DNA of 55,904 nucleotides from an uncultured Lachnospiraceae bacterium (GTDB lineage Bacteria; Bacillota; Clostridia; Lachnospirales; Lachnospiraceae). Below the pieces are notes generated by a model. That model was given only the letters and a program-made list of their open reading frames with translations, had not been told where the DNA came from and made no database searches. The stretch is taken from assembly GCA_964590945.1 (NCBI GenBank), contig CAZPXF010000001.1, positions 1 to 55,904 on the forward strand. Reading direction: 5' to 3'. Both the position numbers and the translations under genes were made by a program. This document shows positions 1 to 55,904 of the stretch, piece by piece (the first letter of the stretch is position 1; the number at the start of each line of letters is the position of its first letter).

Positions 1-98
1 GACTTTCAGCGGCTGGCATTCTGCTGTATCATTTTTTAAACTGCAGGATTTACGGGGAGGGGGAAGGGTAGATCAGGGTAGATCGGACGAACTAATTA

Positions 99-127
99 TT
101 GAAAACAAATTCATAATTTGCTATCAT
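99..127 (+). promoter_or_regulatory. putative sigma-A promoter for mutS
   Basis: TTGAAA (99-104), 17-nt spacer, TATCAT (122-127), about 55 nt upstream of the mutS ATG. Confidence 0.5.
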
Positions 128-183
128 AGGAACGGATATGGATTACCTTTTCCTGAAAAATGGATGCAATAAGGAGAGATATT

Positions 184-2832
184 ATGGCATTGACACCAAT
201 GATGAAGCAGTATATAAAGACGAAGGAAGAATATAAGGACTGTATCCTCTTCTACAGACTTGGAGATTTTTACGAAATGTTTTTCGATGACGCGGTTACG
301 GCGTCAAAAGAGCTGGAGATTACACTGACAGGGAAGGACTGCGGACTTGAAGAGCGCGCTCCGATGTGCGGCATTCCTTATCATGCTGTAGATAGCTATT
401 TGAATAAACTCGTTTCGCGCGGATACAAGGTGGCAATCTGTGAGCAGCTTGAGGATCCAAAGCAGGCAAAGGGAATCGTTAAGCGTGATGTGGTCCGGAT
501 CGTCACGCCGGGCACGAACCTGAGCATGTCCGCGCTGGATGAGACGAAGAACAATTATATCATGGGTGTTGCATATCTTGCCGATACCTTCGGCATCGCC
601 GCGGCTGACATCTCTACCGGGGATTTTCTTGTGACAGAGGTAGATTCCTGCCGGAAGCTGATGGATGAGATCATCAAATTTATGCCTGCGGAGATTGTCT
701 GCAACGAAGCGTTTTATTATATGAGCGGCGTGGATCTGGAGGATCTCCGGGATCGCCTTGGCATTTCCATTTCTTCGCTGGACAGCTGGTATTTTGACGA
801 TGAACTCTGCGTGAAAGCGATCAAAGCGCAGTTCCAGGTCGATTCCCTTGAGGGACTTGGACTTCAGGATTTCCCAAACGGCACAATCAGTACCGGGGCG
901 CTTTTACAGTACCTTCACGAGACGCAGAAGAGCGGGCTTTCCCAGCTTACGAATATTACATGTTATACAACCGGCAAATACATGCTTCTTGACAGCTCCA
1001 CAAGGCGGAATCTGGAGCTGACCGAGACGCTCCGCGAAAAGAATAAAAGGGGTTCTCTTTTGTGGGTGCTGGATAAGACCAAAACTGCGATGGGCGCCCG
1101 TATGCTCAGAAGCTACGTGGAGCAGCCTTTGATACAGAAGCAGGACATTGAGGAGAGGCTGGAAGCCGTTGATCTTTTAAAGAAGGAAGCGATCAGCCGG
1201 GAGGAGCTTCGGGAATATCTGACGCCGATCTATGATCTGGAACGCCTGATCAGCCGCATCACCTTCCAGTCAGCAAATCCGCGGGATCTGATTGCTTTTA
1301 AGCAGTCCCTTGAGATGCTTCCGCATATCCGGTATATTCTGGAAGGTCTGGACTGCCAGCTGCTGGATAAGATCAAGGCGGATCTGGATACAATGGAAGA
1401 TCTCTTCAAGCTGATCGATGAATCGATCCTCAACGAGCCTCCGCTTGCCATGAAAGAGGGAGGCATCATCAAGGATGGTTACAACGAAGAGGTCGATCGC
1501 CTGAGAACGGCGAAGACAGAAGGAAAGACGTGGCTGGCCAGGCTTGAGGCGGAGGAGCGGGAAAAGACCGGGATCAAGAACCTGAAGGTGAAGTTCAACA
1601 AGGTTTTCGGCTATTATATTGAAGTCACGAACTCCTACAGGAATCTTGTGCCGGAATACTATTTCCGCAAACAGACTCTTGCCAATGCAGAGCGCTACAG
1701 CATTCCAAAGCTCAAGGAGCTTGAGGACACGATCCTGGGCGCAGAGGAGAAACTGAACGGTCTGGAATATGAACTGTATTCCGGGGTGCGCGGCAGGATC
1801 GCCGACGAGGTCGCAAGAGTGCAGAAGACGGCAAAGGCGGTTGCAGGGCTGGACGCTCTCTGCTCCCTTGCGTTTGTCGCAGAGCGGAATCATTATGTAC
1901 GCCCGAAGATCAATGAAAAGGGATTGATCGATATTAAGAACGGACGGCATCCGGTCGTGGAAAAGATGATCCCGAACGAAATGTTCATTCCAAACGATAC
2001 ATATCTGGACGAGAAAAAGAACCGCATTTCCATCATCACCGGTCCGAACATGGCGGGAAAATCTACGTATATGCGTCAGACGGCGCTGATCGTACTGATG
2101 GCGCAGATGGGCTCCTTTGTTCCGGCGGACAGTGCAAAGATCGGGATCACCGACCGTATCTTTACCCGTGTCGGCGCTTCGGATGATCTGGCGTCCGGCC
2201 AGAGCACGTTCATGGTGGAGATGACGGAGGTTGCCAATATCCTTCGCAATGCGACGAAGAACAGCCTTCTCATTCTGGACGAGATCGGGCGCGGAACAAG
2301 TACCTTTGACGGGCTCAGTATCGCATGGGCTGTTGTGGAATATATCAGTAACAAACGTCTGCTTGGCGCTAAAACGCTGTTTGCCACCCATTACCATGAG
2401 CTGACAGAGCTGGAAGGGAAGATCGACAGCGTCAATAATTACTGCATTGCTGTAAAGGAAAAGGGGGATGACATTGTTTTCCTGCGTAAGATCGTCAAGG
2501 GCGGTGCAGATAAAAGCTACGGCGTACAGGTTGCCAGACTTGCCGGTGTACCGGATATTGTGATCGGACGCGCAAAGGAGATTGCCTCCGAGCTGAGCGA
2601 CGCCGATATTACAGCGAAGGTACAGAGCCTTTCCGTAACTGAGCCGGAACCGAAACGCAGAAAAACGAAAAAATACGACGAGGTTGATCTGGCGCAGATG
2701 TCGCTTTTTGACACGGTGAAGGACGACGACGTGCTGGAAGAACTGAAGAACCTCGACGTGACGCATATGACGCCGATGGACGCCATGAATACGCTGTACC
2801 GTTTGCAGAGCAAGCTGAAAAACAGGTGGTAG
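184..2832 (+). CDS. mutS: DNA mismatch repair protein MutS
   Basis: ORF 160-2832. ATG at 184 follows AAGGAGAG. N-terminus MALTPMMKQY..FYRLGDFYE, Walker A GPNMAGKST, STFMVEM, DEIGRGTST. Confidence 0.97.
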   Translation: MALTPMMKQYIKTKEEYKDCILFYRLGDFYEMFFDDAVTASKELEITLTGKDCGLEERAPMCGIPYHAVDSYLNKLVSRGYKVAICEQLEDPKQAKGIVKRDVVRIVTPGTNLSMSALDETKNNYIMGVAYLADTFGIAAADISTGDFLVTEVDSCRKLMDEIIKFMPAEIVCNEAFYYMSGVDLEDLRDRLGISISSLDSWYFDDELCVKAIKAQFQVDSLEGLGLQDFPNGTISTGALLQYLHETQKSGLSQLTNITCYTTGKYMLLDSSTRRNLELTETLREKNKRGSLLWVLDKTKTAMGARMLRSYVEQPLIQKQDIEERLEAVDLLKKEAISREELREYLTPIYDLERLISRITFQSANPRDLIAFKQSLEMLPHIRYILEGLDCQLLDKIKADLDTMEDLFKLIDESILNEPPLAMKEGGIIKDGYNEEVDRLRTAKTEGKTWLARLEAEEREKTGIKNLKVKFNKVFGYYIEVTNSYRNLVPEYYFRKQTLANAERYSIPKLKELEDTILGAEEKLNGLEYELYSGVRGRIADEVARVQKTAKAVAGLDALCSLAFVAERNHYVRPKINEKGLIDIKNGRHPVVEKMIPNEMFIPNDTYLDEKKNRISIITGPNMAGKSTYMRQTALIVLMAQMGSFVPADSAKIGITDRIFTRVGASDDLASGQSTFMVEMTEVANILRNATKNSLLILDEIGRGTSTFDGLSIAWAVVEYISNKRLLGAKTLFATHYHELTELEGKIDSVNNYCIAVKEKGDDIVFLRKIVKGGADKSYGVQVARLAGVPDIVIGRAKEIASELSDADITAKVQSLSVTEPEPKRRKTKKYDEVDLAQMSLFDTVKDDDVLEELKNLDVTHMTPMDAMNTLYRLQSKLKNRW

Positions 2833-2873
2833 ATAGCCAAGCTGGCAGGAGATACCAACGAAGGAGGAAGAGG

Positions 2874-4772
2874 ATGCAGAATATACAGGTCCTTGATCAG
2901 ATTACGATCGATAAGATAGCGGCAGGAGAAGTGATTGAACGCCCGTCCTCTATTGTGAAAGAGCTGGTAGAAAATTCCATAGACGCGGGGGCGGATACTG
3001 TCACGGTTGAGATCTCTGACGGGGGGATCTCCTTTATCCGTGTGACGGACAACGGCTCCGGCATTCCGGCCGATCAGGTGCGGACTGCATTTCTGCGCCA
3101 TTCCACAAGTAAGATCCGTTCGGCTGAGGATATTCAGAATCTCGGAACCCTTGGATTCCGTGGGGAGGCTCTCTCGAGCATCGCTGCGGTGACGCAGCTT
3201 GAGCTTCTGACGAAGACCGCCGATGAAGCGGCCGGAATACGATATGAGATCGCGGGTGGAAAGGAAACTGTCTTCGAGGATGCGGCTTCCTCCGATGGGA
3301 CAACGTTTCTCATCCGCCAGTTGTTTTATAACACGCCTGCCAGAAGAAAATTTTTGAAGACCTCCATCACGGAGGCGAGTCATGTGCAGGAGCTGATGAT
3401 CCGACTTGCCATGTCTCACCCGGAAGTCTCCTTTCAGTTTATCAACCAGGGACAGGTGAAGATGCACACCTCCGGGAACGGGAGACTGAAGGATGTGATC
3501 TACCATATTTACGGGCGCGACGTCACGAAAGAGCTGATCCCGGTGGATGCCGTATCGGAAGACGGAAGCGTCCGCATGACCGGATTTGCTGCAAGGCCGA
3601 CCGTATCCCGGGGCAACCGCAATTTTGAAAACTACTATGTCAACGGGCGCTACATGAAAAATAAGATCATTGCAAAAGGGATAGAGGATGCGTTTCAGGG
3701 GTATACCATGCAGCATAAATACCCGTTTACCGTCCTGAATCTCCAGGTGGACGGAAGCAAGGTGGACGTCAATGTGCACCCGCAGAAGATGGAAGTCCGT
3801 TTCAGTAACCAGCAATATCTGTATGATTTTATTTTCCGTACCCTGCGCGCATGTCTTGCACATAAGGACCTGATTCCGGAAGCAGCGCCTCCGGCAGCTC
3901 CGCCCATGGAGACGGAGACAGCCGCTTCGGCAAAGCCGCCCGCTCCGGTGGACGGCGTCCGGGAGAAAGGAAAAGATTACTTCATGGAGGAAATGAAAAA
4001 GCGTGTGACTGCCTACCATGCGCAGAATTCCCATGCGGAGGTCTATGAAAAGGATGCAGTCGCCCATGCAGAAGCCTCCATGGAGCGTTTTAAGAAAAAT
4101 ATCCGGCAGCCGAAGGAGACTCCTTTGCAGCAGGAGCCTGCGGGAGAACAGATGAATCTCTTCCAGGAGAAGTTCATCTCCAGCGAAGCGCGGCAGCATT
4201 TTCATTTGATCGGGCAGCTTTTTGAGACGTACTGGCTTGTTGAATATGAGGATCAGCTCTATATCATCGACCAGCACGCGGCGCACGAAAAGGTACTGTA
4301 CGAGAAGAAGATGGCGGAGATGAAGGAACACTCGGTCAGCTCTCAGTATTTAAGTCCTCCGCTGGTCTTAAATCTTACGATGCAGGAAGCCGCGGTGATC
4401 CGGGAATATCAGGAATATTTCCAAAAGAACGGATTTGAGATCGAACCCTTTGGCAGCGATTCCTTTGCCGTACGGGCAGTTCCGTCCGACCTGTCGGACA
4501 TAGCGACGAAAGAACTCCTTACCGAGATACTGAACGACCTGACGGACGATGTGAAAAGCGCCCTCAAACCAGAGCTGATCCTGGATAAGATTGCAAGCCG
4601 TTCCTGCAAAGCCGCTGTAAAGGGAAATTCCAGATTATCCGAAAAGGAAGCAGAGCATCTGATCTCCGAGCTTCTGGAACTGGAAAATCCTTACCATTGT
4701 CCGCATGGACGTCCGACGATCATCCGTATGTCCAGGCGGGAGCTGGAAAAGAAATTTAAGCGGATCGTTTAA
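2874..4772 (+). CDS. mutL: DNA mismatch repair endonuclease MutL
   Basis: ORF 2826-4772. ATG 2874 follows GAAGGAGGAAGAGG. GHKL N-terminus IAAGEVIERPSSIVKELVENSIDAGA. C-terminal DQHAAHEKVLYE endonuclease motif. Confidence 0.96.
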   Translation: MQNIQVLDQITIDKIAAGEVIERPSSIVKELVENSIDAGADTVTVEISDGGISFIRVTDNGSGIPADQVRTAFLRHSTSKIRSAEDIQNLGTLGFRGEALSSIAAVTQLELLTKTADEAAGIRYEIAGGKETVFEDAASSDGTTFLIRQLFYNTPARRKFLKTSITEASHVQELMIRLAMSHPEVSFQFINQGQVKMHTSGNGRLKDVIYHIYGRDVTKELIPVDAVSEDGSVRMTGFAARPTVSRGNRNFENYYVNGRYMKNKIIAKGIEDAFQGYTMQHKYPFTVLNLQVDGSKVDVNVHPQKMEVRFSNQQYLYDFIFRTLRACLAHKDLIPEAAPPAAPPMETETAASAKPPAPVDGVREKGKDYFMEEMKKRVTAYHAQNSHAEVYEKDAVAHAEASMERFKKNIRQPKETPLQQEPAGEQMNLFQEKFISSEARQHFHLIGQLFETYWLVEYEDQLYIIDQHAAHEKVLYEKKMAEMKEHSVSSQYLSPPLVLNLTMQEAAVIREYQEYFQKNGFEIEPFGSDSFAVRAVPSDLSDIATKELLTEILNDLTDDVKSALKPELILDKIASRSCKAAVKGNSRLSEKEAEHLISELLELENPYHCPHGRPTIIRMSRRELEKKFKRIV

Positions 4773-4805
4773 AAATAATGATTATTCTATCGTCAGGTGT
4801 TGTAT

Positions 4806-5765
4806 ATGGATAAAAAACCATTGATTATTCTTGCCGGCCCTACGGCCTCCGGCAAAAGTGCATGTTCCATTCAGCTTGCCAAAGCTCTTGGCGGATCCGT
4901 CATATCGGCGGATTCGATGCAGGTATATAAATATATGGATATCGGATCTGCAAAGATTTCGCCCGAAGAAATGGAAGGGATTCCACATTATCTGGTGGAT
5001 GAGCTGGATCCATCGGAGGAATTTCATGTCGTAAGATTCCAGCAGATGGCAAAAGCGGCGCTTCGTGACATTTACAGTCAAAACCGGGTTCCGATTGTCG
5101 CGGGAGGAACCGGATTCTATATCCAGGCTCTGTACCGCGATATTGATTTTACGGAGAATCCGGAGGATGTGGAGTTCCGCAGGCAGATGGAGGCCATCGC
5201 CAAAGAGGCGGACGGGGCGCTGAGACTGCATACTATGCTGACGGACTGCGACCCAAAGTCCGCAGAGGCGATCCACCCCAATAATACAAAGCGCGTGATC
5301 CGCGCCCTGGAATTCTATCATCTGACAGGGGAAAAGATATCCGGACACAATGAGAAAGAAAAGAAACGCACATCCCCATACAACACCGTATTTTTCGTGC
5401 TGACGGACGACAGGGAGAAGCTCTATGAAAATATAAACCTGCGTGTGGACAGGATGCTGGAAGCCGGACTTGTGGATGAAGTAAAACGTTTGAAGAATAT
5501 GGGTTACAGGCGTGACATGGTGTCCATGCAGGGACTTGGATATAAAGAGATCCTCGATCATCTGGATGGAAAATGTACGCTGGAGGAAGCCGTTTACCTT
5601 ATCAAACGCGACACGAGGCATTTTGCGAAGCGTCAGCTCACATGGTTTCGCCGTGAACCGGATGTGATCTGGGTAGATAAGCATGATTTTGGATATGATA
5701 ATGAGAAAATACTGGCGTTTATGCTGGATCAGATAAAGGAGAAAACAGGGATAGATGGACAATAA
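4806..5765 (+). CDS. miaA: tRNA dimethylallyltransferase MiaA
   Basis: ORF 4797-5765, ATG at 4806. P-loop GPTASGKS, DSMQVYKYMDIGSAK, RHFAKRQLTWFR. Confidence 0.93.
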   Translation: MDKKPLIILAGPTASGKSACSIQLAKALGGSVISADSMQVYKYMDIGSAKISPEEMEGIPHYLVDELDPSEEFHVVRFQQMAKAALRDIYSQNRVPIVAGGTGFYIQALYRDIDFTENPEDVEFRRQMEAIAKEADGALRLHTMLTDCDPKSAEAIHPNNTKRVIRALEFYHLTGEKISGHNEKEKKRTSPYNTVFFVLTDDREKLYENINLRVDRMLEAGLVDEVKRLKNMGYRRDMVSMQGLGYKEILDHLDGKCTLEEAVYLIKRDTRHFAKRQLTWFRREPDVIWVDKHDFGYDNEKILAFMLDQIKEKTGIDGQ

Positions 5766-7038
5766 GGATATGTTCGGGAGTCTTGGGATTTCCGATAAGG
5801 TATATGCATTCGGAGAAGAGATTTTAAAGGATTTAAAGGATCGGTTCGAGGCCATCGATGAGACGGCGGAATATAATCAGCTGAAGGTCATCCGTGCGAT
5901 GCAGGAAAACCGTGTAAATGCAGATTGCTTTCACTTTGTCAGCGGCTATGGTTACGATGATCCTGGTAGAGATACATTGGAAAAAGTGTATGCGTCCTGC
6001 TTTGGGACAGAGGCGGCTCTTGTGCGTCCGCAGATCACGTGCGGGACACACGCCCTTGCATTGACGCTCAGCGCAATTCTGCGTCCGGGAGATGAGCTTT
6101 TATCTCCGGTCGGCAAGCCTTACGACACGCTGGAAGAGGTCATCGGCATCCGTAAGTCGCCGGGATCTCTGGCGGAATACGGCGTCACCTATCGTCAGGT
6201 GGAGCTTCTTCCCGGCGGCGTTTTTGATCATGAGGCGATCCGGGGGGCGTTAAATGAGAGGACGAAACTTGTGACGATCCAGCGCTCCAAAGGATATCAG
6301 ACAAGACCGAGCTTTTCTGTCTCCCGGATCGGGGAGCTGATTTCATTTATAAAAGGAATCCGGCCGGACGTCATCTGCATGGTCGATAATTGTTACGGCG
6401 AGTTTGTGGAGCGCATCGAACCGTCGCAGGTCGGCGCCGATCTGATCGTCGGATCGCTTATTAAGAATCCGGGGGGCGGGCTTGCGCCGATCGGCGGGTA
6501 TGTGGCAGGACGTGAGGATCTGATCGAACTGTGCGGCTACCGCCTGACTTCGCCGGGACTTGGCCGCGAGGTCGGCGCCTCCCTCGGACTTATGCAATCC
6601 TTCTATCAGGGGTTCTTTATGGCTCCGGTTGTAACCGCATCCGCATTAAAGGGCGCGATCTTTGCCGCCAATATTTACGAAAAACTTGGCTTCGATGTTA
6701 TTCCGGACGGAAAAGAGAGCCGCCACGACATCATTCAGGCGGTAAAGCTTGGAACACCGGAGGGAGTGATCGAATTCTGTCAGGGGATTCAGGCGGCGGC
6801 TCCTGTTGACAGCTATGTTGCGCCGGAGCCGTGGGCGATGCCGGGCTATGACAGCGATGTGATCATGGCTGCGGGTACGTTTGTACAGGGTTCTTCTATT
6901 GAGCTGAGTGCAGATGGACCGATGAAGGAACCGTACGCCGTCTATTTTCAGGGAGGGCTTACATGGCCGCATGCGAAGTTTGGAATTTTGATGTCTCTGG
7001 AAAAACTGGCGCGCGCAGGACTTGTGACGCTCCAGTAG
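5755..7038 (+). CDS. ynbB: YnbB-type PLP enzyme (methionine gamma-lyase family, annotated 'aluminium resistance protein')
   Basis: 427 aa. GSLIKNPGGGLAPIGGY PLP-lysine region. N-terminus typical of the YnbB family. Start could instead be ATG 5770. Confidence 0.8.
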   Translation: MDNKDMFGSLGISDKVYAFGEEILKDLKDRFEAIDETAEYNQLKVIRAMQENRVNADCFHFVSGYGYDDPGRDTLEKVYASCFGTEAALVRPQITCGTHALALTLSAILRPGDELLSPVGKPYDTLEEVIGIRKSPGSLAEYGVTYRQVELLPGGVFDHEAIRGALNERTKLVTIQRSKGYQTRPSFSVSRIGELISFIKGIRPDVICMVDNCYGEFVERIEPSQVGADLIVGSLIKNPGGGLAPIGGYVAGREDLIELCGYRLTSPGLGREVGASLGLMQSFYQGFFMAPVVTASALKGAIFAANIYEKLGFDVIPDGKESRHDIIQAVKLGTPEGVIEFCQGIQAAAPVDSYVAPEPWAMPGYDSDVIMAAGTFVQGSSIELSADGPMKEPYAVYFQGGLTWPHAKFGILMSLEKLARAGLVTLQ

Positions 7039-7110
7039 GGCAGATCCTGCCCGGCCGCAGGGTGAGATCTGATACTGTCGCAGCTCAAAAAAAGAAATGA
7101 GGATGGAAAC

Positions 7111-8352
7111 ATGCAGAAATTTCAGATTGCAGTGATCGGAGGAGGGGCGTCCGGAATGATGGCAGCGATCGCCGCAGCGCGAAACGGCGCTGAGGTTGTG
7201 ATCCTGGAAAAAAATAAAAAGCCTGGAAAAAAGCTGCTCTCCACCGGAAACGGCAGATGTAATTTTACAAATGAATATATGTCGGCCAAATGCTACCGCT
7301 CCGACCACCCGGAATACATTCCGACGGTGCTGGGGCATTTTACGGAGGAACAGACTGTTTCCTTTTTCCGTGAGATTGGCGTCCTTTCAAAATCCAGAGC
7401 GGGATATCTCTACCCGCAGCCGGATCAGGCGGCGGCGGTTCGTGACGCGCTTTTTATGGAGCTTCACCGGCTTCATGTCGGTATATCCTGCGGATGTACC
7501 GTCAATAAAATTCTTCGTCGTGACGGCGAATTTGAGATTCATACGGCGAAGAACGTTTCTTATGCTGAAAAGGTGATCTTATCCTCCGGAAGCCTTGCGG
7601 CGCCGCAGCTTGGGGCGTCCGGGGAGGGATATGAAATAGCCACCTCTTTCGGACACAGGCTGAGCCCGGTCGTCCCGGCGCTCGTGCAGCTCACTTCAAA
7701 GGAAGGGTATTTCCGGGAGCTTGCAGGCGTCCGTATCGATGCAAGGGCAACGGTTTTTGTAGATGGAGAGGAGCTCTGCAGCGATCAGGGAGAGGTGCAG
7801 CTCACGGCATACGGCATTTCCGGAATTCCGGTATTCCAGATCAGCCGCTACGCTTCGAAAGCGCTGAACGATGGAAAACGCGTGGAGGTCCGGCTGGATC
7901 TTTTGCCGGGGCGGGATATTTCCTGGATCGTGGAAGAGCTTTCCCGGCTCTGTGCATTTGACGGCAGACGAAGAGCAGTGCAGCTTCCTGGCGGCTTTTT
8001 TAACCAAAAGCTGATACCGGTTCTGCTTGCGCACGCCGGGATAAAGGCGGGAACCTTTGCTTCTGAACTCCGAAGGGCAGATCTGGAACGGCTTGCCGTT
8101 TGCATCAAGGCGTTCCGCGTTCCGGTTGATGGGACAAAGTCCATGGAGCAGGCGCAGATCTGCGCAGGGGGCGTGGATCTTTCCGGGATCGATCCCGACA
8201 CGATGGAGAGCCGGAAGCAGAAGGGACTCTATATAACCGGAGAACTTTTGGATGCGGACGGCATCTGCGGAGGGTATAATCTTCAGTGGGCATGGTCCAC
8301 GGGGTGGATCGCCGGGACACATGCGGCGGGATCAGGGAATTGTTATGCTTAG
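7111..8352 (+). CDS. HI0933/BaiN-family FAD-dependent oxidoreductase
   Basis: 413 aa. N-terminal dinucleotide fold IAVIGGGASGMMAAIAAA, GNGRCNFTN motif, C-terminal GELLDADGICGGYNLQWAWSTG typical of the HI0933 family. Confidence 0.85.
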   Translation: MQKFQIAVIGGGASGMMAAIAAARNGAEVVILEKNKKPGKKLLSTGNGRCNFTNEYMSAKCYRSDHPEYIPTVLGHFTEEQTVSFFREIGVLSKSRAGYLYPQPDQAAAVRDALFMELHRLHVGISCGCTVNKILRRDGEFEIHTAKNVSYAEKVILSSGSLAAPQLGASGEGYEIATSFGHRLSPVVPALVQLTSKEGYFRELAGVRIDARATVFVDGEELCSDQGEVQLTAYGISGIPVFQISRYASKALNDGKRVEVRLDLLPGRDISWIVEELSRLCAFDGRRRAVQLPGGFFNQKLIPVLLAHAGIKAGTFASELRRADLERLAVCIKAFRVPVDGTKSMEQAQICAGGVDLSGIDPDTMESRKQKGLYITGELLDADGICGGYNLQWAWSTGWIAGTHAAGSGNCYA

Positions 8353-9940
8353 GATCAATGAAGTGAAAGTGCCGGTCCGGCACACAGAAAAAGATATAGA
8401 AAACAGATTACTGAACATACTGCATATCCGGAGATCGGAGCTGGTATCCTGGCGGATTGCAAAGGAATCCATCGATGCAAGGAAGAAGCCGGAGCTTTTC
8501 TATGTGTACAGCATCGATGCAAAGGTTGCGGACGAGAAAGCGGTATTAAAGCGGAAGCTCCGTCAGGTTCAGAAGAGGAGCGTGAAGCAGTATGTCTTTC
8601 CCAAAAGCGGGGAAGAGAGGCTTGCTCACAGGCCGTATATTGTAGGAAGCGGCCCGGCCGGACTTTTCTGCGCGTATCTGCTTGCGGAGCACGGCTACCG
8701 CCCGGCGCTCATTGAGCGGGGCGCTCCGGTGGAGGAACGTATGCGGGATGTGGAACGGTTTTGGAAGGAAGGAATCCTGGATCCGGAATCGAATGTGCAG
8801 TTCGGAGAGGGCGGAGCCGGAACCTTTTCTGACGGAAAGCTCAACACTCTCGTAAAGGATGCGGACGGACGAAACCGCAAAGTTCTCGAAATATTTGTGC
8901 AAAACGGCGCGCCAAAGGAGATTTTATATCAGAACAGGCCGCATATTGGAACGGATCTTTTGACTGAGATTGTCCGCAGCATGCGTCTGCAGATCGAAGC
9001 ATGGGGCGGAGACGTCCGTTTCCACTCCAAATTTACCGGATTTAAGGCGGAGGAAGGAAAGCTCTGCAGCATCGAGATCAACCATTCCGAGGAAATTCCG
9101 GCCGATGTGCTTGTTTTCGCGCCTGGTCACAGTGCGAGGGACACCTTTGAGATGCTGGCCGAAAAAGGAATGAATCTTCAGCCAAAAGCATTTGCTGTTG
9201 GCGTAAGATGCGAGCATCCGCAAGAGATGATCGATCATGCCCAGTACGGGGATCGGCATCCGAAGCTTCCGGCTGCATCGTATAAGCTGACGGCGCGCAC
9301 GGATACGGGAAGGGGCGTCTACTCCTTCTGTATGTGCCCGGGCGGCTATGTCGTAAATGCGGCTTCAGAGCCGGGAATGACAGCCGTCAACGGTATGAGC
9401 TATCATGGCCGCAGCGGGAAACATGCCAACAGCGCGATCGTTGTGACGGTCGACCCAAAGGACTTTGGAACCGAAGGCGGAGTCCTTGCAGGGATGGAAT
9501 TTCAAAGAAGACTTGAGCGCGCGGCGTACAGGGCAGGGGACGGCAAAATACCGGTTCAGAGACTGGAGGATTTTAAGAAAAATCAGAGGACGACAGCTTT
9601 CGGAAGCATGGTTCCGGAAATGAAGGGAGCCTGTTCCCTTGCAAATCTTCGGGACGTCCTTCCGGAATATATCAGCGATTCGATCTGTCAGGGATTCGAT
9701 CTGTTTGACAGGAAAATCCCCGGCTTTGCAATGCCGGATGCACTTCTTTCGGGAGTAGAGAGCCGGACGTCGTCCCCGGTGAAAATTCCAAGAGACGAAT
9801 CCTTCCAGTCCATGGTCTCCGGGATCTATCCATGCGGAGAGGGCGCCGGATACGCCGGAGGGATTACCTCTGCTGCAATGGACGGAATTCGCATCGCGGA
9901 GGTGATTGCGGCCAGATTTTGTCCTGTTTCATCGAAATAG
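8345..9940 (+). CDS. COG2509-type FAD-dependent protein of unknown function
   Basis: ORF 8252-9940. ATG 8345 overlaps the upstream stop (ATGCTTAG). VGSGPAGLFCAY Rossmann motif, FCMCPGG, CGEGAGYAGGI. Confidence 0.8.
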   Translation: MLRINEVKVPVRHTEKDIENRLLNILHIRRSELVSWRIAKESIDARKKPELFYVYSIDAKVADEKAVLKRKLRQVQKRSVKQYVFPKSGEERLAHRPYIVGSGPAGLFCAYLLAEHGYRPALIERGAPVEERMRDVERFWKEGILDPESNVQFGEGGAGTFSDGKLNTLVKDADGRNRKVLEIFVQNGAPKEILYQNRPHIGTDLLTEIVRSMRLQIEAWGGDVRFHSKFTGFKAEEGKLCSIEINHSEEIPADVLVFAPGHSARDTFEMLAEKGMNLQPKAFAVGVRCEHPQEMIDHAQYGDRHPKLPAASYKLTARTDTGRGVYSFCMCPGGYVVNAASEPGMTAVNGMSYHGRSGKHANSAIVVTVDPKDFGTEGGVLAGMEFQRRLERAAYRAGDGKIPVQRLEDFKKNQRTTAFGSMVPEMKGACSLANLRDVLPEYISDSICQGFDLFDRKIPGFAMPDALLSGVESRTSSPVKIPRDESFQSMVSGIYPCGEGAGYAGGITSAAMDGIRIAEVIAARFCPVSSK

Positions 9941-10035
9941 ACCATTTCTTCACAAAAAATTAAGGATAATTGGTATATACACTATTTTCAAATTATGCTA
10001 AAATGAAATGAGTTTTGAAAAGTCCTTCGTTTATT

Positions 10036-10737
10036 ATGGAAAAATTACGAATGCAGGATTTTCCTGTGGAAGAAAGACCTTATGAGAAATGTATGCGTTT
10101 TGGTCCGGAAAGCCTGACGGACACGGAGATACTTTCCATGATCCTCCGCTCCGGAACCAGAAATAAAAATGTCCTGGAGCTTTCCAGAGAGCTTTTGGAC
10201 AACGGAAGTAATTCCTGCAGCCTTGTGAATCTTCACAACTGGACTTACGAGAAGCTTTTAGATAAGGATGGAATCGGCAAGGTGAAGGCAATGCAGATCC
10301 TTTGTCTTGCGGAGCTTGCAAGGCGCCTGTCAAAACAGAGGGCGCGTGATAATCTCCGGATCAGCTCCCCTTCCTCGATCGCAGAATATTATATGGAAGA
10401 TATGTGTCATGAGCGTCAGGAGATCGTCCGGGTTGTTATGCTTGATTCTAAGACCAGATTTATCCGTGACACCGTGATATCCAAGGGAACTGTGAACGCA
10501 TCCTTAATTACGCCAAGAGAAATTTTTGCCGAGGCGCTTTTAGCAAATGCCGTCTCGGTTATTCTGATGCATAACCATCCGAGCGGGGATCCGACCCCGA
10601 GTGATGAAGATATTTATTTTACCGACCGCGTACTTCAGGCGGGCAATCTGATAAATATTCATCTGCTGGATCATATTATTATCGGAGATAATTGTTATAT
10701 GAGCTTTGTAGAGAAAGGGTTATTACATGTTCAGTAA
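10036..10737 (+). CDS. radC: RadC-family JAMM-domain protein
   Basis: PVEERPYEK N-terminal motif and HNHPSGDPTPSDED JAMM motif. Classic position immediately upstream of mreB. Start uncertain (TTG 10015, ATG 10036, ATG 10051). Confidence 0.88.
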   Translation: MEKLRMQDFPVEERPYEKCMRFGPESLTDTEILSMILRSGTRNKNVLELSRELLDNGSNSCSLVNLHNWTYEKLLDKDGIGKVKAMQILCLAELARRLSKQRARDNLRISSPSSIAEYYMEDMCHERQEIVRVVMLDSKTRFIRDTVISKGTVNASLITPREIFAEALLANAVSVILMHNHPSGDPTPSDEDIYFTDRVLQAGNLINIHLLDHIIIGDNCYMSFVEKGLLHVQ

Positions 10738-11755
10738 TAATATATACGGTCTCGATTTCGGGACATATGAGATAAAGATTTATGATAAGAAACGTGATGA
10801 GATCTGGAAAGAAAAGGATGTCGTCGCAATCGAGAATGAGAAAGAGATCATTGCTATTGGAAATGATGCTTATGAGATGTACGAAAGGCAGCCTGTCAAT
10901 ATTCAGGTTGTATTTCCTATGAAGGAGGGTGCGATATCGAGGCTTTATGATATGCAGTTTTTTTTGAAAAACCTGCTGGAGATCCGGTTTCGCGGCCTGA
11001 TCCGCGGTTCGCGGTATGTTGTTGCAGTTCCGTCGGACGTTTCCGAAGTAGAGAAGCGGGCGTTCTACGATCTGGTTGTCCATTCCGCCGCGAAAGCAAA
11101 GGAAGTCCGCTATGTGGAAAGAGGCATCGCGGACGCCATCGGCCTTGGATTGGATGTGAAGAATGAAAAGGGGATTTTTATCGTCAATTTCGGCGGCGCA
11201 ACTACGGACATCTCCGTGTTGTCGTGCGGCGGACTTGTCCTGAACCGTCTGATCAAGAAGGGCGGTTCCCATTTGGATGATTCCATACGGACGTCTGTGA
11301 GAAACCGCTATAATTTTCTGATCGGGATGAAGACTGCCGAAGTCCTGCGCAAGGAGTTTGGTATTTCCGATGCGGACGTCAACCATACGCTCACTGTGAC
11401 CGGACGGGATCTGATGTCCGGTATGCCGGGCATGCAGGAAGTGACCGGCAATGTTGTAAAGGCTGCAATGAAGGAACAGCTGATCGAGTGCGCCAAGGCG
11501 ATTAAGCTCATGGTAGAGCGTACGCCTCCGGAGGTGAATACGGCGATCCGCGAAAAAGGAATTTATCTCACCGGCGGCGTTACAAATATGAAGCAGCTTG
11601 CCGCGTTTATCGAGCTGTTCACAGAGATACCGGTACATATGTCGGATCATCCGGAAAGCTGTGTAATCCACGGCCTCAAAAAAATCATTACTTCCAATGA
11701 ATACGATGCATTTACGTATTCAATGATGGATGAGAATTTCAGGTGGATGAAATAA
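10727..11755 (+). CDS. mreB: rod shape-determining protein MreB
   Basis: 342 aa actin-fold protein (GLDFGT, NFGGATTDISV, YLTGGV), followed by mreC and mreD. Confidence 0.9.
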   Translation: MFSNNIYGLDFGTYEIKIYDKKRDEIWKEKDVVAIENEKEIIAIGNDAYEMYERQPVNIQVVFPMKEGAISRLYDMQFFLKNLLEIRFRGLIRGSRYVVAVPSDVSEVEKRAFYDLVVHSAAKAKEVRYVERGIADAIGLGLDVKNEKGIFIVNFGGATTDISVLSCGGLVLNRLIKKGGSHLDDSIRTSVRNRYNFLIGMKTAEVLRKEFGISDADVNHTLTVTGRDLMSGMPGMQEVTGNVVKAAMKEQLIECAKAIKLMVERTPPEVNTAIREKGIYLTGGVTNMKQLAAFIELFTEIPVHMSDHPESCVIHGLKKIITSNEYDAFTYSMMDENFRWMK

Positions 11756-12628
11756 ATGAAGCGAAAAAATAATTCCTATATAAATAAATACTGGGTCATG
11801 GTTCTGACGCTGCTCTGTGTGATCCTGATGGGAGTGTCCTATTTTTCGGAGAAAGCCGGAGGCCCGTTTGCTTTGGTGGCCAACTACACGGTTGTACCGA
11901 TGCAGAAGGGGATCAATACGGTCGGACTTCGCATCTATGATTTCAAGAGTAATTTTGCTTCCCTGAAGAAGACGCAGGAGGAGAATAAGGAGCTTCATGA
12001 GCAGGTGGCAGAGCTTACGGAGGAAAATAACCGTCTCCAGCAGAGTAATTACGAGCTGGAACGTCTGCAAAAGCTGTATGACCTTGACCAGCAGTATGCC
12101 GATTATGATAAGGTCGGGGCAAATGTAATTGCCAAAGATTCCAGTACATGGTTCAGCACATTCGTTATCGACAAGGGATCGGACGACGGTATCAAAAAGG
12201 ACATGAATGTGCTTGCTGACGGAGGACTGGCGGGAATCGTTATCCGCGTCGGAAAGAACCACGCGACTGTCCGGTCGATCATCGATGATGTAAGCAGAGT
12301 CAGCGCGATGGCCGCTACAACCTCAGACGTCTGTGTTGTATCCGGCGATCTTTCGCTTATGGATACCGGTAATATTACGTTCAGCCAGATGGCAAATAAT
12401 GACAACGAGATCAACGTCGGGGACAAGATCGTTACCTCCCATATCAGCAGCAAATTTATGGAAGGGATTCTTATCGGATATATCAGCGAGGTGACGGTGG
12501 ATTCCAACAATCTTACACGTTCCGGGAAGATCACACCGGCGGTTGATTTTAAAAATATCCAGGAAGTGCTTGTCATTACAACGCTCAAGGACAGCGGCGA
12601 TGATGACAGCGGAAGCGACAAACAATAG
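11756..12628 (+). CDS. mreC: rod shape-determining protein MreC
   Basis: 290 aa. N-terminal TM, coiled coil (ENKELHEQVAELTEENNRLQ), C-terminal beta domain. Position between mreB and mreD. Confidence 0.88.
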   Translation: MKRKNNSYINKYWVMVLTLLCVILMGVSYFSEKAGGPFALVANYTVVPMQKGINTVGLRIYDFKSNFASLKKTQEENKELHEQVAELTEENNRLQQSNYELERLQKLYDLDQQYADYDKVGANVIAKDSSTWFSTFVIDKGSDDGIKKDMNVLADGGLAGIVIRVGKNHATVRSIIDDVSRVSAMAATTSDVCVVSGDLSLMDTGNITFSQMANNDNEINVGDKIVTSHISSKFMEGILIGYISEVTVDSNNLTRSGKITPAVDFKNIQEVLVITTLKDSGDDDSGSDKQ

Positions 12629-12648
12629 GAAAAGGCAGATGAATCATA

Positions 12649-13176
12649 ATGAAGCGATTTCGAAAGATCATAATATATATTCTGATTGCACTGGCTGCTT
12701 TTCTGATCCAGACGTCCATGATTTCCAAGGTTCACTGGTTTATGGTGTACCCGAATCTGCTGCTCATTCTGACAGTAGTATTTGCATTTATGCAGGGACA
12801 GAAGGATGGAGTCCTGATGGGTTTTTTCTGCGGACTTCTGATGGACGTCATGTTTGACAGTGTTCTCGGTTTTTATATGTTTATATATATGGCGGTGGGA
12901 TTCTTTATCGGATATTTCCAGCGGCTGTTTTATGACGATGATGTGAAATTCCCTGTTTTTCTTGTGGGAGTCAGCGATCTCGGCTACGGAATTGCAGTAT
13001 ATTTTGTCAGGTTTATGCTGCAAAGCGATTTCCATTTTGGATATTATCTTCGGAATATCATATTCCCGGAGATCGTTTTTACGTGTCTGGTAACGATCGT
13101 CGTCTACCGGATGCTTCTCTACATCAACAGGAGAATCGAAGCAATACAAAAAAGGAGTGCAGGAAAATTTGTTTAG
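12649..13176 (+). CDS. mreD: rod shape-determining protein MreD
   Basis: 175-aa polytopic membrane protein directly after mreC. Confidence 0.8.
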   Translation: MKRFRKIIIYILIALAAFLIQTSMISKVHWFMVYPNLLLILTVVFAFMQGQKDGVLMGFFCGLLMDVMFDSVLGFYMFIYMAVGFFIGYFQRLFYDDDVKFPVFLVGVSDLGYGIAVYFVRFMLQSDFHFGYYLRNIIFPEIVFTCLVTIVVYRMLLYINRRIEAIQKRSAGKFV

Positions 13177-16051
13177 GCGATTAAGAGAAACCGCAGGAGA
13201 AATTGTCAAGTCCAGACTTCTCATTCTCGCTGTGGTTTTCTGTGTTTTATTCTTTATCCTGATATACCGGTGCTTTTATCTTCAGATTATCAAAGGACAG
13301 GATTATCTGGACAATTACCGGCTTCAGATACAAAAAACAAAAGAAATTCCGGGAACCCGCGGAGATATTTACGACAGGAACGGCAAGCTTTTGGCCTATA
13401 ATGATCTTGCCTATGCCGTTACGATCGAGGATAATGGTTCTTATGATACCAAGGATGAGAAAAATGATACGATCAATTCCACGCTGGATACCGTTATGGA
13501 TATCATAGAAAAGCATGAGGATACGATCGTAAATAATTTCGGTATTGTAGTGGATTCCGACAACGAGTATGCGTTTTCTTCCGAAAAAGGGACGACACGC
13601 AACCGTTTTCTTGCGGACATTTACGGCTATAAGACAATCGATGAGATGAGCGCCGAAGAAAAGAGTTCTACGCCGAACGACGTCATGAAATATATGTGCA
13701 AATCTTACGGTATCAGGCAGTCGGATTATACGAAAAGCCGTGTCCTGCAGCTTGTGACGATCCGTTATGCGATGGCGCAGAACAGCTTCCAGAAATATCT
13801 TGCCACGACAATCGCTTCAGATGTAAGCGACGACACTGTGGCGGAGATTGAAGAGAATATCAATGATTTCCAGGGCGTCAGTATCAGCGAGGACTCGATC
13901 CGCCGCTATGTAGACAGCGAATACTACGCATCGATCATCGGATATACCGGCCAGATCTCGGAGACGGAATACGAGGAATACACGGAACAGGGATTGGAAT
14001 ACTCGCTGACGGATATCGTCGGCAAAGCCGGGATTGAACAGGCGATGGATCAGTATCTTCAGGGGGAAAAGGGCTCGGAGACGGTGTACGTTGACAGTAC
14101 CGGAAAGGTGATTGAAGTGAAGGATCATAAGGACGCCACGGCAGGCAATGATCTTTATCTGAGTATTGATAAGGATCTTCAGGAAGCTGTTTATCATCTT
14201 CTTGAGCAGGAGCTTGCAGGAATCCTCCTTCAAAAAATTACAAACACATATAATTTTGAGGCTACCGGCGAGAACAGTATTATCATAGGCATCGATGACG
14301 TTTATAACGCGTTCTTTGAAAATAATGTTCTTGATACATCACATTTTAGCGAGGAGGATGCCGGAGAGACCGAACAGAAGGTTTATAAAAAATACGAAAG
14401 CCGTGAGAAAGAGGTTCTTAAGGATATTACAAAGCAGCTCACCGCAAAATCTTCCAAAGCCTACGGCGATCTGGATAAAGAGATGCGGGAGTACATGTAT
14501 TATATTTTTGATACGGTTCTTATCGATCAAACCGGCATCCTGATGGAAGAAAATATGGATTCTGACAATGAGATGTATCTGAAGCTTGTGGACGAGAGGA
14601 GCATCAGCCTGAAGGAATTTCTGACCTATGCGATTTCCCAGAACTGGGTAGATACGGCAAAGCTTCAGGAATATATAGATACCGATGAGGTTTATACGGA
14701 TTCCTCCCAGATTTACGACGGTATCGTTGCTTTTTTGAATGATTATCTTCCGGATAATACAGGATTTGGCAAAATAATCTACAAATATATGATTAAATCA
14801 AAGGAGATCTCCGGAGAACAGGTGTGCCTGCTTCTCTATGAGCAGGAGATACTGACTGACAAGGCGGGGCTGAAGAAATTAAAGAACGGCGCTTCGGCGT
14901 ATTCTTTTATCCGGGAAAAGATTGAAAATCTGGAGATCACTCCGGCACAGCTTGCGCTCGAGCCGTGCTCGGCCTCGACCGTCATTACGGATCCGGACTC
15001 CGGAAAGGTGCTGGCGCTTGTATCTTATCCGGGATACGACAACAATCGTCTGGCAAATACTATGGATTCCGAGTATTACAGCCAGCTTTTAAATGACGGA
15101 TCCACGCCGTTATTTAACAAGGCGACGCAGGAGGAGACCGCTCCGGGTTCCACGTTTAAGATGGTAACTGCCGTTACTGCCCTGACAGAAGGGATCGTTA
15201 ATGCAAATACGTATTTCCCTTGTTCCGGAACCTACACAAAGATACAGCCGAACCCGCATTGCTGGATCTATCCCGGAAGCCATGGGAGCCTGAATATCGT
15301 GGGCGCGATCCAGCATTCCTGCAACTGTTTCTTTTATGAGGTAGGTTATGAGCTTGGTCTTACAGAAGAGACCGTGACGCAGGAAAATGGAACGACAAAA
15401 ACGGAAAAGGTATATTCCAGTGAAAAAGGATTATCCAGGCTTTCCGAGTATGCCTCCATGTTCGGTCTCAATTCCACAACCGGACTTGAAATCCCGGAAG
15501 CGGAGCCGAAGATATCCGATGAATCCGCAGTGCACTCGGCAATCGGGCAGGGTACAAATAACTATACTACGGCAGACCTTTCGCGGTATGTTGCCGCTGT
15601 GGCGAGCGAAGGCACTGTATACAACCTGTCTCTTGTAGATTGCGTGAAAGATAAGAACGGGAAAACAATAAAAGAATTTCAATCGGAGGTTTATAACACA
15701 CTGGATAAGGTCAGCGATTCCACATGGTCGCTGGTGAAACAGGGTATGCGCAACATGGTGCTTAACGCATCTCAGTTCAGTGAGATAAATGGGACAGGCT
15801 TTGCGTTTGCCGGGAAAACCGGAACAGCGCAGCAGAGTACCAGACATCCGGATCACGCGCTCTTTGTAGGGTTTGCTCCATATGACGATCCGGAGATCTC
15901 CATCGCGGTGCGTATTACAAATGGTTATAAATCTGCGTATGCTTCAGAAGTTGCCCAGGATATCCTGCAATATGAATTTCAGTTAAAAGATACAAAGGAT
16001 CTGCTTACAGGTAAAGCATCAACGACAAGCAGCCAGACGTCCGGAGATTAA
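13157..16051 (+). CDS. mrdA: class B penicillin-binding protein 2 (elongasome transpeptidase), unusually long
   Basis: 964-aa ORF. TM then pedestal, SxxK = STFK (Ser codon 15149-15151), SxN = SCN, KTG = KTGTA. True start may be TTG 13169, 11 nt after AAAGGAG. Confidence 0.9.
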   Translation: MQENLFRRLRETAGEIVKSRLLILAVVFCVLFFILIYRCFYLQIIKGQDYLDNYRLQIQKTKEIPGTRGDIYDRNGKLLAYNDLAYAVTIEDNGSYDTKDEKNDTINSTLDTVMDIIEKHEDTIVNNFGIVVDSDNEYAFSSEKGTTRNRFLADIYGYKTIDEMSAEEKSSTPNDVMKYMCKSYGIRQSDYTKSRVLQLVTIRYAMAQNSFQKYLATTIASDVSDDTVAEIEENINDFQGVSISEDSIRRYVDSEYYASIIGYTGQISETEYEEYTEQGLEYSLTDIVGKAGIEQAMDQYLQGEKGSETVYVDSTGKVIEVKDHKDATAGNDLYLSIDKDLQEAVYHLLEQELAGILLQKITNTYNFEATGENSIIIGIDDVYNAFFENNVLDTSHFSEEDAGETEQKVYKKYESREKEVLKDITKQLTAKSSKAYGDLDKEMREYMYYIFDTVLIDQTGILMEENMDSDNEMYLKLVDERSISLKEFLTYAISQNWVDTAKLQEYIDTDEVYTDSSQIYDGIVAFLNDYLPDNTGFGKIIYKYMIKSKEISGEQVCLLLYEQEILTDKAGLKKLKNGASAYSFIREKIENLEITPAQLALEPCSASTVITDPDSGKVLALVSYPGYDNNRLANTMDSEYYSQLLNDGSTPLFNKATQEETAPGSTFKMVTAVTALTEGIVNANTYFPCSGTYTKIQPNPHCWIYPGSHGSLNIVGAIQHSCNCFFYEVGYELGLTEETVTQENGTTKTEKVYSSEKGLSRLSEYASMFGLNSTTGLEIPEAEPKISDESAVHSAIGQGTNNYTTADLSRYVAAVASEGTVYNLSLVDCVKDKNGKTIKEFQSEVYNTLDKVSDSTWSLVKQGMRNMVLNASQFSEINGTGFAFAGKTGTAQQSTRHPDHALFVGFAPYDDPEISIAVRITNGYKSAYASEVAQDILQYEFQLKDTKDLLTGKASTTSSQTSGD

Positions 16052-16067
16052 TGGAAGGTGATGCGAT

Positions 16068-16721
16068 ATGGTTCCGAAAGATGCCTCGGTTACAATCAAA
16101 AGCAATAAATATGGATTGCTTGTGTTTTTAGATAAAACAACACCATATGAAGTACTTCTGGATGAAGTGCGCGGAAAATTTCAGGAGTCCGCCCGTTTTT
16201 TTAAGAATGCAACGATGGCAATTACATTCGAGGGGAGATTTCTGACAGCCGCACAGGAAAGAGAGCTTGTGCAGATTATTTCCAGGGCGGCGGGAATCCA
16301 TATTACATGCATTGTAGACACAAACGAAGAGAGGGAAGCTACATTCAAGACGATCGTGGAACAGAGCCTGAAAACCGTTGAAAGGGACGACGGCCTGTTT
16401 TACCGGGGAACACTCCGGAGAAAGCAAGTACTGGAATCGGAATCAAGCATTATCATTATCGGTAATGTGGAATTTGGCGCAACCGTTACCTCCAGGAAAA
16501 ATATTATTGTCCTTGGGGCGCTGCGGGGAAACGCCCATGCAGGCGCAGGCGGCGACAAGAGCGCGATTGTCTGCGCGCTCAGAATGCGGCCGAACAAACT
16601 GAAGATCGCTGATATTTCCCATAACTGCGCGGGAATGAAAATATCAGAAATGATCAAGCCGCAGATCGCGGAGATTGACGGCGATCATATTTATATCGAT
16701 TCACTTGTGACATATGATTGA
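16068..16721 (+). CDS. minC: septum site-determining protein MinC
   Basis: 217 aa. C-terminal beta-helix repeats (IIIIGNVEFGATVTS..NIIVLGALRGNAHAG). Precedes minD and minE. Confidence 0.88.
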   Translation: MVPKDASVTIKSNKYGLLVFLDKTTPYEVLLDEVRGKFQESARFFKNATMAITFEGRFLTAAQERELVQIISRAAGIHITCIVDTNEEREATFKTIVEQSLKTVERDDGLFYRGTLRRKQVLESESSIIIIGNVEFGATVTSRKNIIVLGALRGNAHAGAGGDKSAIVCALRMRPNKLKIADISHNCAGMKISEMIKPQIAEIDGDHIYIDSLVTYD

Positions 16722-16738
16722 TTGGCTGGAGGAATAAT

Positions 16739-17530
16739 ATGAGTGAAATTATTGTTGTAACATCCGGAAAGGGCGGCGTCGGTAAAACGACAACAACTGC
16801 TAATATCGGCGCCGGGCTTGCAAGACTTGGGAAAAAGGTGATCATTGTAGATACGGATCTGGGACTCAGGAACCTTGATGTGGTCATGGGAATGGAGAAC
16901 CGGATCGTCTATAATCTGATCGACGTTATTGAAGGAAACTGCCGTCTGAAGCAGGCGCTGATCCGCGACAGCCGTTTTGAGGAGCTATATCTTCTGCCGT
17001 CGGCACAGACGCGGGATAAGACGGCGATCTCGCCGGAGCAGATGAGAAAGCTTACGGATGACCTGAGAGACTTGTTTGATTATGTGATCCTTGACTGCCC
17101 GGCCGGGATCGAGCAGGGATTCAAAAATGCGATCGCAGGGGCAGACCGCGCTATCGTCGTCACAACGCCGGAGGTATCTGCAATCCGTGATGCGGATCGT
17201 ATCATCGGACTTTTGGAACAGAACGGCGTCCACAGGATGGATCTTGTGATCAACCGCATCCGTATGGATATGGTAAAACGCGGAGATATGATGGCAGTAG
17301 AGGATGTGACAGATATTCTTTCAATCGACCTGATCGGAATTATTCCGGATGATGAGAACATTGTCATCGCCACAAATCAGGGGGAACCGGTTCTTCTGAT
17401 GGATACGTTATCTGCGAAAGCGTACGACAATATTTGCCAAAGGATCATCGGCCGGAATCCGGATTTTCTGGATCTGAATGTACAAAAAGGATTTCTATCG
17501 AAGATTTCGGGAATTTTTAAGCATAGTTAG
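16739..17530 (+). CDS. minD: septum site-determining ATPase MinD
   Basis: ATG 16739 follows GGAGGA. Deviant Walker A SGKGGVGKTT. C-terminal amphipathic tail. Confidence 0.95.
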   Translation: MSEIIVVTSGKGGVGKTTTTANIGAGLARLGKKVIIVDTDLGLRNLDVVMGMENRIVYNLIDVIEGNCRLKQALIRDSRFEELYLLPSAQTRDKTAISPEQMRKLTDDLRDLFDYVILDCPAGIEQGFKNAIAGADRAIVVTTPEVSAIRDADRIIGLLEQNGVHRMDLVINRIRMDMVKRGDMMAVEDVTDILSIDLIGIIPDDENIVIATNQGEPVLLMDTLSAKAYDNICQRIIGRNPDFLDLNVQKGFLSKISGIFKHS

Positions 17531-17541
17531 GTGGTTTGTAT

Positions 17542-17799
17542 ATGTTGAAAGGATTTGGAAGAAGATCCCGCTCCGTCCGGACTGCAAAAAGCAGGCTGCA
17601 GATACTTCTCACGACGGACAGGACAAACTGTACGCCAGATAATCTGAATCATATGCGCTCCGATATTCTGAACATGATTTCCCGTTATATGAATATTGAT
17701 CCTGATAAAGCGGAAATCTGTATGCGGCAGCAGCCCATGGACGAGGATGGGAATGTGTCTGTTCTTTGCATACAGGTTCCGGTGGAACACAACAAATGA
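17542..17799 (+). CDS. minE: cell division topological specificity factor MinE
   Basis: 85 aa, ATG 17542 after TAGGTGG. RSAKSRLQILL..DR N-terminal motif. Follows minD. Confidence 0.88.
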   Translation: MLKGFGRRSRSVRTAKSRLQILLTTDRTNCTPDNLNHMRSDILNMISRYMNIDPDKAEICMRQQPMDEDGNVSVLCIQVPVEHNK

Positions 17800-17812
17800 A
17801 TGGAGTGTTAAT

Positions 17813-18931
17813 TTGAAGCTACTGAAAAGATACCATTTAAAAGATTACAAATTTTTTCTGATCCTGACTGTTTTAGCGCTGTCTGTTGTGGGAATACTCG
17901 TCATAGGAAGCGCAAAAGAGTCCCTTCAGAGCAAACAGATACTGGGACTTATCATGGGAATTGCTGCAATGTTTCTTTTTTCTCTGGTCGATTATGTCTG
18001 GATGCTGAATCTGTACTGGGTGATTTATATTCTGAATATAGCTATGCTCGTTGCGGTACAATTATTCGGAGATGATTCCAACGGTGCGAGAAGATGGATC
18101 GATCTTGGGTTCCTGAGATTTCAGCCGTCTGAGCTGTCAAAGATCCTGCTGATCCTGTTCTTTGCCAAATTCATTGTCAACCACGAGGAAGAGGTGAAGG
18201 CGGCAAACTTACGTGTGATCGTGAAAGCGCTGGCTCTTTTGGCGGTTCCCGTTGTTCTGATCCTGAAACAGCCCGACCTGTCGACGACGATCTGTATTTT
18301 GATGGTTTTCTGTGCGCTGATGTTTCTTGGGGGACTGAATTATCGATTTATCGGGATTGTACTTGCTATCGCGATCCCCTGTATGTTGATTTTTATGACG
18401 ATCGTTGTCCAACCGGATCAGAAATTGATCGATGATTACCAGCAGCAAAGAATCCTTTCCTGGCTGCAGCCCGAAAAATATTCAACGACAGGAGCCTATC
18501 AGCAGACCAATTCCATTATGGCGATCGGTTCCGGGCAGTTGACGGGAAAAGGGCTGAACAATAATACGACTGCTTCCGTGAAAAATGGAAATTATCTTTC
18601 TGAGCCTCAGACAGATTTTATTTTCGCTATTGTAGGAGAAGAACTTGGATTTGTCGGATGTTGTTTTGTTATTGGACTATTACTGTTAATTGTGTTACAA
18701 TTGATTATAATTGGATCACGGTCACATAATCTGGCGGGGAAAATCATCTGCTGCGGAATGGCCGCACTGATAGGATTCCAGAGTTTCATTAATATCAGTG
18801 TGGCGACAGGACTTTTCCCGAATACAGGTATTCCGCTTCCATTTGTTAGCTATGGCCTGACGTCCCTTTTAAGTTTGTATACAGGCATTGGGGTAGCCTT
18901 AAACGTGGGATTGCAGCCGAAAAAATATTAA
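17813..18931 (+). CDS. rodA: SEDS glycosyltransferase RodA (FtsW/RodA/SpoVE family)
   Basis: ORF 17696-18931. Likely TTG start 17813, 8 nt after GGAG. Polytopic; motifs RWIDLGFLRFQPSELSK and TDFIFA..GEELGF. Confidence 0.88.
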   Translation: MKLLKRYHLKDYKFFLILTVLALSVVGILVIGSAKESLQSKQILGLIMGIAAMFLFSLVDYVWMLNLYWVIYILNIAMLVAVQLFGDDSNGARRWIDLGFLRFQPSELSKILLILFFAKFIVNHEEEVKAANLRVIVKALALLAVPVVLILKQPDLSTTICILMVFCALMFLGGLNYRFIGIVLAIAIPCMLIFMTIVVQPDQKLIDDYQQQRILSWLQPEKYSTTGAYQQTNSIMAIGSGQLTGKGLNNNTTASVKNGNYLSEPQTDFIFAIVGEELGFVGCCFVIGLLLLIVLQLIIIGSRSHNLAGKIICCGMAALIGFQSFINISVATGLFPNTGIPLPFVSYGLTSLLSLYTGIGVALNVGLQPKKY

Positions 18932-18952
18932 TTATGAAGGAGGGTATTTCTA

Positions 18953-19348
18953 ATGAACATTGGATTAGTAGCACACGATTCCAAGAAGAAGCTTATGCAG
19001 AACTTCTGTATTGCATATCGCGGCATTCTTGGACGCAACAGTCTTTTTGCGACCGGTTCGACCGGAAGACTTGTTGAGGAAGTGACGAATCTTCCAATTC
19101 ACAAATTTGCTGCCGGTTCACTTGGCGGTATGAGACAGCTCGGCACGCTGATCGAGCAAAATCAGATGGATGCTCTTATTTTCCTGAGAGATCCGCTGAC
19201 TCCCAAAAAGACAGAGCCGAATGTCAACGATGTTATCCGTATGTGCGATACGTATAATATCCCGATTGCAACGAATCTTGCCACAGCCGAGCTGCTGATA
19301 CTGGCAATTGACAGAGGAGATTTAGAGTGGCGTGAAATGTATAAATAA
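18953..19348 (+). CDS. mgsA: methylglyoxal synthase
   Basis: 131 aa. IGLVAHDSKK, ATGSTG, PNVNDVIRMCD.YNIPIATN. Confidence 0.92.
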   Translation: MNIGLVAHDSKKKLMQNFCIAYRGILGRNSLFATGSTGRLVEEVTNLPIHKFAAGSLGGMRQLGTLIEQNQMDALIFLRDPLTPKKTEPNVNDVIRMCDTYNIPIATNLATAELLILAIDRGDLEWREMYK

Positions 19349-20288
19349 AAAGCTCGGGATTCTGATTGTTTTACTTGCCGGATGCATGTTCTGTACATCC
19401 TGCGGCAGTTCGAAGGATCGCGTGGCTTCTTTTGAAACAGAGCATTTTAATAAGAGCGTATATGCAGCAGAGAATTATACAAAGGATATCTGTGTGGTAT
19501 CCGGAGATGTCAATGAGACGGGATTTTCAAAACAGGCGGATTTTATCGCGGGAGGATTGTTTGATCTGACTGACAATGAGGTTCTCTATGCGGAGAATCT
19601 TCACAAGAGGGTTTTCCCTGCAAGTACAACGAAGATTCTGACTGCGTATATAGCTCTGAAATACGGTAATCTGGACGATATTGCTACAGTATCCCAAAAT
19701 GCTGTGGAGTTTGCCGCGGATGCGGCGGTGTGCAATCTTCAGGCGGGGGATCAGCTTACTTTGGAGGCTTTGCTGAACGGCCTTCTGCTGGCTTCAGGCA
19801 ACGACTGTGCAGTTGCGATAGCGGAACATATATCGGGCAGCGTGGAGGCGTTTGCTGAGCTGATGAATGAAGAGGCCTATGCTATCGGTGCAACGCAATC
19901 GCATTTTGTGACGCCGAACGGTCTCCATGATGACGACCATTATATGACGGCATATGATCTTTATCTGATCTTTTCACGCTGCATACAGAATGAAGATTTT
20001 ATGGATATCATCTCAAAGAAATCCTATACAGCGTCCATTTCAAATCCTTCGACAGGGACGCGGACAGATACATGGGAAGCTACAAACTTTTATTCTGCAG
20101 GCCTTGTATCTCAGCCGGACGGCGTTACTGTCATCGGAGGCAAGACAGGCTATACCGGTGAAGCGGGAAACTGCCTGATCCTTTACAGCCTGAAGGACGA
20201 TAAGCCGTATGTATCTGTGATCATGGGAGCTGAGACCAAGCCGGATATATATGCCAATATGACGCCGCTTTTGGAGTCGGCTTCATAA
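19332..20288 (+). CDS. D-alanyl-D-alanine carboxypeptidase (S11), lipoprotein
   Basis: GTG start overlaps the mgsA end. Lipobox LLAGC. SxxK STTK, SGN, KTGYT. Confidence 0.88.
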   Translation: MKCINKKLGILIVLLAGCMFCTSCGSSKDRVASFETEHFNKSVYAAENYTKDICVVSGDVNETGFSKQADFIAGGLFDLTDNEVLYAENLHKRVFPASTTKILTAYIALKYGNLDDIATVSQNAVEFAADAAVCNLQAGDQLTLEALLNGLLLASGNDCAVAIAEHISGSVEAFAELMNEEAYAIGATQSHFVTPNGLHDDDHYMTAYDLYLIFSRCIQNEDFMDIISKKSYTASISNPSTGTRTDTWEATNFYSAGLVSQPDGVTVIGGKTGYTGEAGNCLILYSLKDDKPYVSVIMGAETKPDIYANMTPLLESAS

Positions 20289-20323
20289 CACATAAAATAA
20301 ATGATACGCTTTTCACGCGAAAC

Positions 20324-20356
20324 AGGGGGAACATATGAATGGCATCCCCCTATTTT
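20324..20356 (+). terminator. intrinsic terminator between convergent dacB-like and DUF378 genes
   Basis: AGGGGGA (20324-20330), 14-nt loop, TCCCCCT (20345-20351), then ATTTT. Confidence 0.7.
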
Positions 20357-20368
20357 CGCTATTGACAG

Positions 20369-20572
20369 TTAGTCGGCCATGGACTTCATTCTTCCGTAAA
20401 GGCTGAACAAATACAGACCGCAAAGGCCGATAATACTGTATATGGTTCTGGAAATCCAACTCAAATTTCCAAATAAAAAAGTAACAAGGTCAAATTTAAA
20501 CAGACCAATCAGCAGCCAGTTAATGGCTCCGATAATTACGAGAGTCAAAGTTGTGTTATCAAACCATTTCAT
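20369..20572 (-). CDS. DUF378 small membrane protein
   Basis: 67 aa from ATG 20572 after AAGGAGGCA. MKWFD..IGAINWLLIGLFKFDLV signature. The longer ORF to 20704 lacks an RBS. Confidence 0.8.
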   Translation of the reverse strand: MKWFDNTTLTLVIIGAINWLLIGLFKFDLVTFLFGNLSWISRTIYSIIGLCGLYLFSLYGRMKSMAD

Positions 20573-20672
20573 AATTTTGCCTCCTTTTCTTCCATAGTTT
20601 ATCCAGGAATACTGCAATTTATGCAGCATATCGTAATTGTTGGAATGCTGATGCGGCGCGGGAGGTTTCGCT

Positions 20673-22034
20673 GTGGCGGACAGAAACAATATTACAAGCA
20701 TCAAAAAAAACAGATTCAGGTTCCGTTTCGATATTGGAATCGTTATTTTCGGGCTGATATTTATTTATCTGATCGCCAATCTGGTGATCTACCTCACCAG
20801 TTCCCATATCAGCGTATATGAGGTTTGCAAAGGGTCAATCTTAACAGATAATGCATATACTGGATTTGCAGTGCGCTCCGAAGAAGTGACCTGCGCTGAT
20901 ATGTCCGGCTACGTCAGATACCTTGTAAATGAAGGGGACAAGGTTGCAGTGGGAAATGCTGTTTATACCTTCTCCGAGAATGAGGATAAGGAGGATTCCG
21001 CTTCTCAGAACAGCGAATTGCAGGCGTCTGATTTAAAGGAACTCATCGGAAAGACCCAGAAATTCAATCTTGCCTATGATCCTGTGAATTTTAAGCAGGT
21101 CTACAATTTTGATTATGATTGCCAAAGCAGTATACTGGATTCCAGGAACAGTCTGGAGGCTTCCGGCGAGGACGCCGCAGACGTATCGGAATCGGAAAAG
21201 GCTGCGGTTGACGGTATTGTTGCTTTTACGATCGATGGTTTTGAAGGCACAACAAAAGAGAACTTTCAAAGTTCTTATCTGAATCGTTCCGACTACATAA
21301 AGCAGGACGTCCGGAGCCGTGAAAAGACAAAAAGCGGCGAGCCGCTGTATAAAACGATCACGGACGATACATGGTATCTGTTTCTTGCCCTTTCTGACGA
21401 TACGGCAGAGGCTCTGGAAAAAACAGAGAGTCTGGACGTCCGGTTTAAGAAGGATAATGAAATCGTAAGCGGAAAGCTTACGATCACAAAAGAGGACGAT
21501 CAGAATATTGCATGTCTGGAATTTGATAATTCTGTCATGCGATATGCCAATGAACGTTATCTTGATGTAGAGCTGATCTTGGATAACCAGTCCGGTCTGA
21601 AAATTCCTAAGACGTCGGTAGTTGAGAAAGAATTTTATGCGATTCCGAATGTTTATATTACCAAAGGAGGAAATACCAATTCTTCCGGAGTATATGTAAA
21701 GTCAAAGAGCGGAAAAGGCTATTCCTCCGTATTTACTACTTTGGATATCTATGACTCAGATACCGATTATTCCTATGTCCCTGTCTCGGCTTTTGAGGAA
21801 GGGACGACGCTTCTGAAGCCAGAGTCGACAGATACATATGAGGTTGAAAAAACGAAAAAAATAAAAGGCGTTTTCAATGTCAACAAAGGCTATGCCGTAT
21901 TTCGTCTGATCACTGTCCTGAGCAGCAATGATACTTATTATATTGTGAAAGAAAATGAAAACTATGGCTTAAACAATTATGATCAGATTGTTTTAGATGG
22001 ATCAAAAGTGGAAGAGGACGAAATTGTATTTTAA
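20673..22034 (+). CDS. orphan HlyD/membrane-fusion-like protein
   Basis: GTG start after GGGAGG. N-terminal TM, then lipoyl-like hairpin GYVRYLVNEGDKVAVGNAVYTF, then a long beta-rich C-terminus. No adjacent transporter. Confidence 0.6.
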   Translation: MADRNNITSIKKNRFRFRFDIGIVIFGLIFIYLIANLVIYLTSSHISVYEVCKGSILTDNAYTGFAVRSEEVTCADMSGYVRYLVNEGDKVAVGNAVYTFSENEDKEDSASQNSELQASDLKELIGKTQKFNLAYDPVNFKQVYNFDYDCQSSILDSRNSLEASGEDAADVSESEKAAVDGIVAFTIDGFEGTTKENFQSSYLNRSDYIKQDVRSREKTKSGEPLYKTITDDTWYLFLALSDDTAEALEKTESLDVRFKKDNEIVSGKLTITKEDDQNIACLEFDNSVMRYANERYLDVELILDNQSGLKIPKTSVVEKEFYAIPNVYITKGGNTNSSGVYVKSKSGKGYSSVFTTLDIYDSDTDYSYVPVSAFEEGTTLLKPESTDTYEVEKTKKIKGVFNVNKGYAVFRLITVLSSNDTYYIVKENENYGLNNYDQIVLDGSKVEEDEIVF

Positions 22035-22070
22035 TAAATGGATTTATCAGATAGAAGGAGTGGTATTGCA

Positions 22071-22781
22071 ATGTTAAAAGAGAACCTGGAAAGAGTCGAG
22101 GCAGAGATTGCGAACAGCTGTGAAAAAAGCGGAAGAGCGAGAGAGGACGTGACTCTGATCGCTGTCAGTAAAACGAAGCCGGTATCCATGCTTCAGGAGG
22201 CATATGACCTGGGGATCCGTGAATTTGGTGAGAATAAAGTGCAGGAGCTTGTCGAGAAATACGATCAGCTTCCATCGGATATACACTGGCATCTGATCGG
22301 ACATCTTCAGCGCAACAAGGTGAAATATATTGTCGACAAGGTCGCTATGATCCACTCCGTCGATTCTGTCCGCCTTGCGGAGACGATAGAAAAAGAGGCG
22401 GCAAAGAAGAACTGCACTGTCGATATTCTTCTGGAAGTAAATGTAGCCGGCGAGGAATCAAAATTCGGATTAAAGCCGGAGGAAGTGCTGGATACGACAG
22501 CAGCAATTGCCGGATTTCCGCACATCCATATGAAAGGTCTTATGACAATTGCTCCATTTGTGGACGACCCGGAGGAAAATCGCATACATTTTCAAAAATT
22601 AAGGCAATTAGCTGTTGACATTAATGAGAAAAACATTGATAATATTAATGTACGTATGCTTTCTATGGGCATGACGAATGATTATTCTGTCGCCATTGAA
22701 GAAGGAGCTACATTTGTTCGTGTGGGTACAGGAATCTTTGGCGAGAGAAATTACAATATTACGGAAGATAGGAGCGTATAA
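22071..22781 (+). CDS. ylmE: YggS/YlmE PLP-binding homeostasis protein
   Basis: ATG 22071 after AGAAGGAG. LIAVSKTKP lysine motif, HLIGHLQRNK, LSMGMTNDY. Confidence 0.92.
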   Translation: MLKENLERVEAEIANSCEKSGRAREDVTLIAVSKTKPVSMLQEAYDLGIREFGENKVQELVEKYDQLPSDIHWHLIGHLQRNKVKYIVDKVAMIHSVDSVRLAETIEKEAAKKNCTVDILLEVNVAGEESKFGLKPEEVLDTTAAIAGFPHIHMKGLMTIAPFVDDPEENRIHFQKLRQLAVDINEKNIDNINVRMLSMGMTNDYSVAIEEGATFVRVGTGIFGERNYNITEDRSV

Positions 22782-22782
22782 G

Positions 22783-23340
22783 ATGGGAGTATTAGACAAA
22801 TTCCTGGATATAATGAAATTGAGCGACGATGATTATGAGGACGATGACTTTTTTGGAGACGACTATGATGAGGACTTCGAGGAGAAGCCGAAGAAACAGC
22901 GTGCACCTAAGAAGAGTGAACCTGTATATGAAGAAGTTGCAGAACCGGAGGAAGCTCCTACGGCTGCTCCAAAGAGAGAGCGAAAGACATCTTCAAGAAG
23001 CAATGTTACACCTATGCGTCAGGCTTCCAGCCGCAGTAAAATGGAAGTATGCGTGATCCGTCCTTCTACATACGAGGATTCCAGAGAGATTACAGAGACT
23101 CTGTTATCCGGACGTACAGTTGTATTGAATCTTGAGGGATTAGATCTCGAGATCGCACAGCGTATTATTGACTTTACATCTGGCGCGGCATTTGCGATCG
23201 ATGGTAATCTTCAGAAGGTCTCCAATTATATTTTCCTTCTGACGCCTACGAATATCGATATTTCCGGCGATCTTCAGGATGTTTTGTCCAGCTCTTTCAA
23301 TTCACAGATGGACAGCTCCAGTAGATACAGAGGAATCTAG
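22783..23340 (+). CDS. sepF: cell division protein SepF
   Basis: ATG 22783. N-terminal MGVLDKFLDIM membrane-targeting helix, acidic/basic linker, C-terminal core VIRPSTYEDSREITETLLSGRTVVLNLEGLD. Confidence 0.9.
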   Translation: MGVLDKFLDIMKLSDDDYEDDDFFGDDYDEDFEEKPKKQRAPKKSEPVYEEVAEPEEAPTAAPKRERKTSSRSNVTPMRQASSRSKMEVCVIRPSTYEDSREITETLLSGRTVVLNLEGLDLEIAQRIIDFTSGAAFAIDGNLQKVSNYIFLLTPTNIDISGDLQDVLSSSFNSQMDSSSRYRGI

Positions 23341-23450
23341 GTTTCGGACACCGCACAGAGCCTGAGAAGAAAATAATATAATGACTCACTGAGCGTCAGA
23401 TGGAGGCAATCTACCTGATGCTCTTTCGCATGTAAAAAGCAGAGGTGTAT

Positions 23451-23963
23451 ATGAATACAAAAATCAAATTAAATATTTTCGGCATATTGTTTATGATTCT
23501 GGCAGTTGTGATCGATCAGATGACAAAATTCGCAGCGTCCTCGTATTTAAGGATAAATGGCCCGGTCAAGCTTATCCCCGGTATTTTTCATCTGCAGTAT
23601 CTGGAAAACAGGGGCGCGGCATTCGGGATTTTCCAGCATAAGCAGCTCGTCTTTGTAGTTGTTGCAGCTGTTATTTTGCTGGCAGGAGCGATTCTTTATC
23701 AAAATTTTCCGGTTACTTCCCGGTTTCTTCCGGTGCGCCTGTGCATTTTATGTATTGCAGCGGGAGCAGTTGGAAATATGATCGATCGTGTAAGACTTGG
23801 ATACGTCGTGGATTTCTTTTATTTCATACTGATCAATTTCCCAATTTTCAATGTTGCAGACATATATGTTACAGTTTCCATCGCATTTTTGATCTTATTG
23901 ATTCTTTTTTATTATACAGACGAAGAGTTTCAGTACTTTTCTCTGCGTCCCGGAGTAAAGTAG
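23451..23963 (+). CDS. lspA: lipoprotein signal peptidase II
   Basis: ATG 23451. ENRGAAFG, NMIDR, FPIFNVAD motifs. Confidence 0.93.
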   Translation: MNTKIKLNIFGILFMILAVVIDQMTKFAASSYLRINGPVKLIPGIFHLQYLENRGAAFGIFQHKQLVFVVVAAVILLAGAILYQNFPVTSRFLPVRLCILCIAAGAVGNMIDRVRLGYVVDFFYFILINFPIFNVADIYVTVSIAFLILLILFYYTDEEFQYFSLRPGVK

Positions 23964-23966
23964 ATC

Positions 23967-24878
23967 ATGCAAAAGATAGATTTTATTTATTCTGAAAATT
24001 CTCCTGACAGAATTGACAGATTTCTTTCCAGTCAGCTTCCGGATGATTTTTCCAGATCCTATATTCAGAAATTATTGAAAGACGGATCTGTTTTTGTCAA
24101 TCAAAAAACGGTAAAGCCAAATTATAAGCTGAAATCCGGCGACAGGATTCTCATGCGCATACCGGAATTAAAAGAGCCGGATATACTTCCGGAAGATATT
24201 CCGCTTGATATTCTTTATGAAGATAATGATATTCTGGTTGTAAATAAACCAAAAGGAATGGTTGTACATCCGGGAGCAGGACATTATACGGGAACACTGG
24301 TCAATGCCTTAATGTTTCACTGTAATGACGATTTATCGGGCATTAACGGCGTTTTAAGACCCGGCATTGTCCATCGCATCGATATGAATACGACAGGTTC
24401 CCTTGTCGTATGCAAAACGGATCAGGCGCACAGGTTTTTGGAGGAACAGTTGAAGGAGCATACAATCACCCGGAAATACCGGGCAATCATCCATGGAAGA
24501 TTAACAGAGGATGGGACTGTGGATGCGCCGATCGGAAGAAATCCAAAGGACCGCAAAAAAATGGCTGTCAATTACAAAAACGGAAGAGAAGCGGTAACGC
24601 ATTACCATATCCTTCAGACTTTTTCAAACTTCACATACATTGAATGCCAGCTCGAAACCGGGCGGACGCACCAGATCCGTGTTCATATGGCAAGCATAGG
24701 GCATCCGATACTGGGAGACGATGTATACGGACCGTCCAGGTGCCCATATAAGCATCTCATTGGCCAGACACTTCATGCTATGACGCTTGGATTTATTCAT
24801 CCTGCAACAAGAAAGTACATGGAGTTCACAGCAGAGCTTCCTCCGTACTTTGAGGAATTGTTAAAAACACTGAATTAA
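23967..24878 (+). CDS. rluD: RluA-family 23S rRNA pseudouridine synthase RluD
   Basis: S4-like N-terminus, HRIDMNTTG catalytic Asp motif, GRTHQIRVH. lspA-rluD synteny as in Bacillus. Confidence 0.9.
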   Translation: MQKIDFIYSENSPDRIDRFLSSQLPDDFSRSYIQKLLKDGSVFVNQKTVKPNYKLKSGDRILMRIPELKEPDILPEDIPLDILYEDNDILVVNKPKGMVVHPGAGHYTGTLVNALMFHCNDDLSGINGVLRPGIVHRIDMNTTGSLVVCKTDQAHRFLEEQLKEHTITRKYRAIIHGRLTEDGTVDAPIGRNPKDRKKMAVNYKNGREAVTHYHILQTFSNFTYIECQLETGRTHQIRVHMASIGHPILGDDVYGPSRCPYKHLIGQTLHAMTLGFIHPATRKYMEFTAELPPYFEELLKTLN

Positions 24879-24940
24879 GATGTACTTTTCATATGAATTC
24901 AATTATAATAGTACCATATTATAAAAAGGGGTGTGTTTCT

Positions 24941-25564
24941 ATGAGTAATTTAGTCATTACGATCGGACGGCAGTTTGGAAGCGGAGGCTATGAGATCGGA
25001 ACAATTTTATCTGAAAAGCTTGGAATAAAGCTGTATGATAAGGAACTTATAGCGCTGGCAGCAGAGGAGAGTGGTTATTGCAAAGAAATTCTGGATTCCC
25101 ATGATGAAAAGCCTACAAGCAGTTTTTTGTACTCGCTTGTTTCGGATACATATTCCATGAATGGATTTACTTCTGCTCTTTTGTCAGATATGCCGCTGAA
25201 CCAGAAGGTTTTTCTTGCCCAGTTTGATACGATCAAGAAGCTTGCCGACAGAGAATCCTGTATCATTGTCGGGCGTTGTGCAGAATATGCATTGGAGGGG
25301 CGCCCGGATTGCGCCCATATCTTTATCTATGCAGATATGGATGCAAGAATCCGCAGAATTGCGAAACTGCATGATCTGACCGATGCAAAGGCGAAAGATC
25401 TGATTCAGAAGACAGACAAGAAACGTGCAAATTATCACAATTATTATTCCAACAAAAAATGGGGGGATGCGGCAACCTATGATCTCTGCATCAACAGCAC
25501 CCCGCTCGGTATGGAAGGAACGGCAGATTTGATTATTCATTATATTCATGCCCGCCAAAAATAG
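24941..25564 (+). CDS. cytidylate kinase-like family protein
   Basis: ATG 24941. ITIGRQFGSGG P-loop-like N-terminus typical of the cytidylate-kinase-like family. Function unknown. Confidence 0.7.
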   Translation: MSNLVITIGRQFGSGGYEIGTILSEKLGIKLYDKELIALAAEESGYCKEILDSHDEKPTSSFLYSLVSDTYSMNGFTSALLSDMPLNQKVFLAQFDTIKKLADRESCIIVGRCAEYALEGRPDCAHIFIYADMDARIRRIAKLHDLTDAKAKDLIQKTDKKRANYHNYYSNKKWGDAATYDLCINSTPLGMEGTADLIIHYIHARQK

Positions 25565-25626
25565 TTTTAATTTGATTTTGATTGTATAATCCAGCTTTAA
25601 TCATGATTTAATGAGGTACATTACAG

Positions 25627-26073
25627 ATGAAATTTGTGATACAACGCGTGTCAGAAGCCTCTGTCACGGTAGATAATGAAATAATCGGACGGATTGGAAA
25701 GGGATTCATGGTTCTGATCGGAGTCAGCGATTCCGACGATGAAGCAGTCGCTGACAAAATGGTCAAAAAGATGATCCAGCTCCGTATCTTTGAAGATGAA
25801 AATGGCAAGACAAATCTTGCGCTTGCGGATGTAGACGGAGAGTTGCTTCTGATATCGCAGTTTACACTCTATGCAAACTGCAAAAAGGGCAACCGGCCAG
25901 GCTTTACAGAAGCCGGAAAGCCGGATAAAGCGAACGCATTATATGAATATATCATCCAAAAGTGCAAAGAGCATGTTGCAAATGTCCAAAAAGGAAGCTT
26001 TGGCGCTGATATGAAGGTGTCGCTTGTAAATGACGGGCCATTTACGATTATTCTTGATTCGGACGTAATATAG
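25627..26073 (+). CDS. dtd: D-aminoacyl-tRNA deacylase
   Basis: 148 aa. [27 protein letters not shown] motifs. Confidence 0.94.
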
Positions 26074-26085
26074 CGAAAATAATGA

Positions 26086-26124
26086 GCAGGAAGAATACAT
26101 AATATTTTTACGTAAACTTCCTGC
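26086..26124. other. candidate dif-like Xer recombination site (near-palindrome); may also act as the recombinase gene terminator
   Basis: GCAGGAAGAATACATAA-TATTT-TTACGTAAACTTCCTGC. Arms are 17 nt and match 14/17. Inner 11-mers match the B. subtilis dif XerD arm TTATGTAAACT at 10/11 and 9/11 (inverted). Sits exactly at the strand switch. Confidence 0.45.
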
Positions 26125-26131
26125 CTTATGA

Positions 26132-27193
26132 TCAGCTTTCGCGCAGCTTCACAGCGCCTGCAGCCATGCGGCGGCGTTCATCATCGATAGCAGCATAGTG
26201 CTTTTTCGTTGTATTGACGTCCTTATGGCCTAAAACATCTGCAACAAGATAAATATCGCCGGTTTCCTTGTAAAGATTTGTTCCGTATGTGCTCCGGAGC
26301 TTGTGCGGTGTAATCTTTTTGTTCGGCGTAACTTCGTGCGTGTATTTTTTAACCATGTTTTCAACGGCCTGAACGCCCATCCGTTTTTTCTGGGTGGACA
26401 AAAACAATGCATTTTCATGACCCTGTACCGGTTGTATTCCAAGGCGGCTCAATTCCAGATAATTTTTTAACGAAGCTGCGACTTCATCACCGAAATATAC
26501 GATCATTTCTGATCCGCCTTTTCGGATCACTTTGATTCCATTATTTTTAAAATCGATATCCTGAATATCGAGTCCAACGCATTCTGATACGCGGATCCCG
26601 GTACCCAAAAGCAGCGTCAGAATCGCAAGATCCCGGTATTTTGTCTTTTCGTAATAGACCTTTTTCTGCCCGGTCAGCGTATCTCCACAATGCTCCACAT
26701 AATCCAGTAGTTCGGCGACCTCGTCCGTATCCAGCCTTATAATTGCCTTATTATGAAGCTTCGGCATATCGACCATAACCGTTGGATTCGTCAGGATCAG
26801 CTGATGCTTGTAAAAGTATTTATAAAAGCTGCGGAGCGCCGACATCTTGCGGAAAAGTCCGCGCTCGCCGTTGGAGACAACCGTATCGCCTTCCTGATAA
26901 ACCTTCAGGTATTCCTGATATTCTTCGATGTCCAGAGGCTCCACATTGTCCAAATCAGACAAGGTAAACTGTGTCAGGTCATAATCCTTATATATGGGAT
27001 TATTCTGCTTTAAAAAGCGGAAAAAAACGCGTATATCATATGCGTAGGAAATCCTTGTCCTGGCAGATGTTGTCGGCTCAATGGCGCGGAAATAATCCTT
27101 CGCAAAGGGAGGAAGTGTCTTTAAAACCTCGCGAAGCCGTAATGTATTATCAATGTAGGTCTGTTCATGAAATGTCTTTTCCCTGTTACTCAT
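26132..27193 (-). CDS. Xer-type tyrosine recombinase (long, XerS/XerH size class)
   Basis: 353 aa. SAM-like N-domain. Catalytic R (GIRVSE), RKGG beta-hairpin Lys, HKLRST, LGH, HY. Flanked only by housekeeping genes. Confidence 0.85.
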   Translation of the reverse strand: MSNREKTFHEQTYIDNTLRLREVLKTLPPFAKDYFRAIEPTTSARTRISYAYDIRVFFRFLKQNNPIYKDYDLTQFTLSDLDNVEPLDIEEYQEYLKVYQEGDTVVSNGERGLFRKMSALRSFYKYFYKHQLILTNPTVMVDMPKLHNKAIIRLDTDEVAELLDYVEHCGDTLTGQKKVYYEKTKYRDLAILTLLLGTGIRVSECVGLDIQDIDFKNNGIKVIRKGGSEMIVYFGDEVAASLKNYLELSRLGIQPVQGHENALFLSTQKKRMGVQAVENMVKKYTHEVTPNKKITPHKLRSTYGTNLYKETGDIYLVADVLGHKDVNTTKKHYAAIDDERRRMAAGAVKLRES

Positions 27194-27298
27194 ATTATCA
27201 ATCCCTCACTGGCATATGTTTATTTTAAATGATAAGTAAAAATCCCGTATATCTATTGGAAAAATCGGTGTTTGTCGTATAGATATATCTGTGAATCT

Positions 27299-27327
27299 AA
27301 AATAGCATATCCAGATGCCTGTGTCAA
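27299..27327 (-). promoter_or_regulatory. putative sigma-A promoter of the recombinase gene
   Basis: On the minus strand, TTGACA (27327-27322), 17 nt, TATTTT (27304-27299). AGATATATCT palindrome (27281-27290) lies just downstream. Confidence 0.5.
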
Positions 27328-27382
27328 GCATAAATACTTAATTGCAATAATGATTCCCGCGATGTTCTGCTTCTGCTGCAGC

Positions 27383-27715
27383 TTAAGGATTCTCCGATGT
27401 ACATACAACAGATAAATAATTCCCTTCGATCAATGTATCGGATTCCAGATTGTTCAAATCCCTGAGTTCATCCATATACTGGTCAATATCTGTATAGTCT
27501 TCCGTCATATAGCGGTTCGCAATACTCCACAGGGAATCACCCTTTTCAATCTGAACGCTCCGGTAAAGCTTATCATCAGAAAAACTGTTCTCATGCGCGG
27601 CAGACTTAAAATACAGGAAGGAAACTGTAATAAAACAGAGAAGTATAAAGCCTGAAATTAATAATACAGCTCTCTTCAACATTGCATTTCTTCTTCTGAT
27701 ACTCTTTGTTCTCAT
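27383..27715 (-). CDS. yneA: YneA-like LysM membrane protein (probable SOS cell-division inhibitor)
   Basis: 110 aa. N-terminal TM plus LysM (IEKGDSLWSIANRY..LNNL). Divergent from lexA with LexA boxes in its promoter, as for B. subtilis yneA. Confidence 0.75.
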   Translation of the reverse strand: MRTKSIRRRNAMLKRAVLLISGFILLCFITVSFLYFKSAAHENSFSDDKLYRSVQIEKGDSLWSIANRYMTEDYTDIDQYMDELRDLNNLESDTLIEGNYLSVVCTSENP

Positions 27716-27749
27716 AGCAATCCCTCCATATAGTAATAATCACATTCCA

Positions 27750-27761
27750 GAACATCCGTTC
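27750..27761. promoter_or_regulatory. LexA (Cheo-type) box
   Basis: GAACATCCGTTC = GAAC-N4-GTTC, just downstream of the yneA-like -10. Confidence 0.75.
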
Positions 27762-27773
27762 CCTTTCCATTAC

Positions 27774-27802
27774 ATTATATTGCACGAACATGTGTTTGTC
27801 AA
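27774..27802 (-). promoter_or_regulatory. consensus sigma-A promoter of the yneA-like gene
   Basis: On the minus strand, TTGACA (27802-27797), 17 nt, TATAAT (27779-27774). A LexA box occupies the spacer. Confidence 0.75.
27785..27798. promoter_or_regulatory. LexA box
   Basis: CGAACATGTGTTTG (CGAAC-N4-GTTTG), overlapping the spacer and -35 of the yneA-like promoter. Confidence 0.75.
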
Positions 27803-27808
27803 GAAAAT

Positions 27809-27835
27809 CGAACATACTTTCTAAACATTTGTTTG
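27809..27835. promoter_or_regulatory. two weaker adjacent LexA-like boxes upstream of lexA
   Basis: CGAACATACTTTCT (27809-27822) and AAACATTTGTTTG (27823-27835). Each keeps one good half-site. Confidence 0.5.
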
Positions 27836-27885
27836 CCATTTGAAATTTTATGTGTTATTATATATTCATATAGGAGGATCGTTTT

Positions 27886-28503
27886 ATGACTAAGGGAAAA
27901 ATCAGCAAGAAGCAAAGTGAGATATTAGAATATATAAAAGAGGAAATACTGGCGAAGGGTTATCCGCCTTCCGTACGCGAGATCTGTGAAGCCGTGCATT
28001 TGAAATCAACGTCTTCCGTACACTCCCATCTTGAGACGCTGGAGAAGAACGGCTATATACGCAGAGATGCAACGAAGCCGCGCGCAATAGAGATTATGGA
28101 TGATTCCTTTCATCTGTCGCGCCGTGAGATGGTTCAGGTGCCGATCGTCGGCAATGTTGCGGCAGGACTGCCGATCCTGGCGGAACAGAATATTTCCGAC
28201 TACTTCCCTCTTCCGGCTGACTATATGCCGAAGAACGAAGTGTTCATGCTGAAGGTGCGCGGGGAAAGTATGATCAATATCGGAATTCTTGATGGGGATT
28301 TAGTTCTTGTGGAGAGAAGTGATACAGCATCGAATGGCGATGTTGTGGTTGCTCTCATCGAGGATGGCGCTACAGTCAAGACCTTTTATAAGGAGAATGG
28401 CTGTTACCGTCTGCAGCCTGAGAATGATTCGATGGATCCGATCATTGTTCAGGAAGCAGCTATTGCCGGTCAGGTGAGAGGCGTATTTCGGTTTCTCCGT
28501 TAG
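27886..28503 (+). CDS. lexA: SOS repressor LexA
   Basis: 205 aa after AGGAGGA. wHTH N-terminus (GYPPSVREI), VAAG cleavage site, S24 peptidase Ser (GESM) and Lys (ATVKTF). Confidence 0.96.
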   Translation: MTKGKISKKQSEILEYIKEEILAKGYPPSVREICEAVHLKSTSSVHSHLETLEKNGYIRRDATKPRAIEIMDDSFHLSRREMVQVPIVGNVAAGLPILAEQNISDYFPLPADYMPKNEVFMLKVRGESMINIGILDGDLVLVERSDTASNGDVVVALIEDGATVKTFYKENGCYRLQPENDSMDPIIVQEAAIAGQVRGVFRFLR

Positions 28504-28564
28504 CCAGGCGCTTCCTCCGTTTGATATGGGAGGCGTATATTTCGGTAATTATGCGGCATAATTA

Positions 28565-28648
28565 TGGACTTCCATGGCATTCTTCTTCCCTTCAAAGTCC
28601 GAAGGACATTGACCGGTTGTGAATATATATGGAAGTCCATTTTGTTGT
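28565..28648 (+). terminator. long structured hairpin plus T-tract, probable lexA terminator
   Basis: TGGACTTCCAT (28565-28575) pairs with ATGGAAGTCCA (28629-28639), followed by TTTTGTTGT. A 53-nt interior holds the inner stem CCTTC/GAAGG. Confidence 0.5.
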
Positions 28649-28675
28649 CTCAGAAACTGGATGGCCTGATTCTGT

Positions 28676-29023
28676 CTATAACGACGCAGGATCCATTGTC
28701 TTACCGTCTCTCCAGATTCTTTCCAGATCATAGAACAGCCGGTTTTCTCTATCGAATACGTGGACAATGATATCCTGAAAGTCCAAAAGTACCCAGTTCG
28801 CTGTTGTATAGCCTTCACGCTGCTTCGCAAATACACCTTCTTTTGCAAGGCTCTCCTCCACGCTGTCGATCAATGCCTTGACCTGATTCTGATTTGTTCC
28901 ATTTGCAATTACAAAATAATCTGCTATGACAGATACTTCGGATATATCGATGATCCGGATATCCTCTCCTTTTTTATCGGCCAGAGCTTCATAGGCAATC
29001 TTCGCCATCTTCTTTGAGTCCAT
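28676..29023 (-). CDS. rsfS: ribosome silencing factor RsfS
   Basis: 115 aa. Iojap-like; DYFVIANGTN, WVLLDFQDIIVHVF, YDLERIW. Confidence 0.92.
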   Translation of the reverse strand: MDSKKMAKIAYEALADKKGEDIRIIDISEVSVIADYFVIANGTNQNQVKALIDSVEESLAKEGVFAKQREGYTTANWVLLDFQDIIVHVFDRENRLFYDLERIWRDGKTMDPASL

Positions 29024-29024
29024 A

Positions 29025-29618
29025 TTATTCCTCCTGTTTTTTGTGTAATAGATTTTTATAATAAATGTATGTTGCTTCAGTCATAGGGTCTACCGTTCCG
29101 CCTTTTTTCTCCAAATACACCAGTGAATCCTTCAAAATCCGGTACAGCGCCTCATCTATATCGGCAAAGGCCAGCTTTCGGACAACGGGCATATTTGGAA
29201 GCATCGTGCGGTTTGGTTCGATGTAATCCGCAATATAAACGATCTTCTCCAGCAGGGTCATATTCGGACTTCCCGTCGTATGAAATCTGATCGCGCTCAG
29301 AATTTCAGGATCATCAACCCCATAGTTCTTAGAGGCTAAATATGCACCCAGTTTTGCGTGGATCAGCTTAGGGTTTGCAAGCTCTGATTCCGTCAATTCT
29401 ATACTGTATTTCTTACAGAGACGGATCTTTTGCTTGTCAGAAATACACTTTGCACAGTCATGAAGCAGACCTGCAAGCTGTGCGCGGTAAGGATCCATTC
29501 CCTGTGACATTGCAAGACAGGCTGCCGTATCCATAACGCCCAGTGTATGGATATAACGGCTCTCATCTAATTCTTTTTTTATTTTTTTTCGGATTGTCTG
29601 TATTGTTTTCTTTTCCAT
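29025..29618 (-). CDS. yqeK: HD-domain bis(5'-nucleosyl)-tetraphosphatase YqeK
   Basis: 197 aa. RYIHTLGV, LLHDCAK HD motif. nadD-yqeK-rsfS synteny. Confidence 0.88.
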   Translation of the reverse strand: MEKKTIQTIRKKIKKELDESRYIHTLGVMDTAACLAMSQGMDPYRAQLAGLLHDCAKCISDKQKIRLCKKYSIELTESELANPKLIHAKLGAYLASKNYGVDDPEILSAIRFHTTGSPNMTLLEKIVYIADYIEPNRTMLPNMPVVRKLAFADIDEALYRILKDSLVYLEKKGGTVDPMTEATYIYYKNLLHKKQEE

Positions 29619-29630
29619 GTCTTCTTCTGT

Positions 29631-30269
29631 TTAATCGGGTCTTTCTATGTGATTCTGCCGGTAAAGGCCATGTTTGCGTATATAATCAAGGACAGGACCT
29701 GGTAAATACATCCGCAGCTCGGATTCCCTGATCCCGTTTTGTATCCATCCGCGTATCTCGCTGGATGAGACAGGGAATTCTGAAACCGGAAGGAGCCGGA
29801 TATCGGCGTTAAATTCCTTTGCCGCAGCATCAATCTGTCTCTGAGTCTCTGCAAAGCCCTTTTCATTGCGGACGGCAACAAGGATCGTACAGCATTTCAG
29901 AAGTCTCTCCGGATGATACCATTTGTGCAGCATATCAAGCGAGTCCCCGCCAATGATAAAATAAAATCTGCGGTCCGGATACAGCATCTGCAAATGCTCC
30001 ATAGTATCATAGGAATAAGAAACTTCTGTACGCTCGGCCTCGTACGTGCAAAGCCGGAAACGCTCCTCTGTTTCGATCACATCCTCCAGCATTTCCAAAC
30101 GTTCCGACACAGTTGCCGTGATCGTACTGCTATCTTTGTGCGGCGGTCTCCCGTTCGGCATGATCCAAAGCTCGTCCAAATGAAATGTTTCAAGAGCAGC
30201 TTTCCCGATATGAAGATGCCCGTTGTGGAACGGATCAAATGTCCCGCCCAATATTCCTGTCTTAATCAT
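29631..30269 (-). CDS. nadD: nicotinate-nucleotide adenylyltransferase
   Basis: ATG 30269, 8 nt after GGAG. GGTFDPFHNGH motif, ..SSSEIR. Confidence 0.92.
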   Translation of the reverse strand: MIKTGILGGTFDPFHNGHLHIGKAALETFHLDELWIMPNGRPPHKDSSTITATVSERLEMLEDVIETEERFRLCTYEAERTEVSYSYDTMEHLQMLYPDRRFYFIIGGDSLDMLHKWYHPERLLKCCTILVAVRNEKGFAETQRQIDAAAKEFNADIRLLPVSEFPVSSSEIRGWIQNGIRESELRMYLPGPVLDYIRKHGLYRQNHIERPD

Positions 30270-30290
30270 ATTGAACACTCCATAATTGCT

Positions 30291-30581
30291 TTATGGCAAC
30301 TCGATTCTCTTTTTATCATCTTTTCCTTCTCTATATAAAACGATTTTCTTACCGATCACCTGCACGACCTGGGAACGGGTCCTTTCTGCAATGACCTCAG
30401 CGATAGCTCTCGGATCGTCCATACAATTATTCAGTACGCTGATCTTAATGAGCTCACGCGCTGCAAGGGCTTCAGAGATCGCCTCAGTCTGCGCCGGGGT
30501 GATGCTGGATTTGCCAATCTGGAAGATCGGATCCATCGTCATAGCAAGGCTTTTTAGATATGCTCTCTGTTTTGTGGTCAT
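30291..30581 (-). CDS. yhbY: YhbY/CRS1-type ribosome assembly RNA-binding protein
   Basis: 96 aa. MTTKQRAYLKSLA..DPIFQIGK, GKKIVLYR. Confidence 0.9.
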   Translation of the reverse strand: MTTKQRAYLKSLAMTMDPIFQIGKSSITPAQTEAISEALAARELIKISVLNNCMDDPRAIAEVIAERTRSQVVQVIGKKIVLYREGKDDKKRIELP

Positions 30582-30631
30582 TTATGATTCTCCTTCTGCT
30601 AAAGTAAAATAATTTGCGAACAGCATTTCAT

Positions 30632-30661
30632 ATTATACAATACTTTATCTTTTCGCGTCAA
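30632..30661 (-). promoter_or_regulatory. sigma-A promoter for yhbY-nadD-yqeK-rsfS
   Basis: On the minus strand, TTGACG (30661-30656), 18 nt, TGnTATAAT extended -10 (30639-30632). Confidence 0.6.
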
Positions 30662-30725
30662 CTGGCTGAGACCGCAAAACCGCAAAATGCTGAGAATGTA
30701 CGCAAAAGCCGTCGGATTTGCAGGC

Positions 30726-30762
30726 GGCAAAAATGCTGCCACACGATCGTATGACAGCATTT
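30726..30762 (-). terminator. intrinsic terminator after the PaaK-like gene
   Basis: The 11-bp stem 30731-30741 / 30752-30762 is perfect only in the minus-strand RNA (one G-U pair). A U-run follows. Confidence 0.6.
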
Positions 30763-30773
30763 GCCGGTGCAGA

Positions 30774-32075
30774 TTAAATTTTTCTGTTATCAATAACTCT
30801 GACAGCTTTTCCTTCGGATCTTGTGATCGTCTTCTGGTCAACAATATTGACCTTCGCCAATATGCCAAGCATACTCTTAAGGGCGGATACAAGCTTCTTC
30901 TCTTTTGCCGCCACAGCTTCAGAAGATGCGCCGACAAGCTCGTCCGGTTTCTCAACGTTAACTTCCAGTGTGTCACTGTTCTTGACACGGTCAACGATCA
31001 TCTGATAGTTATTTGCCGGCATACCCTGCTTGATCAGAACCTCCTCGATCTGTGACGGATATACGTTTACTCCCTTGATGATCATCATGTCGTCGCTGCG
31101 TCCCATCAGTCTGTGAATACGCGCATGCGTACGTCCGCATTTACATTTCTCTCTCGTAATATATGTAATGTCCTTTGTTCTGTAACGGATCAATGGAAAC
31201 GCTTCTTTTGCGAAGCTTGTAAATACAAGCTCGCCCACCTGTCCGTCCGGAACCGGCTCTAACGTATCCGGATCAACGATCTCCGGAATAAACAGATCTT
31301 CGCAGATATGCATTCCGTCCTGCTCTTCGCACTCAAAGGATACGCCCGGGCCTTCAATCTCCGTCAGTCCGTAAATATCATAGGCCTTGATGCCAAGCTT
31401 ATCTTCGATATCATGCCTCATATCCTCAGACCATGCTTCCGCACCGAAAATACCAGCTTTTAACTTGATCTTGTCCCGAACGCCTCTCTCGTAGATTGAT
31501 TCCGCAAGAAAAGCGGCATAAGATGGCGTACAGCAGAGAATTGTAGAACCCAAATCTGTCATAAACTGGATCTGTCTTTCTGTATTGCCGGAGGACATCG
31601 GAAGAGTAAGACACCCTACCTTGTGGGAACCATCATTAAGTCCGGGGCCGCCTGTAAATAACCCATATCCATAGCAAACATGACAAACATCATCCTTCGT
31701 CCCGCCCGCAGCTACGATTGCACGCGCGCAGCCATTTGCCCAGTTATCCAAATCCTTCTGCGTATAAAAATCGACAACTCTCTTGCCTGTTGTGCCGGAC
31801 GTGGACTGGATACGGACACATTCGCTCAGCGGCTTTGCCAATAAGCCATACGGGTATGCTTCTCTGAGATCATCTTTTGTAAGAAATGGAAGCTTTACGA
31901 TATCCTTCAATGACTGGATATCTTCCGGCTTCACTCCCGCCTCGTCCATCTTGTCCCTGTAATAAGGCACGTTCTCATAAACTCTTTTTACAACATCAAT
32001 CAGACCTTTTTCATGAAGTGATTCGATCTCCTCGCGGGACATAGTTTCGATCTCTTCCTGATAATATCTTCCCAT
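30774..32075 (-). CDS. phenylacetate-CoA ligase family adenylate-forming enzyme (PaaK / F390 synthetase-like)
   Basis: 433 aa. SSGTTGK-like STSGTTGKRV, YGLTE, PLIRYRTKD, RSDDMMIIKGVNVYP. Confidence 0.85.
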   Translation of the reverse strand: MGRYYQEEIETMSREEIESLHEKGLIDVVKRVYENVPYYRDKMDEAGVKPEDIQSLKDIVKLPFLTKDDLREAYPYGLLAKPLSECVRIQSTSGTTGKRVVDFYTQKDLDNWANGCARAIVAAGGTKDDVCHVCYGYGLFTGGPGLNDGSHKVGCLTLPMSSGNTERQIQFMTDLGSTILCCTPSYAAFLAESIYERGVRDKIKLKAGIFGAEAWSEDMRHDIEDKLGIKAYDIYGLTEIEGPGVSFECEEQDGMHICEDLFIPEIVDPDTLEPVPDGQVGELVFTSFAKEAFPLIRYRTKDITYITREKCKCGRTHARIHRLMGRSDDMMIIKGVNVYPSQIEEVLIKQGMPANNYQMIVDRVKNSDTLEVNVEKPDELVGASSEAVAAKEKKLVSALKSMLGILAKVNIVDQKTITRSEGKAVRVIDNRKI

Positions 32076-32154
32076 TTTACTGATCCTCCATTACAATCAT
32101 TAATATTGAATTAATACATTATTTTTTTTGAATTCAAAGAAAGTATATCAGAAT

Positions 32155-32190
32155 TTAAAAGGCATGTAAAGAATTATTTCATTACATGCC
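32155..32190 (-). terminator. intrinsic terminator after obg
   Basis: GGCATGTAA / TTACATGCC 9-bp stem (32161-32190), followed on the minus strand by TTTT. Confidence 0.75.
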
Positions 32191-32232
32191 ATTGATTCTA
32201 ACAATACTGATTGTTGTGATTGATAGAAAATA

Positions 32233-33513
32233 CTATTTATAATAGTCAAACTGGAGTCCGTACATTTTAACAGTATCGCCCTCCTGAATACCTGCGTTTT
32301 CAAGCTCATCCAAAATACCGGTATCTTTCAGGAAATTCTGGAAGAAGGCAAATCCTTTCTCCGAATCCAGATTCGTATAGCCGAGCATTTTTTCGATCTT
32401 CGGTCCTTCCACAACATAGACGCCGTCTTCCACTTCCACCGTATAAGGAAGATTCTCGCTGATCAGCATATCCTCCGGGAAAAACTCCGGTTCAAATGTC
32501 ACGGTCTCATGTCCAAGCCTGTCGACCTGCTCACTGACATAGTACAGAAGCTCCCTGATCCCCTCTCCTGTTACCCCGGAGACAGGAAATACTTTGATTC
32601 CCTGAGGCTCAAATTCATCCTTCAGGCGCTGCACCGGATCATCGTCCGTGCAGATCGCGTCGATCTTGTTTGCCGCGATCACCTGCGGACGCTTTGCGAT
32701 ATCTTCATTATAATTTGCAAGCTCGGTATTGATCTTGTAAATGTCTTCTACCGGGTCGCGTCCTTCGATTCCGGCCGCATCTACAACATGTATCATCATC
32801 TTTGTGCGTTCAATATGGCGCAGAAATTCATGGCCGAGGCCCACGCCCTCCGATGCGCCCTCGATCAGTCCCGGAATATCAGCCATGACAAATCCTTTGC
32901 AGCCTTCCAGATCCACAACCCCGAGATTCGGATCGATCGTCGTGAAATGATAGTTGGCGATCTTCGGATTTGCATTTGTCACACGCGATAACAGCGTAGA
33001 TTTCCCGACATTTGGGAATCCGATCAGTCCGACGTCCGCGATCACCTTCAATTCAAGCTTAACCCAAAGCTCCTGCGACGGCTGCCCGGGCTGGGCGTAT
33101 TTTGGTACCTGCATCGTGGCGGTAGCAAAATGCATATTTCCAAGGCCGCCTTTCCCGCCCTTTAAGACCACCTGTCTGCGGTTATCTCCCGACATGTCGG
33201 CTATCACCTTGTCCGTCTCAAAATCCTTGATAACAGTGCCCTCCGGCACCTTTAAAACAATATCCTGCGCACTCTTGCCGTGACAACGCTTTTTACCGCC
33301 CTCCTCGCCGTTTGGGGCGCAGAATTTATGCTTATGTCTGTAATCCTGCAAGGTATTCAGTCCGTCGTCAACCTCAAAAATAACGTCGCCGCCTCTGCCC
33401 CCGTCGCCGCCGTCCGGACCGCCGTTCGGCACGTACAATTCGCGGCGAAAACTTACATGACCATCGCCGCCTTTTCCAGATTTAATAAAAATTTTTGCTC
33501 TGTCTGCAAACAT
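32233..33513 (-). CDS. obg: GTPase Obg/CgtA
   Basis: ATG 33513 after AGGTGA. MFADRAKIF..GGDGGDGG glycine-rich Obg fold, G1 GFPNVGKST, C-terminal TGS-like OCT domain. Confidence 0.96.
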   Translation of the reverse strand: MFADRAKIFIKSGKGGDGHVSFRRELYVPNGGPDGGDGGRGGDVIFEVDDGLNTLQDYRHKHKFCAPNGEEGGKKRCHGKSAQDIVLKVPEGTVIKDFETDKVIADMSGDNRRQVVLKGGKGGLGNMHFATATMQVPKYAQPGQPSQELWVKLELKVIADVGLIGFPNVGKSTLLSRVTNANPKIANYHFTTIDPNLGVVDLEGCKGFVMADIPGLIEGASEGVGLGHEFLRHIERTKMMIHVVDAAGIEGRDPVEDIYKINTELANYNEDIAKRPQVIAANKIDAICTDDDPVQRLKDEFEPQGIKVFPVSGVTGEGIRELLYYVSEQVDRLGHETVTFEPEFFPEDMLISENLPYTVEVEDGVYVVEGPKIEKMLGYTNLDSEKGFAFFQNFLKDTGILDELENAGIQEGDTVKMYGLQFDYYK

Positions 33514-33546
33514 ATTCTCACCTGCTTTCATTTTTCAGATGGGTTT

Positions 33547-33582
33547 AGAAAAAAAGCTCCAAACCCTGAAGATTTGGAGCTT
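33547..33582 (-). terminator. strong intrinsic terminator/attenuator between rpmA and obg
   Basis: AAGCTCCAAA / TTTGGAGCTT 10-bp stem (33554-33582). The minus strand then has a 7-U run. Only about 33 nt remain before the obg ATG. Confidence 0.75.
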
Positions 33583-33641
33583 AAAGTTCTCAGGCATACC
33601 ATAGTGAACGTCCACTGGACGTTCCTCTGGGACTCATGAAA

Positions 33642-33926
33642 TTATTCACTTACCGGATAGATAGAAACCTGCTTCTTGTCTCTGCCTTTTCTCTCGAAAC
33701 GAACAACGCCGTCAACAAGTGCAAATAAAGTGTCATCTCCGCCGCGTCCTACATTAATGCCCGGATGAATCTTTGTTCCACGCTGTCTGTAAAGAATATT
33801 TCCAGCCTTAACAAACTGTCCGTCAGCTCTCTTAGCGCCTAATCTCTTAGACTCTGAATCTCTGCCGTTCTTTGTAGAACCAACGCCCTTTTTATGAGCG
33901 AAAAACTGAAGGTTCATTGTCATCAT
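33642..33926 (-). CDS. rpmA: 50S ribosomal protein L27 with cleavable N-terminal extension
   Basis: MMTMNLQFF|[15 protein letters not shown]. The 9-aa Firmicute pro-peptide ends in the ..LQFFA motif that Prp cleaves. Confidence 0.96.
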
Positions 33927-33929
33927 GGT

Positions 33930-34259
33930 TTACACCTCCTCGAATATAAGATCTATATATTCCTCATTGTTATTGTCTTCCAGTTCCTGGATTCCAAGAA
34001 CCATTGTGTCCACCAGCAATTTCGATTCCCCTGAAACATGACCGGTAAAAGAAAAATCGATCAGCCCGGAATCTTCGTCGGAATCCGATGTAAACGGATC
34101 GTCGGTAAAACGCTCGATCGCATTGATCGTATTGATCGTAAGCAGGGAAACCGCGGCACATACAATGTCATTTCCTGACTCTGCATAGCCGGCATGTCCG
34201 CATAAACGGAACCCTTTATAACTGCCGTCGGGACTCAGAAATACTGTCACCTGAATCAT
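33930..34259 (-). CDS. prp: ribosomal-processing cysteine protease Prp (YsxB)
   Basis: About 109 aa between rplU and rpmA. GHAGYAE..DIVCAAVS His/Cys dyad. Start is ATG 34259 or GTG 34262. Confidence 0.9.
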   Translation of the reverse strand: MIQVTVFLSPDGSYKGFRLCGHAGYAESGNDIVCAAVSLLTINTINAIERFTDDPFTSDSDEDSGLIDFSFTGHVSGESKLLVDTMVLGIQELEDNNNEEYIDLIFEEV

Positions 34260-34268
34260 CACACAAAA

Positions 34269-34577
34269 TTAAGCGTTAATCTTCTCGATCTTAACGGCTG
34301 TGTACTGCTGTCTGTGACCATTCTTCTTATGGTATCCGGTCTTTCTCTTATACTTGTAAACAATGACTTTCTTAGCTTTGCCGTTCTCTACTACAGAAGC
34401 TGTAACTGTTGCACCCTCTACTGCAGGAGTTCCAACCTTAAGCTCTCCATCGCTTACTGCAAGTACCTGGTCAAAAGTATAAGTCTCGCCAGCTTCTACG
34501 CCAAGCTTCTCTACTTTAATGATATCGCCTTCGGCTACTTTGTACTGTTTACCACCAGTTGCTATAATCGCGTACAT
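34269..34577 (-). CDS. rplU: 50S ribosomal protein L21
   Basis: [20 protein letters not shown], 102 aa, AGGAGGTG RBS. Confidence 0.97.
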
Positions 34578-34687
34578 ATAGCACCTCCTATTATCATTAC
34601 TCGCCAGCTGTGGTGTCCTCCCGGAGCTTGCAAACCTCGCTGCGCGGCATACTCATATAGAATACATGAAATTTAAGAAAGCGTCAA
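34578..34687 (-). promoter_or_regulatory. rplU promoter plus GC-rich 5' leader (possible L21-leader-type element)
   Basis: On the minus strand, TTGACG (34687-34682), 17 nt, TATTCT (34664-34659), then a roughly 80-nt leader GCCGCGCAGCGAGG..CAGCUGGCGAG. The leader fold was not verified. Confidence 0.35.
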
Positions 34688-35461
34688 GAGTTTCCGTGCA
34701 TTTTTGTCGAAAATATTTTCTTTTTCCTCCCCGGAGAGCGGCATATTCTGGAGATATTTTATAAATTCTTTCTGCCCGCCCCAGGGTGAGTCTGTCGCGA
34801 ATAAAATTTTTTCAGAACCGTGGTTCCTTACGATCCGGAGAAACTGTTCATCCGGTATGATTCCGAATGCGTATCCAGTATCAAAATAAACATTTCTTCC
34901 AACAAGAAGCCGCTCTACGTCATCCCACATAGCATGTCCGCCCATATGCGCCAATACCAGTTTATCCGGCTGAACATCATCCAGCACTTCGGCCGACATC
35001 TGCGGGGTACAATGTACCGGATCCGGATAGCCGATATCCACGCCGGCATGGACGCTGACGATAAGTCCGAGCTCTGAGGCAAAGGAAACGATCCTTTTAT
35101 AGCGGATGTCATTAAAATTGGTCCCCTGATAATCCGGGTGGAGCTTGATTCCCTTCATGCCTCTTGCCCGGATCTCTTTTAATTCTTCCCTGTAATTGCC
35201 GGAATCCGGATGAATCCCCCCGAAGGAAAGGATATGCGGATCATCCCCGGATGCTGCAAATTCATTGATCGAACGGAACTGCGACGGCTTTGTGACGACC
35301 GGAAGGACAACGCTGATATCGATCCCCGCTTCGATCGTGGACCGGAGCAGATCCTTGTAAGTTCCGTCCGTATAAGCTTTTGTATTTCCTGTTTTTTCCA
35401 GAAAAGGGATCGTCTTTGGGGCGATCTTATCCGGAAACATATGCGTATGAAAATCAATCAT
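34673..35461 (-). CDS. amidohydrolase-2 family TIM-barrel metal hydrolase
   Basis: ATG 35461 (MIDFHTHMFP), 6 nt after AAGGTG. HxH motif, later HAG, LAHMGG and FATDSPW. Confidence 0.8.
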   Translation of the reverse strand: MIDFHTHMFPDKIAPKTIPFLEKTGNTKAYTDGTYKDLLRSTIEAGIDISVVLPVVTKPSQFRSINEFAASGDDPHILSFGGIHPDSGNYREELKEIRARGMKGIKLHPDYQGTNFNDIRYKRIVSFASELGLIVSVHAGVDIGYPDPVHCTPQMSAEVLDDVQPDKLVLAHMGGHAMWDDVERLLVGRNVYFDTGYAFGIIPDEQFLRIVRNHGSEKILFATDSPWGGQKEFIKYLQNMPLSGEEKENIFDKNARKLLTLS

Positions 35462-35462
35462 A

Positions 35463-35966
35463 TCATTCACCTTCTTTCGTGACAGTCACATCTGCAAAAT
35501 CCGCCTTTGCAGCTTTGGCAAGATCCTGCGCAGCCAGGTGAAGCTGCAATCCGCGCTTTCCTCCGCTGACATATATCTTCTCCAGCTTTTTTGCATCCTC
35601 CTGAATAACGGTTGGAAACTGTTTTTTCATGCCGATGGCGGTGCAGCCTCCCCGGATATACCCGGTAACTGCGGTCAGTTCCTTCAGAGGCAGCATATCG
35701 ATGGATTTCTCCCGGACTGCGCGGGCTGCCTTCTTTAAATCCAACTCCTCCGCGATCGGGATCACAAATACATAATAATTTTTGCTTTTTCCGATCGCTA
35801 CAAGCGTCTTATAGACCTCCTCGTGCGCAAGCCCAAGCCTGTCCGCTACATGGACTCCATCCATGAAATCCCCGGTATCTTCGTATGCCGCAGATTCGAA
35901 CGGGATTTTCATGCGCTCCAGTATACGCATGGCATTTGTCTTCACTTCTTTTTCTTTTTTCGCCAT
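35463..35966 (-). CDS. ybaK: Cys-tRNA(Pro)/Cys-tRNA(Cys) deacylase YbaK
   Basis: 167 aa. TNAMRILE, KTLV, GYIRGGCTAIGMKK, SGGKRGLQL. Confidence 0.88.
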   Translation of the reverse strand: MAKKEKEVKTNAMRILERMKIPFESAAYEDTGDFMDGVHVADRLGLAHEEVYKTLVAIGKSKNYYVFVIPIAEELDLKKAARAVREKSIDMLPLKELTAVTGYIRGGCTAIGMKKQFPTVIQEDAKKLEKIYVSGGKRGLQLHLAAQDLAKAAKADFADVTVTKEGE

Positions 35967-37148
35967 TTATAGGATCTCCTTACCAGTAATAGTATCAGGA
36001 ATACTTTCTGCAAACGACGGCTCCTGACGCTTTCTTACGACCTCGACGAGCTGAAGTCCGGTCTCATCGATCATTTCCGCCGGGACCGGGTCTTTCAAAA
36101 GCGCTTCCCGCAGAATATCATGGTACTCTTCTCTTTTTTGTGCGTCATCCAGATTAATAAAATCAATCAGTATCATGCCGGAAATGTTCCGCAGGCGGAG
36201 CTGTCGCGCCGTCTCAAGCGCCGCTTCTTTATTTGTATGAAGAATGGTCTTCCTGCTATCCTTCCCGTGCACGGATTTCCCTGTATTTACATCGATCGCC
36301 GTAAGCGCCTCCGTCTTCTGGATCATAAGAAAGCCGCCGCTCCGAAGCCAGACCTTTTCCTGCACAGCTTCTTTCATATATTTGGAAATATGATACAGCG
36401 TATCGAGGGAGAGCGACCGATCCTGATAGAACCGAAGCCGGTATGGGAAGGAAGCATTTGAACTGTCAAGACGCCTTTTCAGTTCTTCATACACTGCCGC
36501 CTGATCCGTCACGATCTCAGCATCCGTACATCCGGAAATGCGCTGTAAATATTCCATTCCGTACAGAGACGGACGGTACAGAAGCCTGTTAGTACCCGCC
36601 GGGGCGTTGACGATCTCCAAAAGCTTTGCGGTCAGAAAATGAAGTTCCGAAAGAAATACTTCTCTTGTGCAGGCAGAAGCAGAAGTCCGTACAATCATAT
36701 GAAATTCTTTTGCAGGACTTTCATCTTTCTCAAACCAGTCTGCGATCTTCTGGCAGATCTCTTTCGGTAATTTTCGGGAATACGCGATTCCCGGAGAAGC
36801 ATCCGAAAGGACAATATATACCCCCTGCAGGGTGATCGTATTGGAAACCAGCGCCTTTTTTAAGCCGGACGCTTCCTTTTTGATGATAACCGGAATATGT
36901 GCGCCGGGCATAAGGGAACGCCTGACCTCTGAAGCCTTTCCGGCGTCCAGATAACACAAGGTACGTTTCCCGATATCAATATAATAAGCATTCTGAGATG
37001 CGACCTTTTTTACAATGGTTCCCATGTAAATGTCGTCCGCGCGGCATTGATCCGGGAACAGCGGGTGCAATTCAGCGATCCTGCCATCCTCTGAAACTGC
37101 AGCGATCAGGACGCCGCGAACTGTTGTAATAATCAGTTTTCGCTCCAT
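35967..37148 (-). CDS. rng: short RNase E/G family ribonuclease
   Basis: 393 aa. S1-like N-terminus (DDIYMGTIVKKV), TEALTAIDVNTG and GMILIDFINL catalytic-domain motifs. Lacks the long C-terminus. Confidence 0.82.
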   Translation of the reverse strand: MERKLIITTVRGVLIAAVSEDGRIAELHPLFPDQCRADDIYMGTIVKKVASQNAYYIDIGKRTLCYLDAGKASEVRRSLMPGAHIPVIIKKEASGLKKALVSNTITLQGVYIVLSDASPGIAYSRKLPKEICQKIADWFEKDESPAKEFHMIVRTSASACTREVFLSELHFLTAKLLEIVNAPAGTNRLLYRPSLYGMEYLQRISGCTDAEIVTDQAAVYEELKRRLDSSNASFPYRLRFYQDRSLSLDTLYHISKYMKEAVQEKVWLRSGGFLMIQKTEALTAIDVNTGKSVHGKDSRKTILHTNKEAALETARQLRLRNISGMILIDFINLDDAQKREEYHDILREALLKDPVPAEMIDETGLQLVEVVRKRQEPSFAESIPDTITGKEIL

Positions 37149-37840
37149 TAACGATCCTCTCCAATATCATTTAAAGAAATATATCCGCCATTACCATCAG
37201 CGGCATACAGTTCGACACGGTGGTATTGAAGCTCCGGCGTCCGCTCTCCGGCTTCATGCTCCATAGCGGAAATGACAAGCTGCGGTTTCAGGTTTTCAAC
37301 ACTTCCGGCCGAAAGCATCATCGCAAGTCCCTCTTCCGTCCGCTTCATATCATAGATCAAAGGTCTGATATTGACCTCTTTCTCACTTTTTTTGGTCTTC
37401 TTGACAACGACGATCTCTTTAAGCGTCATAAATCCAGAAACAAATTCTTCAGACAGCCAGGCCGGAAGCCTGTTCTCGTACTTTGGACAGATCAGATAAT
37501 CTGCGGCGGCTATGATAGACATTCCGTTTCCGGCGCCCTCCGGCAGATAACGATAGCTGGAAACAGTAATTCCGTCTACCATCACTGCATTTAAGCGCGC
37601 CACTGCCTCCGCAGACGGCATATTCTCCGTGACTTCAATGTCAAAATATTCTCCTTCACTTGTCAGTCCGATCCCAAGGGGATTTGCAAAAGACATGATC
37701 ATATGCGGACTGTAACCGGATGTAAATGCGATTGGAATCTCTGCGCGGCGCATCGCCTTCTGAAAATAACGCATCACATCCAGATGCCCGATGAATTTCA
37801 TAACGCCCGTCTTTGTAAATTTAATCCGTACGTTTTTCAA
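37148..37840 (-). CDS. DUF2344 / TIGR03936-type radical-SAM-linked protein
   Basis: TTG start 37840, 9 nt after GGAGGAGG, 20 nt inside the upstream gene. RIKFTKTGVMKFIGHLD signature. Its stop overlaps the rng ATG (TAATG). Confidence 0.8.
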   Translation of the reverse strand: MKNVRIKFTKTGVMKFIGHLDVMRYFQKAMRRAEIPIAFTSGYSPHMIMSFANPLGIGLTSEGEYFDIEVTENMPSAEAVARLNAVMVDGITVSSYRYLPEGAGNGMSIIAAADYLICPKYENRLPAWLSEEFVSGFMTLKEIVVVKKTKKSEKEVNIRPLIYDMKRTEEGLAMMLSAGSVENLKPQLVISAMEHEAGERTPELQYHRVELYAADGNGGYISLNDIGEDR

Positions 37841-39689
37841 AGCAGACACCTCCTCCAAATGACGCTGCGCCGCAGCCGGAGCATTGCATCCTGCAGTTCG
37901 GCGTGACGACGGCATTTTGCGCCCTCTCCCACTCGCGTTTCAGGAAATCCTTTGTCACCCCGACATCAATGAAATCCCACGGAAGGATCTCGTCTAAGCT
38001 CCGCTTTCTCGTATTGTAGAAATCCATGGAGATTCCCGTATTTTCAAACGCCTGGAGCCAGATATCGTAATGGAATTCCTCTGACCATGAGTCAAACAGC
38101 GCCCCCAGCCGGTACGCTTCCAGCAAAACCTTTGAGACGCGCCGGTCCCCGCGGGCAAATACGCCCTCCAGAACCGTCAGATCCGCCTCATGCCAGTGAT
38201 AACGGATACTCTTGTTGTTAAGCTGCGCTTTCTTTTCATTATTTACAATATAAGCGCGGCTGATGTAATCCTCCGTCGTCGTCATCTGCGCCCACTGGAA
38301 CGGCGTAAATGGCTTTGGCACAAAGAAGGAGGTGCTGATCGTGATCTGACATTTGCCATTTCTCTGATCCTTTGGGATCTCATAATATACACGCGCGATC
38401 TTGTCCGCAAGGCGGGGGATCTCTTTCATATCCTCTTCCGTCTCGAAGGGAAGTCCGAGCATGAAGTAAAGCTTTACCTTGTTCCAGCCGCCCTTAAACG
38501 CTTCTCCGGCTCCGGCAAGAATCGCATCCTCCGTAAGTCCTTTGTTGATAACATTGCGCATCCTCTGTGATCCGGCCTCCGGGGCAAATGTCAGGCTGCT
38601 CTTGCGGACGTCCTGTACCTTACTCATAACATCAAGGGAAAATGCATCGATGCGCAGGGATGGCAGGGAGATATTGATCTTTTTCTCCTTACAAGTATCG
38701 ATCAGGAAATTCACCAGCTCTTCCAAATGAGAGTAATCGCTGGAGCTTAAAGAACTGAGCGAAATCTCCTCATGCCCCGTATTTTTCAGCATCTCTTCTG
38801 CATAATGCTTGAGCATGTCCACATTGCGCTCCCGGATCGGGCGGTAGATCATGCCTGCCTGACAGAAACGGCATCCGCGGATGCATCCGCGCTGGATCTC
38901 CAGCACGACACGATCCTGAATGACCTTTATAAATGGTACGACCGGTTTTTCCGGGTAATACGTATCGGAGACGTCCGGCACGATCTCCTTCCGGATCTTT
39001 TCCGGAGCCTCCGGACAATTTGGCATAAAGGAAGCGATCGTTCCGTCCTCATGATATGTCGCCTCATAAAAAGCAGGCACATAAATACCCGGAATTCCAG
39101 CTGCTTTCTTCAAAAAGTCTTTCCTGGAAAGTCCCTGTTCTTTACATGTCCTGTAGAGATCAAACAACTCATAGTAAACGGTCTCACCCTCGCCGATATA
39201 GAAAATATCAAAGAAGTCGGCAAGCGGCTCCGGGTTGTAAGTACATGGGCCGCCGCCGATCACGATCGGATCGTCGTCAGAACGCTCCAGGGCAAATAGC
39301 GGGATCTGGGATAAATCCAGCACCTGCAGAATATTCGTATAGCACATCTCGAACTGGATCGTGATGCACAAAAAGTCAAAATCCCTGACCGGATCCTGGG
39401 ATTCCAGTGCAAAGAGCGGAATCTTCTCTTCCCGCATGATCTTATCCAGATCTGTCCATGGGGAATAGACGCGCTCGCACCAGATATCCGTCCGCTTGTT
39501 GAACATGTCGTAAAGGATCTGGATTCCCAGATGGCTCATGCCGATCTCATACAAATCCGGGAAACAAAAAGCTACCCGTATGTCGACCTTACTGCGGTCT
39601 TTTATCACCGCATTCACCTCGTTGCCGATGTAGCGGGCAGGTTTCTCTATTTTTAACAGTATTTCGTCACTTAATGCTAATTTTCTCAT
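37821..39689 (-). CDS. TIGR03960-type B12-binding-domain radical SAM protein of unknown function
   Basis: 622 aa. CxxxCxxC = CIRGCRFCQAG, N-terminal B12-like fold. Conserved partnership with DUF2344. Confidence 0.85.
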   Translation of the reverse strand: MRKLALSDEILLKIEKPARYIGNEVNAVIKDRSKVDIRVAFCFPDLYEIGMSHLGIQILYDMFNKRTDIWCERVYSPWTDLDKIMREEKIPLFALESQDPVRDFDFLCITIQFEMCYTNILQVLDLSQIPLFALERSDDDPIVIGGGPCTYNPEPLADFFDIFYIGEGETVYYELFDLYRTCKEQGLSRKDFLKKAAGIPGIYVPAFYEATYHEDGTIASFMPNCPEAPEKIRKEIVPDVSDTYYPEKPVVPFIKVIQDRVVLEIQRGCIRGCRFCQAGMIYRPIRERNVDMLKHYAEEMLKNTGHEEISLSSLSSSDYSHLEELVNFLIDTCKEKKINISLPSLRIDAFSLDVMSKVQDVRKSSLTFAPEAGSQRMRNVINKGLTEDAILAGAGEAFKGGWNKVKLYFMLGLPFETEEDMKEIPRLADKIARVYYEIPKDQRNGKCQITISTSFFVPKPFTPFQWAQMTTTEDYISRAYIVNNEKKAQLNNKSIRYHWHEADLTVLEGVFARGDRRVSKVLLEAYRLGALFDSWSEEFHYDIWLQAFENTGISMDFYNTRKRSLDEILPWDFIDVGVTKDFLKREWERAQNAVVTPNCRMQCSGCGAASFGGGVCFEKRTD

Positions 39690-39743
39690 ATTATCTTCCT
39701 TTTTGCGTACCAGGCAGACCGTCGGCGTGCCTTTGCTTTTCTA

Positions 39744-39772
39744 ACTGTAGCAAAAAAAAATATTCGCGTCAA
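39744..39772 (-). promoter_or_regulatory. putative sigma-A promoter of the radical SAM operon
   Basis: On the minus strand, TTGACG (39772-39767), 17 nt, TACAGT (39749-39744). Confidence 0.45.
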
Positions 39773-39885
39773 TTATGATTCCGAAAGTCTGTAAAAAGTT
39801 TTTACGGTTACTTATCTATTGCATTTTTTTGTGATTCGTGTTTAACTTTAATTAGAAAGCATTAGAGTCAAATGGAGGATTTTTT

Positions 39886-40743
39886 ATGTCCGAGATAAGA
39901 GAACTCATTCACAGTTCAAATCTGACCAGAACACAGGAGACGATCGGCAATTATATTCTGGACAATTCGGATGAAGCCTGTTTTATGACGTCCACGGAGA
40001 TCGCTTTGAAGCTTGGCGTCAGTGAATCTTCCGTCATCCGTTTCTGCCGTTCCTTAGGGTTCAGCGGTTTTATGGATTTTCAGAAGGCCATGCGGAAGGA
40101 CTATCAGGATAAGATACTTCGCATTTCGAGCTCAGTTACGGTTCCGGCACAACGTATCGCGAAAAGTTTTAAAATGGCAAATACATCGGATTATGTGCAC
40201 AGCCACCTGCAAAACACAGCGAAAAATATGGAAGAAATCTTTATCCAAAATACATTTGATACGTTTGAACAGGCTGCCGACTGCATTATCTCCAGCAAAC
40301 ATAAATATATCGCTGCTTCCCGTGCAAATACGTGTCTTGCGGATTATTTTCTCATTTATCTCAAGCACATGCTCCCGAATGTGGAGCTTGCCAATTCCAC
40401 CGCATGCAGTCCGATCGACCATATTTGCAATATTACTCAGGATGACTGTTTGATACTGTTCAGCTTTCCGCGATATTCATCCGTTGATAAGCTTACCGCT
40501 GAGATGGCGGCCGATGCAGGTGCAAAGATCATTGTCATCACGGACAAGCCAAGCTCTTTATTCGCACAATATGCAACTATATTATTTACGGTTCCTGTGG
40601 ACAGTAATACATTTTTCAATTCCCTGGTCGCGCCCCAGTTTCTGACAGAAACATTGCTGGATACGATCAGCCACAGGGTAAAGGGAATCGAAAAGCGGCT
40701 AAAGAAAATAGATAAATATCTTGAGGAATTAGGAAACTATTAA
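39886..40743 (+). CDS. MurR/RpiR family transcriptional regulator (HTH + SIS)
   Basis: 285 aa. N-terminal HTH_6 (TSTEIALKLGVSESSVIRFCRSLGFSGF) and C-terminal SIS domain. Confidence 0.88.
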   Translation: MSEIRELIHSSNLTRTQETIGNYILDNSDEACFMTSTEIALKLGVSESSVIRFCRSLGFSGFMDFQKAMRKDYQDKILRISSSVTVPAQRIAKSFKMANTSDYVHSHLQNTAKNMEEIFIQNTFDTFEQAADCIISSKHKYIAASRANTCLADYFLIYLKHMLPNVELANSTACSPIDHICNITQDDCLILFSFPRYSSVDKLTAEMAADAGAKIIVITDKPSSLFAQYATILFTVPVDSNTFFNSLVAPQFLTETLLDTISHRVKGIEKRLKKIDKYLEELGNY

Positions 40744-40750
40744 CCCACAG

Positions 40751-40780
40751 CAGACTGGTTTATGCCAGTCTGTTTTTTTT
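40751..40780 (+). terminator. intrinsic terminator after the rpiR-family gene
   Basis: CAGACTGG, 6-nt loop, CCAGTCTG, then eight T. Confidence 0.85.
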
Positions 40781-40888
40781 ATAAAATAAATAAATTTTTT
40801 TTAAAATTGTAAGGATCATTCCCAAATTTGTCCAAAAAATAACTATTATTGCAATTCTTTTTCCAGTATGTTATTGTATTTTATAGAA

Positions 40889-40939
40889 AAGAAGAATATT
40901 CTTCATATTATATTTAATAAGAAGAATATAATTCTCTTC
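40889..40939. promoter_or_regulatory. pair of related palindromes upstream of ald (candidate operator)
   Basis: Perfect 14-bp palindrome GAAGAATATTCTTC (40891-40904). Related GAAGAATATAATTCTCTTC (40921-40939) lies 30 bp downstream. Shared AAGAAGAATAT direct repeat. Confidence 0.35.
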
Positions 40940-40983
40940 CGCCGCAGGCGCAGCAAAAAAATACTACAAATGGAGGAAAACAA

Positions 40984-42096
40984 ATGAGAGTCGGATGTGT
41001 AACAGAAATTAAAAAACAGGAATACCGTGTTGGTATGACGCCTGAAAACGTACAGAGCTATGTTGCAGCAGGTCACGAAGTATGGATGGAAAAGGATGCA
41101 GGCGTTGGCTCGGGTTTTACAACGGAAGAATACGAAGCCGCAGGAGCCAGGATCTGTGATACGGCAAAAGAAGTCTGGGACGGCGTTGATATGATGATCA
41201 AGGTTAAAGAACCGCTGCCGGAAGAATACCCTCTGTTCCATGAAGGAATGATCCTTTATACATATCTTCACATTGCAGCCGACAGACCGCAGATGGACGC
41301 ACTGTTGAATGCAAAAGTAAAAGGTGTGGCTTATGAGACACTGATGGAAAGAAACCGCTCTCTTCCTCTCCTCGCCCCGATGAGCCAGATTGCCGGACGT
41401 CTCAGCATTCAGGAGGGCGCGAAATATCTTGAAAAACCATTTGGAGGTTCCGGACAGCTCCTGTCAGGTGTCCCGGGAACTCCAAAGGCCAATGTACTGA
41501 TCCTCGGCGCAGGTACTGTCGGAACAAATGCCTGCAAGATCGCTTCAGGCATGGGCGCGAATGTTACGATTACAGATATTAATCTTGAGCGGCTTGCTTA
41601 TCTGGATGACATCTTCGGCTCCAGAATCCAGACAATGTACAGCACAGACGCTGCGATCGCAAAGCTTGTTCAGAATGCGGATCTTGTGATCGGCTCCGTA
41701 CTGATCCCTGGAAAGAAGGCGCCGAAACTGATGAAGAGATCTTACTTAAAGACGATGAAGCCTGGTTCCGTTATCGTTGATGTTGCAGTTGACCAGGGCG
41801 GATGCTGTGAATCAACAAAGGTAACATACCATGAGGATCCTGTATTCATGGAAGACGGCATCGTACACTACTGTGTAGGAAATATGCCGGGCGCAGTTCC
41901 GAGAACATCCACGATCGCCCTGACAAACGCGACATTGAAATACGGTCTTCAGATCGCCGGAAAGGGCCTTGAAACAGCTTGTAAGGAAAATGATGTTATC
42001 TACTCTGCGATCAATACATATGACGGAAAACTTACATGCAGGAATGTTGCAGACAGCTTCGGTCTTGAATATACGAACCCGGTATCTGTCATGTAA
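40984..42096 (+). CDS. ald: alanine dehydrogenase
   Basis: 370 aa. MRVGCVTEIK..EYRVG, GAGTVG NAD fold, VDVAVDQGG, HYCVGNMPGAVPRTST. Confidence 0.95.
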   Translation: MRVGCVTEIKKQEYRVGMTPENVQSYVAAGHEVWMEKDAGVGSGFTTEEYEAAGARICDTAKEVWDGVDMMIKVKEPLPEEYPLFHEGMILYTYLHIAADRPQMDALLNAKVKGVAYETLMERNRSLPLLAPMSQIAGRLSIQEGAKYLEKPFGGSGQLLSGVPGTPKANVLILGAGTVGTNACKIASGMGANVTITDINLERLAYLDDIFGSRIQTMYSTDAAIAKLVQNADLVIGSVLIPGKKAPKLMKRSYLKTMKPGSVIVDVAVDQGGCCESTKVTYHEDPVFMEDGIVHYCVGNMPGAVPRTSTIALTNATLKYGLQIAGKGLETACKENDVIYSAINTYDGKLTCRNVADSFGLEYTNPVSVM

Positions 42097-42167
42097 TCCT
42101 GGATACAAGATTATTTACATGATCAGCGCCATGAATTGATTTTATAAATGGGATGAAAGTTTGAGCG

Positions 42168-42216
42168 AAAAAAGTCATGGGCGAGAGGTTCATTCCCCTT
42201 TCCCATGACTTTCTTT
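42168..42216. terminator. bidirectional terminator between convergent ald and the nucleoside operon
   Basis: AAAGTCATGGG / CCCATGACTTT 11-bp stem (42171-42212), with an A-run before it and a T-rich run after. Confidence 0.65.
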
Positions 42217-42824
42217 CACGCCAGTTCCTTTATATAAATGCCATCCTTTTTGCAGAATCCCATTTTCCGGAGATATTCCTGATGATTATCGTTCGGCCCC
42301 GAGTAGATCAGTGTCCGGATCCCGTTTTTCGGGAGCATTTCCATTAAATATTTCCCAATGGAGCAATCCCTGTACATCGGAATCGAATAGTCCAGAGAAA
42401 TATCCAGTATTCCTTCCGAATCTTTCCCCAGCATAACTCCGGCGGGCACGGCGTCGCAGCACACGATAAACGCCCGGTTAACCCTGGAAAGATTCAGATC
42501 AATTCCAGGGAAACATGCTTCGATATCTTTCCTGTAATGTTCCAGAATGTAGGCCAGAAAACTGTCATCATTTGATACGCTGAGCAGATCATAATTCGTC
42601 TCTTTATTTCTAAGATGCCATAAAAAATGAATATTGATAAGCACAAGGCAGAAATTCATGAGCGCCGTTGGGTATGAGTGAATGATCAGCGCGTAAATTG
42701 CGAAGATCAGACTGCCGACGGAATTCACGACCCGGAGTTTCACTACGGATGTCATAAGGAAAGCAACCAGTACCAAAATGGAGCCAATATAACCTACCAG
42801 TTCAATTATTATTGCTGTACTCAT
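42216..42824 (-). CDS. fusion protein: YgjV-like 3-TM membrane module plus GNAT-like cytoplasmic domain
   Basis: 202 aa. Residues 1-75 form three hydrophobic helices. The C-terminus has a GNAT motif-A-like IPMYRDCSIGKYLMEML..YLRKMGF. Lies 12 nt after deoC. Confidence 0.5.
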   Translation of the reverse strand: MSTAIIIELVGYIGSILVLVAFLMTSVVKLRVVNSVGSLIFAIYALIIHSYPTALMNFCLVLINIHFLWHLRNKETNYDLLSVSNDDSFLAYILEHYRKDIEACFPGIDLNLSRVNRAFIVCCDAVPAGVMLGKDSEGILDISLDYSIPMYRDCSIGKYLMEMLPKNGIRTLIYSGPNDNHQEYLRKMGFCKKDGIYIKELA

Positions 42825-42836
42825 ATGACTTACCGA

Positions 42837-43505
42837 TCAATAACCCTTTCCATTGTCCGTATTCTTCAGGATCTTAATGAGCCTGCTTGTACCGAGACGC
42901 TCCGCCCCAAGACGTACAAATTCTCTTGCGTCGTCAAAGGAAGAGATCCCGCCGGCCGCTTTTACTTTTACATTTTCACCGATATGGCGTTTCATAAGCG
43001 CAACATCCTCAAAGGTAGCGCCGGAGGATGAAAATCCGGTGGACGTCTTAATGTAATCCGCGCCTGCGCTTGTCACGATCTCGCACATTCTGATCTTTTC
43101 AGCTTCTGTCAGCAGGCATGTCTCGATGATGACCTTTAAAATATGACCGCCGCAGGCTTCTTTGACCGCTTTGATCTCCTCTTCCAGTTCCTGATACATA
43201 CTGTCCTTTACAAAACCGATATTAATGACCATATCGATCTCTGACGCGCCCCTGGCGATGGCGTCCTTTGTTTCAAACACCTTCGTCTCTGTCGTGCTGT
43301 AGCCGTTTGGGAAACCAATGACTGTGCAGATCGGGAGCTTTCCGTCCACATACTTTGCTGCCCTCTCTACATAAGCTGCCGGGATACATGCGGACGCAGT
43401 TCCGTATTTCATCGCATCATCCAGGATCTCGCGTATCTCATTCCACGTGGCTGTCTGTGTCAGTAATGTGTGATCCACATATTTTAATAATTCCGTATCT
43501 TTCAT
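42837..43505 (-). CDS. deoC: deoxyribose-phosphate aldolase
   Basis: ATG 43505 ([15 protein letters not shown]). [23 protein letters not shown] Schiff-base Lys, VKAAGGI. Confidence 0.93.
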
Positions 43506-43536
43506 ATTCCAAAATACCCCTTTTCTTTCAACCGTT

Positions 43537-44163
43537 TTAGATGCCCAGTTTTTCATATCCAAGTATTTTCTCAATCTGCGAGCAGACGATCGCAAATGCG
43601 ACCGCATTTTGCCCGCTGTTTATTACGATATCAGCCTTAGCCTTTGTCGGCTCGACAAAAATATTATGCATTGGTTTCACCGTACTCAGATATTGGTCGA
43701 CAATATCATCCAGTTCCCGTCCCCGTTCTTTTACATCCCGGAGAATACGCCTCAAAATACGCTCATCCGCGTCTGCATCGACAAAAATCCTGATATCCAG
43801 AAGATTACAGATGCGTTCATCAGCCAGTAATAAGATTCCTTCTACAATGATGATCTTATTCGGTTTGATCTCAACAGTCTCGCTGGAACGGTTATGCTGT
43901 GTGTAATCATAAACAGGACACAGAATCGTCTTACCGTCTTTTAACGCCCTCAAATGCTCCAAAAGCAGATCTGTTTCCAACGCGTCCGGATGGTCATAAT
44001 TGACTTTCCTTCTTTCTTCTAAAGGAATATCCCCCTGCTGACGGTAATAATTGTCATGATAGATCACAGTGACCGCATCTCCAAAATATGCTTTTAAACG
44101 GTTTGTAAATGTTGATTTTCCGGAACCGGTTCCACCGGCAATTCCTATGATTACTGTTTCCAT
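43537..44163 (-). CDS. udk: uridine kinase
   Basis: 208 aa. [33 protein letters not shown]. Confidence 0.93.
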
Positions 44164-44200
44164 TTTTCCTCTTATTTCAGCGCCGGTTCAAATGCCGGAA

Positions 44201-45013
44201 CTATATGTTCTGAATAACTGCGGCTACAAGCTTCTTAAAATCAGAAGATACACGGTCGGCGATCTCCTGCACCTCCTTGTGATCGAGCGCTTCTGTAGTC
44301 ATGCCGGCCGCAAGGTTGGTGATACAGGAAATGCCGCACACCTCAAGTCCCATATGACACGCCGCCATTGCCTCGCAGGCTGTGCTCATTCCAACCGCAT
44401 CTCCTCCCCAGGTCCTGCACAGGCGCACCTCAGCCGGAGTCTCATAATTCGGGCCGGTAAACTGTACATATACGCCTTCACGGATCGGAACATCACATTC
44501 GTATGCGCATTTACGGATGACGTCCTGCATACGGTTACTGTACACATTGCTCATATCCGGGAAGCGGTCCCCAAGCTCGTCCACATTCGGCCCTATAAGG
44601 GGACTTGGAATACCCGTCGTAATGTGATCGGTGATCATCATCAGGTCTCCGGGTTTGAACGTTTCATTCACCCCTCCGGCAGCATTTGTCAGCATGATCT
44701 TCCTGGCTCCAAGGAGTCCCATGAGGCGTGTTGGAAGTACGACGTCCGGCATAGCATATCCTTCATAATAATGGACTCTTCCCTGCATGATAACTACCGG
44801 GACAATTCCAACATATCCGAATACAAAACGCCCTTTATGTCCTGCAACAGTAGAAACGGGAAATCCCTCAATATCATTATAATCAACAGTTGCCTCAATC
44901 CGGATCCCATCTGCAAAGTCCCCAAGTCCTGAGCCAAGTATCAGACCGACCTCCGGTTTGAAATCCGTCTTTTCCCGCACGCTTGCGAGGCATGTCATTA
45001 ATTTTTTATACAT
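44201..45013 (-). CDS. punA: purine nucleoside phosphorylase (trimeric, inosine/guanosine type)
   Basis: 270 aa. ILGSGLG, STVAGHKGRFVFG, MQGRVHYYEG, TNAAGG, VGMST. Confidence 0.9.
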   Translation of the reverse strand: MYKKLMTCLASVREKTDFKPEVGLILGSGLGDFADGIRIEATVDYNDIEGFPVSTVAGHKGRFVFGYVGIVPVVIMQGRVHYYEGYAMPDVVLPTRLMGLLGARKIMLTNAAGGVNETFKPGDLMMITDHITTGIPSPLIGPNVDELGDRFPDMSNVYSNRMQDVIRKCAYECDVPIREGVYVQFTGPNYETPAEVRLCRTWGGDAVGMSTACEAMAACHMGLEVCGISCITNLAAGMTTEALDHKEVQEIADRVSSDFKKLVAAVIQNI

Positions 45014-45029
45014 GTCTAATCATCCTCTT

Positions 45030-45761
45030 TTATAAATTTTCTGTAAGTATTTCTGATACAATTTTAACTAACTGAAGATACTGGTCATAATTGATCACTA
45101 TGTAATTACCCTGCGTTGTCAATAAACCATTCTCTTTAAATTTGTTGATGGAACGGGTAATTGTTTTGATACACAGCCCCGTACAGTCTGACAGTTCCTG
45201 CCGGTTTTTCTTTAAGTGCAGTATCCCATTCTGAGCATATTCACGGTAACGTTTCATCAAAATATAAGCAACACGGTTTGACCCCTGCAGGAACAGAAGA
45301 TTTCGCCCTACACGATCCTGTTCCAGAAGATATTCCCCCATAAGGCGTGCTTCCAGCTTCATAGCAATCGCGTCAGAATCCAGCCATTTCTGGAAATCAT
45401 TTTTAGGAATTTTAAGGACAATACAGTCAGTCACAGTCTGAAGCGTCGTCTGATAAGTATCCAGGTTGATAATGACCTCCATACCGCCCAGGGCATATAC
45501 TTTATTGAACAACATAAAATCATAGTTGATCCCGAATATCCGGCAGTCTGTTGCCTTTACGATGCCCTCTCCGACAAAGTAAATCATGTCTACCGGCTCG
45601 CCTTCCCGTACAAAGGTCGTTCTTTTTGGCATATTTTCGACTGTACAACGGTTCAAAAGCCATTTGGGCGCTGTCAGGAAATGATCCTCAAATTGCTGTC
45701 TTCTGTCCGCATCTATTTTATTCAGAAAAGGTAATATTTGCTTTAAATAATCTTCATTCAT
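45030..45761 (-). CDS. Crp/Fnr family transcriptional regulator
   Basis: 243 aa. cNMP-binding-like beta-roll (FVREGEPVDMIYFVGEGIVK) and C-terminal HTH (RQELSDCTGLCIKTITRSINKF). Its ATG overlaps the upstream stop (ATGA). Confidence 0.85.
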   Translation of the reverse strand: MNEDYLKQILPFLNKIDADRRQQFEDHFLTAPKWLLNRCTVENMPKRTTFVREGEPVDMIYFVGEGIVKATDCRIFGINYDFMLFNKVYALGGMEVIINLDTYQTTLQTVTDCIVLKIPKNDFQKWLDSDAIAMKLEARLMGEYLLEQDRVGRNLLFLQGSNRVAYILMKRYREYAQNGILHLKKNRQELSDCTGLCIKTITRSINKFKENGLLTTQGNYIVINYDQYLQLVKIVSEILTENL

Positions 45762-47026
45762 AGTATCTCTTTGCCTTTTACATATTTTGCCTGAATATTT
45801 TTATCTTCCGCAAGATAGACCAGCCGCTCCAGCCGCTCTTTAACCGTGAGCTTTTTCGGAGATCTTAAGCCTGATTCATTGAGCACGACGGCGTCAAATT
45901 CATATCCGGGTTCGAAGCTTCCGACTTTTCCGAAGAACTCTCCGCCGCCCTTTGTCGCAAGATAGAAAGCCTCTTCTAATTTAAGCGGCGGCAGGCTTTG
46001 GTCGACCAGTCTCCACCTGAGCTTGGAGCATTGGATCGCCATTGCCATCGCCTGGAACATAGAAAGACTTGATCCTGCCGCAACATCCGTACCAAGTCCC
46101 AGCTTCATACCCTGATCAAGGAAGCGCCGTACCGGAGCAATCCCGGATGAAAGATTCGCGTTCGATTCCGGACAATGGGCAATAAATACATTCTGGTCCT
46201 TCATCATCCTTATCTCATCATCCGTGCTGTGCACGCAATGCGCCATGATTGTCGGACAGTCGTCTCCAAACATCCCATGCAGATTATACGCATCACCGTA
46301 AAATTCAGATTTCGGACACAATTCTTTTACCCATGCGATCTCATTTAGATTTTCGGACAGATGAGACTGCATTGGGAGCTTATATTTCTTCTGAAGAATG
46401 GAAAGACCGTCCATCAGTTCATCCGAACAGGTCGGAATAAATCTCGGCGTCAGGATCGGCTTTACATTTTGAAATTCCGCACATTCTTCGATCCATTTTT
46501 CCGTATCTTCGACTGCCTTTTGCGCGCTTTCTTCGCACAGATAGTCCGGACTGTTGCGGTCCATATTTACCTTGCCGACGTACGCAGCGATGCCTGCTTC
46601 TTCTAATTTCCGCATCAAAAGGAGCGTTGTATGTCTGTGAAGTGTTCCGAATATACAGGCTCTTGTTGTCGCGCTCCTGAGAAGCTCATCTGTAAATATA
46701 TTATACGCCTTTTCCGCATATTCTGCATCTGCATATCTGGCTTCTTCCACAAAAGTATACGTGTTCAGCCAGTCGATCAGTTCCAGATCCATTGCCATTC
46801 CGCGGAATGAATACTGCGGTGCATGCACATGCAGATCTGTCATTCCCGGAATGACAATATGATCGCCGTAGTCGTGGCATTCCAGATTTTTATAACATTC
46901 CGGCAGATCTCGGAAAACGCCTCTGCAGATACCATCTATGCAGACTGCATAGCTATCCTCCCATATTTCAATTTCCGAACTGTTTTTGCTGTAGCAAATA
47001 CTCCCCTTTATAATAAACTCTGCCAT
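45758..47026 (-). CDS. guaD: guanine deaminase (amidohydrolase superfamily)
   Basis: 422 aa. DLHVHAPQ..LIDWLNTYTF..E.RY.D.EYA..LLRSATTRACIFGTLH pattern as in GuaD, later HLSEN and HC..S. Confidence 0.75.
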   Translation of the reverse strand: MAEFIIKGSICYSKNSSEIEIWEDSYAVCIDGICRGVFRDLPECYKNLECHDYGDHIVIPGMTDLHVHAPQYSFRGMAMDLELIDWLNTYTFVEEARYADAEYAEKAYNIFTDELLRSATTRACIFGTLHRHTTLLLMRKLEEAGIAAYVGKVNMDRNSPDYLCEESAQKAVEDTEKWIEECAEFQNVKPILTPRFIPTCSDELMDGLSILQKKYKLPMQSHLSENLNEIAWVKELCPKSEFYGDAYNLHGMFGDDCPTIMAHCVHSTDDEIRMMKDQNVFIAHCPESNANLSSGIAPVRRFLDQGMKLGLGTDVAAGSSLSMFQAMAMAIQCSKLRWRLVDQSLPPLKLEEAFYLATKGGGEFFGKVGSFEPGYEFDAVVLNESGLRSPKKLTVKERLERLVYLAEDKNIQAKYVKGKEIL

Positions 47027-47057
47027 AAATCCTTCCTCCAGTTATACGGTAATACTT

Positions 47058-47999
47058 TTATCTCTGTCCTTTGTCGTAAGGAATACCTTCTGCCTTCGGC
47101 GCCCGTGAATTTTTGGAGAACAACGCCAGTACAACAAGTGAAATAATATACGGAAGCATATTATATACCGTACTTGGCAAATGGAGCGCTGTCAGTATAT
47201 CGAATCCCGAGTACACATTGGAAAGCGCCCGGAACAGACCGAAAAGCAGAGCTGACAGTGCGATCAGTTTCGGTTTCCACTGACCAAAGATCATAACGGC
47301 CAGCGCAAGGAAGCCAAAGCCTGCGACGCCATTTTCAAATTTCCACTCGCTTACGCCGGCTGTGATATAAACGATTCCGCCAAGTCCGCCGAGAACGCCG
47401 GAGATCAGTACGCCCGCATAACGCATCCGGTAGACATTGATACCTACGGAATCAGCCGCCTGCGGATGCTCGCCGCAGGCCATCAGGCGAAGTCCGAATT
47501 TGGTCTTATACAACACAACATGCGAAACAGCCAGAAGCACAACCGCCAGTACCATGAACCAGCTCAGCTCAAATTTACCGATCTTTAATAACGAAAATGC
47601 CTTTTTCTGCTCAATATACTGGATCGCAGAAGAAACATTATTTACATTTTCAGACATATTGATCGCTTTCACAAATACGGTTGCCGCAGCGGTTCCGAGG
47701 AGGTTCATTGCCGTACCAACCAGCGTCTGATCCGCCTTGAAGTTGATCGCCGCCACTGCAAGAAGCAGCGAATAAATAACGCCAAAGATAACGCTTCCAA
47801 GGATAACGCCCAGGATCATAAGTACAGCCGGAAGGTTCGGCATCCCTCTCATAACCAGGGCTCCGCCAAGAGCGCCCATAACCATGACGCCTTCCAGTCC
47901 GAGATTGATAACTCCGCTGTGTTCCGAAAAACATCCGCCAAGCGCCACCAGCATCAGTACGCATGCGTAGATCAAAGTATATTGTAATAATAGTGCCAT
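47058..47999 (-). CDS. nupQ: BMP-family (nucleoside) ABC transporter permease
   Basis: 313-aa polytopic protein, second permease of a lipoprotein-ATPase-permease-permease set ordered as in B. subtilis nupNOPQ. Confidence 0.8.
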   Translation of the reverse strand: MALLLQYTLIYACVLMLVALGGCFSEHSGVINLGLEGVMVMGALGGALVMRGMPNLPAVLMILGVILGSVIFGVIYSLLLAVAAINFKADQTLVGTAMNLLGTAAATVFVKAINMSENVNNVSSAIQYIEQKKAFSLLKIGKFELSWFMVLAVVLLAVSHVVLYKTKFGLRLMACGEHPQAADSVGINVYRMRYAGVLISGVLGGLGGIVYITAGVSEWKFENGVAGFGFLALAVMIFGQWKPKLIALSALLFGLFRALSNVYSGFDILTALHLPSTVYNMLPYIISLVVLALFSKNSRAPKAEGIPYDKGQR

Positions 48000-49111
48000 T
48001 ACTTATTTCCTCCCTTCGTATCCTTCTTGACCGCTTTACCAATGCAATATTTGAAAAACAGAACAAAACTGCAGAAGTAAATGATGATGGAAGAAATCAA
48101 ATCTGATATCTGTGAACAGTAGACCATCTTGTCCACATAAGAGCCTCCGCTCGTAATATGCTGGATAAAGAATGCGGAGAACACACTTCCGATCGGATTC
48201 AATCCTCCAAGGAAAGCTGCCGCGATTCCGTTAAATCCCATGGCCGGAACTGCCGTCTGCGCGCAGGACCACTGTTCGATCCCGCTTAAATAGAGGAACG
48301 ATGCGCCAAGACCTGACAGACATCCCGCAATTACCATTGTAAGGATCATGTTTCTCTTCTCTTTCATACCTGCATATTTTGCGGCGTTTTTATTGAGTCC
48401 CGTTGCTTTTAATTCATATCCAAGTTTTGTCTTTTCCATCACGACCCATACGCAGATTGCAATGATGATTGCAAGCGGTATTGCGATCGTTACATACCGG
48501 TTGTCCGAGAAAAGATGCTGAAGTCCAAGGCCTGGTAGAATCGCCCCCGGACTGTTTGTCTTTAACGCCAGAGTGTATGTAGTTGTGGATTCCTTTACAT
48601 TTGTAAGAAGCATGTTGACTCCATATAAACTGATCCAGTTCAGCATAATACCGGCAATTACTTCATTAACATTGAGATATGCTTTCAATGCGCCTACGAT
48701 ACCGCCAAGGATCCCGCCGCCGATCATTGCTGCGATCACACATACGTACCATGGCATCTGAAAAGCAAGCGCAAGGTACAGGCTGATCCCTGCTCCGACA
48801 GCATACTGTCCGGATGCGCCGATATTGAACAGACCTACCTTATATGCGAAAAGGATGGATAATGTACACATCAGAAGCGGAGCTGTTTTGACAAGTGTAC
48901 TTCCAAAATACTCAAGCGCTACCGCAGGTCTTGGGAAATACAAAAAGTTCTTCAGGATCGATGCGATCGCCTTGCCTGCTCCGGCAGGATTGATAAACAG
49001 CAATACAATATAGCCGACAATTAATCCAAGCAAAATACATATAAGGGATGAAACTACTGACTGTACACCCGGATTTTCCAAAAAGCTTTTCCTTTGTGTT
49101 TTTGTATTCAT
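47999..49111 (-). CDS. nupP: BMP-family (nucleoside) ABC transporter permease
   Basis: 370-aa polytopic protein. Stop overlaps the next ATG (TAATG). Confidence 0.8.
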   Translation of the reverse strand: MNTKTQRKSFLENPGVQSVVSSLICILLGLIVGYIVLLFINPAGAGKAIASILKNFLYFPRPAVALEYFGSTLVKTAPLLMCTLSILFAYKVGLFNIGASGQYAVGAGISLYLALAFQMPWYVCVIAAMIGGGILGGIVGALKAYLNVNEVIAGIMLNWISLYGVNMLLTNVKESTTTYTLALKTNSPGAILPGLGLQHLFSDNRYVTIAIPLAIIIAICVWVVMEKTKLGYELKATGLNKNAAKYAGMKEKRNMILTMVIAGCLSGLGASFLYLSGIEQWSCAQTAVPAMGFNGIAAAFLGGLNPIGSVFSAFFIQHITSGGSYVDKMVYCSQISDLISSIIIYFCSFVLFFKYCIGKAVKKDTKGGNK

Positions 49112-49114
49112 TTC

Positions 49115-50641
49115 CTACACCTCCTGTCTCTTGGCGCCTGTCATATACAGCCCAAGCTCTTCCATTGTGACGTCCTCCGGTTTGAATTCTCCGACCAGCT
49201 CGCCCTCATACATAACCAGAATACGATCCGGTACGTCCATAACTTCATCCAGCTCAAGGCTGACAAGGAGAACGGCCTTTCCGGCGTCTCTCTGTTCAAT
49301 GAGCTGTTTGTGGATAAATTCGATCGCCCCGATATCCACGCCCCGGGTAGGCTGAACCGCGATCAGAAAATCAGGATCTTTATCGATCTCGCGCGCGATG
49401 ATCGCCTTCTGCTGATTTCCTCCGGACATGGCTCTTACTGTTGTGACCGCGCCCTGACCGGAGCGAACGTCATATTCGTCGATCAGTCGATTGGCATATT
49501 CGCGGATCTCTTTTCTCTTTAACATTCCGAACTTATCTGTAAATTTCGGCTCAAAATAGCGCTGCAAAACCATGTTATCTTCCAAAGAGTAATCCAGGAT
49601 CAGCCCATGCTTATGCCTGTCCTCCGGAATATGGCTCATACCGAGGACAGATCTTTGGCGGATGGATTCCTTTGTAACGTCTTTTCCATTCAGGGTAATA
49701 TTTCCGCTTTTGAGCGGTTCAAGCCCTGATAATCCATAAATCAGCTCTGTCTGACCGTTTCCGTCGATACCTGCGATACATACGATCTCCCCTTTACGTA
49801 CCTTGAAGCTTACATCATGAACCGCATCCTTTTTATTTCCGCCTGCAACAGTCATGTTTTTCGCCTCGAGCACAACATCGCCCGGAATGGAAGGTTTTTT
49901 ATCTACTTTAAAGCTTACGTCTCTTCCGACCATCATGGCGGAGAGTTTCTCCGGACTTGTATCTTTCGTCTCAACAGTTCCAACGTATTTTCCTTTTCTG
50001 AGGACCGTACATCTGTCCGCGACCTCCATGATCTCGTTCAGCTTATGGGAAATGAAAAGAATACTCTTACCTTCTTTTGCAAGTCCCCTCATAATATGCA
50101 TCAGTTCCGCAATTTCCTGAACTGTGAGTACCGCCGTAGGCTCATCAAAGATCAGGATCTCATTGTCGCGGTACAGCATCTTTAAAATCTCCGTTCTCTG
50201 CTGCATACCGACCGTGATATTTTCAACCAGCGCATCCGGCTCCACCTGCAGGTGATAACGCTGAGATAATTCCATCACTTTTTTTCTCGCCTCATCCTTT
50301 TTAAGCAGTCCGCCCTGCGTCGGCTCAACGCCAAGGATGATGTTGTCCAGAACTGAAAAACAATCGACCAGTTTAAAATGCTGGTGAACCATTCCGATGC
50401 CAAGATCATTCGCATCGTTTGGATTTTTGATATTCACTTTCTTCCCGTCTTTACGGATCTCGCCTTCTTCCGGCTGGTACAGTCCGAACAAAACACTCAT
50501 CAGAGTAGATTTGCCCGCACCATTCTCACCTAAAAGCGCATGAATTTCTCCTTTTTTTAACTGTAAGGTAATATTGTCATTTGCGATAATACCAGGAAAT
50601 CTCTTGGTAATATTCAACATCTCAACGGCATATTCTCCCAT
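49115..50641 (-). CDS. nupO: duplicated-ATPase ABC transporter ATP-binding protein
   Basis: 508 aa. Walker A GENGAGKST, signature LSGGNQQK, two NBDs. Confidence 0.9.
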   Translation of the reverse strand: MGEYAVEMLNITKRFPGIIANDNITLQLKKGEIHALLGENGAGKSTLMSVLFGLYQPEEGEIRKDGKKVNIKNPNDANDLGIGMVHQHFKLVDCFSVLDNIILGVEPTQGGLLKKDEARKKVMELSQRYHLQVEPDALVENITVGMQQRTEILKMLYRDNEILIFDEPTAVLTVQEIAELMHIMRGLAKEGKSILFISHKLNEIMEVADRCTVLRKGKYVGTVETKDTSPEKLSAMMVGRDVSFKVDKKPSIPGDVVLEAKNMTVAGGNKKDAVHDVSFKVRKGEIVCIAGIDGNGQTELIYGLSGLEPLKSGNITLNGKDVTKESIRQRSVLGMSHIPEDRHKHGLILDYSLEDNMVLQRYFEPKFTDKFGMLKRKEIREYANRLIDEYDVRSGQGAVTTVRAMSGGNQQKAIIAREIDKDPDFLIAVQPTRGVDIGAIEFIHKQLIEQRDAGKAVLLVSLELDEVMDVPDRILVMYEGELVGEFKPEDVTMEELGLYMTGAKRQEV

Positions 50642-50670
50642 TACGCTCTTCCTCCTTTATGAATCCCCCA

Positions 50671-51861
50671 TTACATGATTGATCCTTCTCTAATATTTAC
50701 ATTGACAGATACTTCCGGAACTTCGTCGATCGAATCGCTGATCTCGATTTCTCCATCGTAAATTTCCTGTACCATTTCACGATAATCATCTACTGTGAAA
50801 TCATCATTCCACTGCGTGCTTTCCTCCGGAAGACCTACGTAATTCAGATCCATATCTGTTCCTGATACGAGACCCAGATTTTCAATCTGTCCTACATGCT
50901 CCTCCCATGTATCTGTCACGATGATCGCATCAAGCATTGCGTAGATTGTAGCAGTCAGACCCTTCATGGCCGATGTGACTGTCATTCCTTCTTCGTATGC
51001 GTCGATGATCGGAGCCTGGTCACTGTCAACGCCGATGACTTTACCGCTTGTTTTTGCCGCAGCCTCCGCAGCCGACGTGAAAATTCCGCCTCCGCAGGCA
51101 AATACCACTTCCGTACCCTTGCTGTACCAGGTATCCATCGCAGCTGTGATCTCTGTGGAACCATAAAACTGTCCGCCGTATGCGTACTCTACACTTACTT
51201 CATCTGAAATACCAAGCGCTTCCGCCGCATCGTTGATTCCCTGAAGATACCCGTATCCATATCGCATAACTGCCGGAACGGCCTGCCCGCCAAGGAATCC
51301 AAGGCTACGATATCCAAGCATTACCGCAGTATATCCTGCCATATAGCCAGGAATCTCTTCCCGATAAACAGCACAGTATGTATTTCCTGTGTTGTAATAG
51401 TCAGAGGCTTCATATGCATCCGGATCATCGTAGTATTTACTGCCGACTGCAGCGGCAATAATATCGCCGGCGGTCATATCCAGAACAATAAATTTCACAT
51501 CCGGATATTTATAAGTTACTTCAACTAATGTTCCCGCAAAAATATATCCGGACATAACAATGATGTTATACCCTTCTGCAACTGCGACGTCGACCATGGC
51601 GATACGCGCATAATCCGTATCTCCATCCGGTTTTTTGTAAGTAAATTCGATATTATTTTCCGAACAGTATGCGGAACAAGCCTCATATGTCGTTTGATTA
51701 AATGACTGATCCGTAATATCTCCGGCGTCTGTGATCATTGCAACGCGATATTCGGAATCACCTGTTGCTGTATTCACTTCTGCAGTAGTTCCGCACGCCG
51801 TCAAAGACAGCATCATGGAAACTACAAGAAGTACAGATATCAGCTTTTTCATGTGCTTCAT
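50671..51861 (-). CDS. nupN: BMP-family substrate-binding lipoprotein (nucleoside-binding)
   Basis: 396 aa. Lipobox LSLTAC, DQSFNQ motif, BMP/PnrA-like fold. Confidence 0.85.
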   Translation of the reverse strand: MKHMKKLISVLLVVSMMLSLTACGTTAEVNTATGDSEYRVAMITDAGDITDQSFNQTTYEACSAYCSENNIEFTYKKPDGDTDYARIAMVDVAVAEGYNIIVMSGYIFAGTLVEVTYKYPDVKFIVLDMTAGDIIAAAVGSKYYDDPDAYEASDYYNTGNTYCAVYREEIPGYMAGYTAVMLGYRSLGFLGGQAVPAVMRYGYGYLQGINDAAEALGISDEVSVEYAYGGQFYGSTEITAAMDTWYSKGTEVVFACGGGIFTSAAEAAAKTSGKVIGVDSDQAPIIDAYEEGMTVTSAMKGLTATIYAMLDAIIVTDTWEEHVGQIENLGLVSGTDMDLNYVGLPEESTQWNDDFTVDDYREMVQEIYDGEIEISDSIDEVPEVSVNVNIREGSIM

Positions 51862-51880
51862 AGTTTTCCTCCTTAAACTT

Positions 51881-53071
51881 TTACTTCAAAAATGCAAGCA
51901 GGGATTCACCGATCGTATTCTCCGGCATAGCTACGCCAAAGTTATCTGCGATTGTTGCTCCTATCACTGCAAAAGTATCCTGTTCCGGTAATTCTCCATC
52001 TGAGATCATAGACTTAGAATATGCAAGAAACGGTACTTTCTCTCTGGTATGGTCTGTTCCTGTGTAGGTCGGATCATTCCCATGATCGGCCGTGATGATC
52101 AGAAGATCATCTTTTCTCAGAGCTTCCAGCAGAACGCCCAGTTTCTGATCAAAGGCTTCCAGTTCCTGTGCATATCCTTCCGGATTTCTTCTATGTCCCC
52201 ATTTTGCATCAAAATCAACCAGGTTTACAAAGCAAAGTCCTTTGAAATCTTTCCCGGTCAGATCGATCGTCTGATCCATGCCATGGACAGAGGATTTCGA
52301 CTTGTGCGCCTCTGTGATACCCTCTCCGTCAAAGATATCGACGATCTTTCCAACAGAGATCACATCATAGCCTGCATCCTGCAATGCATTCAGAGTGGTT
52401 CCTGACGTTGGCTTTAATGCATAATCATGCCGGTTGCTCGTGCGTTCAAATTCGCCCTTTTTCTTACCTACGTACGGCCTTGCGATCACACGTCCGACTC
52501 TCCATTCTTCCCGAAGGGTCAGCTCGCGTGCGATCTCGCAGCAGCGGTAAAGCTCCTTAAGGTCAAAGGTTTCCTCCTGTCCGCAGATCTGAAGTACCGA
52601 ATCTGCAGACGTGTAGACGATCATATGCCCCGTAGCAATCTCTTCTTCCCCAAACTCATCGATGATCTCTGTTCCGCTGGCGCTCTTATTTCCGATCACC
52701 TTATGGCCGGTGCGCTTTTCCAGCTCCTCGATCAGCTCCTCAGGAAAGCCATGCTCTGTGAACGTCTGGAACGGCTGCTTCGTCTCGATCCCCATCATTT
52801 CCCAGTGACCGGTCATCGTATCCTTTCCATTGCTTGTTTCCCTGAGAACCGCATGGTAACCAAGGGGATGCTCCAGAGCCTCGACCTGTTTTAACGGCGT
52901 AAGATTTGCCATTCCAAGCTTTTGTAAATTCGGAATCCGGAAGGTCTCAACAGACTCGGAGATATGTCCAAGGGTATTGACATTGCGGTCGCCGAATTTA
53001 TCCCCATCCGGCATTGTTCCAATGCCAAGCGAGTCGATTACGATCACAAAAATACGTTTATATTTACTCAT
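51881..53071 (-). CDS. deoB: phosphopentomutase
   Basis: ATG 53071 after [37 protein letters not shown]. Confidence 0.94.
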
Positions 53072-53083
53072 ATTAAATCCCAC

Positions 53084-53503
53084 CTATTTTAAATTTTCGG
53101 AGCCAAATCCAAGCGGCAGCAGATCCTTTAATTTGAATACTTTATAATCATCTTCCCCGGTTGCGAGAATGATATCGAACTTTTCCGGATCGCAGAACTC
53201 CATCATAACCTGACGGCAGACGCCGCATGGAGCTGCATATCCGGTTAGTTTTCCATTTTTCCCACCTACAATACAGATTGCCCGAAAGTCCCTGACTCCC
53301 TCGCTGACAGCTTTAAAGAACGCGGTGCGCTCTGCGCAATTCGTCGGAGTGTAAGCTGCATTTTCAATATTGCATCCTGTGTATACAATCCCATTTTCAG
53401 CAAGCAGCGCCGCGCCAACCTTAAAGCCGGAATATGGCGTATATGAAAATTGTAACTGTCTGACTGCAATCTCAATCAGTTCCTGAATCTGTGCTTCTTT
53501 CAT
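53084..53503 (-). CDS. cdd: cytidine deaminase
   Basis: 139 aa. CAERTA and PCGVCRQ zinc motifs. Confidence 0.95.
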   Translation of the reverse strand: MKEAQIQELIEIAVRQLQFSYTPYSGFKVGAALLAENGIVYTGCNIENAAYTPTNCAERTAFFKAVSEGVRDFRAICIVGGKNGKLTGYAAPCGVCRQVMMEFCDPEKFDIILATGEDDYKVFKLKDLLPLGFGSENLK

Positions 53504-53518
53504 AGATAATGCCCTCTC

Positions 53519-54301
53519 TTATTTTCTGGATTTCTGATCTGCCTGGATCAAATCACGGATTGCCTCAACAGCGACACGGATCGCCATCTCCGTATCATGA
53601 ACAACCGGATTGTCGAGTCCTTCCTTTTCCCTCTCCTGGTTAGCCAGAACAAGGAAACAGGATCCGACTCTGACCCTCAGGCTGCTTCCTACAACAAATA
53701 ATGCTGCGGACTCCATTTCAGATGCAAGACATCCCAGTCTCTTCCATGCCTCCCACTTGTTAAGCAGCTCGTAGCTGACCGGTTTCGTCTCCGGGGAATG
53801 CTGTCCATAGAAGGAATCCTTGCACTGTACGACCCCGACATGATAATTCTGTTCCAGCTTCCCGGCTGCCTGAACAAGCGCATTCACCACCTGAATATCT
53901 GCGACCGCCGGGAATTCGATCGGTGCGTATTCCCTGCTTGTTCCCTCCATCCGGATGGCTCCATTTGCAATTACAATATCGCCGCTCTTGACATCTGTCT
54001 GCATTCCTCCGCATGTACCGATGCGGATAAATGTATCTGCCCCCGACATCACAAGCTCTTCCATTGCAATCGATGCAGACGGTCCGCCGATACCTGTTGA
54101 TGTTACGCTTACCTTCACCCCATCCAGATAACCCGTGTATGTAACATACTCTCTGCTGTCAGCAACCAGCTCTGCATTGTCAAATAAGCGCGCGATCTTT
54201 GCACAGCGTTTCGGATCTCCCGGTAATATTACGTATCGTCCGACGTCGCCCTGTCCGACCTGAATATGATACTGCTTATCTGCATTTTCTGAATAATTCA
54301 T
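53519..54301 (-). CDS. udp: uridine phosphorylase (PNP/UDP family 1)
   Basis: ATG 54301, 6 nt after GAGAGGTG (GTG 54310 is an alternative). [31 protein letters not shown]. Confidence 0.82.
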
Positions 54302-54427
54302 ATGATTCACCTCTCTTTATATTATATTTCATATAGTTTCATTTTACACAGATGCGAAAATGTGAAAAGGACTTAAGTCCTCGTTTGATGATTTACGTCG
54401 TTTTTTACAGTTTTATTTTTAATTTTT

Positions 54428-54442
54428 TGTGCATTTTGCACA
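54428..54442. promoter_or_regulatory. palindrome TGTGCA-TTT-TGCACA in the nucleoside operon upstream region (candidate operator)
   Basis: 6-bp arms and 3-nt spacer, about 125 nt upstream of the udp start. Statistically weak on its own. Confidence 0.3.
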
Positions 54443-54497
54443 TATATACCATTGCAACAGGAACCCCTACCGGAGTTCCCCTCTCATGCACGGCAGC

Positions 54498-54550
54498 AAA
54501 AATAAGGACAGCTATGCGCAGATCCTTTTACTCTGACACAAGCTGTCCTT
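54498..54550 (-). terminator. terminator after thrE
   Basis: AAGGACAGCT (54504-54513) / AGCTGTCCTT (54541-54550) 10-bp stem with a 27-nt loop. The minus strand then reads ATTTTT. Confidence 0.55.
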
Positions 54551-54598
54551 CCTGTTCATATTATATTTCCAATCGATCGACCGGTTCCATACCGGAAC

Positions 54599-55834
54599 CT
54601 ACGAGTGTTTCCCGATACGGTAATCTGTTTTTAATATTCTCATGATCGCCCTCGAAGCAACATCCACAATGATAAATCCGAATGCGATGGCGAGGCATGT
54701 TGCAACCAAAACGAGCGTCTCGGCGGACGCCATGTCCATATCCTGACTTACAAAACCATACATCATATAATAGAGATTCGCTCCCGGTATCAGCGGAAAT
54801 ACCGAAGCTGTCAGGAAGATTGTGGACGGCGCCATATTAATCCTGGCCATAATAAATGCATAAAATGCGACGAAAACCGCCGCCGTTAATGTTGCGACGA
54901 AATTGCTCGGCTTATAATAATATACCAAAACATAAATTCCCCATGTAAAAAATGCGCCGATACTTGAGAAAAACACCTGTCTTCCTCTGATCTTAAACCA
55001 AATAGCAAATCCCGTGCAGGCGATCGTACAGGAGATCAGCTGAACCGGAACGCTCTGATTTAAAACGTAGCTTTCCGCGGACACAGCGTTCAGCATAAGC
55101 ATCGCAAGAGCAATCCCGAACGCAATTCCGGCAGCGCCGAGGAAAGAATTCATAATGTTCAGGAACCCGGATATAAAATCCCTCTGCAGAAGATCACGGA
55201 TCCCATTCGTGGTTCCAAGCGCACTGATAAGGAGCATGACGATCCCGATCATAATTCTCTCCGGATGACTCCCGATTCCGAATCTTACCGCCTCAATGAT
55301 AAACGCCTCGGCAAGGAAAGCCAGAATCATGTTGTAGATCATCAGATTACTTTCACGCCTGCTCAGCCATTTCCCAACAACAACGATTATGAGCGATGCG
55401 ATGACCGCGACAACCGCATCCATAAGGTTGCATCCGAAGAAAACTGCGAACCCGGTTCCGCCCATGACGCCTGCAATATATCTTAAGGCCGGAGGCTGCT
55501 GTTCACGGTTCATGACTTCCAGATACTTCTCATGAAGCAGCTTCTCATCCGGCTTGTTCTGACAGACATATCTGGATAGATTATTCAGATAATCCAGCCG
55601 GTCGAAATCAAGGTCTGTCGATTCAATATGACGGATCTGCGTAATGATATCCCCATCCGGCGTCTCCACTGTAATCTGGATGTTGCTCGGTATTACATAG
55701 ACATCATAGTGAACAAATCCATAGCTTCTGCACATTCTGTAAAGGCTGTCCTCCAGTCTGAAATTTTCCGCGCCGCTCTGCAGCATAGCTTCACCAATAT
55801 CAAGAATTCCCTGTATGATCCTGTTATAATCCAT
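54599..55834 (-). CDS. thrE: threonine/serine exporter family protein (fused ThrE + ThrE_2 domains)
   Basis: ATG 55834 after GAGGGA. N-terminal DUF1212-type region (GAENFRLEDS) followed by about 10 TM helices. Confidence 0.8.
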   Translation of the reverse strand: MDYNRIIQGILDIGEAMLQSGAENFRLEDSLYRMCRSYGFVHYDVYVIPSNIQITVETPDGDIITQIRHIESTDLDFDRLDYLNNLSRYVCQNKPDEKLLHEKYLEVMNREQQPPALRYIAGVMGGTGFAVFFGCNLMDAVVAVIASLIIVVVGKWLSRRESNLMIYNMILAFLAEAFIIEAVRFGIGSHPERIMIGIVMLLISALGTTNGIRDLLQRDFISGFLNIMNSFLGAAGIAFGIALAMLMLNAVSAESYVLNQSVPVQLISCTIACTGFAIWFKIRGRQVFFSSIGAFFTWGIYVLVYYYKPSNFVATLTAAVFVAFYAFIMARINMAPSTIFLTASVFPLIPGANLYYMMYGFVSQDMDMASAETLVLVATCLAIAFGFIIVDVASRAIMRILKTDYRIGKHS

Positions 55835-55904
55835 ATATATATCCCTCAAGTGTATTGACTGTTCTATATCTATATCAATTTATCACTTCATATATATAAA
55901 GTCA

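Follow-up and report, generated by a model that had tools for sequence, protein, structure and literature searches.

Chromosome dimers are converted into monomers at cell division by Xer-type tyrosine recombinases, which add a crossover at the dif site. In the canonical layout, dif is a 28-bp sequence consisting of an XerC arm, a 6-bp centre and an XerD arm, and the Firmicutes XerC/XerD system is represented by B. subtilis CodV/RipX with dif ACTTCCTAGAATATATATTATGTAAACT. In Streptococcus and Lactococcus, the recombinase is XerS, a protein of about 355 residues with an N-terminal extension and a linker insertion, and its site is difSL (PMC1914069, PMC2965235). difSL is 31 bp long, has an 11-bp centre and lies immediately upstream of xerS in all species examined (PMC1914069). 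In Helicobacter and Campylobacter, XerH (354-362 aa) is encoded by a gene genetically linked to the near-palindromic site difH (PMC3325230, PMC5241119). Moreover, integrase-less filamentous phages of the CTXphi type integrate at dif by exploiting Xer (PMC5357621). For Clostridia, a survey of dif predictions covered no Lachnospiraceae and gave no prediction for two Clostridium genomes (PMC3025954), and it puts the predicted C. botulinum sites 140-175 degrees away from where the skew shifts (supplement 2, PMC3025954). Because these predictions are missing or off the terminus, the dif sites of Clostridia have never been well defined. Those of abundant gut Clostridia are not yet defined, nor are the corresponding Xer enzymes, and the literature searched contained no description of a site or recombinase such as those reported here for Lachnospiraceae.

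The window studied here is a stretch of 55,904 nucleotides (56 kb) from an uncultured Lachnospiraceae bacterium. It contains a dif-like 39-nt palindrome, GCAGGAAGAATACATAATATTTTTACGTAAACTTCCTGC, at positions 26086..26124. The palindrome occupies most of a 58-nt gap between two converging stop codons. One belongs to dtd (D-aminoacyl-tRNA deacylase, + strand, 25627..26073; TIGR00256 199 bits, above cut-off), the last gene of the left + block. The other belongs to the gene of a 353-aa Xer-family tyrosine recombinase (- strand, 26132..27193), whose 3′ end faces the site from 7 nt away. Sequence and gene coordinates agree with the first-pass annotation in placing the palindrome in this gap beside the recombinase gene. 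The 39-mer is made of a 27-bp dif-like core (26092..26118) and an outer 8-bp G+C-rich stem. Within the core, an 11-mer left arm, AGAATACATAA (26092-26102), and an 11-mer right arm, TTACGTAAACT (26108-26118), flank a 5-nt centre, TATTT, composed of A/T only (26103-26107).

Reference dif sequences of Bacillus and Staphylococcus were taken from the supplement of PMC3025954. As had been claimed from the sequence, the right arm matches the Bacillus XerD arm, TTATGTAAACT, at 10/11 positions, and the reverse complement of the left arm matches it at 9/11. A lone 11-mer at 10/11 is not above chance, since 0.62 occurrences are expected per window. The composite 11-N5-11 motif with at most 3 mismatches was found once in the window, at the core, and in 0 of 100 shuffles. 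A matrix built from the sites of relatives scored 28.2 bits at the site as compared to 4.0 bits at the next best place of the window, so that both the matrix scan and the composite pattern give a single site in 56 kb. The canonical 28-bp dif sequences of B. subtilis, S. aureus and E. coli, as well as difSL, were searched for in the window and none was found; the best matches had at least 8 mismatches, and the best difSL-like match had 9. The element departs from the canonical layout in having a 5-nt centre and two arms of XerD type. Operators of LexA, Fur/PerR, Rex, CodY and BirA were also considered, and none is known to suit the order and spacing of the arms.

The cumulative G-C curve of the whole window reaches its maximum at 26093, inside the 27-bp core. 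The 26 kb to the left have a GC skew of about +0.13 and the 30 kb to the right one of about -0.15; genes lie on the + strand to the left of the site and mostly on the - strand to its right. The palindrome had been described as lying at the exact point of the strand switch, and the position of the maximum, with skew and gene strand reversed on either side, bears this out. The site thus has the terminus location, at a GC-skew switch, that is expected of dif. Many strand-biased 7/8-mers also flip at the site, a signal that is inseparable from gene-strand bias.

In order to place the site in its family context, 80 species-level Lachnospiraceae loci around the orthologous recombinase gene were compared. 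In nearly all of them, whether or not a site was seen, the 3′ end of the orthologue lies at a + to - skew change, and in four loci of Faecalicatena/Muricomes type the skew maximum is exactly at the xer end (±10-kb views). The recombinase gene is anchored at the terminus family-wide. Twenty-six sites from these loci were aligned and gave the consensus AGTTTACATAA-(A/T)5-TTATGTAAACT. Positions ±3 to ±13 carry high information and those outside this range little; the inner 11-mers are thus conserved and the outer stem is not, in agreement with the alignment check that had been proposed for orthologous loci. The consensus arm is identical to the canonical Firmicutes XerD arm (11/11), and the arms are symmetric in most of the aligned sites. 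The first-pass annotation had treated the 5-nt spacing as a caveat. The spacing is truly 5 nt, one base less than in canonical dif, but it is no oddity of one copy, since about 23 of 25 sites from related loci share it. Overall, the dif-like element is real and conserved, and it is located at a terminus-type skew switch beside a gene of the Xer family.

Scanning with the matrix placed a site within about 5 kb of the orthologue in 20 of the 80 species, all 20 loci scoring above anything in a reversed-sequence control; the pattern search did so in about 23. By chance, a single-copy site would be expected within that distance in about 0.3% of cases. In nine cases, window included, the recombinase stop is followed by the site after 0-70 nt; at several other loci it lies just past the 3′ end of lexA. 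It is mostly found between converging genes and is identical in contigs of the same species. Many orthologous loci, nearest relatives included, have no recognisable site within 4-10 kb. In these nearest relatives (88% identical recombinase; L212 2150-2160, L213, L214), the xer and dtd stops abut without a site, and dtd is followed by an additional ttcA-like gene. Between these close species, the gap of 58 nt that carries the palindrome represents an insertion or deletion. In Faecalicatena/Muricomes, the xer/dtd gap holds an ordinary G+C-rich terminator and the motif is absent within 10 kb. The linkage between gene and site is therefore loose, a site being nearby in only about a quarter of the species. 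When the nearest relatives were scanned with a relaxed matrix, the weak matches in L003 and L222 fell inside the promoter of a cytidylate-kinase-like gene and were set aside.

The consensus was also used to scan metagenome contigs, which gave 120 loci from many environments. Twenty-seven of these encode a tyrosine recombinase, and the recombinases fall into three groups. About 19 are orthologues of the window protein. Two others, in L123 and L196, are bona fide XerS proteins (398.4 bits in L123), and their genes are followed by the motif at a distance of 133-142 nt. In both contigs (L123 4543, L196 1448; 36-39% G+C), the motif is a 27-bp palindrome with XerD-type arms beside xerS at a strand switch. 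The third group, in L126, L167, L133 and L179, is a clade of XerC-like proteins of 325-338 aa. Three of their genes end about 55-90 nt from the motif, and in L179 the distance is about 1 kb. Genes converge on the site, near a local skew maximum, in L123, L196 and L126. L196 has a proper terminator ahead of the motif; because of this separate terminator, the motif is not itself the terminator there. No difSL-like sequence was found upstream of xerS in L196. The same upstream region (L196 225-275) carries a separate palindrome, AATTACGT-N14-ACGTAATT, which may be an operator.

Contigs L224-L227, from an uncultured lineage of Clostridia, carry a gene for a 323-332-aa XerC-like protein followed after 14-32 nt by the site. 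The site is close to the skew maximum in L224/L225 (1-558, 10001-11030), and the site entry of L226/L227 is at 11013. In L224, both arms bear the same change (GGTTAACATAA / TTATGTTAACC). Among the 46 motif-bearing metagenome contigs with enough flank, which form an unbiased set, only 9 show a skew flip within 3 kb of the motif. Predicted dif sites can lie up to about 1% of the genome, that is tens of kb, from the skew switch (PMC3025954), and we therefore consider this count indecisive.

In Lachnospiraceae-like relatives, three filamentous-phage-like prophages were found next to the site or the recombinase gene. They encode a rolling-circle Rep, a Zot-like ATPase, a small coat protein and an Arc-like repressor, and no integrase was found in the prophage sequence covered by the L203/L204, L207 and L048 contigs. 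In L203/L204 (L204 1-9100), the prophage boundary is at the site, which precedes a 61% identical orthologue by 156 nt. The L207 prophage (1-6000) likewise stops at the site, and host dtd (62% identity) is found beyond it. In L048 (400-3980), a related prophage lies directly upstream of the orthologue, at a junction without a clean site. One junction was covered per prophage, and no second dif-like junction was found on the contigs examined; the window itself holds no such prophage. With these differences, the arrangement is like that of Xer-exploiting mobile elements such as CTXphi (PMC5357621), in that filamentous-phage-like prophages lie directly at the site in relatives. Prophages abutting the motif, together with the known behaviour of phages that exploit Xer, lead us to read the motif as a Xer recombination site; this is the strongest indirect evidence.

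Taken together, the conservation of the element, its linkage to recombinase genes, its presence beside other Xer clades at strand switches and the prophage junctions make dif function the best reading. We consider it probable that 26092-26118 is the dif site of this chromosome, in a symmetric variant form with inverted 11-bp arms of XerD type around a 5-nt A/T centre. Judged by the sites collected here, this predicted symmetric form is found in Lachnospiraceae and in other Clostridia.

We then considered the neighbouring protein. It contains a Phage_integrase domain (Pfam PF00589, 124.8 bits) and a SAM-like N-terminal domain. The catalytic residues of tyrosine recombinases (R-K-H-R-H/W-Y) are present: R201, H297, R300, H323 and Y333 are invariant in the alignment, and K225, within RKGG, is the lysine at the expected catalytic position in the window protein, its column being absent from the list of invariant and near-invariant positions. 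The best NCBIfam match is XerS (NF003462 equivalog), at 203.8 bits and below its cut-off of 267. Scores were also below cut-off for XerA (176 bits; cut-off 220), XerC (TIGR02224, 173.4 bits; cut-off 335) and XerD (TIGR02225, 162.2 bits; cut-off 329.6). Identity is 27% to the bona fide XerS of L196 and 33% to the Clostridia XerC-like clade. Alignment showed that the 353-aa protein has the N-terminal extension and the inter-domain insertion of XerS type, both absent from XerD. It shares with XerS an N-terminal block, LxxLLxxLPxY/F, and an insertion before the RD...LLLGTGxR motif, and it lacks one further XerS insertion. By sequence, the nearest solved structures are those of XerD and XerA; no XerH structure was matched at E≤1e-10. 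Orthologues with 66-88% identity are found throughout Lachnospiraceae. From these comparisons, the protein is predicted to be a Xer-family recombinase that is XerS-like in length and insertions.

A yneA-like LysM gene of the SOS cell-division inhibitor family precedes the recombinase gene on the same strand (- strand, 27383..27715; NCBIfam YneA 54.4 bits with a cut-off of 60; Pfam LysM), and lexA (27886..28503, + strand; TIGR00498 230.5 bits, above cut-off) is divergent from yneA. The divergent control region (27750..27821) contains a promoter and three GAAC-N4-GTTC motifs, read from the sequence at 27750-27761, 27786-27797 and 27810-27821, which we take to resemble the Firmicutes LexA box. 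The second of them lies inside a 12/12 sigma-70-type promoter for yneA found by promoter scan (minus strand, 27802..27774). The gap of 190 nt between yneA and xer has a promoter-like site of its own (27327..27299). Given these motifs, the recombinase gene, 190 nt downstream of yneA, may be SOS-induced. In the family, orthologues usually follow a yneA-like LysM gene, itself divergent from lexA; lexA is within 4 kb of the recombinase gene in 43 of the 80 loci, and the order lexA / yneA-xer is kept.

Compared to XerS/difSL, the locus has in common a recombinase of about the same length with the N-terminal extension and linker insertion, a gene that adjoins its presumed site at the terminus, and inverted, mutually similar arms. 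It differs in that the protein is only 27% identical to XerS and scores under the curated XerS cut-off. In addition, the site is a 27-bp sequence with a 5-nt centre and XerD-type arms, as compared to 31 bp with an 11-bp centre, and it lies 3′ of the gene rather than immediately 5′. Unlike that of difSL, its linkage to the gene is not constant across the family, and the family also possesses XerD. With the Firmicutes XerC/XerD-dif system, the locus shares an arm whose consensus is the XerD arm, the terminus location, the presence of XerD in the family and abutting prophages without integrase in the sequence covered. However, the left arm is a copy of the XerD arm and not a distinct XerC arm, the centre has 5 nt instead of 6 for a total of 27 bp, and the recombinase next to the site scores far below the cut-off for canonical XerC (173 bits versus 335). 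With XerH/difH, it shares the large size of the recombinase and the genetic linkage of its gene to a near-palindromic site, whereas the arm sequences are unrelated and, as mentioned above, the XerH structure is not among the matches at E≤1e-10.

No second recombinase was found in the window, nor across roughly 0.8 Mb of sequence from orthologous loci. In L224/L225, a second recombinase gene lies next to spoIIM, about 9 kb from the XerC-like gene and its perfectly palindromic site. Of its product, the contigs cover a 186-aa fragment whose best score is with the XerD model (172.7 bits, model positions 2-172). A search with this fragment recovered proteins from Lachnospiraceae, Coprococcus and Catenibacillus named XerD by NCBI, five of which pass the curated XerD cut-off (339-362 bits versus 329.6); one is found in a NUDIX-xerD context. 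The L224/L225 arrangement implies that symmetric arms and adjacency do not point to one recombinase only.

The first-pass annotation had proposed a single-recombinase module. This claim is not supported, as XerD exists in the family, as the same palindrome coexists with an XerD-like fragment in a sister lineage and as the gene-site linkage is loose. In its explicit form, the 353-aa recombinase alone would bind both arms as a homotetramer and resolve dimers as in XerS/difSL or XerH/difH. Such a mechanism would fit well with the symmetry of the arms in most sites, with the fact that gene and site are neighbours in the window as well as in 8 further species, and with a size, N-terminal extension and inter-domain insertion of XerS type in a protein whose best NCBIfam match is XerS. 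It would also fit with the bona fide XerS genes of L123 and L196, which stand beside the same 27-bp palindrome at a strand switch. It is harder to reconcile with the canonical XerD of Lachnospiraceae, with the equally palindromic site of L224 next to an XerC-like gene and in company of an XerD-like gene fragment, with the 27% identity to XerS and a score below the XerS cut-off, and with the lack of gene-site linkage in most sampled species. The XerS-like insertions and the XerS loci with the motif keep a lone recombinase alive as a minority reading, which we regard as rather doubtful. At the opposite end, dif could be served by canonical XerD and a partner encoded elsewhere, the adjacent recombinase having an SOS- or terminus-linked role. 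Both arms are of XerD type, XerD is present in the family, the recombinase gene usually stays with lexA and yneA while the site moves about, and many species have the gene at the switch with no site nearby. However, the site is found at the 3′ end of genes from three Xer clades, a recurrence not easily accounted for by an irrelevant neighbour, and no canonical XerC was seen among the loci examined. We hold this division of roles to be unlikely.

Another explanation does without recombination. The 39-mer is predicted to fold as RNA with -19.4 kcal/mol (z -7.4), and both flanking genes have their 3′ ends beside it. The outer 8-bp G+C-rich stem, GCAGGAAG/CTTCCTGC (within 26086..26124), is species-specific, without conservation in other species among the 26 aligned sites, and may function as the terminator hairpin of xer, dtd or both. 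A terminator consensus scan of the window did not flag the palindrome, and no adequate T-run is present; the tail on the xer strand is TCATTATTTTCG and that on the dtd strand is poor. Rfam gave no match in the region. Palindromy extends by at least 3 pairs beyond the arms in 37 of 136 non-redundant sites (L001-L200), as compared to 4.4 expected. The additional palindromic sequence is species-specific, and at some sites the palindrome reaches 20-25 nt per arm (L058, L015, L047, L081). We know of no such extension as a property of dif, and it suggests that selection or mutation acts on the hairpin. Possible causes are a hairpin that doubles as terminator between converging genes, or template-switch mutation perfecting a quasi-palindrome, a process known from E. 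coli. The element could thus be a bidirectional terminator or a structural palindrome without a role in recombination, its likeness to dif being incidental. The A-run and T-run that flank the L224 palindrome, as in a bidirectional terminator, would fit with such a role, as would the stable fold, the palindromy beyond the arms and the ordinary G+C-rich terminator that occupies the same gap in L217, L219 and L012. On the other hand, the 11-mers are conserved across genera and environments, unlike terminator stems, the L196 motif comes after a separate terminator, and the window offers no adequate T-run. The prophage junctions and the exact coincidence with the skew maximum would be left unexplained as well, and we judge a hairpin without recombination function to be quite improbable.

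Keeping to dif function as the preferred reading, recombinase protomers would bind both arms, two sister sites being brought together at the septum, presumably in an FtsK-dependent manner. Strand exchange would take place across the central 5-7 bp. To our knowledge, no characterised Xer overlap is as short as a 5-nt centre; with the usual stagger of 6-8 bp, cleavage would probably occur one base inside each arm. As catalyst, or as one of two catalysts, the adjacent 353-aa XerS-like recombinase is the most likely candidate. The outer stem would put the site at the top of a hairpin, which may also terminate both converging transcripts. Extended to the group, we tentatively propose that Lachnospiraceae and wider Clostridia resolve dimers at a symmetric 27-bp dif with one specificity on both arms. 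A XerS-related enzyme would act there alone or in place of XerC beside XerD, with the hairpin also terminating transcription.

A symmetric 27-bp dif with a 5-nt centre raises the question of how the order and direction of strand exchange are set. Gut metagenomes can be searched with the 27-bp motif for termini and for phages that exploit Xer, and the site offers natural marker excision for Lachnospiraceae genetics. The value of these observations is moderate, the type of system being already known.

Several loci carry more than one site, which speaks against the single copy per chromosome expected of dif. In L155, two full sites (205 and 7469; centres TTATG and TGTTG) lie 7.2 kb apart and enclose lexA, the gene of a large secreted protein, aspS, an acetyltransferase gene and the recombinase gene, a block that could be inverted or deleted if the two sites recombined. 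Tandem pairs of full sites 55-800 bp apart were observed in L018 (5059/5159), L024 (7248/7307), L025 (5114/5169) and L179 (1921/2718), both copies in L025 having the same unusual arm, TTCTGTAAAT. Such pairs may be leftovers of integration and excision events. Variant sites were seen in L078-L080, L030 and L044, some with one arm TTAYRGTTAAT, close to the E. coli XerD arm, others with a 1-nt insertion in one arm. Finally, a 5-kb phage contig encoding an Erf-like protein (L205 3960-4050) contains four direct copies of GTTTACATAAT and one inverted copy, repeats that resemble a putative iteron array made from the dif half-site.
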